A stretch of 41,486 bases of DNA from Archaeoglobus sp. JdFR-37 (GCA_002010215.1 MTMY01000034.1:1-41486); one strand, 5' to 3'; shown: positions 1 to 41,486, counted from the first letter of the stretch. A program made the numbers and translations. Notes: a model not told the origin generated them from the sequence alone.

Positions 1-536
1 TCAACACACCGCCTCATCCAGGCTTTAGCAGCTTTGAATCTCCAATACAGTCAGAAAAAAGCTTAGAAGAGAGTATTCAGAAGTTAACTTAGAATTGAGA
101 ATAAGAATATGATGGAAGCTTTACTCAAGCTTTACTCATATGACGTTTGAGAAATTGTCTTTAAAGATCACAGAGGGGTTCAATTAAGCTGAAGAGAGAT
201 AATGCAAGAGGTTATGGGGGAGGATTGGAGGTTGGAATCTTTGATAAGTGGATGTACAAACTCGAGAGAATTTTTGGAGAATTCACGTGTGCAAAGCATG
301 ATGTGTTATTGCGGAGTGATATATATTTCGGAGTATTAAAAACTGGTTTGGAGAAAAGATACAGACTTACTTGCTGAAACGGCTATTACAAGAATTCTAG
401 CGAAGGGTTAAGCGTTACGCTATGTGAATTTTGTTGAAGATTAATGAATAGTAAGTGCTCCTGTTTTTTTAGGTATAACAGTTACGTTTTTATACTTTGT
501 ATTGTATATTATAAATTATGATGAAGGTGAAATAAG

Positions 537-1697
537 ATGGATGTTGAGGAATTAAAAGAGCTGATTATAGAAAATTATTATGTTATTAATGCAGATGAAG
601 CCATTTCGAAGGTTATTCCAAGGTTAAGCGAGTCTAAGCATGAGAGAGCCCTATTGGTTGAAAAAGATGGCAAAATCATTGGTGTTGTAAGAGAAAAGGA
701 CCTAATCAGAGGTAGCCTGATGACAAGTCCAGATGAAACGAAAATCAAGAGCTTCCTTGCGAAAACTGGAACAATTCACTTAAATGAACTAACACCAGAG
801 AACGTGGCAAGAAGGTTTATAGAGGATTCCACACCCTTTGTTCTTGTTAAGCTTAACGGGGGGCTTGGAGTTATTCACATTAATGATTTTCTACAAAAAA
901 TAAAACAAGAATTTGAAAATGTTAAGATTGGGGATGTTATGAATCCTGACGTTATCACTGTGAAAACGTACGACGGTGCGTCCAAAGCTCTGGCTACTAT
1001 GAGGAATCATGGTATTAGCAGAGTTGTTGTAGTTGATGACGAAAATAAAGTTGTTGGAATCATTACCGGCAAGGATGTCGTAGATAGGGTTGTATCTCTG
1101 GGGAAAGATGATAGGCTTGGATACCTGAGCATGAAAGAAAAAGAAAAAACGCTTTCAATAATAGTTGAGGGCATAATGAGTCATCCGGTTATAACAGTTG
1201 AGAGGAATGATACTATTGCCAAAGCTATTGATCTGATGATTGAGAATGATATATCAAGCCTCGTGGTTACAAGGGGTAGCATTCCTGAGGGGATAGTGGT
1301 AAAGAAAGATTTTCCCGAATATTACTTAAAGAAAACAATCTCAAAAGAATATGAAGTGCAAATTATCACAAAGGGTGTGGTTTTGGATGATTCTGAAGTA
1401 GAAAAACTTTTAGACGAATTAAACAAGTTTTTGAGGAAGTTCAAGGGTTCTCTTGGAAAGGCTCATTTATTCGTTTATGTGAAGAAACTCAAACTGTATT
1501 ACAGAGAAATACCTCTCATTCACGTGAGGATGAGGCTGAGGAGCGATCATGGAGATTTCTTTGTTACTGGTGAATCTTGGGGTGTGGAGTTTGCGGTTCA
1601 TGCAACCTTGAATAAGCTGGAAAGACAGGTAATAAAGGACAAAGAGCTAATACTCGATAAGGGAATGATACAGAGGTTTTACGGAGAGATTTTTTAA
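537..1697 (+). CDS. CBS-domain protein (4 CBS) with C-terminal HPF/RaiA-like domain; putative Hib-type ribosome hibernation factor
   Basis: Two CBS pairs (e.g. IGDVMNPDVITV...VVGIITGKDV, EGIMSHPVITV...GIVVKKD). The C-terminal ~110 aa ends FAVHATLNKLERQVIKDKE, like the HPF C-terminal helix (AIDKLERQLRKYKE). Confidence 0.75.
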   Translation: MDVEELKELIIENYYVINADEAISKVIPRLSESKHERALLVEKDGKIIGVVREKDLIRGSLMTSPDETKIKSFLAKTGTIHLNELTPENVARRFIEDSTPFVLVKLNGGLGVIHINDFLQKIKQEFENVKIGDVMNPDVITVKTYDGASKALATMRNHGISRVVVVDDENKVVGIITGKDVVDRVVSLGKDDRLGYLSMKEKEKTLSIIVEGIMSHPVITVERNDTIAKAIDLMIENDISSLVVTRGSIPEGIVVKKDFPEYYLKKTISKEYEVQIITKGVVLDDSEVEKLLDELNKFLRKFKGSLGKAHLFVYVKKLKLYYREIPLIHVRMRLRSDHGDFFVTGESWGVEFAVHATLNKLERQVIKDKELILDKGMIQRFYGEIF

Positions 1698-2000
1698 CGA
1701 GTCTCGTTCTTATTTTTAATCGATACTTAGTGGTGTTAGGTCTTTTTCCAAATCTTTAATGGGAGTAATCAATATCCTGAATTTTTGTTTATCAATCCAC
1801 AACAAAGTGTGATTTGTAAGTAAGATCGAGAGAACAAAACTAGAAAAACCAACTAAAATCGTCCAGAAAATGGATTTCACTCAATAGCAAATGTTAATAA
1901 CAACACTTTTAACAACTTCTTAATTACTTTGTGAAGTATTGGTTAGCGAAGGGTGATTCAACTCCAATAACATTAAATATTAATCAGGAGTCCGCCAGCC

Positions 2001-3188
2001 ATGGAGTACCTCCTGAGGTGCATTGATTGTAACAGCTATTACGAAAGCGATTATATCTATACTTGTCCCCGTTGTAGCGGGCTCTTAGAAGTTCAGTTCT
2101 CTCTAAACGCTGATGAAATTGACTTCTCACTTGATGGTAACAACCTTTCTGTATGGAAATACCGTTCGCTTCTTCCTGTCAGAATTAACCCTATTTCTTT
2201 AAATGAAGGAGGGACCCCCCTTTACAAGGCAAATTACATCTCTGAGGTTTCAAATTGTAATGTTTACGTCAAGCACGAGGGTATGAACCCTTCTGGTTCT
2301 TTCAAAGATCGTGGGATGACTGTGGGTGTCACAAAAGCAATCGAGATCGGGAGGAAGGCTGTTGCTTGCGCCTCTACAGGCAACACATCTGCAAGTATGG
2401 CCATGTATGCTGCAAGAGCCGGAATTAAAGCATATGTTCTCCTTCCTGCTGGGAAAGTGGCTCTGGGAAAGGTTGCACAGGCTCTGATGCATGGTGCGAG
2501 AGTAATTTCCATAAAAGGGAATTTCGATGAGGCGTTGACACTTGTAAGGCAAGTATGCGAAGAGAAGGGCTTCTACCTGCTAAACTCAGTGAATCCCTTC
2601 CGTCTCGAAGGACAGAAAACCATAGCCTTTGAAATTGTTGATGCTCTCGGCGTTCCTGATGCAGTTATCCTTCCTGTGGGAAATGCAGGAAATATTTCTG
2701 CCATTTACAAGGGGTTTTTGGAGCTGAGGGAGCTTGGGTTAATTGATGAAATCCCGAGGATGATAGGAGTGCAGGCTGAAGGAGCCAACCCCATTTTTAG
2801 AGCTTTTATAGAGGGGAGAAGGGAAATAGAACCCATTGAAAACCCTGAAACTGTAGCAACAGCTATAAGGATTGGCCAGCCTGTCAACGCAAAAAAAGCT
2901 CTCAGGGCTATTTATGAGTCAGAGGGTATGGCAGTTGAGGTGAGTGATACCGAAATAGTTGAAGCTCAGAAGCTTCTGGCAGCGAAGGAAGGCATAGGGG
3001 TTGAACCGGCCAGTGCAGCAAGCGTGGCGGGTTTAATAAAGCTCAGTAGGGAGGAAGAGTTAAGCGGGGAAAGAGTTGTCTGCATCACCACTGGACACCT
3101 CCTGAAAGACCCTGAGGAAGTAATCAAGGTATGTGGAAAGCCCATAGAAGTTGATGCAGACGTTGAGGCCATTAAGAAGGCTCTTTAA
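2001..3188 (+). CDS. thrC: threonine synthase
   Basis: NPSGSFKDRG PLP lysine motif, CASTGNTSAS, EGQKT, PVGNAGN, EPASA; N-terminal Zn ribbon. Confidence 0.95.
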   Translation: MEYLLRCIDCNSYYESDYIYTCPRCSGLLEVQFSLNADEIDFSLDGNNLSVWKYRSLLPVRINPISLNEGGTPLYKANYISEVSNCNVYVKHEGMNPSGSFKDRGMTVGVTKAIEIGRKAVACASTGNTSASMAMYAARAGIKAYVLLPAGKVALGKVAQALMHGARVISIKGNFDEALTLVRQVCEEKGFYLLNSVNPFRLEGQKTIAFEIVDALGVPDAVILPVGNAGNISAIYKGFLELRELGLIDEIPRMIGVQAEGANPIFRAFIEGRREIEPIENPETVATAIRIGQPVNAKKALRAIYESEGMAVEVSDTEIVEAQKLLAAKEGIGVEPASAASVAGLIKLSREEELSGERVVCITTGHLLKDPEEVIKVCGKPIEVDADVEAIKKAL

Positions 3189-3822
3189 CTTTAATGTTTA
3201 ATCTGCCTGATTTTCCGACTCCATTCGCTTCAAGTCGTCTCAGCTCATTTTCAAGCCTTAAAAGCCTAGATCTGCTCCTTTCAAGTTTTTCAATTGCAAA
3301 TTCCAGCTGTATCTTTAGCGATTCCTTGGTAACAACAGGGTCTCCGTTCACTGCCACAACCATCTCCATTTTTTCCAGAGAGAATATTTCAACTATGTTT
3401 CTTGAAGGGGATATGACACCTGCTCTCCTGAATCCAGCTTTTCTGGCGATGCTCATGAACTCTTCTGCTTTTTGCATATCTCTGCAAGCCACATGCAAAA
3501 TTGGAGGATGCATTATGAACCATGTAACTCTTTTACCCTTCTTTATGGCTTCCCAGACCTCCTCTAGATCTACTTTACCATGCCATTTTCCAAGGAAAAC
3601 GCTCTCTGACTTGTTTCCGAAATCGGGCATATCCATAATCACAATCCTTCCAGAACAGCTTGAAAGGGTGACAAAATCTGGGAATGAGTTTATCAGGTTG
3701 AGAAGCGGCAGGATTTCAGGGTCAATTTGATGAATACTCCTATTAAAACTCTGGAGCTTTTCAGTTCTGTACTCTTCCCAGCATCCTCCTTTTCGACTTC
3801 TCCAGCCCCTGAGCTCCAGCAT
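3172..3822 (-). CDS. taw3: tRNA(Phe) wyosine-derivative methyltransferase Taw3/TYW3
   Basis: IDPEILPLLNLINS...TLSSCSGRI, KWH and PPILHVACR motifs of the TYW3 family. Confidence 0.88.
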   Translation of the reverse strand: MLELRGWRSRKGGCWEEYRTEKLQSFNRSIHQIDPEILPLLNLINSFPDFVTLSSCSGRIVIMDMPDFGNKSESVFLGKWHGKVDLEEVWEAIKKGKRVTWFIMHPPILHVACRDMQKAEEFMSIARKAGFRRAGVISPSRNIVEIFSLEKMEMVVAVNGDPVVTKESLKIQLEFAIEKLERSRSRLLRLENELRRLEANGVGKSGRLNIKVKEPS

Positions 3823-3861
3823 AAAAAGAGGTAATGGCCTCGAAATAAAAAATTTAGAAAT

Positions 3862-5552
<1,691 letters not shown>

Positions 5553-5601
5553 ATCACAACATATCCATCAGGGTTAATAACCGAACCGCTCTTTATTCCT
5601 T

Positions 5602-6003
5602 ATGTACCGTTTCATCGATCATACCGCAGACATTGCCTTTGAGGTTGAGGCAGAAACCTTAGATGGGTTGATTGAAGAAGCCTCAAAGGCTTTTTACGAA
5701 GCATTCGTGTTTACCGATAGACTTGAAGTGACGGAAGAGGTGGAAGTGGAAGTTGAAACTGATAGCGAAGATTATCTTCTCTACAAATGGCTTAACGAAC
5801 TCCTCTATCTCTTCGACACCCGTCATTTTGCTGGCAAAGAGATTGCGGTTAAGATAGATGGTTTGAAGGCCAAAGGAGTAATTAAGGGTGGACAGCTTAG
5901 AGACGAGCTAGTCAGGTGCGAACCTAAAGCCATAACTCTACACAAATTTACAGTAGAAAGAAAAGATGGTGGATGGAGGGCGTTTGTTGTGGTGGATATC
6001 TGA
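5602..6003 (+). CDS. archease (RtcB cofactor)
   Basis: YRFIDHTADI, LNELLYL, PKAITLH, C-terminal VVDI. Confidence 0.93.
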   Translation: MYRFIDHTADIAFEVEAETLDGLIEEASKAFYEAFVFTDRLEVTEEVEVEVETDSEDYLLYKWLNELLYLFDTRHFAGKEIAVKIDGLKAKGVIKGGQLRDELVRCEPKAITLHKFTVERKDGGWRAFVVVDI

Positions 6004-6068
6004 CTGGTTCATTGGACATTGGGGCATCCGATCATCCATTGGTTTATCTACTGATTCTACTGATCATC

Positions 6069-7253
6069 CTACTCCTTTTTTCTCATAAGCTCTCTGAATA
6101 ACCTCCCCTGCAGTCCGTGAAAGCGAGAGAAACCTTCTGAATACCTCTGATCTATTGCTAAAGAGTCGAATGAGGTGAGCTCTTCCCTATAGAGTGCGAA
6201 GGGGGAATCTCTTGCCACAGGCAGAACGCTACCTTTGTAAAGTCTCAGCTTAACCCAACCTGTAACTCTTTTCTGTGTCTCGTCGATGAAGGCGTTTAGA
6301 GCATCGAAAAGGGGCTCGTTCGTTAACCCGTAATACACAAGCTCTGCCCACTCTTCCTCAACAAATCTCTTGAATTTAAGCTCTCTTCTGCTGAGCACGA
6401 GCTTTTCAAGGTCTCTGTGGGCTGTGAGAAGAATTGTTGCTGCGGGATGCTCGTAGTTCTCCCTCGCTTTCAGTCCGAGAACTCTATCTTCCATCATGTC
6501 GTTCCTGCCCACTCCATGCTTGCCACCTATTTCGTTGAGCTTTTCAATTATCTCGAAGACATCCGCTATCTCACCATTCAGGCTTACCGGTCTGCCTGCC
6601 TCAAATCCAACTTCAACGATCTCAGGCTCATCTGGAGCCTCTTGCGGGCTTATAGTCCACTCGTAAATCTCTTCTGGTGGCACAAAGTCAGGTTTTTCAA
6701 GGTCTCCCCCTTCTATGCTCCTGCTCCAGATGTTCTCGTCAATGCTCCAGGGTTTATCCTTCGTCACCGGCACATCAATGCCATGCTGCTTGGCATACTC
6801 AATTTCCCATTCTCTTGTGAGATTCAGTTCCCTCATTGGAGCCACAACTCTGAGGCCGTACTCGTAAAAGACGTTGTCAAACCTAAGCTGATCGTTTCCC
6901 TTTCCGGTTGCGCCATGGGCAACAGCTTCTGCACCCTCTTTCAGGGCAATTTCAGCAACTTTCTTGGCTGTTATTGGTCTTGCAAGTGCGGTGCCGAGAG
7001 GATACCCTTCATATTCTCCATTAGCCTTGATGAGCATTACAAGGGCCTCGCCAAATTCTTTCTTGGCGTCGACGGTATAGTGTTTGTCAGCATATTTATT
7101 CCCCCTCTCTTCGGCCCTCTTGATCTCCTTTCTTGGCTGACCTATATCTACCGTTACTGTGATGACCTCCTCGAAACCATACTTCTCCTTAAGCAAGGGT
7201 ATGCAGACAGTTGTGTCCAGACCTCCGGAGTACGCCAGAACGACCTTGGACAT
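6069..7253 (-). CDS. argG: argininosuccinate synthase
   Basis: [38 protein letters not shown]. Confidence 0.97.
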
Positions 7254-7288
7254 AACCTCACGTTCTCATCTTGTAGTATATAAGAGAT

Positions 7289-7322
7289 TTGCAACGTTAT
7301 GGCACAGCTTGTAACTTTATGG
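7289..7322. promoter_or_regulatory. imperfect 14-bp direct repeat in the divergent argG / wHTH intergenic region (candidate operator)
   Basis: TTGCAACGTTATGG (7289-7302) and TTGTAACTTTATGG (7309-7322), 12/14 identical, 20-bp period. Confidence 0.35.
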
Positions 7323-7422
7323 TGCAAAACCTCATGATTGTTGAAAAACGGTTCGATATGTTGAAAATAAGGGTGCGAAAATTTAATTAAATAGTTATCC
7401 AATCATGTTTGAGGTGGTTTGT

Positions 7423-7626
7423 ATGGCAGAAGATATGAACCAGGCAATCTTGAAAGCTTTGAAGGAGCTTGGTGTTGCTTCAAGCAAAGAAATCGCTGAA
7501 AAAATTGGTGTACCCACGTCAAAGGTTTCATGCAGGCTTGCGCCTCTCAAGAGGAAAGGACTTCTGGAATCTCCTGAGAAGGGAAAGTGGACGCTGACGG
7601 AGGAGGGTAAAAAACAGGTCAAATAG
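7423..7626 (+). CDS. small winged helix-turn-helix protein
   Basis: ILKALKELG..SSKEIAEKIGV..SKVS..L..LKRKGLLES...GKWTLTEEG; GAGGTGG SD before ATG 7423. Confidence 0.8.
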   Translation: MAEDMNQAILKALKELGVASSKEIAEKIGVPTSKVSCRLAPLKRKGLLESPEKGKWTLTEEGKKQVK

Positions 7627-8008
7627 TTAATTCAGCCCTTCCGCTTTCAACACCGTTCACAAGCACAATTACAAAATATTTCCCATTTCCAAGTTTGCCA
7701 ATCTTTATTTCTTCCTTGTATTCTTGAATAACTTGGATGCATACCTCTCCTGGCTTGGGTGGTATATGGGTGAAGCTTAGATAAATCGTATTCCCTTTCT
7801 TTGTCATTCCATCAAATTTCATTTTATGGCAAGGGTTGGGAAGTTGGAAAACTGCTATGGCTTTCCACCCATCATCTTCAATAAGAATAAGCTGGCTGAG
7901 ATATCCAGAAGTGTCCACACTAACTTCAGGCTCCTTTTCGTCCACTTTTACCTTCTCTCCTGTACATCCTATCAATGCAATGGCGGCAATCAGTAATAAA
8001 TACCACAC
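7619..8008 (-). CDS. putative lipoprotein with a beta-rich extracellular domain
   Basis: Hydrophobic N-terminus with lipobox-like LIGC; PNPCH and CIQVI cysteines. Confidence 0.65.
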   Translation of the reverse strand: MWYLLLIAAIALIGCTGEKVKVDEKEPEVSVDTSGYLSQLILIEDDGWKAIAVFQLPNPCHKMKFDGMTKKGNTIYLSFTHIPPKPGEVCIQVIQEYKEEIKIGKLGNGKYFVIVLVNGVESGRAELTI

Positions 8009-8107
8009 AGAGAATCATATTAAAATTGCCGTTAAAATACTTTTCCGAAATGCGATATTTCGGCCCGAATCTGGATAAAGATTGATAAAAAATTCAATTG
8101 TAAACTT

Positions 8108-8503
8108 TCAGGCCTCCTCTGCAGGAATAAATTTTGTCCCGTAATAAATTATCCCATCTTCACCATCCTCACCGTATTTCCTAAAAACAGCCTTAACTCT
8201 CATTCCATCATGCACCTCTTCTGGCTCGCAAGCAAGCTGAGAAGTAATTATCGGCCCCTCATCCAGCTGGATGAGTGCTACAACGTAGGGCTTCTCCATC
8301 TTAAGGCCTACAGGAGTATCATGGACTATGCTGTAGCTCAGAACGGTACCATATCCGCTCAGCTGAACTTCTTCGATGCTGCTCCTCCTCCTGCACACTG
8401 GACAGAAGTTTCTTGGTGGGTAATAATTCCTTCCGCAGGTATTGCATCTCGTCCCAATCAAATCATACCTGTACCTTATCTTCCTCCAGAAACGTGGAAG
8501 CAT
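8108..8503 (-). CDS. DUF35 Zn-ribbon/OB-fold protein (scaffold of the thiolase/HMGCS complex)
   Basis: MLPRFWR, CNTCG...PPRNFCPVC, GIIYYGTKF; operonic with the thiolase. Confidence 0.92.
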   Translation of the reverse strand: MLPRFWRKIRYRYDLIGTRCNTCGRNYYPPRNFCPVCRRRSSIEEVQLSGYGTVLSYSIVHDTPVGLKMEKPYVVALIQLDEGPIITSQLACEPEEVHDGMRVKAVFRKYGEDGEDGIIYYGTKFIPAEEA

Positions 8504-8507
8504 TATT

Positions 8508-9665
8508 TCACCTCCCTAGGATAGTAACTACAGCTGTTCCACCTGTACCACCGATGTTAAGGGCAAGGGCAGTCTCACACTCCACTTGCCTCTTTCCTGC
8601 ACCTCCTCTCAGCTGCAGCACCAGCTCAGCCACCTGTCTAACACCTGTTGCTCCAACAGCATGGCCGCATGCCTTCAGCCCACCGGAAGGGTTGACAGGA
8701 ATCTCACCTCCCATCTCAACAATGCCCTCTCTGATGAGCTCTGCTCCCTTTCCTTTCTCAATAAATCCTAGATCCTCATAAGCCATAATCTCTGCTATTG
8801 TAAAGCTGTCGTGAAGTTCGGCAACATCTATATCCCTTGCTTCAACTCCTGCCTGCTTGTATGCTTGTCTTGATGCCGTCACCACAGATTGCATTGTTGT
8901 CAAATCTTTTCTGCTGTGTAAAGCCAGATAATCGCTTGCCTGAGCAGATGACTTGATGTACACAGGCGTATCGGTGTATTGTTTTGCCACCTCTTCACTT
9001 GCGAGTACGACACAGGCAGCACCATCGCTTATTGGAGCACAATCCAGCAGCTTGAGAGGCTCGGCAACGTAGGGAGAGTTGAGAACGGCATCAACACTGA
9101 TTTCACTCTTGAACTGAGCCTTCGGATTATTTACAGCGTTTCTGTGGTTTTTGACGCTCACCATCGCCAGATCTTCTTCTGTAGTTCCGAATTCTTTCAT
9201 GTGTAGCTTTGTCATCATTGCGTAAATGGCACTTAGGGTTGCACCAACAAATCCCTCCCACTCCATGTCTGCTGAGGATGACATTATCTCCATGCTGAGC
9301 TCTCCAGCATCCGTCACCTTCTCAACACCAGCGGCAATCACTATGTCGTGCATCCCCGAAGCCACAGCCAGATGTGCCATTCTCACGGCAAGACCTCCGC
9401 TAGCATCCGCAGCTTCAACTCTGACAGAGGGTATGTTCAGCTCTGCTAGCCCGGCGTAGTCTGCTATGAGAGTTGCAACGTGCTCCTGTGCAATGTACCT
9501 ACCTGCACTCATGTTTCCAACGAACAGAGCATCAATCTCCTTTCCTTCCAGCCCAGCATCTTCCAGAGCTTCAACCCCTGCTTCCAGCATTATATCTCTG
9601 AAGCTTCTATCCCAGAGCTCTCCAAATCGGCTCTGACCAACTCCAATGACTGCAACCTTTCTCAT
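8508..9665 (-). CDS. archaeal acetoacetyl-CoA thiolase-family protein lacking both catalytic Cys
   Basis: FGELW, RVEAADASGG (Asp at the usual Cys), HDSFTIAE (Ser at the usual Cys), VNPSGGLKACGHAVGATG. Confidence 0.88.
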   Translation of the reverse strand: MRKVAVIGVGQSRFGELWDRSFRDIMLEAGVEALEDAGLEGKEIDALFVGNMSAGRYIAQEHVATLIADYAGLAELNIPSVRVEAADASGGLAVRMAHLAVASGMHDIVIAAGVEKVTDAGELSMEIMSSSADMEWEGFVGATLSAIYAMMTKLHMKEFGTTEEDLAMVSVKNHRNAVNNPKAQFKSEISVDAVLNSPYVAEPLKLLDCAPISDGAACVVLASEEVAKQYTDTPVYIKSSAQASDYLALHSRKDLTTMQSVVTASRQAYKQAGVEARDIDVAELHDSFTIAEIMAYEDLGFIEKGKGAELIREGIVEMGGEIPVNPSGGLKACGHAVGATGVRQVAELVLQLRGGAGKRQVECETALALNIGGTGGTAVVTILGR

Positions 9666-9689
9666 GAGTTATCACCTTACCTAATCCTT

Positions 9690-10727
9690 TTACCTCATCC
9701 TTATCTTTCTCCTGAACTTGGCATAGGTGCCGTAGTCTATGTACACTTTCTTTGAAATCTTATCCCAGACTCCTGGGTTTCTGTTGAGATTTTCGATGGC
9801 GTCAGTTACAGTTATGGAAAATGCATCGCTTCCAGCACCTGAACCAAAGGAAACTAGAAGTATTCTGTCTCCTGGCTTCGCAACGTCCAGTATTGCTGCA
9901 AATCCTAAAAGCGATGAACCGGAATACGTGTTTCCAACGTACCTCACAACCAGCCCCTGTTCTATCTGTTCCTTGGAAAAGCCCAGCATTCTGGCGGCTC
10001 TAACGGGAAACTTCCCGTTTGGCTGGTGAAAGACAGCGTAATTGAAATCCTCTGGCTTGAGCCCAGTCTCCTCCATCAGCATTTTTGCCGCTGACACCAC
10101 ATGCCTGAAATATGCTGGCTGTCCCGTGAAGCGTCCGCCGTGGCTGGGATACGGTCGCCCTTCTCTCCTCCAGAAGTCTGGAGTGTCAGAGGTGAAGCTG
10201 CATGTGTGCTCTATTTCGGCAATGACTCCATCATTTCCCACCAGAAATGCTGCCCCTCCAGCAGCAGCAGAGTACTCCAGCGGGTCTCCTGGAGCTCCCT
10301 GACTAGTGTCGGAGCCTATAGCAAGGCCGTATTTTATCATTCCAGCCTCCACCATAGCCATGCAGTTCTGAATTCCTGCTGTACCAGCTTTGCATGCAAA
10401 TTCGAGATCAGCAGCAAAGAAATCGTTCCCCACATCCAAAGCTTCACCTACTATGGTGGCTGTGGGCTTTACTGCATAAGGGTGACTTTCAGAACCGACA
10501 AATATGGCACCAATATTCTTCGGATTGATACCAGCCCTTCTAACCGCTTCCCTTGCCGCCTCAACACTTATGGTGGCTGTATCCTCGTCAAGATCAGGGA
10601 CGGATTTCTCGAGAACGCCCAGCCCTCCTTTTATGACATCAGCATTCTCTCCCCAGATTCTTGCGATATCTTCAGCTTTTATCCTGTAACGGGGTATGTA
10701 TGTCCCGTATGACACAATTCCTACCAA
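9690..10727 (-). CDS. archaeal hydroxymethylglutaryl-CoA synthase
   Basis: [20 protein letters not shown] (catalytic Cys intact), [23 protein letters not shown]; probable TTG start at 10727 after GGAGGTG. Confidence 0.93.
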
Positions 10728-10728
10728 T

Positions 10729-11433
10729 TCAAACACCTCCTTCATGCCTTAGAACCCTTATCATCTCATCCACTTCCATTTTGGTGGTTATTAGGGGAAT
10801 TTTTTCTATTTCAGCTATTTTTACAGCTATTTTATCTACCTCATCCTTATTCAAGCCGTGAAGCACAACTACGGCCGGCTTGAGATTTGCGACTCTGACA
10901 GCAACCATGGGGGAGCGTCCACTTGACACGCCTGTGAATATGAGGGCTCTTTGAGTATTCAGACCGTAAAGGCGGTAAAAATCAAAGGAGTTCAGGGTCA
11001 GAATGGCCTTGATGCTGTCCACAATTGTGTGTCCGCTTATGTTTTTATCCAAACCATTAACAACATCTCCATTGATGAGCTCTGCAAGTTTCCAGGAGTT
11101 TATGCTCTTTGAATACTCACAAATATCAAGAATAACATCCAGTCTGAAACCATTAAGGAGGTCTTTGTACTTGGAGACTGTTGGGTAGCCTTTTTCAGCA
11201 TCGATTAGGATTAAGGCCTCGATTATTCTTCTTATAAAACCAACACCTGGTGATTTCCGTCGTTCACTTTCATAATCACTTATCACTGATGGTGAGATGC
11301 CAAGCTTTTCGGAAAGCTCCTTTTGGGAAACCTGAAAGACATCTCTCCACTTTTTGAGTGTTTTCCCAATATTTTCTGCAAAAATGATCTCACTGGCTAT
11401 TTTTTCTGCCAGCAGTTTGGAAGCATCATCCAT
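10729..11433 (-). CDS. XRE-type HTH transcriptional regulator commonly found upstream of archaeal HMGCS
   Basis: [54 protein letters not shown]. Confidence 0.88.
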
Positions 11434-11490
11434 GGACGAGTTGATACATTCTTACTTTATAAATTTATCGAATAGTCGAAGTGATAATCG

Positions 11491-11709
11491 TCAATTGCCA
11501 GATTTCATGTTTTGATATATACTTTCTCCCAGCTCGCCTAAAATCTCCCTAGCTTCATAAACTTTACCTGAATCCAGAAGAGCCGCGATAATGCCGAGGC
11601 ATTTTAACAGAGCGTGAAAGAACTCGGAACTCAGGATTATCTGGTTTTCACGGCTTTCAGCATTTTCAAGATGCCATCTTACATTTTCCAAACAATTTTC
11701 ATCATTCAT
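11491..11709 (-). CDS. hypothetical small helical protein
   Basis: 72-aa ATG ORF filling the intergenic gap; no family recognised. Confidence 0.5.
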   Translation of the reverse strand: MNDENCLENVRWHLENAESRENQIILSSEFFHALLKCLGIIAALLDSGKVYEAREILGELGESIYQNMKSGN

Positions 11710-11833
11710 GTCTTTCCCTTCAGAAATATTTTTAAGTCGTTTCCCCTTTGTAGAGTTAATAGTTTCGATGCTGGCAGCTTCTTACAGGATCTAATGGGTT
11801 CTTAAAATAAAAATACTGAGGGTGGGTGATATC

Positions 11834-13015
11834 ATGAAAATCTGGCTGGTTGGTGCTTATGGTATAGTGTCCACAACAGCAATGGTGGGAGGTAAAGCTG
11901 TTGAAAAAGGGCTGGTGGACACTTCCGGGCTCGTTTCACAGCTTCCTCACTTTGATGGTCTGGACAAGTTCGCTCCCCTTAACTTTGAATTTGGAGGTCA
12001 TGACATCAGGGACATCCCCAACGCATATAAGGCTGCTTTAGAACACTGGGAACAGAACAGGCATTTCGAGCGCTACTATCTTGAGGAGGTTTCAGAGTAC
12101 CTAACGGCCATCAAAGCAAGTACGGGAACAGCTCTGAACTGTGGAAAGGGTGTAATAGAGGAGCTTCAGCCGATTAAAGTCCTTGAAAGTGAAGGTCTGA
12201 CACTAAGGGAGATAGCAGAAAGGCTCGAGTCTGACATTAAGAGCTTTGCGGATAGCGATACAGTGGTGATAAACACAGCATCAACCGAACCACTACCAAA
12301 CTTCAGCGACAGGTATCATGGAAGCATCGATGGGTTTGAAGCTATGCTGGATGATAATGCTAAAGAATTCGCTTCGGCCAGCATGCTTTACGCTTATGCG
12401 GCAATAAAAAATGGCCTCCCCTATGCGAACTTTACACCCAGTGTTGGTTCCAACATTCCTGCCCTGAAGCAGCTGGCTGAAGAGAAGCGCGTACCGCATG
12501 CCGGAAATGACGGTAAGACTGGAGAAACCTTGGTCAAAACCACTCTCGCCCCAATGTTCGCCTATAGAAACCTGAAGGTTCACGGTTGGATGAGCTACAA
12601 CATCCTAGGCGATTTAGATGGCAAGGTGCTGAGCCATCCTGAGAACAAGGAGAGTAAGGTGATAAGCAAGGATAAAGTCCTTGAGAAGGTATTCGGTTAC
12701 TCTCCTTTCAGTATCACCCAGATAGAGTTCTTCCCCAGCCTTGTTGACAACAAGATGGCCTTTGATTTCATCCATTTCTCAGGTTTTCTGGGAACCAGGA
12801 TGAAGTTCTACTTCATATGGGATGCCATAGATGCCATTGTGGCCGCTCCGCTCATACTGGACATCGCCAGATTCCTGCTTTTCGCAAAGAAGAAGGGGGT
12901 CAGCGGTGTTGTAAAGGAGCTGGGATTCTTCTTCAAGAGCCCTATGGAGAGTGAAATCGTGAACACTCATCAGCAGTTCCAGGAGCTTACAGCTTGGTTC
13001 CAGGAGTTGCTCTAG
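11834..13015 (+). CDS. ino1: myo-inositol-1-phosphate synthase
   Basis: KIWLVGAYGIVSTT, NTASTE, GNDGKTGETLVK, YNILGD.DG, DAIVAAPLILD, FFFKSP; ATG 11834 after GGTGAT. Confidence 0.95.
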   Translation: MKIWLVGAYGIVSTTAMVGGKAVEKGLVDTSGLVSQLPHFDGLDKFAPLNFEFGGHDIRDIPNAYKAALEHWEQNRHFERYYLEEVSEYLTAIKASTGTALNCGKGVIEELQPIKVLESEGLTLREIAERLESDIKSFADSDTVVINTASTEPLPNFSDRYHGSIDGFEAMLDDNAKEFASASMLYAYAAIKNGLPYANFTPSVGSNIPALKQLAEEKRVPHAGNDGKTGETLVKTTLAPMFAYRNLKVHGWMSYNILGDLDGKVLSHPENKESKVISKDKVLEKVFGYSPFSITQIEFFPSLVDNKMAFDFIHFSGFLGTRMKFYFIWDAIDAIVAAPLILDIARFLLFAKKKGVSGVVKELGFFFKSPMESEIVNTHQQFQELTAWFQELL

Positions 13016-13203
13016 TCCCTTTTCTTTTTGTGGGCTTTGGTTTACCGGGATCTTTATGTCAGGGCTTCATTAGAAGAAATTCAGAGTGTGGCTTTTTTCT
13101 CTCAATAGAAGGTTCGTTTGTTTTTGGGATGTTAACGACTTTTGTGGCTTCTTACAACCACGACATATGAAAATGTTTTTAGGACTGCGGTGAAAAGGGA
13201 CAA

Positions 13204-13725
13204 ATGGACGGAATGAAAAAGGCAATAGTCATTTACGACTCAAAATTTGGCAATACAGAAAAAATAGCTAGGGCATTGAGACAGGGTATGAAAAAGCAAG
13301 GGATCAAGGTTGACTGTGTCAAAGTTGATGGAGTCGATGTCAATAAGCTGGTTGAATATGATTTCTTGGCAATCGGCGGCCCAACACACAGGCGCAGCGT
13401 ATCGGAATCCATGAAATTCTTTCTTGGGAAATTGAGTAGTGTGGATTTAAAAGGGAAGAAAGTTTTCGCCTTTGACACTAAAAGAAGGCATTGGCTTGCT
13501 GGAAGCGCAGCAAAGTCCATCGAAAAGGAGCTGCGTAGAATGGATCTGAAGATAATAAAACGGTACTCGTCCGCAATAATCTTCGAGGAAGAAAAAGGAG
13601 AGAGGCGTGAGTCTGAAACCAAGGAGGAATGGAAAGAGAGGTGGCGCAGAAGTGCGAGACTTCAGGAAGGTATGGAAGAGATGTTTGAACAAATTGGGGT
13701 CGAAATTGCAAAATCAATTCGGTGA
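13204..13725 (+). CDS. flavodoxin-like protein
   Basis: IYDSKFGNTEKIA FMN-phosphate loop, GGPTH, AFDT. Confidence 0.85.
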   Translation: MDGMKKAIVIYDSKFGNTEKIARALRQGMKKQGIKVDCVKVDGVDVNKLVEYDFLAIGGPTHRRSVSESMKFFLGKLSSVDLKGKKVFAFDTKRRHWLAGSAAKSIEKELRRMDLKIIKRYSSAIIFEEEKGERRESETKEEWKERWRRSARLQEGMEEMFEQIGVEIAKSIR

Positions 13726-13788
13726 AGAGCTCTGTACTGCAAATGTTAAATGAAATGCTTCATGAAGGGTTGTTCGAAATGACATTAA

Positions 13789-13989
13789 ATGACATTAAAA
13801 CGGTTCACGCTCAGTCAAAAGACTCTGCTGGTTGCGCCAGTTGCCATACCCGTCAGCATGTTATCGGTCTTTTCCTGGTTTGCCAAGCTACTTGGGCCTG
13901 AAGCAGGTTATCTCGCACTCAAATGGGGCTGGGTTGCGCGGCGCACAAACTCTATAATTATTTACAACTCTCTCGTATGTTCTAACTGA
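13789..13989 (+). pseudogene. probable internally deleted membrane-protein remnant (CPBP/Abi protease-like ends)
   Basis: Hydrophobic N-terminal segment joined directly to WGWVARRTNSI, resembling the last helix of CPBP proteins; no catalytic EExxxR. Start region tandemly duplicated (AAATGACATT x2). Confidence 0.35.
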
Positions 13990-14068
13990 CTTTCTAGGGC
14001 TGGTGCATTATATATTTGAGCGGATAAGCAATTTATTTCGCAGCACTTCATCTAACGGGTCCAATTTT

Positions 14069-14451
14069 TCATTTCAACCCTCTCTTCGACAAATAGAACT
14101 TCAAAAATATCCACGAGTAAAGTGCACCAAGCATAACTATCTCATAATCTTCTTTCAGACCTATTCTGAATGGTTTGAAAAATTGCATGAAGAAAATGTG
14201 GCAGATAGCAAAAACAAAGTTATCCAGAAAGCGTAACAACTTGCTCTCTCATTTATTCTTTTTTATTTTTTGAACAAAGATTTCCTTCTCTGGTTTTCTC
14301 GTGCAATACAGGTTTGAAATGAATAGAATAACTCCTCCCAAAATTAATCCTACTGCTAAAGGATAAATATTAAGCAATTTGAAAAGAAGGCCCATCAGAA
14401 TCATCGATATGCTGGGATAAAACCTAGCTATTTTAGTTCCTTTTACTCCAT
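14069..14451 (-). pseudogene. frameshifted DUF2178-like small membrane protein gene
   Basis: Pieces in different frames: ME*KELK*LGFI / ISMILMGLLFKLLNIYPLAVGLILGGVILFISNLY..KPEKEIFV / KRINERASCYAFWITLFLLS / IVMLGALYSWIFLKFYLSKRGLK*. Confidence 0.55.
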
Positions 14452-14623
14452 TTTCCCCGTTTCCCCCACCTAATCAAGCTTTAGTCCCTGATGCAACATG
14501 TATCTAAGTGTCCAACCTCTTAAATTCATTCAGTGCTATTAAAGTTGTGTTAGTCAGCGCAATTCTCCGGTAACCTCTTTTATCCGCAAAACCTGATATA
14601 TGAATAGGTGAAGATGTGGTAAC

Positions 14624-15109
14624 ATGAGAAGAACAAGGGTAATCCTAAAAGCAAAGGGCAAAAACAGCCTTCAATTCTGGACAAACATAAAGCACCCGTT
14701 GAGGGTCGCTTTAAACTATGTTGTGGTTGCTACATGCAGAATTCTACCGTCTCTTTCCGCCAAAAACTGGCTTTACAGGCGAATTGGGGTTAAGGTGGGA
14801 AAGAATGTCTCTTTTGGGCTTGAATCAACTGTGGATGTATTCTTTCCCGAGCTCATAGAGATTGGAGATAATTCCATAATTGGATACAATACTGTTCTCC
14901 TTGCCCATGAGTTCTTGGTGGATGAGTGCAGAGTTGGAGAGGTGAAGATAGGGAAGAACGTTGTGATTGGAGCGAACTGCACTGTTCTTCCTGGCGTGGA
15001 AATTGGAGACAACTCTATAATATCTGCCCACAGCCTTGTGAACAGAGATGTGCCGCCAAATGTTCTTGCAGGAGGAGTACCTGTCAAAGTTATAAAAAAG
15101 CTCGATTGA
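14624..15109 (+). CDS. hexapeptide-repeat (left-handed beta-helix) acyltransferase
   Basis: IEIGDNSIIG, VKIGKNVVIGANCTVLPGVEIGDNS, DVPPNVLAGGVP. Confidence 0.88.
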   Translation: MRRTRVILKAKGKNSLQFWTNIKHPLRVALNYVVVATCRILPSLSAKNWLYRRIGVKVGKNVSFGLESTVDVFFPELIEIGDNSIIGYNTVLLAHEFLVDECRVGEVKIGKNVVIGANCTVLPGVEIGDNSIISAHSLVNRDVPPNVLAGGVPVKVIKKLD

Positions 15110-15139
15110 TTTTTATATCTCGCATTCAGGCTATTCTGC

Positions 15140-16372
15140 ATGAAAAAGGTGCTTATGATTGTTATTGATGGTGCTGCTGATAGGAGCGTTAATGGAAAGA
15201 CTCCGTTGAGTGTTGCGGATAAACCCAATCTTGATGAGATTGCAAGAAGGGGAATAAATGGGATAATGGACACAATCGCGCCAGGAATAAGGCCAGGTAG
15301 TGATACTGCCCATTTAGCTCTACTCGGCTACAACCCCTTTGAGTATTATACGGGTAGGGGCCCCATTGAAGCAGCGGGGGCAGGAATAGAGGTAAAGCCA
15401 GGTGATGTGGCATTCAGAGTAAATTTCGGGACAGTGGAAGGGGAAGGAAGTATTTTTAATAAGGTTGTTGTTGATCGAAGGGCTGGGAGAGTTAGTGATA
15501 CAGAAGACCTCATCAGAGCAATAAATGAAAGTGTGAAGCTGGATGTTGATTTTGTCCTTGCGAAGGGAAGTGGGCACAGAGCTGCCTTGGTTCTGAGAGG
15601 AGAGAATCTTTCAGATAAGATAAGCGATACAGATCCAAAAAAGATTGGGAAAAAGGTTAAGAGGTGCGTGCCACTTGATGAAAGTGAGGATGCAAAGAGA
15701 ACTGCTGAGATAATCAACGACTTCATGGAACAGTCTCACAAGATTCTTGATGCTCACCCATTCAACAAGGAGAGAGCTGAAAAAGGGCTATTGAAGGCCA
15801 ACGCCCTCCTGCTAAGAGGAGCTGGCGAAGTTCCTGAAGTTCCGAAGTTTCAGGACAGATATGGGATGAGTCTTGCAGTTGTTGCGGGCACAACTCTCAT
15901 AAAGGGTATCGGGAAGTTTCTTGGTGGAGACGTCATAGATGTTGAGGGCGCTTCTGGAGCGGCAGATACTAATATGGACGCTAAGGTCGATGCTGCACTG
16001 AAGGCTCTGAACAGCCACGACTTCGTTCTTCTTCACTTCAAAGCTGCAGATGAGCTTGGACACGATGGTAATTTTGAGGGTAAAAGAGAATTCATAGAGA
16101 GGCTTGATACAGCTATAAGGCCCATTTTGTATCTGGACTTTTCGGAAATCTGCCTCATTGTGGTGTCTGATCATACAACTCCAGTGAGTGTCAAGGAACA
16201 TACGGCTGATCCTGTCCCCGTCACGATAGTCTACGATGGCGTAAGGGTGGACGAGGTCACGTCCTTCAACGAATTCCAAGCTTACAAGGGGGGACTCTGC
16301 AGGATAAGAGGTGCAGATTTGATTAACATTGTATTGGATCTCATTGACCTGACCTCCAAGTTCGGTGCATAA
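15140..16372 (+). CDS. apgM: 2,3-bisphosphoglycerate-independent phosphoglycerate mutase (archaeal type)
   Basis: VIDGAADR, GKTPL, PGSDTAHL, GRGPIEAAG, DELGHDG, SDHTTP, HTADPVP. Confidence 0.95.
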   Translation: MKKVLMIVIDGAADRSVNGKTPLSVADKPNLDEIARRGINGIMDTIAPGIRPGSDTAHLALLGYNPFEYYTGRGPIEAAGAGIEVKPGDVAFRVNFGTVEGEGSIFNKVVVDRRAGRVSDTEDLIRAINESVKLDVDFVLAKGSGHRAALVLRGENLSDKISDTDPKKIGKKVKRCVPLDESEDAKRTAEIINDFMEQSHKILDAHPFNKERAEKGLLKANALLLRGAGEVPEVPKFQDRYGMSLAVVAGTTLIKGIGKFLGGDVIDVEGASGAADTNMDAKVDAALKALNSHDFVLLHFKAADELGHDGNFEGKREFIERLDTAIRPILYLDFSEICLIVVSDHTTPVSVKEHTADPVPVTIVYDGVRVDEVTSFNEFQAYKGGLCRIRGADLINIVLDLIDLTSKFGA

Positions 16373-16674
16373 CTAGCGGGCCTAGCGGGTATGATACTCA
16401 GGAAGGCAGTACCGGCACCCACGAATCCGTCTTTGAAGGCATCGTACAGGATGAAGTATAGTTTATGATGTATTACATTAGTTAAGTTATATATTGTATT
16501 GTAATCATTTAATCTCTTACCTGCAGGTGACAAATTTAAATTGGAAATTGCGATATGAGCCTAATTAATCCGGAGTCTAAAATCTCAAAACCAATACATG
16601 ATTTAATTCTTGGAATCCTTGGAATAATTCAAAGATATTCAAAGATAAAAAATAAATAAGTTGGGGGATGAGAA

Positions 16675-17610
16675 ATGCCAATGCTGAACCGCCTTATAAT
16701 TCCTCCAGAGACACGCTTTGAAGAGCGCAACATTGTTGCCAGCGGAGACATAGTTGTTGGCTCAGGCACCAAGCTGGGTTTCGGCCTGATAGGAAACAGA
16801 ATCATTGTGGGAGAGAGATGTGAGATAAATGGGGATGTAATTGGCGAAGAGGTACGTCTGGATGCTTGGGCGGATGTAAAGGGAGTGGTAACCAGCAAGG
16901 GTGATGCGTACATAGGAGAGTTTGCAAACATCGGCGGTAAGTTGACTGTTTTCGGTGATCTGGAAATTGGCAGAAACGTCAGAATAAAGGAGGGTTTTGA
17001 GGCAAAGGGACTCATTACGATTCAGGACCCCCTTCCTGTTATAATCTTCATATTCTTCTATCTTCTGGAGCTTCTCAGGCTGGGAAGGCTTGAGGAAGCT
17101 GAAAAACTGCTGTCTGAGGTTGAAGAGCTGAAAACCCCCCTTATAATTCCGGAGAATGCAGTGGTGAATCTAGAAAGGTTAGAGGTTGATGCTGATGCAG
17201 AAATAATGGGCAGCAGAGTTCTTGGCAATCTCAAATGCAAGAATGCAGTTATTGAGAGTAGCGAGATTTTTGGAAGCGTTAGGGGGAAGGACATACTGGT
17301 GGATGGTAGCAGAGTTCATGGCGCCATTGAAGGAGACAATGTTTACATAATCAACGGAAGCGAGGTTTTTGGACATATCAAGGCCAGCAGAGTATATATG
17401 GAGGAGAAGTGCAGCGTTGAAGGTTCCATACTCGGAAAGCATGGAGTATGGATAAAGCAGATGGTGGAGATAAGCAGAGGAGAATTGATTGGTGAGGAAG
17501 AGGAAGTTAAGGAAGTTAAGGAAGTTGAATCTGGGGAAGCTGAGGAAGATGATGGAGTGGGACAGAGAGAAGTTCAGAAAGATGTTTCCCAACCTGATGC
17601 AGGAGCTTGA
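16675..17610 (+). CDS. bactofilin-like (polymer-forming cytoskeletal / halofilin-like) protein
   Basis: Two blocks of beta-helix repeats (IGGKLTVFGDLEIG, IFGSVRGKDILVDGSRVHGAIEG) split by a hydrophobic helix PLPVIIFIFFYLLELL; acidic tail. Confidence 0.72.
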   Translation: MPMLNRLIIPPETRFEERNIVASGDIVVGSGTKLGFGLIGNRIIVGERCEINGDVIGEEVRLDAWADVKGVVTSKGDAYIGEFANIGGKLTVFGDLEIGRNVRIKEGFEAKGLITIQDPLPVIIFIFFYLLELLRLGRLEEAEKLLSEVEELKTPLIIPENAVVNLERLEVDADAEIMGSRVLGNLKCKNAVIESSEIFGSVRGKDILVDGSRVHGAIEGDNVYIINGSEVFGHIKASRVYMEEKCSVEGSILGKHGVWIKQMVEISRGELIGEEEEVKEVKEVESGEAEEDDGVGQREVQKDVSQPDAGA

Positions 17611-17815
17611 GTCTGTGAAAGTTCCCACTGTCTTGGATCATCTCGAAAGGTGTGAGAACGAGGAGCAGGCTCTTGAGATAGTGGAATTTTTTGAGAGGCG
17701 TGGTGAAATAACCAAGGAATTTGCAAGCTTTTTGAAGAAAAACATCCAGCAGTACAGCTCTCTTTTTGGAACGAGAAAAGCAGGAGAATACGAAAGGAGG
17801 GGTCTTGTTGATTGA
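17549..17815 (+). CDS. DUF2095-family protein
   Basis: FRKMFPNLMQELE, PTVLDHLERCENEEQALEIVEFFERRGEITKEFA, FGTRKAGEY. Confidence 0.82.
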   Translation: MMEWDREKFRKMFPNLMQELESVKVPTVLDHLERCENEEQALEIVEFFERRGEITKEFASFLKKNIQQYSSLFGTRKAGEYERRGLVD

Positions 17816-18983
17816 GGTAGGTCTGGCGGGAAAGCCGAATGCAGGAAAGTCCACTTTCTTCAAGGCTGCCACCCTAGCAGATGTTGAGATTGCAAGTTAT
17901 CCATTCACAACCATCGAGCCGAATGTTGGTGTTGCACATGTGAGGGTTGATTGCGTCTGCAGAGAATTTGAGCTGGAATGTGGAAATTGCATTGATGGGG
18001 TCCGCTTCATCCCCATCAAGCTGATAGATGTTGCAGGGCTTGTTCCCGACGCCCATAAGGGGAGGGGTCTGGGCAATGCTTTCCTCGACGCTTTAAGGCA
18101 GAGTGAAGCAGTAATACATATTGTGGATGCCAGCGGCTCCACGGATGTTGAGGGGAATGAGATAGGCGTTGGCGAAAGAGATCCTGTGGAGGACGTGAAA
18201 TTTCTGAACCATGAGCTGGATATGTGGATTTTCGGCATACTGCATAGAAGCTGGGAGAGGAACTTGAGAAGGATACAGATGGAAAAGAGAGACGCAACAA
18301 AATTTATGGCAGAGCAGCTTGCCGGACTGGGCTTTACAGAGAGGCAGATAAAGGATGCCATAAGGGCGGTTGGCAAGACCATTTTTGAGTTCAACGATGA
18401 AGATCTCCTTAAATTTGCAATTGAGCTTAGAAGGCGAAGGATGCAGATGGTTATTGCTGCCAACAAGGCTGATAAGGCGCCTGATGAGCTGGTTGAGAAA
18501 CTGATGTCTGCTGAGGACTCTGATGGGGCTGTTGTGCCAACATCTGCAATGTATGAGCTCGCTCTAAGAACCGCTGCCGAGAATGGCTATATAAGGTACC
18601 TGCCCGGCGACACCGATTTTGAGATACTGAAGGAGCTCAATGAGAAGCAGAAAAAGGCCCTTGAAATGATAAGGGAGTTTATGCAGAAATATGGCGGAAC
18701 GGGAGTTCAGAAAGCCATAAACAGTGTTGTGTTTGATCTTCTTGACTATATAGTCGTGTACCCGGTGGAAGATGAAAACAAACTCACAGACACAAAGGGA
18801 AATATTTTGCCGGACGCGATGCTGGTGAAAAAAGGTACAACTGCAAGAGAGCTGGCCTACATGATTCATACAGATATCGGAAAACATTTCATTTATGCTG
18901 TGGATGTCAGGAAGAAGATGAGGGTAGGCGAAGATTATGAATTGAAACATAATGATGTGATAAAAATCGTATCAAGTGCCTGA
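17808..18983 (+). CDS. ychF: Obg-family translation-associated GTPase/ATPase, archaeal YchF
   Basis: GKPNAGKST, YPFTTIEPN, DVAGLV, NKAD, C-terminal TGS domain; probable TTG start after GGAGG. Confidence 0.92.
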   Translation: MIEVGLAGKPNAGKSTFFKAATLADVEIASYPFTTIEPNVGVAHVRVDCVCREFELECGNCIDGVRFIPIKLIDVAGLVPDAHKGRGLGNAFLDALRQSEAVIHIVDASGSTDVEGNEIGVGERDPVEDVKFLNHELDMWIFGILHRSWERNLRRIQMEKRDATKFMAEQLAGLGFTERQIKDAIRAVGKTIFEFNDEDLLKFAIELRRRRMQMVIAANKADKAPDELVEKLMSAEDSDGAVVPTSAMYELALRTAAENGYIRYLPGDTDFEILKELNEKQKKALEMIREFMQKYGGTGVQKAINSVVFDLLDYIVVYPVEDENKLTDTKGNILPDAMLVKKGTTARELAYMIHTDIGKHFIYAVDVRKKMRVGEDYELKHNDVIKIVSSA

Positions 18984-19045
18984 ATAAGATTTATCTGCCA
19001 TTATGCTCCCATAACCCTTTTATTCAACTCCAAAGGCCTTTTTAC

Positions 19046-19468
19046 ATGGGGGACCTCAAGTATAATGTTCTCAACAGAATCTATGAAGCAATTGTATTTT
19101 TCATGGCTATCATAATGGTATTCCTCCTCATCGGAAGTGTCACATCTATAGTAAAGCAAATTCCGTCAGTTCTGATTTCGGGTGATAAGCAGATTTTTGA
19201 TTCCCTCGTTACCGAAGTCCTGACTTTTTTCGTCCTGATAGAAATCATAAGGGCATTTACTGAATATCTTGAATTCAAAAGAGTAAGGCTGTATATAATG
19301 GCAGAAGTTGCTGCAATCTTCATTCTAAGAGAATTACTGATAATACTATATGCCCACAACTTCCAGTGGGAGAATCTCATTGCCTTCTCCATTTTGCTGC
19401 TTTCTGTGGTTACAGTTAGAACAATATCTTTGATGTACAGTCCACAGAGAGAGAAGAGGAGAGGTTAG
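19046..19468 (+). CDS. PsiE-family (phosphate-starvation-inducible E) membrane protein
   Basis: Four TM helices, FVLIEIIRAF..Y, FILRELLI. Confidence 0.75.
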   Translation: MGDLKYNVLNRIYEAIVFFMAIIMVFLLIGSVTSIVKQIPSVLISGDKQIFDSLVTEVLTFFVLIEIIRAFTEYLEFKRVRLYIMAEVAAIFILRELLIILYAHNFQWENLIAFSILLLSVVTVRTISLMYSPQREKRRG

Positions 19469-19533
19469 CTTTACCTCAACTCCTTCAATCCTATCGCAAG
19501 GGTTATATTTTCATTGTGATTATTCCTCTTCAC

Positions 19534-19670
19534 GGGGTCGTGGCGTAGCCAGGAAGCGCGGCGGGCTCCAGCGGTGATGATGATAAACGGGTCTGCTGAG
19601 CAGTGATGACCCGTTGGAGCGCTGACCCGAAGAGACCCGCCAGTCGTGGGTTCAAATCCCACCGGCCCCA
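19534..19670 (+). tRNA. tRNA-Trp(CCA) with a 63-nt intron at position 37/38
   Basis: Acceptor GGGGTCG/CGGCCCC-A, anticodon stem GCGGG-CTCCAG...A-CCCGC, T arm GTGGGTTCAAATCCCAC; intron 19572-19634. Confidence 0.95.
19572..19634 (+). ncRNA. intron-encoded box C/D guide RNA for 2'-O-methylation of tRNA-Trp C34 and C39
   Basis: Box C TGATGA, D' CTGA (19596-99), C' GTGATGA (19603-09), D CTGA (19622-25). Guides CGGGTCTG and CCGTTGGAGC pair with the anticodon arm; the +5 rule gives positions 39 and 34. Confidence 0.9.
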
Positions 19671-19760
19671 TTTTATTATGGATATGGATTAAATTCTTAA
19701 GTAAAATCTTCAGAATGCTTTAGAACACAAACCGAAAGAACAATCTAAGAGACTAGTTCA

Positions 19761-19790
19761 CGAAATCCTGTTAAATTCGAAATCCTGTTA
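19761..19790. repeat. 13-bp perfect direct repeat
   Basis: CGAAATCCTGTTA-AATT-CGAAATCCTGTTA. Confidence 0.8.
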
Positions 19791-19805
19791 GAATAAATGA
19801 AACTC

Positions 19806-20561
19806 CTAAAAGTTCTTAATTGCTTCCCTTAACCTCTCTTGAGCCTCATCACTGAACCAGAAATCAACGAACGTTACCAGTTCTTCCTCGAAATTCCTCA
19901 GGAATTCATTGCTTATTTCTCTTGTTCGATTCTCTTTGAGGACTGCGAATGCTTTGTTTGGTAGCTTCCCAATTTCTCCAACTTTTTCGATGGACCTTTG
20001 CAAAACTTCATCAGCCGGGAATACTCCATCTACTAATTTCATTTCAAGGGCTTTTTCAGGCAGATAAAACTCCCCAGTGTACAGGATTTCAGTGGCAGCT
20101 CTGTCTCCGACAATCTGTCTCAGAGTCCGATCAGCGAAGTAAGGGATTGGTAGCCCCAATTTTATTTCGTTGAGTCCTATGAGTTTTCTGCCCTGACTTA
20201 TATATCTGTAGTCGCAACAAAGTGTTAGGATACACCCTCCTGCAATTGCATGCCCTGTAATGGCTGCGATTGTGGGTTTCGGCAAAGTATAAAGGTTGAG
20301 GCAAAGCTGGTTGAAAGCGTGGTAGAATTCTAGGAATTCCCTTCTACTGAGGTTAATAAGTTCTGGAACATCAAATCCGATTGAGAAAAACTTGTCGTTG
20401 GAGCTTGTCAGCACCAGTGCCCGGAAATACTTGCTGCGACGAACTTGTTCAACTGCATTTGACAGCTCTACGGCCAACTCTATGTTAATCGCATTAGTTG
20501 TTCCACGATTGAGCTTCAGTACTGCTACATCATCTACGGGTTCAACTTGAACAAGAGTCAT
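19806..20561 (-). CDS. enoyl-CoA hydratase/isomerase (crotonase) family protein
   Basis: FFSIGFD, PKPTIAAITGHAIAGG, CDYR, GLNEIKLG; single catalytic Glu pattern suggests an isomerase type. Confidence 0.88.
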   Translation of the reverse strand: MTLVQVEPVDDVAVLKLNRGTTNAINIELAVELSNAVEQVRRSKYFRALVLTSSNDKFFSIGFDVPELINLSRREFLEFYHAFNQLCLNLYTLPKPTIAAITGHAIAGGCILTLCCDYRYISQGRKLIGLNEIKLGLPIPYFADRTLRQIVGDRAATEILYTGEFYLPEKALEMKLVDGVFPADEVLQRSIEKVGEIGKLPNKAFAVLKENRTREISNEFLRNFEEELVTFVDFWFSDEAQERLREAIKNF

Positions 20562-20688
20562 AGAATTTTAATGTTTAATAAACATATATCAAATTTTGGG
20601 CACTTAGACAAATAAATCCAGGTTAAAATCAAATCTCATGAGAAAAAGAGTATTTAAAGGAAAGAGAATAGTAAAATGTGGTGGAAAG

Positions 20689-21174
20689 ATGAGTAAAAAA
20701 TCACGTAAATCGTGGCGAGAAAAGCTAGCTGACAGCAAGGATCTTCCGAAGGTGGAAAGAATTTCTGAAAAGATGAGCAAAAGATGGGGGGCTGGGACGG
20801 TTGTTATTCCTGCTCCAAAGGAAGTAGATGAAATTATGAAGAAGGTTCCCGAAGGCAAGCTAATCACCATAAACCAGATTCGCGAGATTCTGGCAAGAAA
20901 ACATGGGGCTACAATAGGCTGCCCAATTACAACTGGGATTTTTGCTTGGATTGCAGCACATGCAGCAGAAGAGGCGGCTGCAGAAGGTGAAGAAAACATT
21001 ACTCCTTATTGGAGGACGCTGAAAGCGGGAGGAGTAATTAATGAAAAATATCCTGGGGGTGCTGAAGAGCAGAAGAAGCTTTTGGAGAAAGAGGGACACA
21101 GAGTGGTTAAGAAGGGGAAAAAGTACGTGGTTGTTGATTTTGAGAAGTATCTGGTAAATCCTCAGGAGCTTTGA
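20689..21174 (+). CDS. MGMT/ATL-like DNA-binding protein
   Basis: MKKVPEGKLITINQI, TPYWRTLKAGG, QKKLLEKEG; no PCHR cysteine; start placed at ATG 20689. Confidence 0.7.
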   Translation: MSKKSRKSWREKLADSKDLPKVERISEKMSKRWGAGTVVIPAPKEVDEIMKKVPEGKLITINQIREILARKHGATIGCPITTGIFAWIAAHAAEEAAAEGEENITPYWRTLKAGGVINEKYPGGAEEQKKLLEKEGHRVVKKGKKYVVVDFEKYLVNPQEL

Positions 21175-21229
21175 AAGAGCTGGATTCCGTATAAAATATA
21201 AGTGTTCTAGCATGAAGTAATACTCAGGT

Positions 21230-22237
21230 ATGAGCAGCGGTGGCAGTACTGGAAGTTTTGGAAGCCTAGGAAGTTTGGGAAGTGTTAAGAGAAGTATTGC
21301 CAACATAGCTGGAGCATTAATAGCTGTTGTTATCTTTGGTACTCTCTCATATCACTTTGTTGAGGGATGGAGCTACTTTGATTCGCTCTATATGACCGTT
21401 ATAACGATTACGACAACCGGATACGGCGAAATTTACCAGATGGGGTCAGGTGGTAGGATAATCTCCATGTTTCTGATGTTTTTTGGCATAGGTATTTTCT
21501 TCTACGCCATAAACTCTTTTGTACCCCTCATTGTTGAGAGGCGAATGGAAATGAGCGCAAAAAAGCTTTCTGAAATTAAGGATCACGTCATAGTTTGTGG
21601 ATTTGGGCTGATGGGAAAGGAAATTGCCAATGAGCTTCCCAAAGAAAAGGTTGTGATAATTGACTCACGTGCCGAGAAGATTAGCATTGCCCGAGAGAAC
21701 GGTTATCTAGCGGTGTTGGGTGATGCCACAGAGGAGGAGGTTCTGGAAAAGGCCAATGTTAGGGAAGCCAGAGCCTTAATTGCATGCATGAGTGACGCTG
21801 CAAATGTTTTTACAATAATGGCGGCCAAGGATCTGAACCCTGGTATTTACGCCATGGCCATCATACGCAGCCCGGATGCAGAGAAAAAGATGAGAAGAAT
21901 AAATGTGGACTTCGTTCTCTCTCCTTATAAGGACACTGCAAGAAAAGTTATCACAACACTGCAAAAACCTGCTACGGTGGAGTTCATAGAGTCCATCATG
22001 AGCAGGCGGGGAGAGACTCTTACGCTAGAAAAAATGGAGGTGAGGATTGATAACAAGAGTCTTAAAGAGCTGGATTTGAGGGGTAGAACTGGCAGCACCG
22101 TGGTAGCAATAGAGAGAGACGGTGGGCTAATTTTACCAGAGGCTGATACAGTTTTGAGAAGAGGAGATGTTGTTTATCTCATAGGAAGCGACGAGGCACT
22201 TAAGAAGGCAGAAGAAATTCTCGGTTCAGAAATCTAG
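21230..22237 (+). CDS. MthK/Kch-type potassium channel with RCK domains
   Basis: TITTTGYGE selectivity filter, HVIVCGFGLMG Rossmann motif, GDAT, TrkA-C domain. Confidence 0.92.
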   Translation: MSSGGSTGSFGSLGSLGSVKRSIANIAGALIAVVIFGTLSYHFVEGWSYFDSLYMTVITITTTGYGEIYQMGSGGRIISMFLMFFGIGIFFYAINSFVPLIVERRMEMSAKKLSEIKDHVIVCGFGLMGKEIANELPKEKVVIIDSRAEKISIARENGYLAVLGDATEEEVLEKANVREARALIACMSDAANVFTIMAAKDLNPGIYAMAIIRSPDAEKKMRRINVDFVLSPYKDTARKVITTLQKPATVEFIESIMSRRGETLTLEKMEVRIDNKSLKELDLRGRTGSTVVAIERDGGLILPEADTVLRRGDVVYLIGSDEALKKAEEILGSEI

Positions 22238-22340
22238 AGAAATCTTCATACTTGAACGTTCTCAAACATTCTGGGTACATCCTGGTCAAAAATCACAAGG
22301 CTAAAGTACTTCTTCTATTCATCTTTGACGTGGTGATGAT

Positions 22341-23285
22341 ATGCTGAGCGTAAATGAGATAGCCTTGGACATTGTTGAGGACATGCTGGATTTTGAGGAA
22401 GAACTCAGAATTAAGTCCAAGCGGCTGGATAATGGCGCAACTGTAATCGACTGTGGTGTTGAAGTGCCAGGAAGCTATCAGGCGGGAATCATGTACACTG
22501 AAATCTGTATGGGTGGGCTTGCTGATGTTGATATAGTGGTTGACACAATCAACGGCATTCCGTTCCCCTTTGTTACCGAATACACCGACCATCCTGCAAT
22601 TGCTTGTCTTGGCAGCCAGAAAGCTGGCTGGGCTCTAAAGGTTGATGATTACTTTGCAATGGGTAGTGGACCTGCAAGGGCTCTTGCTTTGAAGCCGAAA
22701 AAGACTTACGAGCAGATTGATTACAAGGATGATGCCGAATATGCTGTTATTGCCCTTGAGGCAAACAAGCTGCCTGACGAAAAGGTTATGGAGTTCGTAG
22801 CCAAGGAATGCGATGTTGAGGCAGAAGATGTTTATGCTGTTGTGGCTCCAACAGCCAGCATTGTTGGAAGTGTTCAGATCTCGGGGAGAATTGTTGAGAC
22901 TGCCATTTACAAAATGGCTGAAATCGGATATGACCCCAAGCTGATAGTAAGTGGAGCCGGCAGATGCCCCATAGCTCCCGTCTTGGAAAACGACCTCAAA
23001 GCCATGGGTGCAACCAACGATAGCATGATGTATTATGGGAGTGTGTTTTTGAGTGTCAAAGAGTATGATGAAATCCTGAAGAATGTACCCTCAAACACCA
23101 GCAGGGATTACGGTAAGCCCTTCTATGAAATTTTCAAGGCTGCCAATTATGACTTTTACAAGATCGATCCAAACCTCTTCGCTCCCGCCCAGATAGCCGT
23201 CAACGACCTCTCATCTGGAAAGACATATGTCCATGGAGAGCTGAATGCTGAAGTAATTCTAAAGAGCTATCAGGTAGAGCTTTAG
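22341..23285 (+). CDS. mch: methenyl-H4MPT cyclohydrolase
   Basis: [48 protein letters not shown]. Confidence 0.96.
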
Positions 23286-23350
23286 CCTACTTTTTTCTTT
23301 ATTTCTTTACCTAGATTGTTAAATCGCCCGTAAAGGCTTACTTGATATCA

Positions 23351-23719
23351 TCAGACTCTATCAGGCTCTTCCATAATTTTGTCAAATTCTTCCAATCTGT
23401 GAGATGGGACAATCATCCTGCCTGAAATGGCAACTCTGCCAGAAGCGATTTCTTCCACTCTGAATGGATGACCATAGCCCTGCTCGAGGCGCGTCATGAA
23501 CATTGCTAGGTTGTACAGGGCACTAGCATCCAGAATGGCCACTCCAATCTTCATTCTTACATCTATCCACCCCTCGTCAACATTTGACTCTATTACGTCT
23601 ATTTCTTCCAGTTCTGCTGCCTCCGTTGCACCAGCACCCCACCTCTGAAGTGTGAACTCCCAAGCAGGGGCGACCAAATTCTCAGCAAATTTTCTCAGCT
23701 GGCTCATTCTGCCACTCAT
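23351..23719 (-). CDS. hypothetical protein
   Basis: 122-aa ATG ORF with protein-like composition; no family recognised. Confidence 0.65.
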   Translation of the reverse strand: MSGRMSQLRKFAENLVAPAWEFTLQRWGAGATEAAELEEIDVIESNVDEGWIDVRMKIGVAILDASALYNLAMFMTRLEQGYGHPFRVEEIASGRVAISGRMIVPSHRLEEFDKIMEEPDRV

Positions 23720-23879
23720 CCTATTACTCTTACAAACTCCGTGATATATTTTTCCTGATTTGGTGTTTTAGCCTTTTTAACCTTCTTTACACTCGTCTTC
23801 AGACATGAGCAGGGATGAGTATATTCAAGCTCAATGAATAAGTATTTGCTCATATTCAAACAATTAATCAGGTGAAATT

Positions 23880-25433
23880 ATGCCAGTTCGAACCATCCCA
23901 GAACTGATGGAGTATGTTTCAGCCTTTGACAAGCCATTTTTCATATACCAGGGGAAAGCTGTAACATACGAGGAATTTGATAAGATAACTGATGAAGTGG
24001 CTACCGCATTTCTCAGAATGGGTCTTAAGAGAGGAGATAGGGTTGCCATAATCGCTCTCAACCAGCCCGAATGGCTGTACACTTTCTTTGCAGCCAACAA
24101 AGTTGGCATCGGTGTTGTTGCCCTCAGCGTCAGATATAGAGAAGCGGAGTTGGAATACATGCTGAATAACTCCTCTGCGAAGGCACTGGTTTCTCTAGCT
24201 GAATTTGACGGCTTCAACTACGTGGAGTTTTTCAGGAAGAATAAAGACAGGTTCCCAAAACTCCATAACTTAATTTACATAGGTTCTGACGTTGATGGTA
24301 GTATAGGTATAACCTTTGAAAGTCTTCTTGACGAGGTTGATGAGGGACAGGTTGAGGAGGCAGAGAGCAGGGTTGGAGAGCAGGATACATCCGTAATCAT
24401 CTACACCTCTGGCACCACCGGGAAGCCAAAAGGAGCGAATATAACGCATAGGAGCATTCTTTCATCCTCTAAGGCCTTAGGAGAGCACATGAGAAACTCC
24501 GAGGAAGATATAATATTAGGACATATGCCCCTCAATCACGTTGGAGGTACATCTTGTTCAATTCTATCAGCAATGCATTTCGGCGCTACCATTATACTAA
24601 TACCGGCATTTGTTCCTGAGCTCGTTCTGGATACCATCCAGCGCTATAAAGCTACTATTTTTGCAGGAGTTCCAACCATGTACCTCATGCTTTTCAGTTC
24701 TAACTTTCAGAAATACGACGTCTCATCCCTCAGGCTCGTGGTTATAGGAGGTTCAAACGCCCAGCCAGAGTTGCTGAAGAGGATTAAGGCAGGTTTCCCC
24801 AATGCTACAGTAATGAACCTCTACGGACTTACAGAATCCTCGGGCGCGTGCATCTGTTCACCTCTCGACGACAGTTTTGAAGAGATACTGGACAGCATAG
24901 GGGTTCCCATTGGCGATTATGAGGTTATGATAGTTGACGAGACTGGGCAGCCTTTACCTGATGGCGAGGTGGGTGAGATAGCTGTAAAGGGAGACTGCGT
25001 TTGTAGCGGGTACATAGGTCTTGAAGAGAAGACAAAGGAGAGCTTCAGAAATGGCTGGCTCTTCACAGGGGATATGGCATACAAGCGAGGTAATAGGATT
25101 TATTTCATGGGTAGGAAAAAGGAGATGTACATACAAGCTGGTTACAACGTATATCCAGCAGAAATCGAGAATGTACTAATCAAACATCCCAAGGTTTTCA
25201 TGGTTGCTGTTATTGGGGTCCCTGATGAGTTTTACGGCGAGAAAGGGGTAGCTTATGTGGTTCCAAAGGGTAAAGTTACTCAGGATGAACTCAAAGAGTA
25301 CTGTGCCAAGTATCTTGCAGACTACAAGGTTCCCAAGGAGTTTATTTTTGAAGAGTCTCTGCCTTTAACTCCTGCCGGGAAAATACAGAAATCTGAGCTT
25401 CTCAGAATGTATATGGAGAGAAGAGGTGCCTGA
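23880..25433 (+). CDS. acyl-CoA synthetase (long-chain fatty acid-CoA ligase family)
   Basis: IYTSGTTGKPKG, YGLTE, TGD, GRKKEM, NVYPAEIE, LADYKVP, TPAGKI. Confidence 0.93.
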   Translation: MPVRTIPELMEYVSAFDKPFFIYQGKAVTYEEFDKITDEVATAFLRMGLKRGDRVAIIALNQPEWLYTFFAANKVGIGVVALSVRYREAELEYMLNNSSAKALVSLAEFDGFNYVEFFRKNKDRFPKLHNLIYIGSDVDGSIGITFESLLDEVDEGQVEEAESRVGEQDTSVIIYTSGTTGKPKGANITHRSILSSSKALGEHMRNSEEDIILGHMPLNHVGGTSCSILSAMHFGATIILIPAFVPELVLDTIQRYKATIFAGVPTMYLMLFSSNFQKYDVSSLRLVVIGGSNAQPELLKRIKAGFPNATVMNLYGLTESSGACICSPLDDSFEEILDSIGVPIGDYEVMIVDETGQPLPDGEVGEIAVKGDCVCSGYIGLEEKTKESFRNGWLFTGDMAYKRGNRIYFMGRKKEMYIQAGYNVYPAEIENVLIKHPKVFMVAVIGVPDEFYGEKGVAYVVPKGKVTQDELKEYCAKYLADYKVPKEFIFEESLPLTPAGKIQKSELLRMYMERRGA

Positions 25434-25565
25434 GTTTTTTCTTATTTTTCCCTTTTCTTTCCCGAACAGTAATTCCTGATACTGTATATACCGCATCCCA
25501 ACCCCAAAACCCAAAACCAAAGGCCAATCCAAATCAATATATTTCTTCACAGACTCCGCTCTTTG

Positions 25566-27494
25566 ATGAAATCAATGTCCTCAGTTGATATCAGAGCATG
25601 CATTTCGGAGCTTCGGTCTCTCATAGGTGGCAGAATAGACAAAATCTATCACTACCCTCCAGATGAGATCAGGATTAAGCTCAGGGCAGAGGGTAGGAAA
25701 GACCTGATAATTGAAGCTGGAAAACGTATCCACCTGACAAAGTTTCCCAAAGAAAGTCCCAAGCTGCCATCAAGCTTCGCCATGCTCATGAGGAAACATC
25801 TTGAAGGGGGAAGAATCGCATCAATCACACAGCATGACTTCGACAGAATCGTTCTGATGGAGATAGAAGCGAGGGGTAGTAAATACTTCATCATCGCCGA
25901 GCTATTCTCCAAGGGGAATGTGATTCTGGCAGATGAAGAGATGAAAGTTATCATGCCACTCAAATTCATGTTTAGACCCGGGCAGCAATACAGATTTCCG
26001 GAACCGCGCCTGACACCCTTTGAAATAGACGAAAACGTTCTGAAGGATATCCTAGACAGCAGAGAAGTGGTGAGGACTCTAGCAACAAAAGGAGGGCTTG
26101 GCGGGCTCTACGCTGAGGAGGTTCTGCTGAGAGCTGGAATAGATAAAAACAGGAAGGGCGAGGAATTAACCCCAGAAGAGATAGCCCGAATCGTGAATGC
26201 AATCCGCGAAGTTTTCTCTAAGGTGGAAAAGAATGAGTTTTCGCCTTACATTGTTATGGAAGGTGAAAAATACTTTGATGTCCTGCCTCTGGAGCTCAAA
26301 CGTTATTCAGAATACGAAAAGAAGTATTTTGAAACCTTTAATGAAGCGCTGGATGAATTTTACTCCAGGATGATTGTTGAAGAGGTGGAAAAACAGGAGA
26401 AGAAGAGTGAAGTTCTCGAAAAGCTGGAAAAAAGACTTCAGGAGCAGCTTGAGACAAAGAAACGCTTCGAAGAAGAGCTGGAAAAATACAGAAGGATAGC
26501 AGAACTCATTTACGAGAATTACCAGATGGTAGACAGCATTCTTCAAGCTTTCATAAAAGCCAGGCAGACCAAGAGCTGGGATGAGATAAAAGAAATTCTG
26601 AAGGAAGAACATAAAAAAGGCAGACTGACGATGGTTGAAGGCGTTGTTCCTGAGAAAAATTCCATCCTACTGAACATAGGTGGACACAGCCTGACTCTCA
26701 GGCTTGACATGAGCATTCACGAGAATGCTGAATTCTATTATGACCAGTCCAAGAAGATTGCTTCCAAGCTTGAAGGTCTTATGAAGGCCATTGAAAAGAC
26801 GAAAGCAGAGATGGAGAAAGCCGAGGAGATTGAATCCAGAAAAATGTTCCAGAGCATCAGAGCAGTTAGAAAGAGGGAATGGTATGAGAAATTCCGGTGG
26901 TTTATAACCAGTGACGGATTTCTTGTGATTGGCGGAAGAAATGCGGAGATGAATGAGGAGATAGTCTCAAAATACATGGAGAGCAAAGACCTGTTCTTCC
27001 ACACCCAATCGCCAGGAGCTCCAGCGACAATACTGAAAAATGGTCAGGAAGCTCCGCAGACCAGCATAGAGGAAGCAGCAATCTTTGCATCAACTTACTC
27101 AGCCTTATGGAAAGAAGGAAAATACAGCGGGGAGGTTTACTATGTCCTCCCGGAGCAGGTTAAAAGAGCGGCAAGGCATGGAGAATATCTGGCAAGAGGT
27201 AGCTTTTACATCGAGGGGAAGAGAAATTATCTTACTGTCTCGCTGAGCTGCGCTGTTGGTGTTGAAATATCGAAGTTGAGGGTACTTGGAGGTCCAAAAA
27301 AGGCTGTTGAGAAATACTGCGACTACTTTGTGGAGATAGAGCCCGGAAATTTGAGTGCAAATGAGATTTCAAGGGAAATAGCAAAAACGCTAGTGGAGAA
27401 AGCTCCTAGAGATGAGGCGCACATTGTCAGAAGCATTGCAACACCTGATGAGATAATGAAGTTTTTACCTCCGGGAAAGCACAGGTTGAAATAA
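25566..27494 (+). CDS. rqcH: ribosome quality control protein RqcH/Rqc2 (NFACT/NEMF family)
   Basis: MSSVDI, PSSFAMLMRKHL, FDRIV, ELFSKGN, WYEKFRWF, IGGRNA, GEYLARGSF. Confidence 0.93.
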   Translation: MKSMSSVDIRACISELRSLIGGRIDKIYHYPPDEIRIKLRAEGRKDLIIEAGKRIHLTKFPKESPKLPSSFAMLMRKHLEGGRIASITQHDFDRIVLMEIEARGSKYFIIAELFSKGNVILADEEMKVIMPLKFMFRPGQQYRFPEPRLTPFEIDENVLKDILDSREVVRTLATKGGLGGLYAEEVLLRAGIDKNRKGEELTPEEIARIVNAIREVFSKVEKNEFSPYIVMEGEKYFDVLPLELKRYSEYEKKYFETFNEALDEFYSRMIVEEVEKQEKKSEVLEKLEKRLQEQLETKKRFEEELEKYRRIAELIYENYQMVDSILQAFIKARQTKSWDEIKEILKEEHKKGRLTMVEGVVPEKNSILLNIGGHSLTLRLDMSIHENAEFYYDQSKKIASKLEGLMKAIEKTKAEMEKAEEIESRKMFQSIRAVRKREWYEKFRWFITSDGFLVIGGRNAEMNEEIVSKYMESKDLFFHTQSPGAPATILKNGQEAPQTSIEEAAIFASTYSALWKEGKYSGEVYYVLPEQVKRAARHGEYLARGSFYIEGKRNYLTVSLSCAVGVEISKLRVLGGPKKAVEKYCDYFVEIEPGNLSANEISREIAKTLVEKAPRDEAHIVRSIATPDEIMKFLPPGKHRLK

Positions 27495-27535
27495 AATTGG
27501 ACAATTTGTTGTGCATAATCACTTCCACCTACCAC

Positions 27536-28138
27536 TTATTCCCTGTCTACATACCTCCCTCTCGCCTCTATTTCTTCTGCTCTCCTTAGAACTTCCTCTG
27601 CCCTCTCATAATCCATGTAACCGTCTATAAATGCTTCTTTCAACTCCTCCCAGTTCTCATAGGAGGCCTTTAGGGATTCGAAGAAAACGTGCAAGTCAAC
27701 GCCTTTTGGCTCGATTTTCTGGTCGAAGAACGCTAAACCGAAATCCACAAAGAATATGCGATTCCCGCTGAGAATCATGTTCATTGGAGTTATATCTCCA
27801 TGAATGATGTTCGCAGCATGAAGACGTGCAACCATTCTTCCCACCTCTTTTGCCACTTTGGGATTCAGTACGTCCTTTACAGGCTGTCCGATTATCCTCT
27901 CCATGACTATCTTGTCTCCCTCTACGTCAAGAATAATGGGTGTCGGCACTCCTGCTCTCCTGGCAGCAGAAATAATTCTGGCCTCAGTTTTTGTCCTCTT
28001 CCGTCGTATTGACTCGTCCAGCTCTGGAATCCTATACCTTTTTACCTTCCTTATCTTCTCAACCCTGTCTTCATAAATTCTGACCTCTGCCTCCCCTCCA
28101 AGGTAAACTGTAGCTGTGCCATCTGTTTCTTCTGCCAT
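27536..28138 (-). CDS. bud32: KEOPS kinase Bud32
   Basis: GGEAEV, KRYRIPELD..IR..RT..EAR, IIHGDITPMN, VDFGL, GVDLHV, RGRY. Confidence 0.92.
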   Translation of the reverse strand: MAEETDGTATVYLGGEAEVRIYEDRVEKIRKVKRYRIPELDESIRRKRTKTEARIISAARRAGVPTPIILDVEGDKIVMERIIGQPVKDVLNPKVAKEVGRMVARLHAANIIHGDITPMNMILSGNRIFFVDFGLAFFDQKIEPKGVDLHVFFESLKASYENWEELKEAFIDGYMDYERAEEVLRRAEEIEARGRYVDRE

Positions 28139-28190
28139 CTCGCCTAGTTCTTTGGCAAAGTTTATTAATTTTAATTCCTCCGTTTAACCC

Positions 28191-29225
28191 ATGTCGGTGC
28201 TGGGACTTGACATAGGCACAAACTATACAAAGGCTACCAAAGACGGTAAGGATGTCATCCTTTTTCCAAGCTTGGTTGTTTATGGTGAGGAGAAGGACTG
28301 GAGCCTTAAAGGTGAGACCAGAGATGTGTATATTGGTGAGGAAGCAGCCGCAATAGCTGCGAACATGGAGAATGTTGAAGTTCTTCGTCCCCTTCATGAG
28401 GGAAGGCTCATTCACCAGTCTTATATCGAGATTGCAAAGTACGTTTTTTCAAGACTGGGGAAAGCGGGTATTATTGCCACTGGTTTGCCGGTTAAATCCT
28501 CTAAGAAGGAGAGGGATGAAGTTGCCACTGCCCTAAAACAGAGTCTTAACTCTAACGTTCTGATCTTCCCCCAGCCGGTGGGAAGTCTTGCTTATCTGGG
28601 CTACGACACTGGTGTCTGCGTTGACATCGGCTTTGGCACCACAGACCTTGTGGTGATAGCCTCAATGGAGTACCTCAAGGGAGATACCATGCTTGTCGGA
28701 GTGGACAAGATCTACGAGAATCTGGAAATCAGTGTGAGAAACAAGGCTGGAATAAGTATAACTCCAGAAGAGATGGCAAAACTCCTTTTGGACAAAGACT
28801 ATCAGGTGGGAAGGATAAGAGGGGGAAAGAAGGTGGTCATCACCCACTCAGAACTCATGGAAGAATATTCTGAGATAATTACGGGCTGGGCGGATCGAAT
28901 TGCCAACAGGGTGAAGATGCTGCTGGAAGGCCTTTCCACATCGCTGGTTGACAAGATTGTGCTCACGGGCGGAGGGAGCGCTCTTCCAGGAGTTTACGAG
29001 GAGTTTTCAAGACAGTTTGAAGATATTGGGAGTATTGAAGTTCCAGACGATCCGCTTACTGCTAACGCTAAAGGATACTACATTCTTGCAAAGCTCTTTG
29101 CAGAGAGCTCTGAGATTGAAGGGGCTGAAGATGTGGAGGATATTGAGGAAGCTGAAGAAAGTGCGAAGGTTGAAAGGAAGGCCGAAAAAGTTAAGGGGGA
29201 GGGGAAGAAAAGTAAGAAGAAATGA
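28191..29225 (+). CDS. actin-superfamily ATPase (MreB/ParM/StbA-like)
   Basis: Phosphate 1 GLDIGTNYTK, connect 1 FPQPVG, phosphate 2 VDIGFGTTD, adenosine motif VLTGGGS, connect 2 TANAKG. Confidence 0.88.
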   Translation: MSVLGLDIGTNYTKATKDGKDVILFPSLVVYGEEKDWSLKGETRDVYIGEEAAAIAANMENVEVLRPLHEGRLIHQSYIEIAKYVFSRLGKAGIIATGLPVKSSKKERDEVATALKQSLNSNVLIFPQPVGSLAYLGYDTGVCVDIGFGTTDLVVIASMEYLKGDTMLVGVDKIYENLEISVRNKAGISITPEEMAKLLLDKDYQVGRIRGGKKVVITHSELMEEYSEIITGWADRIANRVKMLLEGLSTSLVDKIVLTGGGSALPGVYEEFSRQFEDIGSIEVPDDPLTANAKGYYILAKLFAESSEIEGAEDVEDIEEAEESAKVERKAEKVKGEGKKSKKK

Positions 29226-29722
29226 GGATTAGCGTAGACATCCCACCAGATATTGAAAGACTCCTGCTGGAAAAGTGCAAGGAGTCTAAACTCTCTCCTT
29301 CTGATTTTGTTTCTGCATTGCTTGAGTGGTATTTTCTCAAGAGAAAGAAGATGAAGCCTGATTCTGAGTTTGCTGCATATGCTCTTAGGGTGGGTAGAGA
29401 GAGAGTAAAAACGTGTAGGTACAGCGATGGGAAATTCTGTGCTTTAGATACGCTCGGTAACATAATGGAGGAGAGCGATCCTGAGCCGTTAAGCCCTTAC
29501 AGGTGTGTCTTTTGTAATGAGTATATGGATAGGAGAAGAGAAAAACTCAGGGAGAAGATCGAAGTGGGGGATGAAGTGATAGAAATAGCCAGAATAGCTG
29601 CCAGACTTGTGGTTGAGCTTTACGGGGATAAGCTGGGATACAGACCTAAACTTACCGTTGAGAGTGTTGAAAAGGAGAAAGGAATAACCGGAGAGGGGGT
29701 TAAGAAGCTCCTTGACTGGTAG
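29222..29722 (+). CDS. putative ribbon-helix-helix protein with a 4-Cys metal-binding domain
   Basis: MRISVDIPPDIERLLLEKCKESKLSPSDFVSALLEWYF (RHH pattern); CRYSDGKFC...CVFC; ATGA overlap with the actin gene. Confidence 0.65.
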   Translation: MRISVDIPPDIERLLLEKCKESKLSPSDFVSALLEWYFLKRKKMKPDSEFAAYALRVGRERVKTCRYSDGKFCALDTLGNIMEESDPEPLSPYRCVFCNEYMDRRREKLREKIEVGDEVIEIARIAARLVVELYGDKLGYRPKLTVESVEKEKGITGEGVKKLLDW

Positions 29723-30620
29723 TTTGTCTGAGCTAGGGAAGATAAGTGTTAACATAAATGGAGACCTGCCAGATTCTGAGTTGGTTGACAGAGCTAGAAT
29801 AGCTGAAGATAGTGGAATAAGAATTGTCTGGATCGGAGAAACTCCTTTTTTCAGAGACCCGTTTGAGGTTGCTGCCGTTATAGCCGATGCAACGTCCCTT
29901 ATCATAGGTTTTGGCACTGTAAGCCCTCTGAGAAGGAAGTGTGAGAACATCATAGAGAGGTTTGAAGAGCTACTGCAAAAGTTTGGGGAAAAGTTTATTC
30001 TTGCCCTGTCTCCAGGTGAAGTCAGGGAAGGCAGAGAAGGTACACTCGAAACAGTCCTCTCATGCATTTCCATTGCAAAGGAATATGGGGTTGGAGTCTT
30101 GGCTGGATGTTCTGGGAGGAGGATTACCGAGAGAGCTTCGGAGATAGCAGATGGCATCCTCTTCAATTATGTGTATCCAGATCATATACGGTGGGTTTCA
30201 GGATTTTTGAAGAGAAAAGTTTTCACAGCCGCCTACGGCCCATCTCTTCTCCTCCCAAGCCCGTTTTTCCAAGACCTCCTTATCGCATGTGCCATAGTTA
30301 TGGGGAGCAATAGGGGGTTTCTGAAAGAGTTTGGATATCTTGAAGTGTACAGTGAGATTTCAAGTGTTAATTTAGATGAGATGATTGTGCTGAGGCAGGG
30401 AGGGTTTGATATCAGTAGGCACCCTGACTCAGTTCCACTCATGAAGCACTCTCAATTCCTTTTGGACAGGTTCTCAATATGTGGAAGTATTTCAGATATC
30501 GAGACCAAGATAGAAGATCTGCTTAAACTCTGCGACCATGTGGTTCTCGGTGATCCTCTTTTTCGGGATAGGAAAGGTTTTGAAACGGTCTGCCGCTTAT
30601 CTGAGTCATTTAATAATTAA
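29712..30620 (+). CDS. LLM-class / Mer-like oxidoreductase paralog
   Basis: ARIAEDSGIRIVWIGE..FRDPF, IGFGTVSPLRR, ASEIADGILFN, FSICGS, VVLGDP. Confidence 0.75.
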   Translation: MTGSLSELGKISVNINGDLPDSELVDRARIAEDSGIRIVWIGETPFFRDPFEVAAVIADATSLIIGFGTVSPLRRKCENIIERFEELLQKFGEKFILALSPGEVREGREGTLETVLSCISIAKEYGVGVLAGCSGRRITERASEIADGILFNYVYPDHIRWVSGFLKRKVFTAAYGPSLLLPSPFFQDLLIACAIVMGSNRGFLKEFGYLEVYSEISSVNLDEMIVLRQGGFDISRHPDSVPLMKHSQFLLDRFSICGSISDIETKIEDLLKLCDHVVLGDPLFRDRKGFETVCRLSESFNN

Positions 30621-30765
30621 TTTTATTTAATTTTATCTATTAGTTAATTTAGTAATATCTAATAAAATACAGAAAAATGATAGATCAACCCCTCATTCCC
30701 AGTATAAGAAATATCTGAATTATTATAACGTTACTTTTAAATATTTTTTAAACTCTGATACTATC

Positions 30766-31479
30766 ATGAAATCTGGATTTGGAATATCCGAGCTTGACAA
30801 TCTTTTAGGTGGGGGCCTTGACAAATGTACAGTCAATCTCATTGTGGGTAGAAATGGTATAGGAAAAACAATTCTTGCTTCTCAGTGGGCTGCTCAGGGA
30901 GCAAAAAATGGCGAAAAAGTCGTATACCTATCAACAACTCTCGTACCAAAGAGTTGTGAAACGTATCTCAGCAGGTTTCATTTTATGGAAGATATCTATG
31001 AAAAAATTCACTGGAAATTTCAGGAAATCGAGTCTAAGAGTTTTATTCCTCTAACAAAAGAAAAAATAGATCAAACCATAAGGGAGGAGTTTGGAATAGG
31101 ATTTGATGAAGTTGATAGATTCGTTTTTGATTCAGCTTCAAGTCTTGAAAAGGCACTGGGTGATCCTGTTCTTTACAGAAGGGCACTTAGGTATCTTGCT
31201 GACATGTGCTACGAAAATGATGTAACGGCTATTTTTATTGAAGAAGCCCCTTATTATGGTGAGTGGAGTGAAGCAAGGCATATAGCAGAATGTATAATCT
31301 TGTTAGACCTCCTTAGAGTTCCGACGGGTTATGCAAGGGCTCTCAGGATCTTAAAAAAATATCGAACTGATCACCCACTGGACTACATCCCCTTTGAAAT
31401 AACCGAAAACGGAATTGAGCTTAAAGAAGGTAGATATGTCCGGGTTAACTATGAATTCAAATTCGAACTTGATAAGTAG
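30766..31479 (+). CDS. KaiC/RAD55-like ATPase
   Basis: FGISELDNLLGGG, Walker A GRNGIGKT, Walker B FVFDS, LRILKKYRTDH. Confidence 0.87.
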   Translation: MKSGFGISELDNLLGGGLDKCTVNLIVGRNGIGKTILASQWAAQGAKNGEKVVYLSTTLVPKSCETYLSRFHFMEDIYEKIHWKFQEIESKSFIPLTKEKIDQTIREEFGIGFDEVDRFVFDSASSLEKALGDPVLYRRALRYLADMCYENDVTAIFIEEAPYYGEWSEARHIAECIILLDLLRVPTGYARALRILKKYRTDHPLDYIPFEITENGIELKEGRYVRVNYEFKFELDK

Positions 31480-32023
31480 GTTGAATGATGCTTTAGAGCG
31501 AGGTGCAGAAATACTTCTGATAAAGGTAGACTCCAAGAGCTATGTTAGAGCTAATCTGGAGGTTCTGAAGTATTTTACAAGTATTGCTGAAGGAGGTATC
31601 TACATTGCTCTCAATAAGCCTTACTTCAGTCTGAAGAAGAACCTTACAAAAGGGGGGGTTGATGTAAGCAAGTTAATTTTTATAGATTGTCTAACTAGAC
31701 AGCTTGGCGGGGAAGAGGTGGATAGAGACAGATGTATTTACTTAAACTCACCTGATCCAGTTCTGTTACAAGTATCTATTGAGAGGGCAATGGATCTTGT
31801 AAGCTCAGAAAACAGATTTATTTATCTGGATTCCCTTTCTACCATCTCACTCTACAAGTCATTTGAGACGTTGATAAAGTTTCTGAGACACATCACGGGT
31901 AAGATAAGGTTGAGAGGTTTTGTGGGAACCATTTTCACAATTGAAAAAGAAATGGATGAAAGTTATTTCTCCCAGATCTCGTTGATGTGTGATGAGATAA
32001 TCGAGGTGAATGACTATGTATAA
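31451..32023 (+). CDS. KaiC-like fold protein lacking Walker A (DUF835/DUF7504-like)
   Basis: GIYIALNKPY..L, LIFIDC, FIYLDSLSTI, MCDEII; no GxxGxGKT. Confidence 0.75.
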   Translation: MNSNSNLISRLNDALERGAEILLIKVDSKSYVRANLEVLKYFTSIAEGGIYIALNKPYFSLKKNLTKGGVDVSKLIFIDCLTRQLGGEEVDRDRCIYLNSPDPVLLQVSIERAMDLVSSENRFIYLDSLSTISLYKSFETLIKFLRHITGKIRLRGFVGTIFTIEKEMDESYFSQISLMCDEIIEVNDYV

Positions 32024-32795
32024 ATTCCCTACCGGTATTGAAATTGTTGACACCAAAATTGGGGGAATGTATCCTGGATCTGTCATTATCTTAGAGATGG
32101 TGGGGGCTGGCGGCAAAGAATTTGCTATTAACTCTTTCATGAAGAATTCTGGGGCAGATTTCCCGACTGAACTGCATTACGTTTCGATAACCGACACTCC
32201 GGGGGAAGTTATCAGAAATATCCGGCTGACATTTCCCGAAGTAGATCAGAAGCTCCTCGACAGCCTCCTCAACAAATTACAAATAACGAGCCTTGCTGGA
32301 GTATACTTCAGGAAGAGTATAGTTCCCATGCGATGGGTTACAGACAGGAAGCTATGCATAGAGGAGCTCAAGTGTGAGGCTGACATCATGGCTCAACTGG
32401 CAGAAACTGTTGAGAGATGTGGAGATGGAAGCCTGATTTTCTTGGATTCGCTGAGCGATCTAGTGAGACTAGTTGGGAGAATAATAGAGTGGGCAGATTT
32501 TGTTGACTTGATGAAAGGATTAAAAAAGCTCTGTATAAAGAACAACATGCTCCTCATGTCTTTGCTTACCTCAGGAATTCTGGATGAAGGCAGAGAGGAA
32601 GAGCTTCTCGATCAAGCAGATGCCATTTTCGTCTTTGAATGGCAGATGGAAAAGGAGGCCATAACCAGATGGATGTATTTCAGAAAGTTCTTGGGAGTTT
32701 TGCCAATACTTGAGAGGGAGAAAATAGCCAGATACAGTGTCAAGATTGACCCATCTCAGGGTTTTGTGATTTCAAAGCTTCTTAGGGTGATGTAA
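32016..32795 (+). CDS. KaiC/RAD55-like protein with degenerate Walker A
   Basis: PTGIEIVDTKIGG, EMVGAGGKEF, IFLDSLSDL, ADAIFVFEW; GAGGTGA SD before ATG 32016. Confidence 0.8.
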   Translation: MYKFPTGIEIVDTKIGGMYPGSVIILEMVGAGGKEFAINSFMKNSGADFPTELHYVSITDTPGEVIRNIRLTFPEVDQKLLDSLLNKLQITSLAGVYFRKSIVPMRWVTDRKLCIEELKCEADIMAQLAETVERCGDGSLIFLDSLSDLVRLVGRIIEWADFVDLMKGLKKLCIKNNMLLMSLLTSGILDEGREEELLDQADAIFVFEWQMEKEAITRWMYFRKFLGVLPILEREKIARYSVKIDPSQGFVISKLLRVM

Positions 32796-33496
32796 TGACT
32801 GAACTTAGGACTGCAATGCTCTCTACAGGGATTGCCGGTCTGGATAGGATGCTCAGGGGAGGAATACCAAAGGGTCATGTGATCGCAGTTATCGGCACAT
32901 ATGGGACGGGTAAAACAACATTGGGGTTGCACTTTATCTATGAGGGGCTTAAAAACGGTGAGAACTGTATTGTGATGAGCTTCGATGAGGATGAAGACAG
33001 TATAATTAAAAGTGCCAAGAGCATTGGGATGGATTTGGAGCGGTTCAGAGACAATCTCAAGATTTTTCGTCTCGAAGCTGAGGAGGTAAGAAAATCCCTC
33101 AGCAGAATTGAGAGTGATTTATTTGAGATCATAAGCGGTTTTAACACCTCTCGGGTGCTCATCGACACTGTAAGCGTTCTGGAGACGCTCTTCGATGAAG
33201 GGGGAAGGTATAAGATGTTAGCCACAATCAGAATGATTCTTAAATCTGCAGGAGTTACGGCCATCATTACTAGCGAACCTGATAAATATAATCCCAGTTA
33301 TTCAAAATATGGGTTACTTGAGTATATATGTGATGGTCTAATCTGCCTCAAGATGATAAGGGCAAATGAGATGGAAGAGCCAACTTTGGGGCTTGAAGTG
33401 GTTAAGATGCGCAGAGTGAATCATTCAAGGAAACCAAGACCTTATACGATAACTGATAGGGGGATATCGGTGTTTGAAGAGGCTGAGATATTCTAG
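32795..33496 (+). CDS. KaiC-domain ATPase
   Basis: STGIAGLDRMLRGGIP, GTYGTGKT, LIDTVS, EYICDG, VVKMRRVNHS. Confidence 0.9.
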   Translation: MTELRTAMLSTGIAGLDRMLRGGIPKGHVIAVIGTYGTGKTTLGLHFIYEGLKNGENCIVMSFDEDEDSIIKSAKSIGMDLERFRDNLKIFRLEAEEVRKSLSRIESDLFEIISGFNTSRVLIDTVSVLETLFDEGGRYKMLATIRMILKSAGVTAIITSEPDKYNPSYSKYGLLEYICDGLICLKMIRANEMEEPTLGLEVVKMRRVNHSRKPRPYTITDRGISVFEEAEIF

Positions 33497-33589
33497 TACA
33501 ATTTCGATTTACTAGAGTCTTATTATGAAAAAAGTAGGAAGATGTCAAAATAAAAACATCATGGTGGGGCAGCAAATGAAGAAAGAAAA

Positions 33590-33662
33590 TGGGCTCGCCC
33601 GGATTCGAACCGGGGATCACCGCCTCGTAAGGGCGGCGTCATAACCGCTAGACCACGAGCCC
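33590..33662 (-). tRNA. tRNA-Val(TAC)
   Basis: Reverse complement GGGCTCG-TGGTCTAGCGGTTATGACG-CCGCC-CT-TAC-GA-GGCGG-TGATC-CCCGGTTCGAATCCGGG-CGAGCCC-A. Confidence 0.95.
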
Positions 33663-33736
33663 CCTTGCGCCTACTTGCTCAGTCAAACTAGGGAAATTTA
33701 AGGTTATCGCCTTGAGAGCAAAATGGGGAAAAACTT

Positions 33737-33753
33737 ATATCATTAAGTGTAAA
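33737..33753. promoter_or_regulatory. candidate BlaI-type operator overlapping the TATA box of the repressor gene
   Basis: ATATCA-TTAAG-TGTAAA; variant of the motif at 38667 and 39082. Confidence 0.45.
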
Positions 33754-33764
33754 AAGATTGATAC

Positions 33765-34118
33765 ATGGTTAAAAAGGAGAGAATAGAAATAGATGACAGG
33801 ATTTCTGCGTTATCACCACTTGAAGAAAAGATTATGGAGTATCTCTGGAATCATGGCCCGTCACATGTCTCAAAAATTTCTGAGGGTATAGGCATTTCCA
33901 TCTCAAGCGTTGCAGCAACCCTTGACAGGTTGGTCAGGCACGGGTTTGTTGAACGAAAGCAGGAGAAGGTTGATGGCAGGAGAAAATACGTCTATTTTGC
34001 TAAGCTCGGGAAAACAGATATAGAACGAAGGTTTGTGGAAGGTGTTCTTGACAGGCTCATGAGCAATTTTGGGGAGATTGTGGCAGAATACTTCCATAAA
34101 AGAGGGATTAAGCCTTGA
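33765..34118 (+). CDS. BlaI/MecI/CopY-family transcriptional repressor
   Basis: LSPLEEKIMEYLW..GP, VAATLDRLVRHGFVER, GRRKYVY, VLDRLMSNFG. Confidence 0.88.
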   Translation: MVKKERIEIDDRISALSPLEEKIMEYLWNHGPSHVSKISEGIGISISSVAATLDRLVRHGFVERKQEKVDGRRKYVYFAKLGKTDIERRFVEGVLDRLMSNFGEIVAEYFHKRGIKP

Positions 34119-34792
34119 ACAGCCTTGAATGTACAATAACTTGTCTCAAATCATCGCCTCTTTTCATCCCCACGATTCTTGTTTCAGCTGGATTTTTCAT
34201 ATCAGTTATTGGTTATTTAGCCACTAAAAATAGCCTGATGGGATTGCGTTTCTATTGGCTTGCCAATGTTTTTGCATTAATCAATGCTCCAGTAGTCTTT
34301 TTCTCTATGTCATGTGACATGCTCTGGTTCATGAAGGTTTATTTCATTTATGCTATAATGGCGATAGCCCTCATGCTTTTGGCTCCAACAGTTTACAAGG
34401 TGTACTTGATGAGGGTTTATGGATACGAGAGGGATAGAGACCTTGAAGAGCTTGCCGGAATTGAAAAAGTGTATGTGTTTAATTCAGCCCTCCCAAAAGC
34501 CTTTACTCTTGGAAGGGAGGTCTTCATTTCGGCAGGAATGCTGGATATACTGGATGGGGAAGAACTAAAGGCAGTTCTTACTCACGAAAAGTTTCACGTT
34601 GCTCAGAATGCAACACCATTGCTTGGGAGACTGAAAGTTCTGACTTTCTTGCCAATATCTCCTGAGAAACTCGAAATTATGGCTGATGAATACGCAGCAT
34701 CCATTGTAGGCAAAGAAGTGCTGGAAAGTGCGAAGAAGAAAATTACTGAGTTTTATTCCACTGTGGAGCTAGGTGAAATAGAATACGTCTGA
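34115..34792 (+). CDS. BlaR1/M56 (M48-like) membrane zinc peptidase without extracellular sensor domain
   Basis: Three N-terminal TM helices, PKAFTLG, VFISAGMLDIL...ELKAVLTHEKFH (HExxH), EIMADEYA; 4-nt overlap with the repressor gene. Confidence 0.82.
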   Translation: MNSLECTITCLKSSPLFIPTILVSAGFFISVIGYLATKNSLMGLRFYWLANVFALINAPVVFFSMSCDMLWFMKVYFIYAIMAIALMLLAPTVYKVYLMRVYGYERDRDLEELAGIEKVYVFNSALPKAFTLGREVFISAGMLDILDGEELKAVLTHEKFHVAQNATPLLGRLKVLTFLPISPEKLEIMADEYAASIVGKEVLESAKKKITEFYSTVELGEIEYV

Positions 34793-34919
34793 TTTCCAAA
34801 TTTTAGGTGATGATGGCTAGATAGTATAATATTTACATGGTATTTTTGCAGCCAGAGTCTGTCCAGCGCCAGAGACTATTCAGCACTCTATTATGTGCTC
34901 TCTTATGAGTTAGAGGTCT

Positions 34920-35153
34920 TCAAGTCCGAACTCCCTTTAGACTCTGCACAAGCCCCTTGCAAAAAGCCATTATCTCGGAATGTTCTTCTGGAGTAATGGA
35001 TTTGGTGCGATACAGAGTGGTGAGGTAAGGTTCGACAAGTCGGTTCATCAGGTCTACAAACATATAAATGGTCGATTCACACGGTTCCATATTCCTGTAG
35101 TGTTCAAACTATTTGGCCACCATAATCTTAAGCTTCAGAAGCTCTCCATCCAT
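34920..35153 (-). pseudogene. 77-codon reading frame interrupted by one in-frame TAG
   Basis: MDGELLKLKIMVAK*FEHYRNMEPCESTIYMFVDLMNRLVEPYLTTLYRTKSITPEEHSEIMAFCKGLVQSLKGVRT*; TAG at 35111-35109; TATA-like AT-rich sequence upstream. Confidence 0.5.
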
Positions 35154-35234
35154 ACAGAATTTTTATGATTTAAATTTTAAAAATTTAATTCACATAATCT
35201 TAATATAATATGCTAACATGATTTTCAAATGAAA

Positions 35235-35654
35235 TCAGTGTTCTAGATCGAATTTTGTTTCATCGAGTTCCTCATTAATTACTTCATCAGGGTCAGCATA
35301 CCATCTGGTGTTCCTCCTCTTGCCTATTATGTAGATTGCTACAATTCCTACAGCAACGGCTATGGCAGGATATGTCCAGAGACCTAAGAACACACCCTCT
35401 TTTGGAGGGTTGACTAGCACTTCCTTGCCGTACATTGACTGCAATTCGGCGATAATCTGCTCTTTAGACATTCCTTTGGCAATCATTCCTGCAATTTCAT
35501 CTCTCATTCTATCTGCTGTCCCGCATAAGCAGTTTTCAAGGACTTTTCCACATCCACAGACACACATCACATCCTTCTCCACATCTGAAACCGTCAGGGC
35601 TAGTGTAGGAGTGGCCAACAGTAAAATTAGGAGTAGTAAAGAGACGGACCTCAT
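35235..35654 (-). CDS. ccmH: CcmH-like cytochrome c biogenesis protein (five-Cys variant)
   Basis: Signal peptide, MCVCGCGKVLENCLC, MRDEIAGMIAKGMSKEQII...YGKEVLVNPP, TM helix; ATGA overlap with ccmF. Confidence 0.78.
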   Translation of the reverse strand: MRSVSLLLLILLLATPTLALTVSDVEKDVMCVCGCGKVLENCLCGTADRMRDEIAGMIAKGMSKEQIIAELQSMYGKEVLVNPPKEGVFLGLWTYPAIAVAVGIVAIYIIGKRRNTRWYADPDEVINEELDETKFDLEH

Positions 35655-37600
35655 GTTCCTACCTCCTGTTCTCTGCTGACAATGACTCGACTGACAAAGC
35701 TTTTTGGAATTAGAGCAAAGATGCCACCGAAAGTCATTATCCATGATCCAAGCCAGACAAAATTCACCAGTGGGTTTATCCGAATCTCCATGAATACTGC
35801 ATTCTCGTTTGCACCCATGAATATCAGGTACACATCTTTAAGAGGCTCTGATAGGATATCTACCTTCCGGGTCTCTTCTCCACTACCTGTTTTGTATTTC
35901 TCAATTCCCGGTTTCATGAATCCAATCAGTCTCCCCTCTTTCCAGACCTCGATATTTGCCCTCCATGTTGTCTTCAAGTTGCTGTCCTCAGCGGTAATTC
36001 CTCTGTAAATGAATGTGTATTCTTTAATCTGGTAGGGCTGATTGAGCTCAAGCTGAACATTTTTGTATTCCTCATCATATGCTCCTCCAACTATGCCAAG
36101 AAAGAGAATAAGAAGCCCCAAATGCGTTGTGTATCCGCCATACCTCCTTCTCCTCCTTAGAACTATCTTGAAGTAGCTGGAGGTTCCGTATTCCTGACTG
36201 AAAGCTCTTGTATCCCAGAGATACTGCTGAAGGTGCGCGGTGAACGCAAATCCGAATATGCCTGCTGCCAAAGTTCCTGCAAACCCGAACTTCCCAATAA
36301 AACCTGCTACAAGTCCGAGAAACATCGCAACAGCCGGGAACCTCAGTCTTCTAATCATTTCATCCTTGTAGGCTCTTCTCCATGGTACAGCAATGCAGAA
36401 ACCAACAAGGATTATCAGTGCAAGTCCAAGAGGCGTTTCCACCTGATTGTAGAATGGTGGGCCGATGGTGACTTTGTAACCTGTCAGCCCCTCGCTTATG
36501 AGGGGGAATATAGTTCCCCAAAAAATTGTCAGGGCTGAAGCTACAAGTATGAGGTTATTGAATAGGAAAGTAGCCTCTTTGGAGGCGAAGCTTTCAATTA
36601 TGTCTTCACTTTTGATAAACCCTTTCTTCTCCATTATAACCCAAATGGTCAAAATCAGCCAAAGAAGCATGTAGAGCATGAAGGGAAGTGTAAGGCTGCT
36701 CTGTCCGAAGGCGTGAACGCTGCTTATAACTCCGCTTCTGGTGATAAATGTTCCAAGCAAAACGAACTCGAAAGTGGTGAAAGCGAGAAGTATATTCCAG
36801 AGTTTCATCCCCCTTCTTGCTTCCTGAATCATGACACTGTGCATCAAAGCTGATAACGTGAGCCAGGGAAGCAGTGAAGAGTTCTCAACCGGGTCCCATG
36901 CCCAGTATCCTCCCCAGCCCAGAACCTTGTATGCCCATATAGCTCCCCAGAATATTCCCTGAGTGAGCCATATCCATGTGAAGACAATCCATTTTCTAGC
37001 ACGGAACACCCATTTCTCATCTGCAAGATATACGCCTGCGAGGGCAAGGGAGAAAACTACTGCTGCACCTGCGTAGCCTATAAACAGTGTTGGTGGGTGA
37101 GCTACCATTTCGGGAGTTTGTAAAAGTGGATTCAATCCTACGCCGTCAGCAGGCATGAAACCCAGCTGTTGAAACGGATTAGAGACAGTTGAAAGCAGAA
37201 GGAGGAAGAATGTCTGCACGGACATGGCTGTGGCCATCGCGTAGGCAGAAAGGACATCCTTTTTTTCAAGTTTTAAAAACGCCACAGTGTAACCGGAAAT
37301 GAGGAGTGCCCAGAGGAGGAGTGAACCATCAGCTCCGGCCCAGAATGCTGCAAATTTGTAGAATCCAGGAAGAGCTCTGCTGGAATATGATGCGACATAT
37401 TCGATAGAAAAGTTATCGGTCATAAAGTAATAAACCAGAATGGCCGATGCTGCAGTGACAAGTGCGGCAGTGAGGTATGTGGCTTTTTCGGCTTTGTAGA
37501 GGAGAGAAGCATCACTATTCTTGGCACCGAAATAGTAAGCTAGAGTGGCGTAAGCAGATGCCAGTAAGGATAGAACAATGGTAATATATCCTACATCCAT
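35651..37600 (-). CDS. ccmF: heme lyase subunit CcmF
   Basis: WAGADGSLLLW, GLNPLLQ, HPP, WAYKVLGWGGYWAWDPVENSS (WWD domain), GTFITRSG..SVHAF. Confidence 0.96.
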   Translation of the reverse strand: MDVGYITIVLSLLASAYATLAYYFGAKNSDASLLYKAEKATYLTAALVTAASAILVYYFMTDNFSIEYVASYSSRALPGFYKFAAFWAGADGSLLLWALLISGYTVAFLKLEKKDVLSAYAMATAMSVQTFFLLLLSTVSNPFQQLGFMPADGVGLNPLLQTPEMVAHPPTLFIGYAGAAVVFSLALAGVYLADEKWVFRARKWIVFTWIWLTQGIFWGAIWAYKVLGWGGYWAWDPVENSSLLPWLTLSALMHSVMIQEARRGMKLWNILLAFTTFEFVLLGTFITRSGVISSVHAFGQSSLTLPFMLYMLLWLILTIWVIMEKKGFIKSEDIIESFASKEATFLFNNLILVASALTIFWGTIFPLISEGLTGYKVTIGPPFYNQVETPLGLALIILVGFCIAVPWRRAYKDEMIRRLRFPAVAMFLGLVAGFIGKFGFAGTLAAGIFGFAFTAHLQQYLWDTRAFSQEYGTSSYFKIVLRRRRRYGGYTTHLGLLILFLGIVGGAYDEEYKNVQLELNQPYQIKEYTFIYRGITAEDSNLKTTWRANIEVWKEGRLIGFMKPGIEKYKTGSGEETRKVDILSEPLKDVYLIFMGANENAVFMEIRINPLVNFVWLGSWIMTFGGIFALIPKSFVSRVIVSREQEVGT

Positions 37601-38218
37601 TCATCCCACCTCCCATTTATTGTCTTTTTTATTATCCATCGTTTCATCATCATTCCTACCTCGTCGAATTTTTTTAAGATAAACTGCTGAAAAGGTTACA
37701 GCGCCCAGAAAACCAGCAAATATATATGTATTTCCAGGAGATTCATTATTCTGAGGTAGTGATGTGTATGAGGAAACTCTAGACATTTCCAAACTCATAG
37801 TGTATCCACTGGGAACGTTCTCGGAGTACAGTACTCTGAACTCAGATCCGAAAACATTCTGAATCCCAGCATCGCTAAGATTCTCCGATACTACGTATAT
37901 CGAAGGGTCAATCAGAACATATACGAGTTTTGAGGGCAACTGGAAGGTCTTCTGAAAGTACCTTCCAATCTGGTATCCGTACACTATTTTTGTTACATTC
38001 CCGGAGGCATTGACTTTCAGCACACCATTTGCTAGGGTTCCGTTACTCATCAGCACGGCATTCTCAGGAACCTCAATTGATATCTCTCCACTAGCATTGG
38101 GGATGGCTATCACCTCTACCACTCTGTACCCCTCTGTATTCGGGGTTATGATTATGTGGTGAACTGCTACAGGTGTGGCAAGAGAAGCGAGTAAAAAAAT
38201 CGTCAGAAAATTCATCAT
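37601..38218 (-). CDS. hypothetical exported protein with C-terminal membrane anchor
   Basis: N-terminal hydrophobic signal, beta-rich Asn/Ser/Thr domain, TM helix then basic residues; operonic with ccmF. Confidence 0.7.
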   Translation of the reverse strand: MMNFLTIFLLASLATPVAVHHIIITPNTEGYRVVEVIAIPNASGEISIEVPENAVLMSNGTLANGVLKVNASGNVTKIVYGYQIGRYFQKTFQLPSKLVYVLIDPSIYVVSENLSDAGIQNVFGSEFRVLYSENVPSGYTMSLEMSRVSSYTSLPQNNESPGNTYIFAGFLGAVTFSAVYLKKIRRGRNDDETMDNKKDNKWEVG

Positions 38219-38649
38219 TTTTTGCCACCTTTTTTCTCAAGCTTCCAACCATCCTTACCTTTTGAACGAGATGAAGCTTTTCCGAAATGGTATGCTACAA
38301 AGGCTGCAGCAACGATACCAAGTACATACAGAGGGAACATGTCAAAACTTGCTGATTTTGATGCGGCCTTTATCCTCTCTGTATCCTCATTAACCAGAAT
38401 TGTTGAGCCGTATAGAGTAACGAAATCCTTTATTATCGTTTCTGGTGGAACTCCCGCTATCAATCTGTTCTGTATCTGAGTTCTCGTAGATACTGCCGTT
38501 TCACAGTGGCAATTTACTAGGATCTCACCACATCCACACGGACAATATATTTTTTCTTCTACTACTCTACTGTCTATCTGCTGAGCGCTGGCTACCACAA
38601 CCGTTGCGAGAACCAGTATGAGCGTTAGAACCATACTCTTCAGTCTCAT
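38215..38649 (-). CDS. second CcmH-like protein (five-Cys variant)
   Basis: Signal peptide, IYCPCGCGEILVNCHC, IQNRLIAGVPPETIIKDFVTLYGSTILV, TM helix. Confidence 0.72.
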   Translation of the reverse strand: MRLKSMVLTLILVLATVVVASAQQIDSRVVEEKIYCPCGCGEILVNCHCETAVSTRTQIQNRLIAGVPPETIIKDFVTLYGSTILVNEDTERIKAASKSASFDMFPLYVLGIVAAAFVAYHFGKASSRSKGKDGWKLEKKGGKK

Positions 38650-38666
38650 TTCCACCACCCATCTAT

Positions 38667-38683
38667 TTTACATTTGTTGTAAA
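38667..38683. promoter_or_regulatory. palindromic candidate operator upstream of the ccmH-x-ccmF-ccmH operon
   Basis: TTTACA-TTTGT-TGTAAA, just downstream of a minus-strand TTAAATA box. Confidence 0.55.
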
Positions 38684-38692
38684 TAAGGTTAT

Positions 38693-39070
38693 TTAACGTT
38701 TACCCCTGAGTGCAGCAAGCCCCATAAGCGCTGTCAGACCGAACACTCCTTCAAAGCCAGGTGTTTGCTTTCCCGGATACGACGAGGGGTCACCTGGCAT
38801 GGTTCCTGCTCTCAGCTCCTCGATGTTAGAATATCTGTCACTGTCGCTGTCTAGCTGCATGAGCTCAGGTGTCAGGGCTTTCAGCTCTGCAAAATCCTTT
38901 CCAAAGGGGTTTAAACCCCCATAGCCAGAGCTCTGAACGTGGCAGAGAGTACATTTCTTGACCTTGTCATCAAAGTCTTTGAATGGTTTCATATATTCTG
39001 GTCTGGCATCAACAATTCCTACAAGCCCTGATAGGGTTATTATCAGCAGTAGTATCGGAATAGCTCTCAT
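38693..39070 (-). CDS. PGF-CTERM-anchored monoheme c-type cytochrome
   Basis: Signal peptide, one CTLCH, GLNPFGKDF, Ca-binding-like LDSDSDRYSNIEE..AGT.PGD, TPGF+TM+RGKR; AGGTGA SD before ATG 39070. Confidence 0.78.
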   Translation of the reverse strand: MRAIPILLLIITLSGLVGIVDARPEYMKPFKDFDDKVKKCTLCHVQSSGYGGLNPFGKDFAELKALTPELMQLDSDSDRYSNIEELRAGTMPGDPSSYPGKQTPGFEGVFGLTALMGLAALRGKR

Positions 39071-39081
39071 TTTATCACCTT

Positions 39082-39098
39082 TTTTCATCTGGTGTAAA
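39082..39098. promoter_or_regulatory. candidate operator upstream of the monoheme cytochrome gene
   Basis: TTTTCA-TCTGG-TGTAAA, 4 nt downstream of a minus-strand TTAAATA box. Confidence 0.5.
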
Positions 39099-39158
39099 AC
39101 TGTATTTAAGTATTTCTCGAATCGAATAAACTGTATTTAAGTATTTCTCGAATCGAAT
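39097..39158. repeat. perfect 31-bp tandem duplication containing a BRE/TATA promoter (minus strand)
   Basis: AAACTGTATTTAAGTATTTCTCGAATCGAAT x2 (39097-39127, 39128-39158). Confidence 0.9.
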
Positions 39159-39292
39159 CTTGTGGGGTTTCAGTGGAATTTTAAGAACTTTTAAATCATT
39201 AATACGGAGATATAGGTTTATAGCTATTAATGAAAATTCCCGTATAATCAATAACAAAAATGTTAAATACTTTCAGTACTAGGATTATTATT

Positions 39293-40513
39293 ATGAGGGA
39301 AGTGTGGGCATTAATACTTGCAATGCTATTTTTGATGGCCCCGGTTTCTGCAGCAGACTATGCGGGCAGTGATGCCTGCAAAACCTGCCACAAAGATATC
39401 TGGGAGGATTTCATAAAAACAGGGCATCCTTACAAACTCCGACCAGTTGACGAGGCAAGGCAAGGTAATGAAGAATACGGTATCAGAAAAGTGACGGAGC
39501 TTCCTGAGGGAGTTTCATGGGATGATGTTACGTACGTGATCGGTGGAGTGTGGTGGAAGACCAGATTTGTTAATAAAACTGGTTACATAATAACGGGAGA
39601 TGCAGTCCAGTACAACCTTGAGACAGGAGAGTGGGTGCCATACCATTCAGGAGAGGTTAAACCCTACGACTGCGGAAAGTGCCACACCACCGGCTACAGT
39701 GAAGAAGGACATCAGGATGGTCTGCCGGGAATAGTAGGTACATGGGCGTTTCCGGGAATTGAATGTGAAGAGTGTCATGGGCCTGCAGCAGAACATGTCT
39801 CAAACCCGACGGAGGTAAAACCCAAAGTTGATACCAGCAGTGAGCTGTGTGGAAAGTGCCACATAAGAGGATCAGCAGACATGATACCTGCCAGTAATGG
39901 TTTCATCAAGCACCATGAGCAGTATAACGAACTCATGGCATCTCCACACAAGGATCTAAGCTGTATCACATGCCATGATCCACACAAGAGCGTTAAGAAT
40001 CCGATGGTTGAAGATGCAATAAAAATGGAATGCAAGCAGTGCCATAGTGACGTTGCAAAAGAATTTGAAGAGAGTGCCATGGCTAAAGCTGGAATAGCAT
40101 GCATTGACTGTCACATGCCTTTCGCAACCAAGTCAGCGGTTAAGAGGGCTGAATTCAAAGGAGATATAAGAACTCACCTCTTCGCCATCAATACTGATCC
40201 GAATGCACCTATGTTTACTGAGGATGGCAAATACACTGCCGGCGGATACGTAACTCTCGACTTTGCCTGCCTCTACTGCCACACTGACAAAGACAAGGAG
40301 TGGGCTGCAAAGTATGCTGCTAAAGCCCACAAATTTGAAGAGGAGAAACCAGCAACTCCGACACCCACTCCAACACCTGTGAAGACTGAGACACCCACTC
40401 CAACACCAACTCCGACCCCAACACCCAAACCCAAGACACCAGGCTTCGAGACAGTGTTCGCAATAACAGGAATTCTGGCGGCTCTTTATGTCCTGAGAAG
40501 GTTTAGATACTGA
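39293..40513 (+). CDS. PGF-CTERM-anchored octaheme c-type cytochrome
   Basis: Signal peptide; 8 CxxCH (CKTCH, CGKCH, CEECH, CGKCH, CITCH, CKQCH, CIDCH, CLYCH); Pro/Thr linker; TPGF+TM+RRFRY. Confidence 0.93.
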   Translation: MREVWALILAMLFLMAPVSAADYAGSDACKTCHKDIWEDFIKTGHPYKLRPVDEARQGNEEYGIRKVTELPEGVSWDDVTYVIGGVWWKTRFVNKTGYIITGDAVQYNLETGEWVPYHSGEVKPYDCGKCHTTGYSEEGHQDGLPGIVGTWAFPGIECEECHGPAAEHVSNPTEVKPKVDTSSELCGKCHIRGSADMIPASNGFIKHHEQYNELMASPHKDLSCITCHDPHKSVKNPMVEDAIKMECKQCHSDVAKEFEESAMAKAGIACIDCHMPFATKSAVKRAEFKGDIRTHLFAINTDPNAPMFTEDGKYTAGGYVTLDFACLYCHTDKDKEWAAKYAAKAHKFEEEKPATPTPTPTPVKTETPTPTPTPTPTPKPKTPGFETVFAITGILAALYVLRRFRY

Positions 40514-40541
40514 ATTTTTTAATTTTTTAATTTTTTATTTT
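40513..40541 (+). terminator. oligo-T terminator region
   Basis: AATTTTTT repeated three times directly after the stop codon. Confidence 0.6.
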
Positions 40542-40611
40542 AGTTAAAAGGACTAAGATAGCAGGAAGATAATTTAAAAAAGCATAATTATCGGGGTCGA
40601 ATACGTCGAGT

Positions 40612-41385
40612 ATGCTGCTATCTGAAAAAATCGATGACGTTCTCGTGTTAAAATGTGGAACTGAAATAAAAGGACAGGTATTTTACACGACGAGACTCTA
40701 TTATTACCTAAATCTTTTGATAGACACCGGATGTCCGCACACTGCCTATGAGGTAAGAGATTTCATTTCGGGCAAGGAAGTCAAAGCTGTTCTACTGACA
40801 CATTACCACGAAGATCACGCAGGTGGTGCTTTTCTTTTCGAAAATGTATATGCTCCAGAAAAGTCTCTCGAATTGCTAAGACAACCTCCTGAACTCCCAG
40901 AATACAGACAGATTATATGGGGTCAGCCTAAACCTGTTAATGCTACCCCTCTAGATGAGGAAATGGAGTTCGATGATGTTGTTGTGGAAATTATAGACAC
41001 TCCAGGCCATAGTTTCGATCATGTCAGCTTCCTGATAAATGACAAGCTTTTCATCGGCGATGTGATTGGCTCTAAAAGAGTTCTGGTGGCTATGAAAGAG
41101 GAAGACTACAAAGGAGTTATCGATTCTGTTAAAAAGATACTATCATTGGATTTCGAAAAGGCCTATGGAGGACATGTTATATTAACGAGGGGAGAGATTG
41201 AAGAATTTTTAAACTATCTTATGGATTTGGAGTCGAGAGTTAGGGAGTTATCTAGTGGAGGGGAGAGTGCTGAAGAAATCGTTAATCTCCTACTTTCTAA
41301 TGTTCCCCAAAAAGTCCTCTTGATGGAGCAGGTGAGCAATATGGAGTGGGCAAGAGTTAACCTCATTCGTTCTCTTCTTCCTTAA
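40612..41385 (+). CDS. MBL-fold metallo-hydrolase
   Basis: LIDTG, THYHEDH, TPGHSFDH, IGD, GGH. Confidence 0.85.
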   Translation: MLLSEKIDDVLVLKCGTEIKGQVFYTTRLYYYLNLLIDTGCPHTAYEVRDFISGKEVKAVLLTHYHEDHAGGAFLFENVYAPEKSLELLRQPPELPEYRQIIWGQPKPVNATPLDEEMEFDDVVVEIIDTPGHSFDHVSFLINDKLFIGDVIGSKRVLVAMKEEDYKGVIDSVKKILSLDFEKAYGGHVILTRGEIEEFLNYLMDLESRVRELSSGGESAEEIVNLLLSNVPQKVLLMEQVSNMEWARVNLIRSLLP

Positions 41386-41402
41386 TTCCCCTCCCCTCAG
41401 AC

Positions 41403-41486
41403 TTACCTCTTCAACCCCTCCCTGATCCTCACGTACTCCTCGTAGTCAATCTCTCCTCTGGCCAGCCTCTCTTTCAGGATTTCCAG
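41403..41486 (-). CDS. 3' end of a SHOCT-domain protein (partial, runs off the window)
   Basis: LEILKERLARGEIDYEEYVRIREGLKR* matches the SHOCT consensus. Confidence 0.8.
   Translation of the reverse strand: MEILKERLARGEIDYEEYVRIREGLKR

What the first reader, a model, noticed from the sequence alone, without database searches (positions are those of the whole stretch)
33737..40513. Candidate BlaI/BlaR-like proteolytic switch controlling a cytochrome c maturation and surface-cytochrome cassette, with a shared operator motif
Seen: a BlaI/MecI/CopY repressor gene overlapping a sensor-less HExxH membrane peptidase gene, next to ccmH-like/x/ccmF/ccmH-like and two PGF-CTERM cytochromes. Seen: one motif recurs at or just downstream of the TATA box in three promoters; read on the minus strand it is TTTACA-CTTAA-TGATAT (33737-53, repressor), TTTACA-ACAAA-TGTAAA (38667-83, ccm operon) and TTTACA-CCAGA-TGAAAA (39082-98, monoheme gene). 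A related TAACA-N4-TGTTA lies upstream of the octaheme gene (39252-65). Known: BlaI/MecI/CopY repressors bind TACA/TGTA half-sites, and BlaI/MecI are inactivated by cleavage triggered by M56 peptidases. Inference: an autoregulated archaeal regulon that induces heme attachment and surface cytochromes together. I know of no description of such a system in archaea. The peptidase N-terminal cysteines (CTITC, SCD) could sense redox state or metal.
Basis: partly seen in the sequence, partly recalled or inferred. Interest (0 to 1): 0.82.

Follow-up and report, generated by a model that had tools for sequence, protein, structure and literature searches.

The report
Archaeal three-cysteine BlaIR-like envelope regulon
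A repressor gene and a membrane zinc-protease gene with three conserved cysteines sit side by side across several archaeal lineages, and a conserved 17-base DNA palindrome lies in front of a spare cytochrome-maturation operon and other cell-envelope genes, so the pair likely forms a protease-triggered switch, not found for archaea in the papers searched, that probably answers copper or oxidant attack on surface thiols.

Summary
An unseeded search in other genera recovers TTTACA-N5-TGTAAA. A matrix built without this genus ranks the window's ccm and monoheme sites first and second in the genome. The site also precedes 24 of 25 orthologous repressors outside Archaeoglobi. CcmH-like genes occur in 20 of 96 Archaeoglobi genomes, all of which carry the pair, and keep the site when unlinked from it. 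The peptidase keeps HExxH, ExxxD and three near-invariant cysteines predicted on the outer face.

Corrections: the octaheme gene and its N4 palindrome are not members; other multiheme genes and the housekeeping ccmE-ccmF lack the site; the repressor's own site here is weak; the peptidase has no M56 Pfam hit and lacks BlaR1's fourth helix, autocleavage loop and sensor.

The wider regulon (two DUF411/CopG genes, thioredoxin, rhodanese, CcdA, FtrD with an ABC transporter) points to envelope thiol or metal stress rather than cytochrome induction. DNA binding, cleavage and the signal are all inferred. Verdict: a new archaeal variant of BlaIR signalling.

The parts
33737..33753 (.). weak operator (one good half-site) overlapping the repressor's TATA box (TTATAT, 33735-33740)
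   Evidence: 6.4 bits, rank 67 of 1860 upstream regions; same position in several orthologues at 3.6-11.8 bits
33765..34118 (+). BlaI/MecI-family winged-helix repressor, 117 aa, no cysteines; Phe110 aligns with the scissile Phe102 of MecI
   Evidence: PF03965 55.8 bits; profile matches MecI 1okr at E 5e-6 over residues 10-112; alignment A2
34115..34792 (+). membrane zinc peptidase, 225 aa (TTG start, 4-nt overlap with repressor): N-terminal helix with C6-x3-C10, three predicted membrane helices, C67 in the loop between helices 2 and 3, H157ExxH161, E187xxxD191; ends 34 residues after D191
   Evidence: AlphaFold2 model pLDDT 79.9; aligns to BlaR1 1-303 over model residues 20-225, Z 8.2, rmsd 7.0, 183 aligned
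35235..35654 (-). CcmH-like protein 2 (CxCGC-x5-CxC, no LRCxxC)
   Evidence: PF03918 69.7 bits; sequence
35651..37600 (-). second CcmF (heme lyase) paralogue, 42% identical to the ccmE-linked ccmF at C3:17783; WGGYWAWDPVEN and His168/254/296/493 present
37601..38218 (-). unknown membrane-anchored protein (no Pfam or NCBIfam hit); a relative sits at the same place in G093
38215..38649 (-). CcmH-like protein 1 (CxCGC-x5-CxC), first gene after the strong operator
   Evidence: PF03918 26.6 bits; found in 20 of 96 class genomes, all with the pair
38667..38683 (.). perfect operator TTTACA-N5-TGTAAA, starting 12 nt after the start of a TATA-like box (minus strand)
   Evidence: 22.4 bits, best site of the genome
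38693..39070 (-). monoheme (CTLCH) PGF-CTERM surface protein with a Temptin_C-like DxDxD segment; likely start ATG 39070
   Evidence: found in 15 of 96 class genomes, all with the pair
39082..39098 (.). operator of the monoheme gene, starting 12 nt after the start of a TATA-like box (minus strand)
   Evidence: 19.4 bits, second best of the genome
39252..39265 (.). TAACA-N4-TGTTA: present, but not an operator of this repressor
   Evidence: best matrix score -4.5 over frames 39246-39255; absent from orthologues in three other genera
39293..40513 (+). octaheme PGF-CTERM cytochrome: a neighbour only in this genus, not a regulon member
   Evidence: 5 of 96 genomes at E<=1e-40; unlinked and site-less in G039, G013, G092

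Best explanation
The gene pair and a conserved 17-bp palindrome at the target promoters are in the sequence; the BlaI-type protein likely binds that palindrome as a repressor, and the membrane peptidase likely cuts it when its three cysteines, predicted to face outward, sense a thiol-binding metal (probably copper) or oxidation, which would switch on an envelope thiol- and metal-handling module. SHOWN: conserved gene pair, operator sequence and position, regulon membership by conserved sites and co-occurrence, intact zinc motifs, three near-invariant cysteines. INFERRED: (1) binding by this repressor (about 0.9); (2) repression by sitting between TATA box and transcription start, since sites start 7-14 nt after the TATA start and often end 1-4 nt before the ATG (about 0.85); (3) release by cleavage near Phe110 in the C-terminal dimer helix, as in BlaI (about 0.7); (4) the cysteines as the sensor (about 0.7); (5) the signal being Cu or another thiophilic metal, or disulfide-forming oxidation of the outer face (about 0.65 together, copper the larger share). 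In Archaeoglobi the output is a spare CcmF with two Cys-rich CcmH-like proteins, a monoheme surface protein, DUF411/CopG, a membrane-anchored thioredoxin and rhodanese, two unknown His/Cys membrane proteins and a SAM methyltransferase. Elsewhere it is mostly an FtsX-type ABC transporter with an FtrD-like protein.
For: Operator recovered unseeded from other genera; ranks 1 and 2 in this genome. Pattern density 2.2 per Mb in 20 genomes with the pair against 0.95 in 75 without, reversed-pattern control 0.72 and 0.73 (kin are not independent). Site of 12 bits or more before 24 of 25 repressors outside Archaeoglobi, at 40-92% identity to the query repressor; of 340 genes in those loci 41 pass 12 bits, nearly all the repressor or its divergent partner. 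Site kept before ccmH in all 5 genomes where the operon is unlinked from the pair (14.3-22.6 bits). ccmH-like 20 of 96, monoheme 15 of 96, the C21:4858 membrane protein 14 of 96 genomes, none in the 75 without the pair. Both DUF411 paralogues of this genome carry sites (13.5, 14.9 bits); a DUF411 gene is named copG and induced 16-fold by Cu in Vibrio (PMC12341060, one table passage). In G319 (another family of the phylum) three sites precede thioredoxin, PCYCGC protein, CcdA, a ferredoxin-type protein and ccmF. P1B metal ATPases lie in 8 of 41 pair loci (611 kb; this genome has 4 in 1.97 Mb, so about 1 expected). CxxxC in 56 of 59 full-length homologues, the other three being N-terminally short gene calls; HExxH in 59 of 59; C10 and C67 invariant in 30 diverse rows. 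BlaR1 is N-out, has HExxH and ExxxD, and cleaves BlaI directly at Asn101-Phe102 (PMC9834060, passages); Phe110 aligns with that Phe.
Against: No binding, cleavage or expression data. The peptidase lacks the M56 Pfam hit, forms a clade apart from both bacterial M56 and HtpX in a quick tree, and lacks BlaR1's autocleavage loop, so what keeps it off is unexplained. P1 is Tyr or Phe, not Asn. The copper pumps themselves mostly lack the site (CopA -1.8, second CopA operon -8.1, SHOCT-copB 6.3 bits) and CopA has its own TRASH regulator beside it. 33 of 41 pair loci have no P1B ATPase hit, and two of the eight are near-duplicates of others. FtrD/ABC, a NiCoT gene with an 18.3-bit site, and FeoB beside L036 fit metal uptake as well as metal excess. 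The repressor's own site is weak in Archaeoglobi. G056 has the two genes on separate contigs with other neighbours between.
Confidence: 0.55

Rival explanations
1. Same switch, opposite cue: the cysteines hold a metal or cofactor (Fe, Cu, Zn, heme) and its LOSS triggers cleavage, so the regulon is a metal-scavenging and cofactor-repair response.
For: The most widespread target is an FtsX-type ABC transporter plus FtrD-like protein; NiCoT gene with an 18.3-bit site; FeoB and a neighbouring HTH regulator beside L036 with a 13.4-bit site.
Against: DUF411/CopG, thioredoxin, CcdA and rhodanese targets and the linkage to efflux ATPases fit excess or oxidation better; the NiCoT site was seen in this genome only.
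Confidence: 0.15
2. The repressor binds the operator but is not released by cleavage; the peptidase is only a co-transcribed quality-control protease of the HtpX kind, and the repressor answers another cue.
For: Best Pfam, NCBIfam and PDB sequence hits of the peptidase are M48/HtpX; top structural rows are BepA and Ste24, tied or slightly above BlaR1; genes separated in G056.
Against: The repressor has no cysteines or ligand domain; the pair is adjacent in 18 of 19 Archaeoglobi and in 25 of 26 other loci; the genome has a separate HtpX that falls in another clade; profile match to BlaI-linked bacterial M56 (E 8.8e-22, 147 columns) is somewhat better than to HtpX (4.8e-18, 134 columns).
Confidence: 0.13
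3. One reading: a respiration regulon that induces heme attachment and surface cytochromes together, for instance for growth on insoluble Fe(III).
For: The ccmH-ccmF-ccmH operon and the monoheme gene carry the two best sites; ccmF is again under three sites in G319; the cassette was described in iron reducers (PMC4600277, passages); G036 has a 19.7-bit site 160 nt before a tetraheme operon.
Against: Octaheme gene not a member; 0 of 20 multiheme genes above 12.1 bits; ccmE-ccmF1 -0.9. Genera with many multiheme candidates (g13, 21-31 first-look candidates) have neither pair nor ccmH. No ccmF in any of the 21 non-Archaeoglobi pair loci tested.
Confidence: 0.12
4. The palindrome is the site of another regulator that travels with the cluster (for example the DUF7343 HTH membrane proteins), or a by-product of AT-rich promoters and GGTGA ribosome sites.
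For: DUF7343 genes neighbour several Archaeoglobi loci; one site (C10:23832) overlaps a GGTGA; genomes without the pair still give 0.95 pattern matches per Mb.
Against: The site lies right before the repressor in 24 of 25 loci outside Archaeoglobi, in arrays of up to four; the recognition helix (SSVAATLDRL type) is conserved with it; shuffles give 0.3 sites where 6 are seen.
Confidence: 0.05

Closest known systems
BlaI-BlaR1 / MecI-MecR1 of Staphylococcus aureus (PMC9834060, passages read)
   Same: PF03965 repressor next to a membrane gluzincin with HExxH and ExxxD; N-out arrangement with three helices before a cytoplasmic protease domain (predicted here); scissile Phe conserved; TACA/TGTA half-sites (recalled).
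   Different: Archaeal; no PF05569 hit; no fourth helix, autocleavage loop or penicillin-binding sensor; extra N-terminal CxxxC helix plus a loop Cys; 5-nt spacer (2 nt in the BlaI/MecI/CopY box, recalled); no beta-lactamase target.
Sensor-less bacterial BlaIR systems: Mycobacterium tuberculosis Rv1846c/Rv1845c (PMC5473688, passages), C. difficile CenIR (PMC13492132, passages and Discussion), P. aeruginosa PvmSR (bioRxiv 10.64898/2026.08.03.742534, abstract, passages and Discussion)
   Same: No beta-lactam sensor, regulons in envelope or respiration (Mtb BlaI binds cytochrome bd and ATP synthase promoters), signal unknown. Bacterial BlaI-M56 loci found here also neighbour DsbA, DsbB, redoxin and DsbD genes (L044, L047, L049).
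   Different: Those are bacterial; CenR and PvmS keep a fourth membrane helix; the passages read name no cysteine sensor and the word archaea does not occur in the CenIR or PvmSR texts. Here a TATA-type promoter is controlled and a candidate sensor is visible.
CopY of Enterococcus and Lactococcus (recalled)
   Same: Same repressor fold and half-site; likely link to copper.
   Different: No C-terminal Cys motif (the protein has no Cys; TIGR02698 21.6 bits against 121.95); metal sensing would be delegated to the membrane peptidase.
Duplicate ccmF flanked by two ccmH-like genes in Geoglobus and Ferroglobus (PMC4600277, passages; PMC4429474, passages)
   Same: Same ccmH-ccmF-ccmH cassette with non-canonical Cys motifs; already described.
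   Different: The passages read name no regulator or operator ('BlaI' and 'transcriptional regulator' occur 0 times in PMC4600277); the cassette is found here in 20 of 96 class genomes, always with the pair.

Membership tests
BlaI/MecI/CopY repressors (PF03965) | Pfam model above cut-off | tested here: met
   55.8 bits against 22.6, best family; orthologues 37-40 bits
BlaI/MecI/CopY repressors (PF03965) | C-terminal dimer helix with the scissile Phe | tested here: met
   Y109-F110 aligns with MecI N101-F102; F110 at least 90% conserved; P1 is not Asn
BlaI/MecI/CopY repressors (PF03965) | Binds a TACA/TGTA palindrome | not testable with these tools
   Site inferred by footprinting; binding needs EMSA; spacer is 5 nt
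CopY | C-terminal cysteine metal-binding motif | tested here: not met
   No Cys in the window's repressor; TIGR02698 far below cut-off
Peptidase M56 / BlaR1 | PF05569 match | tested here: not met
   No hit at E<=0.01; none for three other archaeal orthologues, while 6 of 7 bacterial neighbours pass the cut-off
Peptidase M56 / BlaR1 | HExxH and ExxxD gluzincin motifs | tested here: met
   H157, E158, H161, E187, D191 invariant in 16 rows; HExxH 59 of 59, ExxAD 58 of 59
Peptidase M56 / BlaR1 | N-out, three membrane helices before a cytoplasmic protease domain | tested here: inconclusive
   Predicted only: helices 17-36, 40-64, 70-101, K/R in the first loop, BlaR1 alignment Z 8.2, rmsd 7.0, tied with Ste24 and below BepA
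Peptidase M56 / BlaR1 | Fourth helix, autocleavage loop and C-terminal extracellular sensor | tested here: not met
   Protein ends 34 residues after D191, most orthologues sooner
HtpX (M48B) | NCBIfam HtpX models above cut-off; clusters with HtpX | tested here: not met
   33 bits against 369; separate from the 12 HtpX rows in the quick tree
BlaIR-type signalling system | Repressor and membrane peptidase genes in tandem | tested here: met
   4-nt overlap; adjacent in 18 of 19 Archaeoglobi and 25 of 26 other loci
BlaIR-type signalling system | Operator before its own operon | tested here: inconclusive
   24 of 25 outside Archaeoglobi; 6.4 bits here and under 12 bits in 18 of 18 other Archaeoglobi
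BlaIR-type signalling system | Signal-dependent cleavage of the repressor by the peptidase | not testable with these tools
   Needs biochemistry
CcmF heme lyase | WWD motif and conserved histidines | tested here: met
   WGGYWAWDPVEN; His168, 254, 296, 493 shared with the second copy; PF16327 and PF01578 above cut-off; roles of the His recalled
CcmH | LRCxxC motif | tested here: not met
   PF03918 above cut-off but the motif is CxCGC-x5-CxC, as noted in PMC4600277

The most novel reading that the evidence does not exclude
An archaeal one-step proteolytic receptor in which a three-cysteine site on the outer membrane face binds Cu(I) or another thiophilic ion (or forms a disulfide) and directly licenses cleavage of a BlaI-type repressor: the first sensor-less BlaIR system with an identified chemical signal, and the reason why a minority of archaea keep CcmH and a second CcmF (to rescue heme attachment when surface thiols are poisoned).
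Probability: 0.3. Interest if true: 0.88.

Novelty: new variant of a known kind. Interest (0 to 1): 0.74.

Why it matters
[quoted passage not shown] This archaeal family strips the receptor to about 220 residues and shows a candidate sensor of three cysteines, so the open question becomes a point-mutant experiment. It offers a regulator, an operator and a regulon for the unexplained second CcmF and CcmH of Archaeoglobi. It would also be a case of transmembrane signalling by repressor proteolysis acting on a TATA/TBP promoter. The system occurs in Geoglobus acetivorans (P0012) and Candidatus Methanoperedens (P0035, P0037, P0062), organisms studied for metal respiration and anaerobic methane oxidation.

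Tried and rejected
Octaheme gene and N4 palindrome as members: rejected. Control of bulk multiheme cytochromes and of ccmE-ccmF1: not found (some of the 20 genes are inside operons or at contig ends, which weakens that test). CopY identity: rejected. HtpX identity: rejected.

Complex prediction of peptidase with repressor: no verdict (score 0.29, mark 0.32). Foldseek gave no match at E<=0.001; the VIA second look gave only middling Z values; the wide VIA search and a fold of the repressor were not obtained. The careful tree did not finish; the quick tree is cited. ESM Atlas for the C21:4307 membrane protein: only unnamed clusters. No RNA holder listed among sequencing runs. The assembly of the region, including the 31-bp duplication, was not checked against reads or contigs.

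Literature searches with no relevant archaeal paper: BlaI+M56+archaea (10 irrelevant listings), BlaI+BlaR+cytochrome c biogenesis, 'BlaI MecI CopY'+copper+M56, 'penicillinase repressor'+archaeon (1 irrelevant listing), BlaRI+cytochrome (irrelevant listings), Ferroglobus placidus+transcript+ccmF (5 listings, three not opened). Three papers sought by DOI were not held (CopG structure, M. abscessus BlaRI, F. placidus Fe(III) transcriptomics), so published expression data, including supplements, that may bear on the signal were not seen; subscription journals are largely outside the library. Earlier findings of the scan: nothing returned. Outside Halobacteriota the family is sparse: 1 of 351 and 6 of 301 genomes sampled from two other phyla.

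Full report
THE OBSERVATION. The window is a whole contig of a 1.97-Mb, 94.5% complete genome whose relatives carry record titles such as Geoglobus, Ferroglobus and Archaeoglobus. All four quoted motifs are at their coordinates. The ccmF is a second copy; another, 42% identical, lies beside ccmE on a different contig.

THE OPERATOR IS REAL. I took 19 upstream segments of monoheme and ccmH orthologues from other genera and searched for palindromes without a seed. TTTACA-N5-TGTAAA came out, with information 15.7 against 6.9-7.8 in 8 shuffles; even widths scored lower. A matrix from the 17 segments that held a site, with nothing from this genus, ranks 38667 first and 39082 second in the whole genome. 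Six intergenic sites reach 16 bits where 30 shuffles give 0.3 on average. Across 96 class genomes the pattern occurs 2.2 times per Mb in the 20 other genomes with the pair and 0.95 in the 75 without, while the reversed pattern is level at 0.72-0.73 (relatives are not independent). In 15 of 22 promoters inspected a TATA-like box was matched, and the site starts 7-14 nt after its start; many sites end 1-4 nt before the ATG. That is the stretch between TATA box and transcription start, where a bound dimer would be expected to hinder RNA polymerase (inference).

IT BELONGS TO THIS REPRESSOR. The peptidase has strong matches in 21 of 96 class genomes and the repressor in 19; they are adjacent in 18 of those 19. 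A phylum sample gave 36 of 401 genomes, 19 of them outside Archaeoglobi; two other phyla gave 1 of 351 and 6 of 301. In 26 loci outside Archaeoglobi, 25 have the repressor and 24 of these carry one to four copies of the same palindrome within 150 nt upstream of it. Of 340 genes in those loci 41 pass 12 bits, nearly all the repressor or its divergent neighbour. A site that follows one regulator across three phyla is most simply its own. In Archaeoglobi the self-site has decayed: 6.4 bits here, overlapping the TATA box, and under 12 bits in 18 of 18 others.

THE REGULON. ccmF lies beside the pair in 14 of 20 other Archaeoglobi. In the five genomes where the operon has moved away, it keeps the site (14.3-22.6 bits), so this is control at a distance and not mere neighbourhood. 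ccmH-like genes occur in 20 of 96 genomes, the monoheme gene in 15 and the unknown membrane protein C21:4858 in 14, and never in the 75 genomes without the pair. Sites recur before orthologues of DUF411, a membrane-anchored rhodanese and thioredoxin, the C21:4858/C21:4307 pair of unknown His/Cys membrane proteins and a class I SAM methyltransferase; in other genomes these genes cluster with the pair or with each other. Outside Archaeoglobi the usual target is an FtsX-type ABC transporter with an FtrD-like protein. In G319 three sites precede thioredoxin, a PCYCGC protein, CcdA, a ferredoxin-type protein and ccmF.

WHAT IS NOT IN IT. The octaheme promoter has no site in its own 150 nt (best -1.4). 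Its N4 palindrome survives only in the same genus, and its orthologues in three other genera are unlinked and site-less. None of 20 multiheme genes exceeds 12.1 bits and ccmE-ccmF1 scores -0.9. One exception is a 19.7-bit site before a tetraheme operon in G036.

THE PEPTIDASE. HExxH and ExxxD are intact. C6-x3-C10 and C67 are invariant in 16 Archaeoglobi rows and CxxxC is in 56 of 59 full-length homologues, the rest being short gene calls; C10 and C67 are invariant in 30 diverse rows. More distant relatives of 240-255 aa mostly lose CxxxC but keep two or more cysteines in the first 110 residues (120 of 125). The model (pLDDT 79.9) shows a short helix carrying CxxxC, three membrane helices and a gluzincin domain. 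Residues 20-225 align with BlaR1 1-303 (Z 8.2, rmsd 7.0), tied with Ste24 and below BepA, so the fold does not single out BlaR1. BlaR1 is N-out (PMC9834060); with the basic first loop this puts all three cysteines on the outer face, by prediction. The protein has no M56 Pfam hit, matches BlaI-linked bacterial M56 profiles somewhat better than HtpX, and forms its own clade in a quick tree of 77 rows. It ends before BlaR1's autocleavage loop, fourth helix and sensor. The repressor's Phe110 aligns with the Phe at which BlaR1 cuts BlaI, and it has no cysteine, so it is not a CopY.

HOW IT LIKELY WORKS. Repressor dimers sit on the palindromes. A change at the outer three-cysteine site is passed through the helices to the zinc site, the repressor is cut in its dimer helix, and the module is expressed. 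The targets are mostly membrane-anchored or exported, cysteine- or histidine-rich proteins that handle thiols or metals. Both DUF411 genes carry the site, and DUF411 is the copper-induced copG in Vibrio (PMC12341060). P1B metal pumps lie in 8 of 41 pair loci against about 1 expected. Against a plain copper regulon, the pumps themselves mostly lack the site and CopA has its own TRASH regulator. I put the whole chain at 0.55; metal limitation (0.15), a non-proteolytic repressor (0.13) and a respiration regulon (0.12) are the rivals.

KNOWN AND NEW. Sensor-less BlaIR systems are the rule in bacteria and their signals are unknown (PMC13492132; PMC5473688; PvmSR preprint). The ccmH-ccmF-ccmH cassette is published without a regulator in the passages read (PMC4600277; PMC4429474). 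Searches found no archaeal BlaIR system, but the library lacks most subscription journals and three relevant papers were not held. It works like BlaIR by inference, meets the repressor-family tests, and fails strict M56 membership: a new variant of a known kind. Interest 0.74.

Noticed in passing
window 39096-39157: 31-bp tandem duplication covering the monoheme TATA box and the edge of the operator (copies start at 39096 and 39127); single in the same-genus genome (L001). Real or assembly artefact not settled.
   Followed up: partly
window 34793-35234: The gap between peptidase and ccmH2 is absent in most relatives and matches a small ORF at C2:16845-17117 (37% over 70 aa); by eye a decayed HicA-like gene (label recalled, not tested).
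   Followed up: partly
window 28191-33496: MreB/actin-like gene, a 166-aa unknown, a luciferase-like gene and a run of KaiC-type ATPases with DUF835/DUF7504. The pair follows the same KaiC run directly in L010-L012; here a tRNA-Val (33590-33662) lies between.
   Followed up: no
L001 868-1585 (G054): The octaheme orthologue in the same-genus genome is broken (stop inside the match).
   Followed up: no
G000 C10:22304-23695 (L103): A MerA above the TIGR02053 cut-off lies just upstream of the two operator sites of the rhodanese-thioredoxin operon but has no site itself.
   Followed up: partly
G000 C4:43187, C13:12160, C6:8950, C7:25217, C18:30263: Further sites of 10-18 bits before a NiCoT transporter, an FAD/Fe-S oxidoreductase, an unknown gene, a geranylgeranyl-reductase-like gene and DUF420; conservation not checked.
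   Followed up: no
L143, L144 (G092, G093): Here the operator-led ccmH operon also contains ccmE, suggesting it may be the main ccm operon in that family.
   Followed up: no
P0134-P0257: A large sister subfamily of 240-255 aa with other cysteine patterns, some members named from Bathyarchaeota or Thermoproteota; gene context not examined.
   Followed up: partly
L044, L047, L049: Bacterial BlaI-M56 pairs followed by DsbA, DsbB, redoxin or DsbD-HMA-cupredoxin genes: a possible bacterial parallel with envelope thiol targets.
   Followed up: no
L195-L197 (G291): Perfect 19-22-bit sites near TFE/mcrD-like, an unknown gene and a methyltransferase in a genome with the pair; targets unclear.
   Followed up: no
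G068: Eight pattern matches in a genome without a detected pair; unexplained.
   Followed up: no
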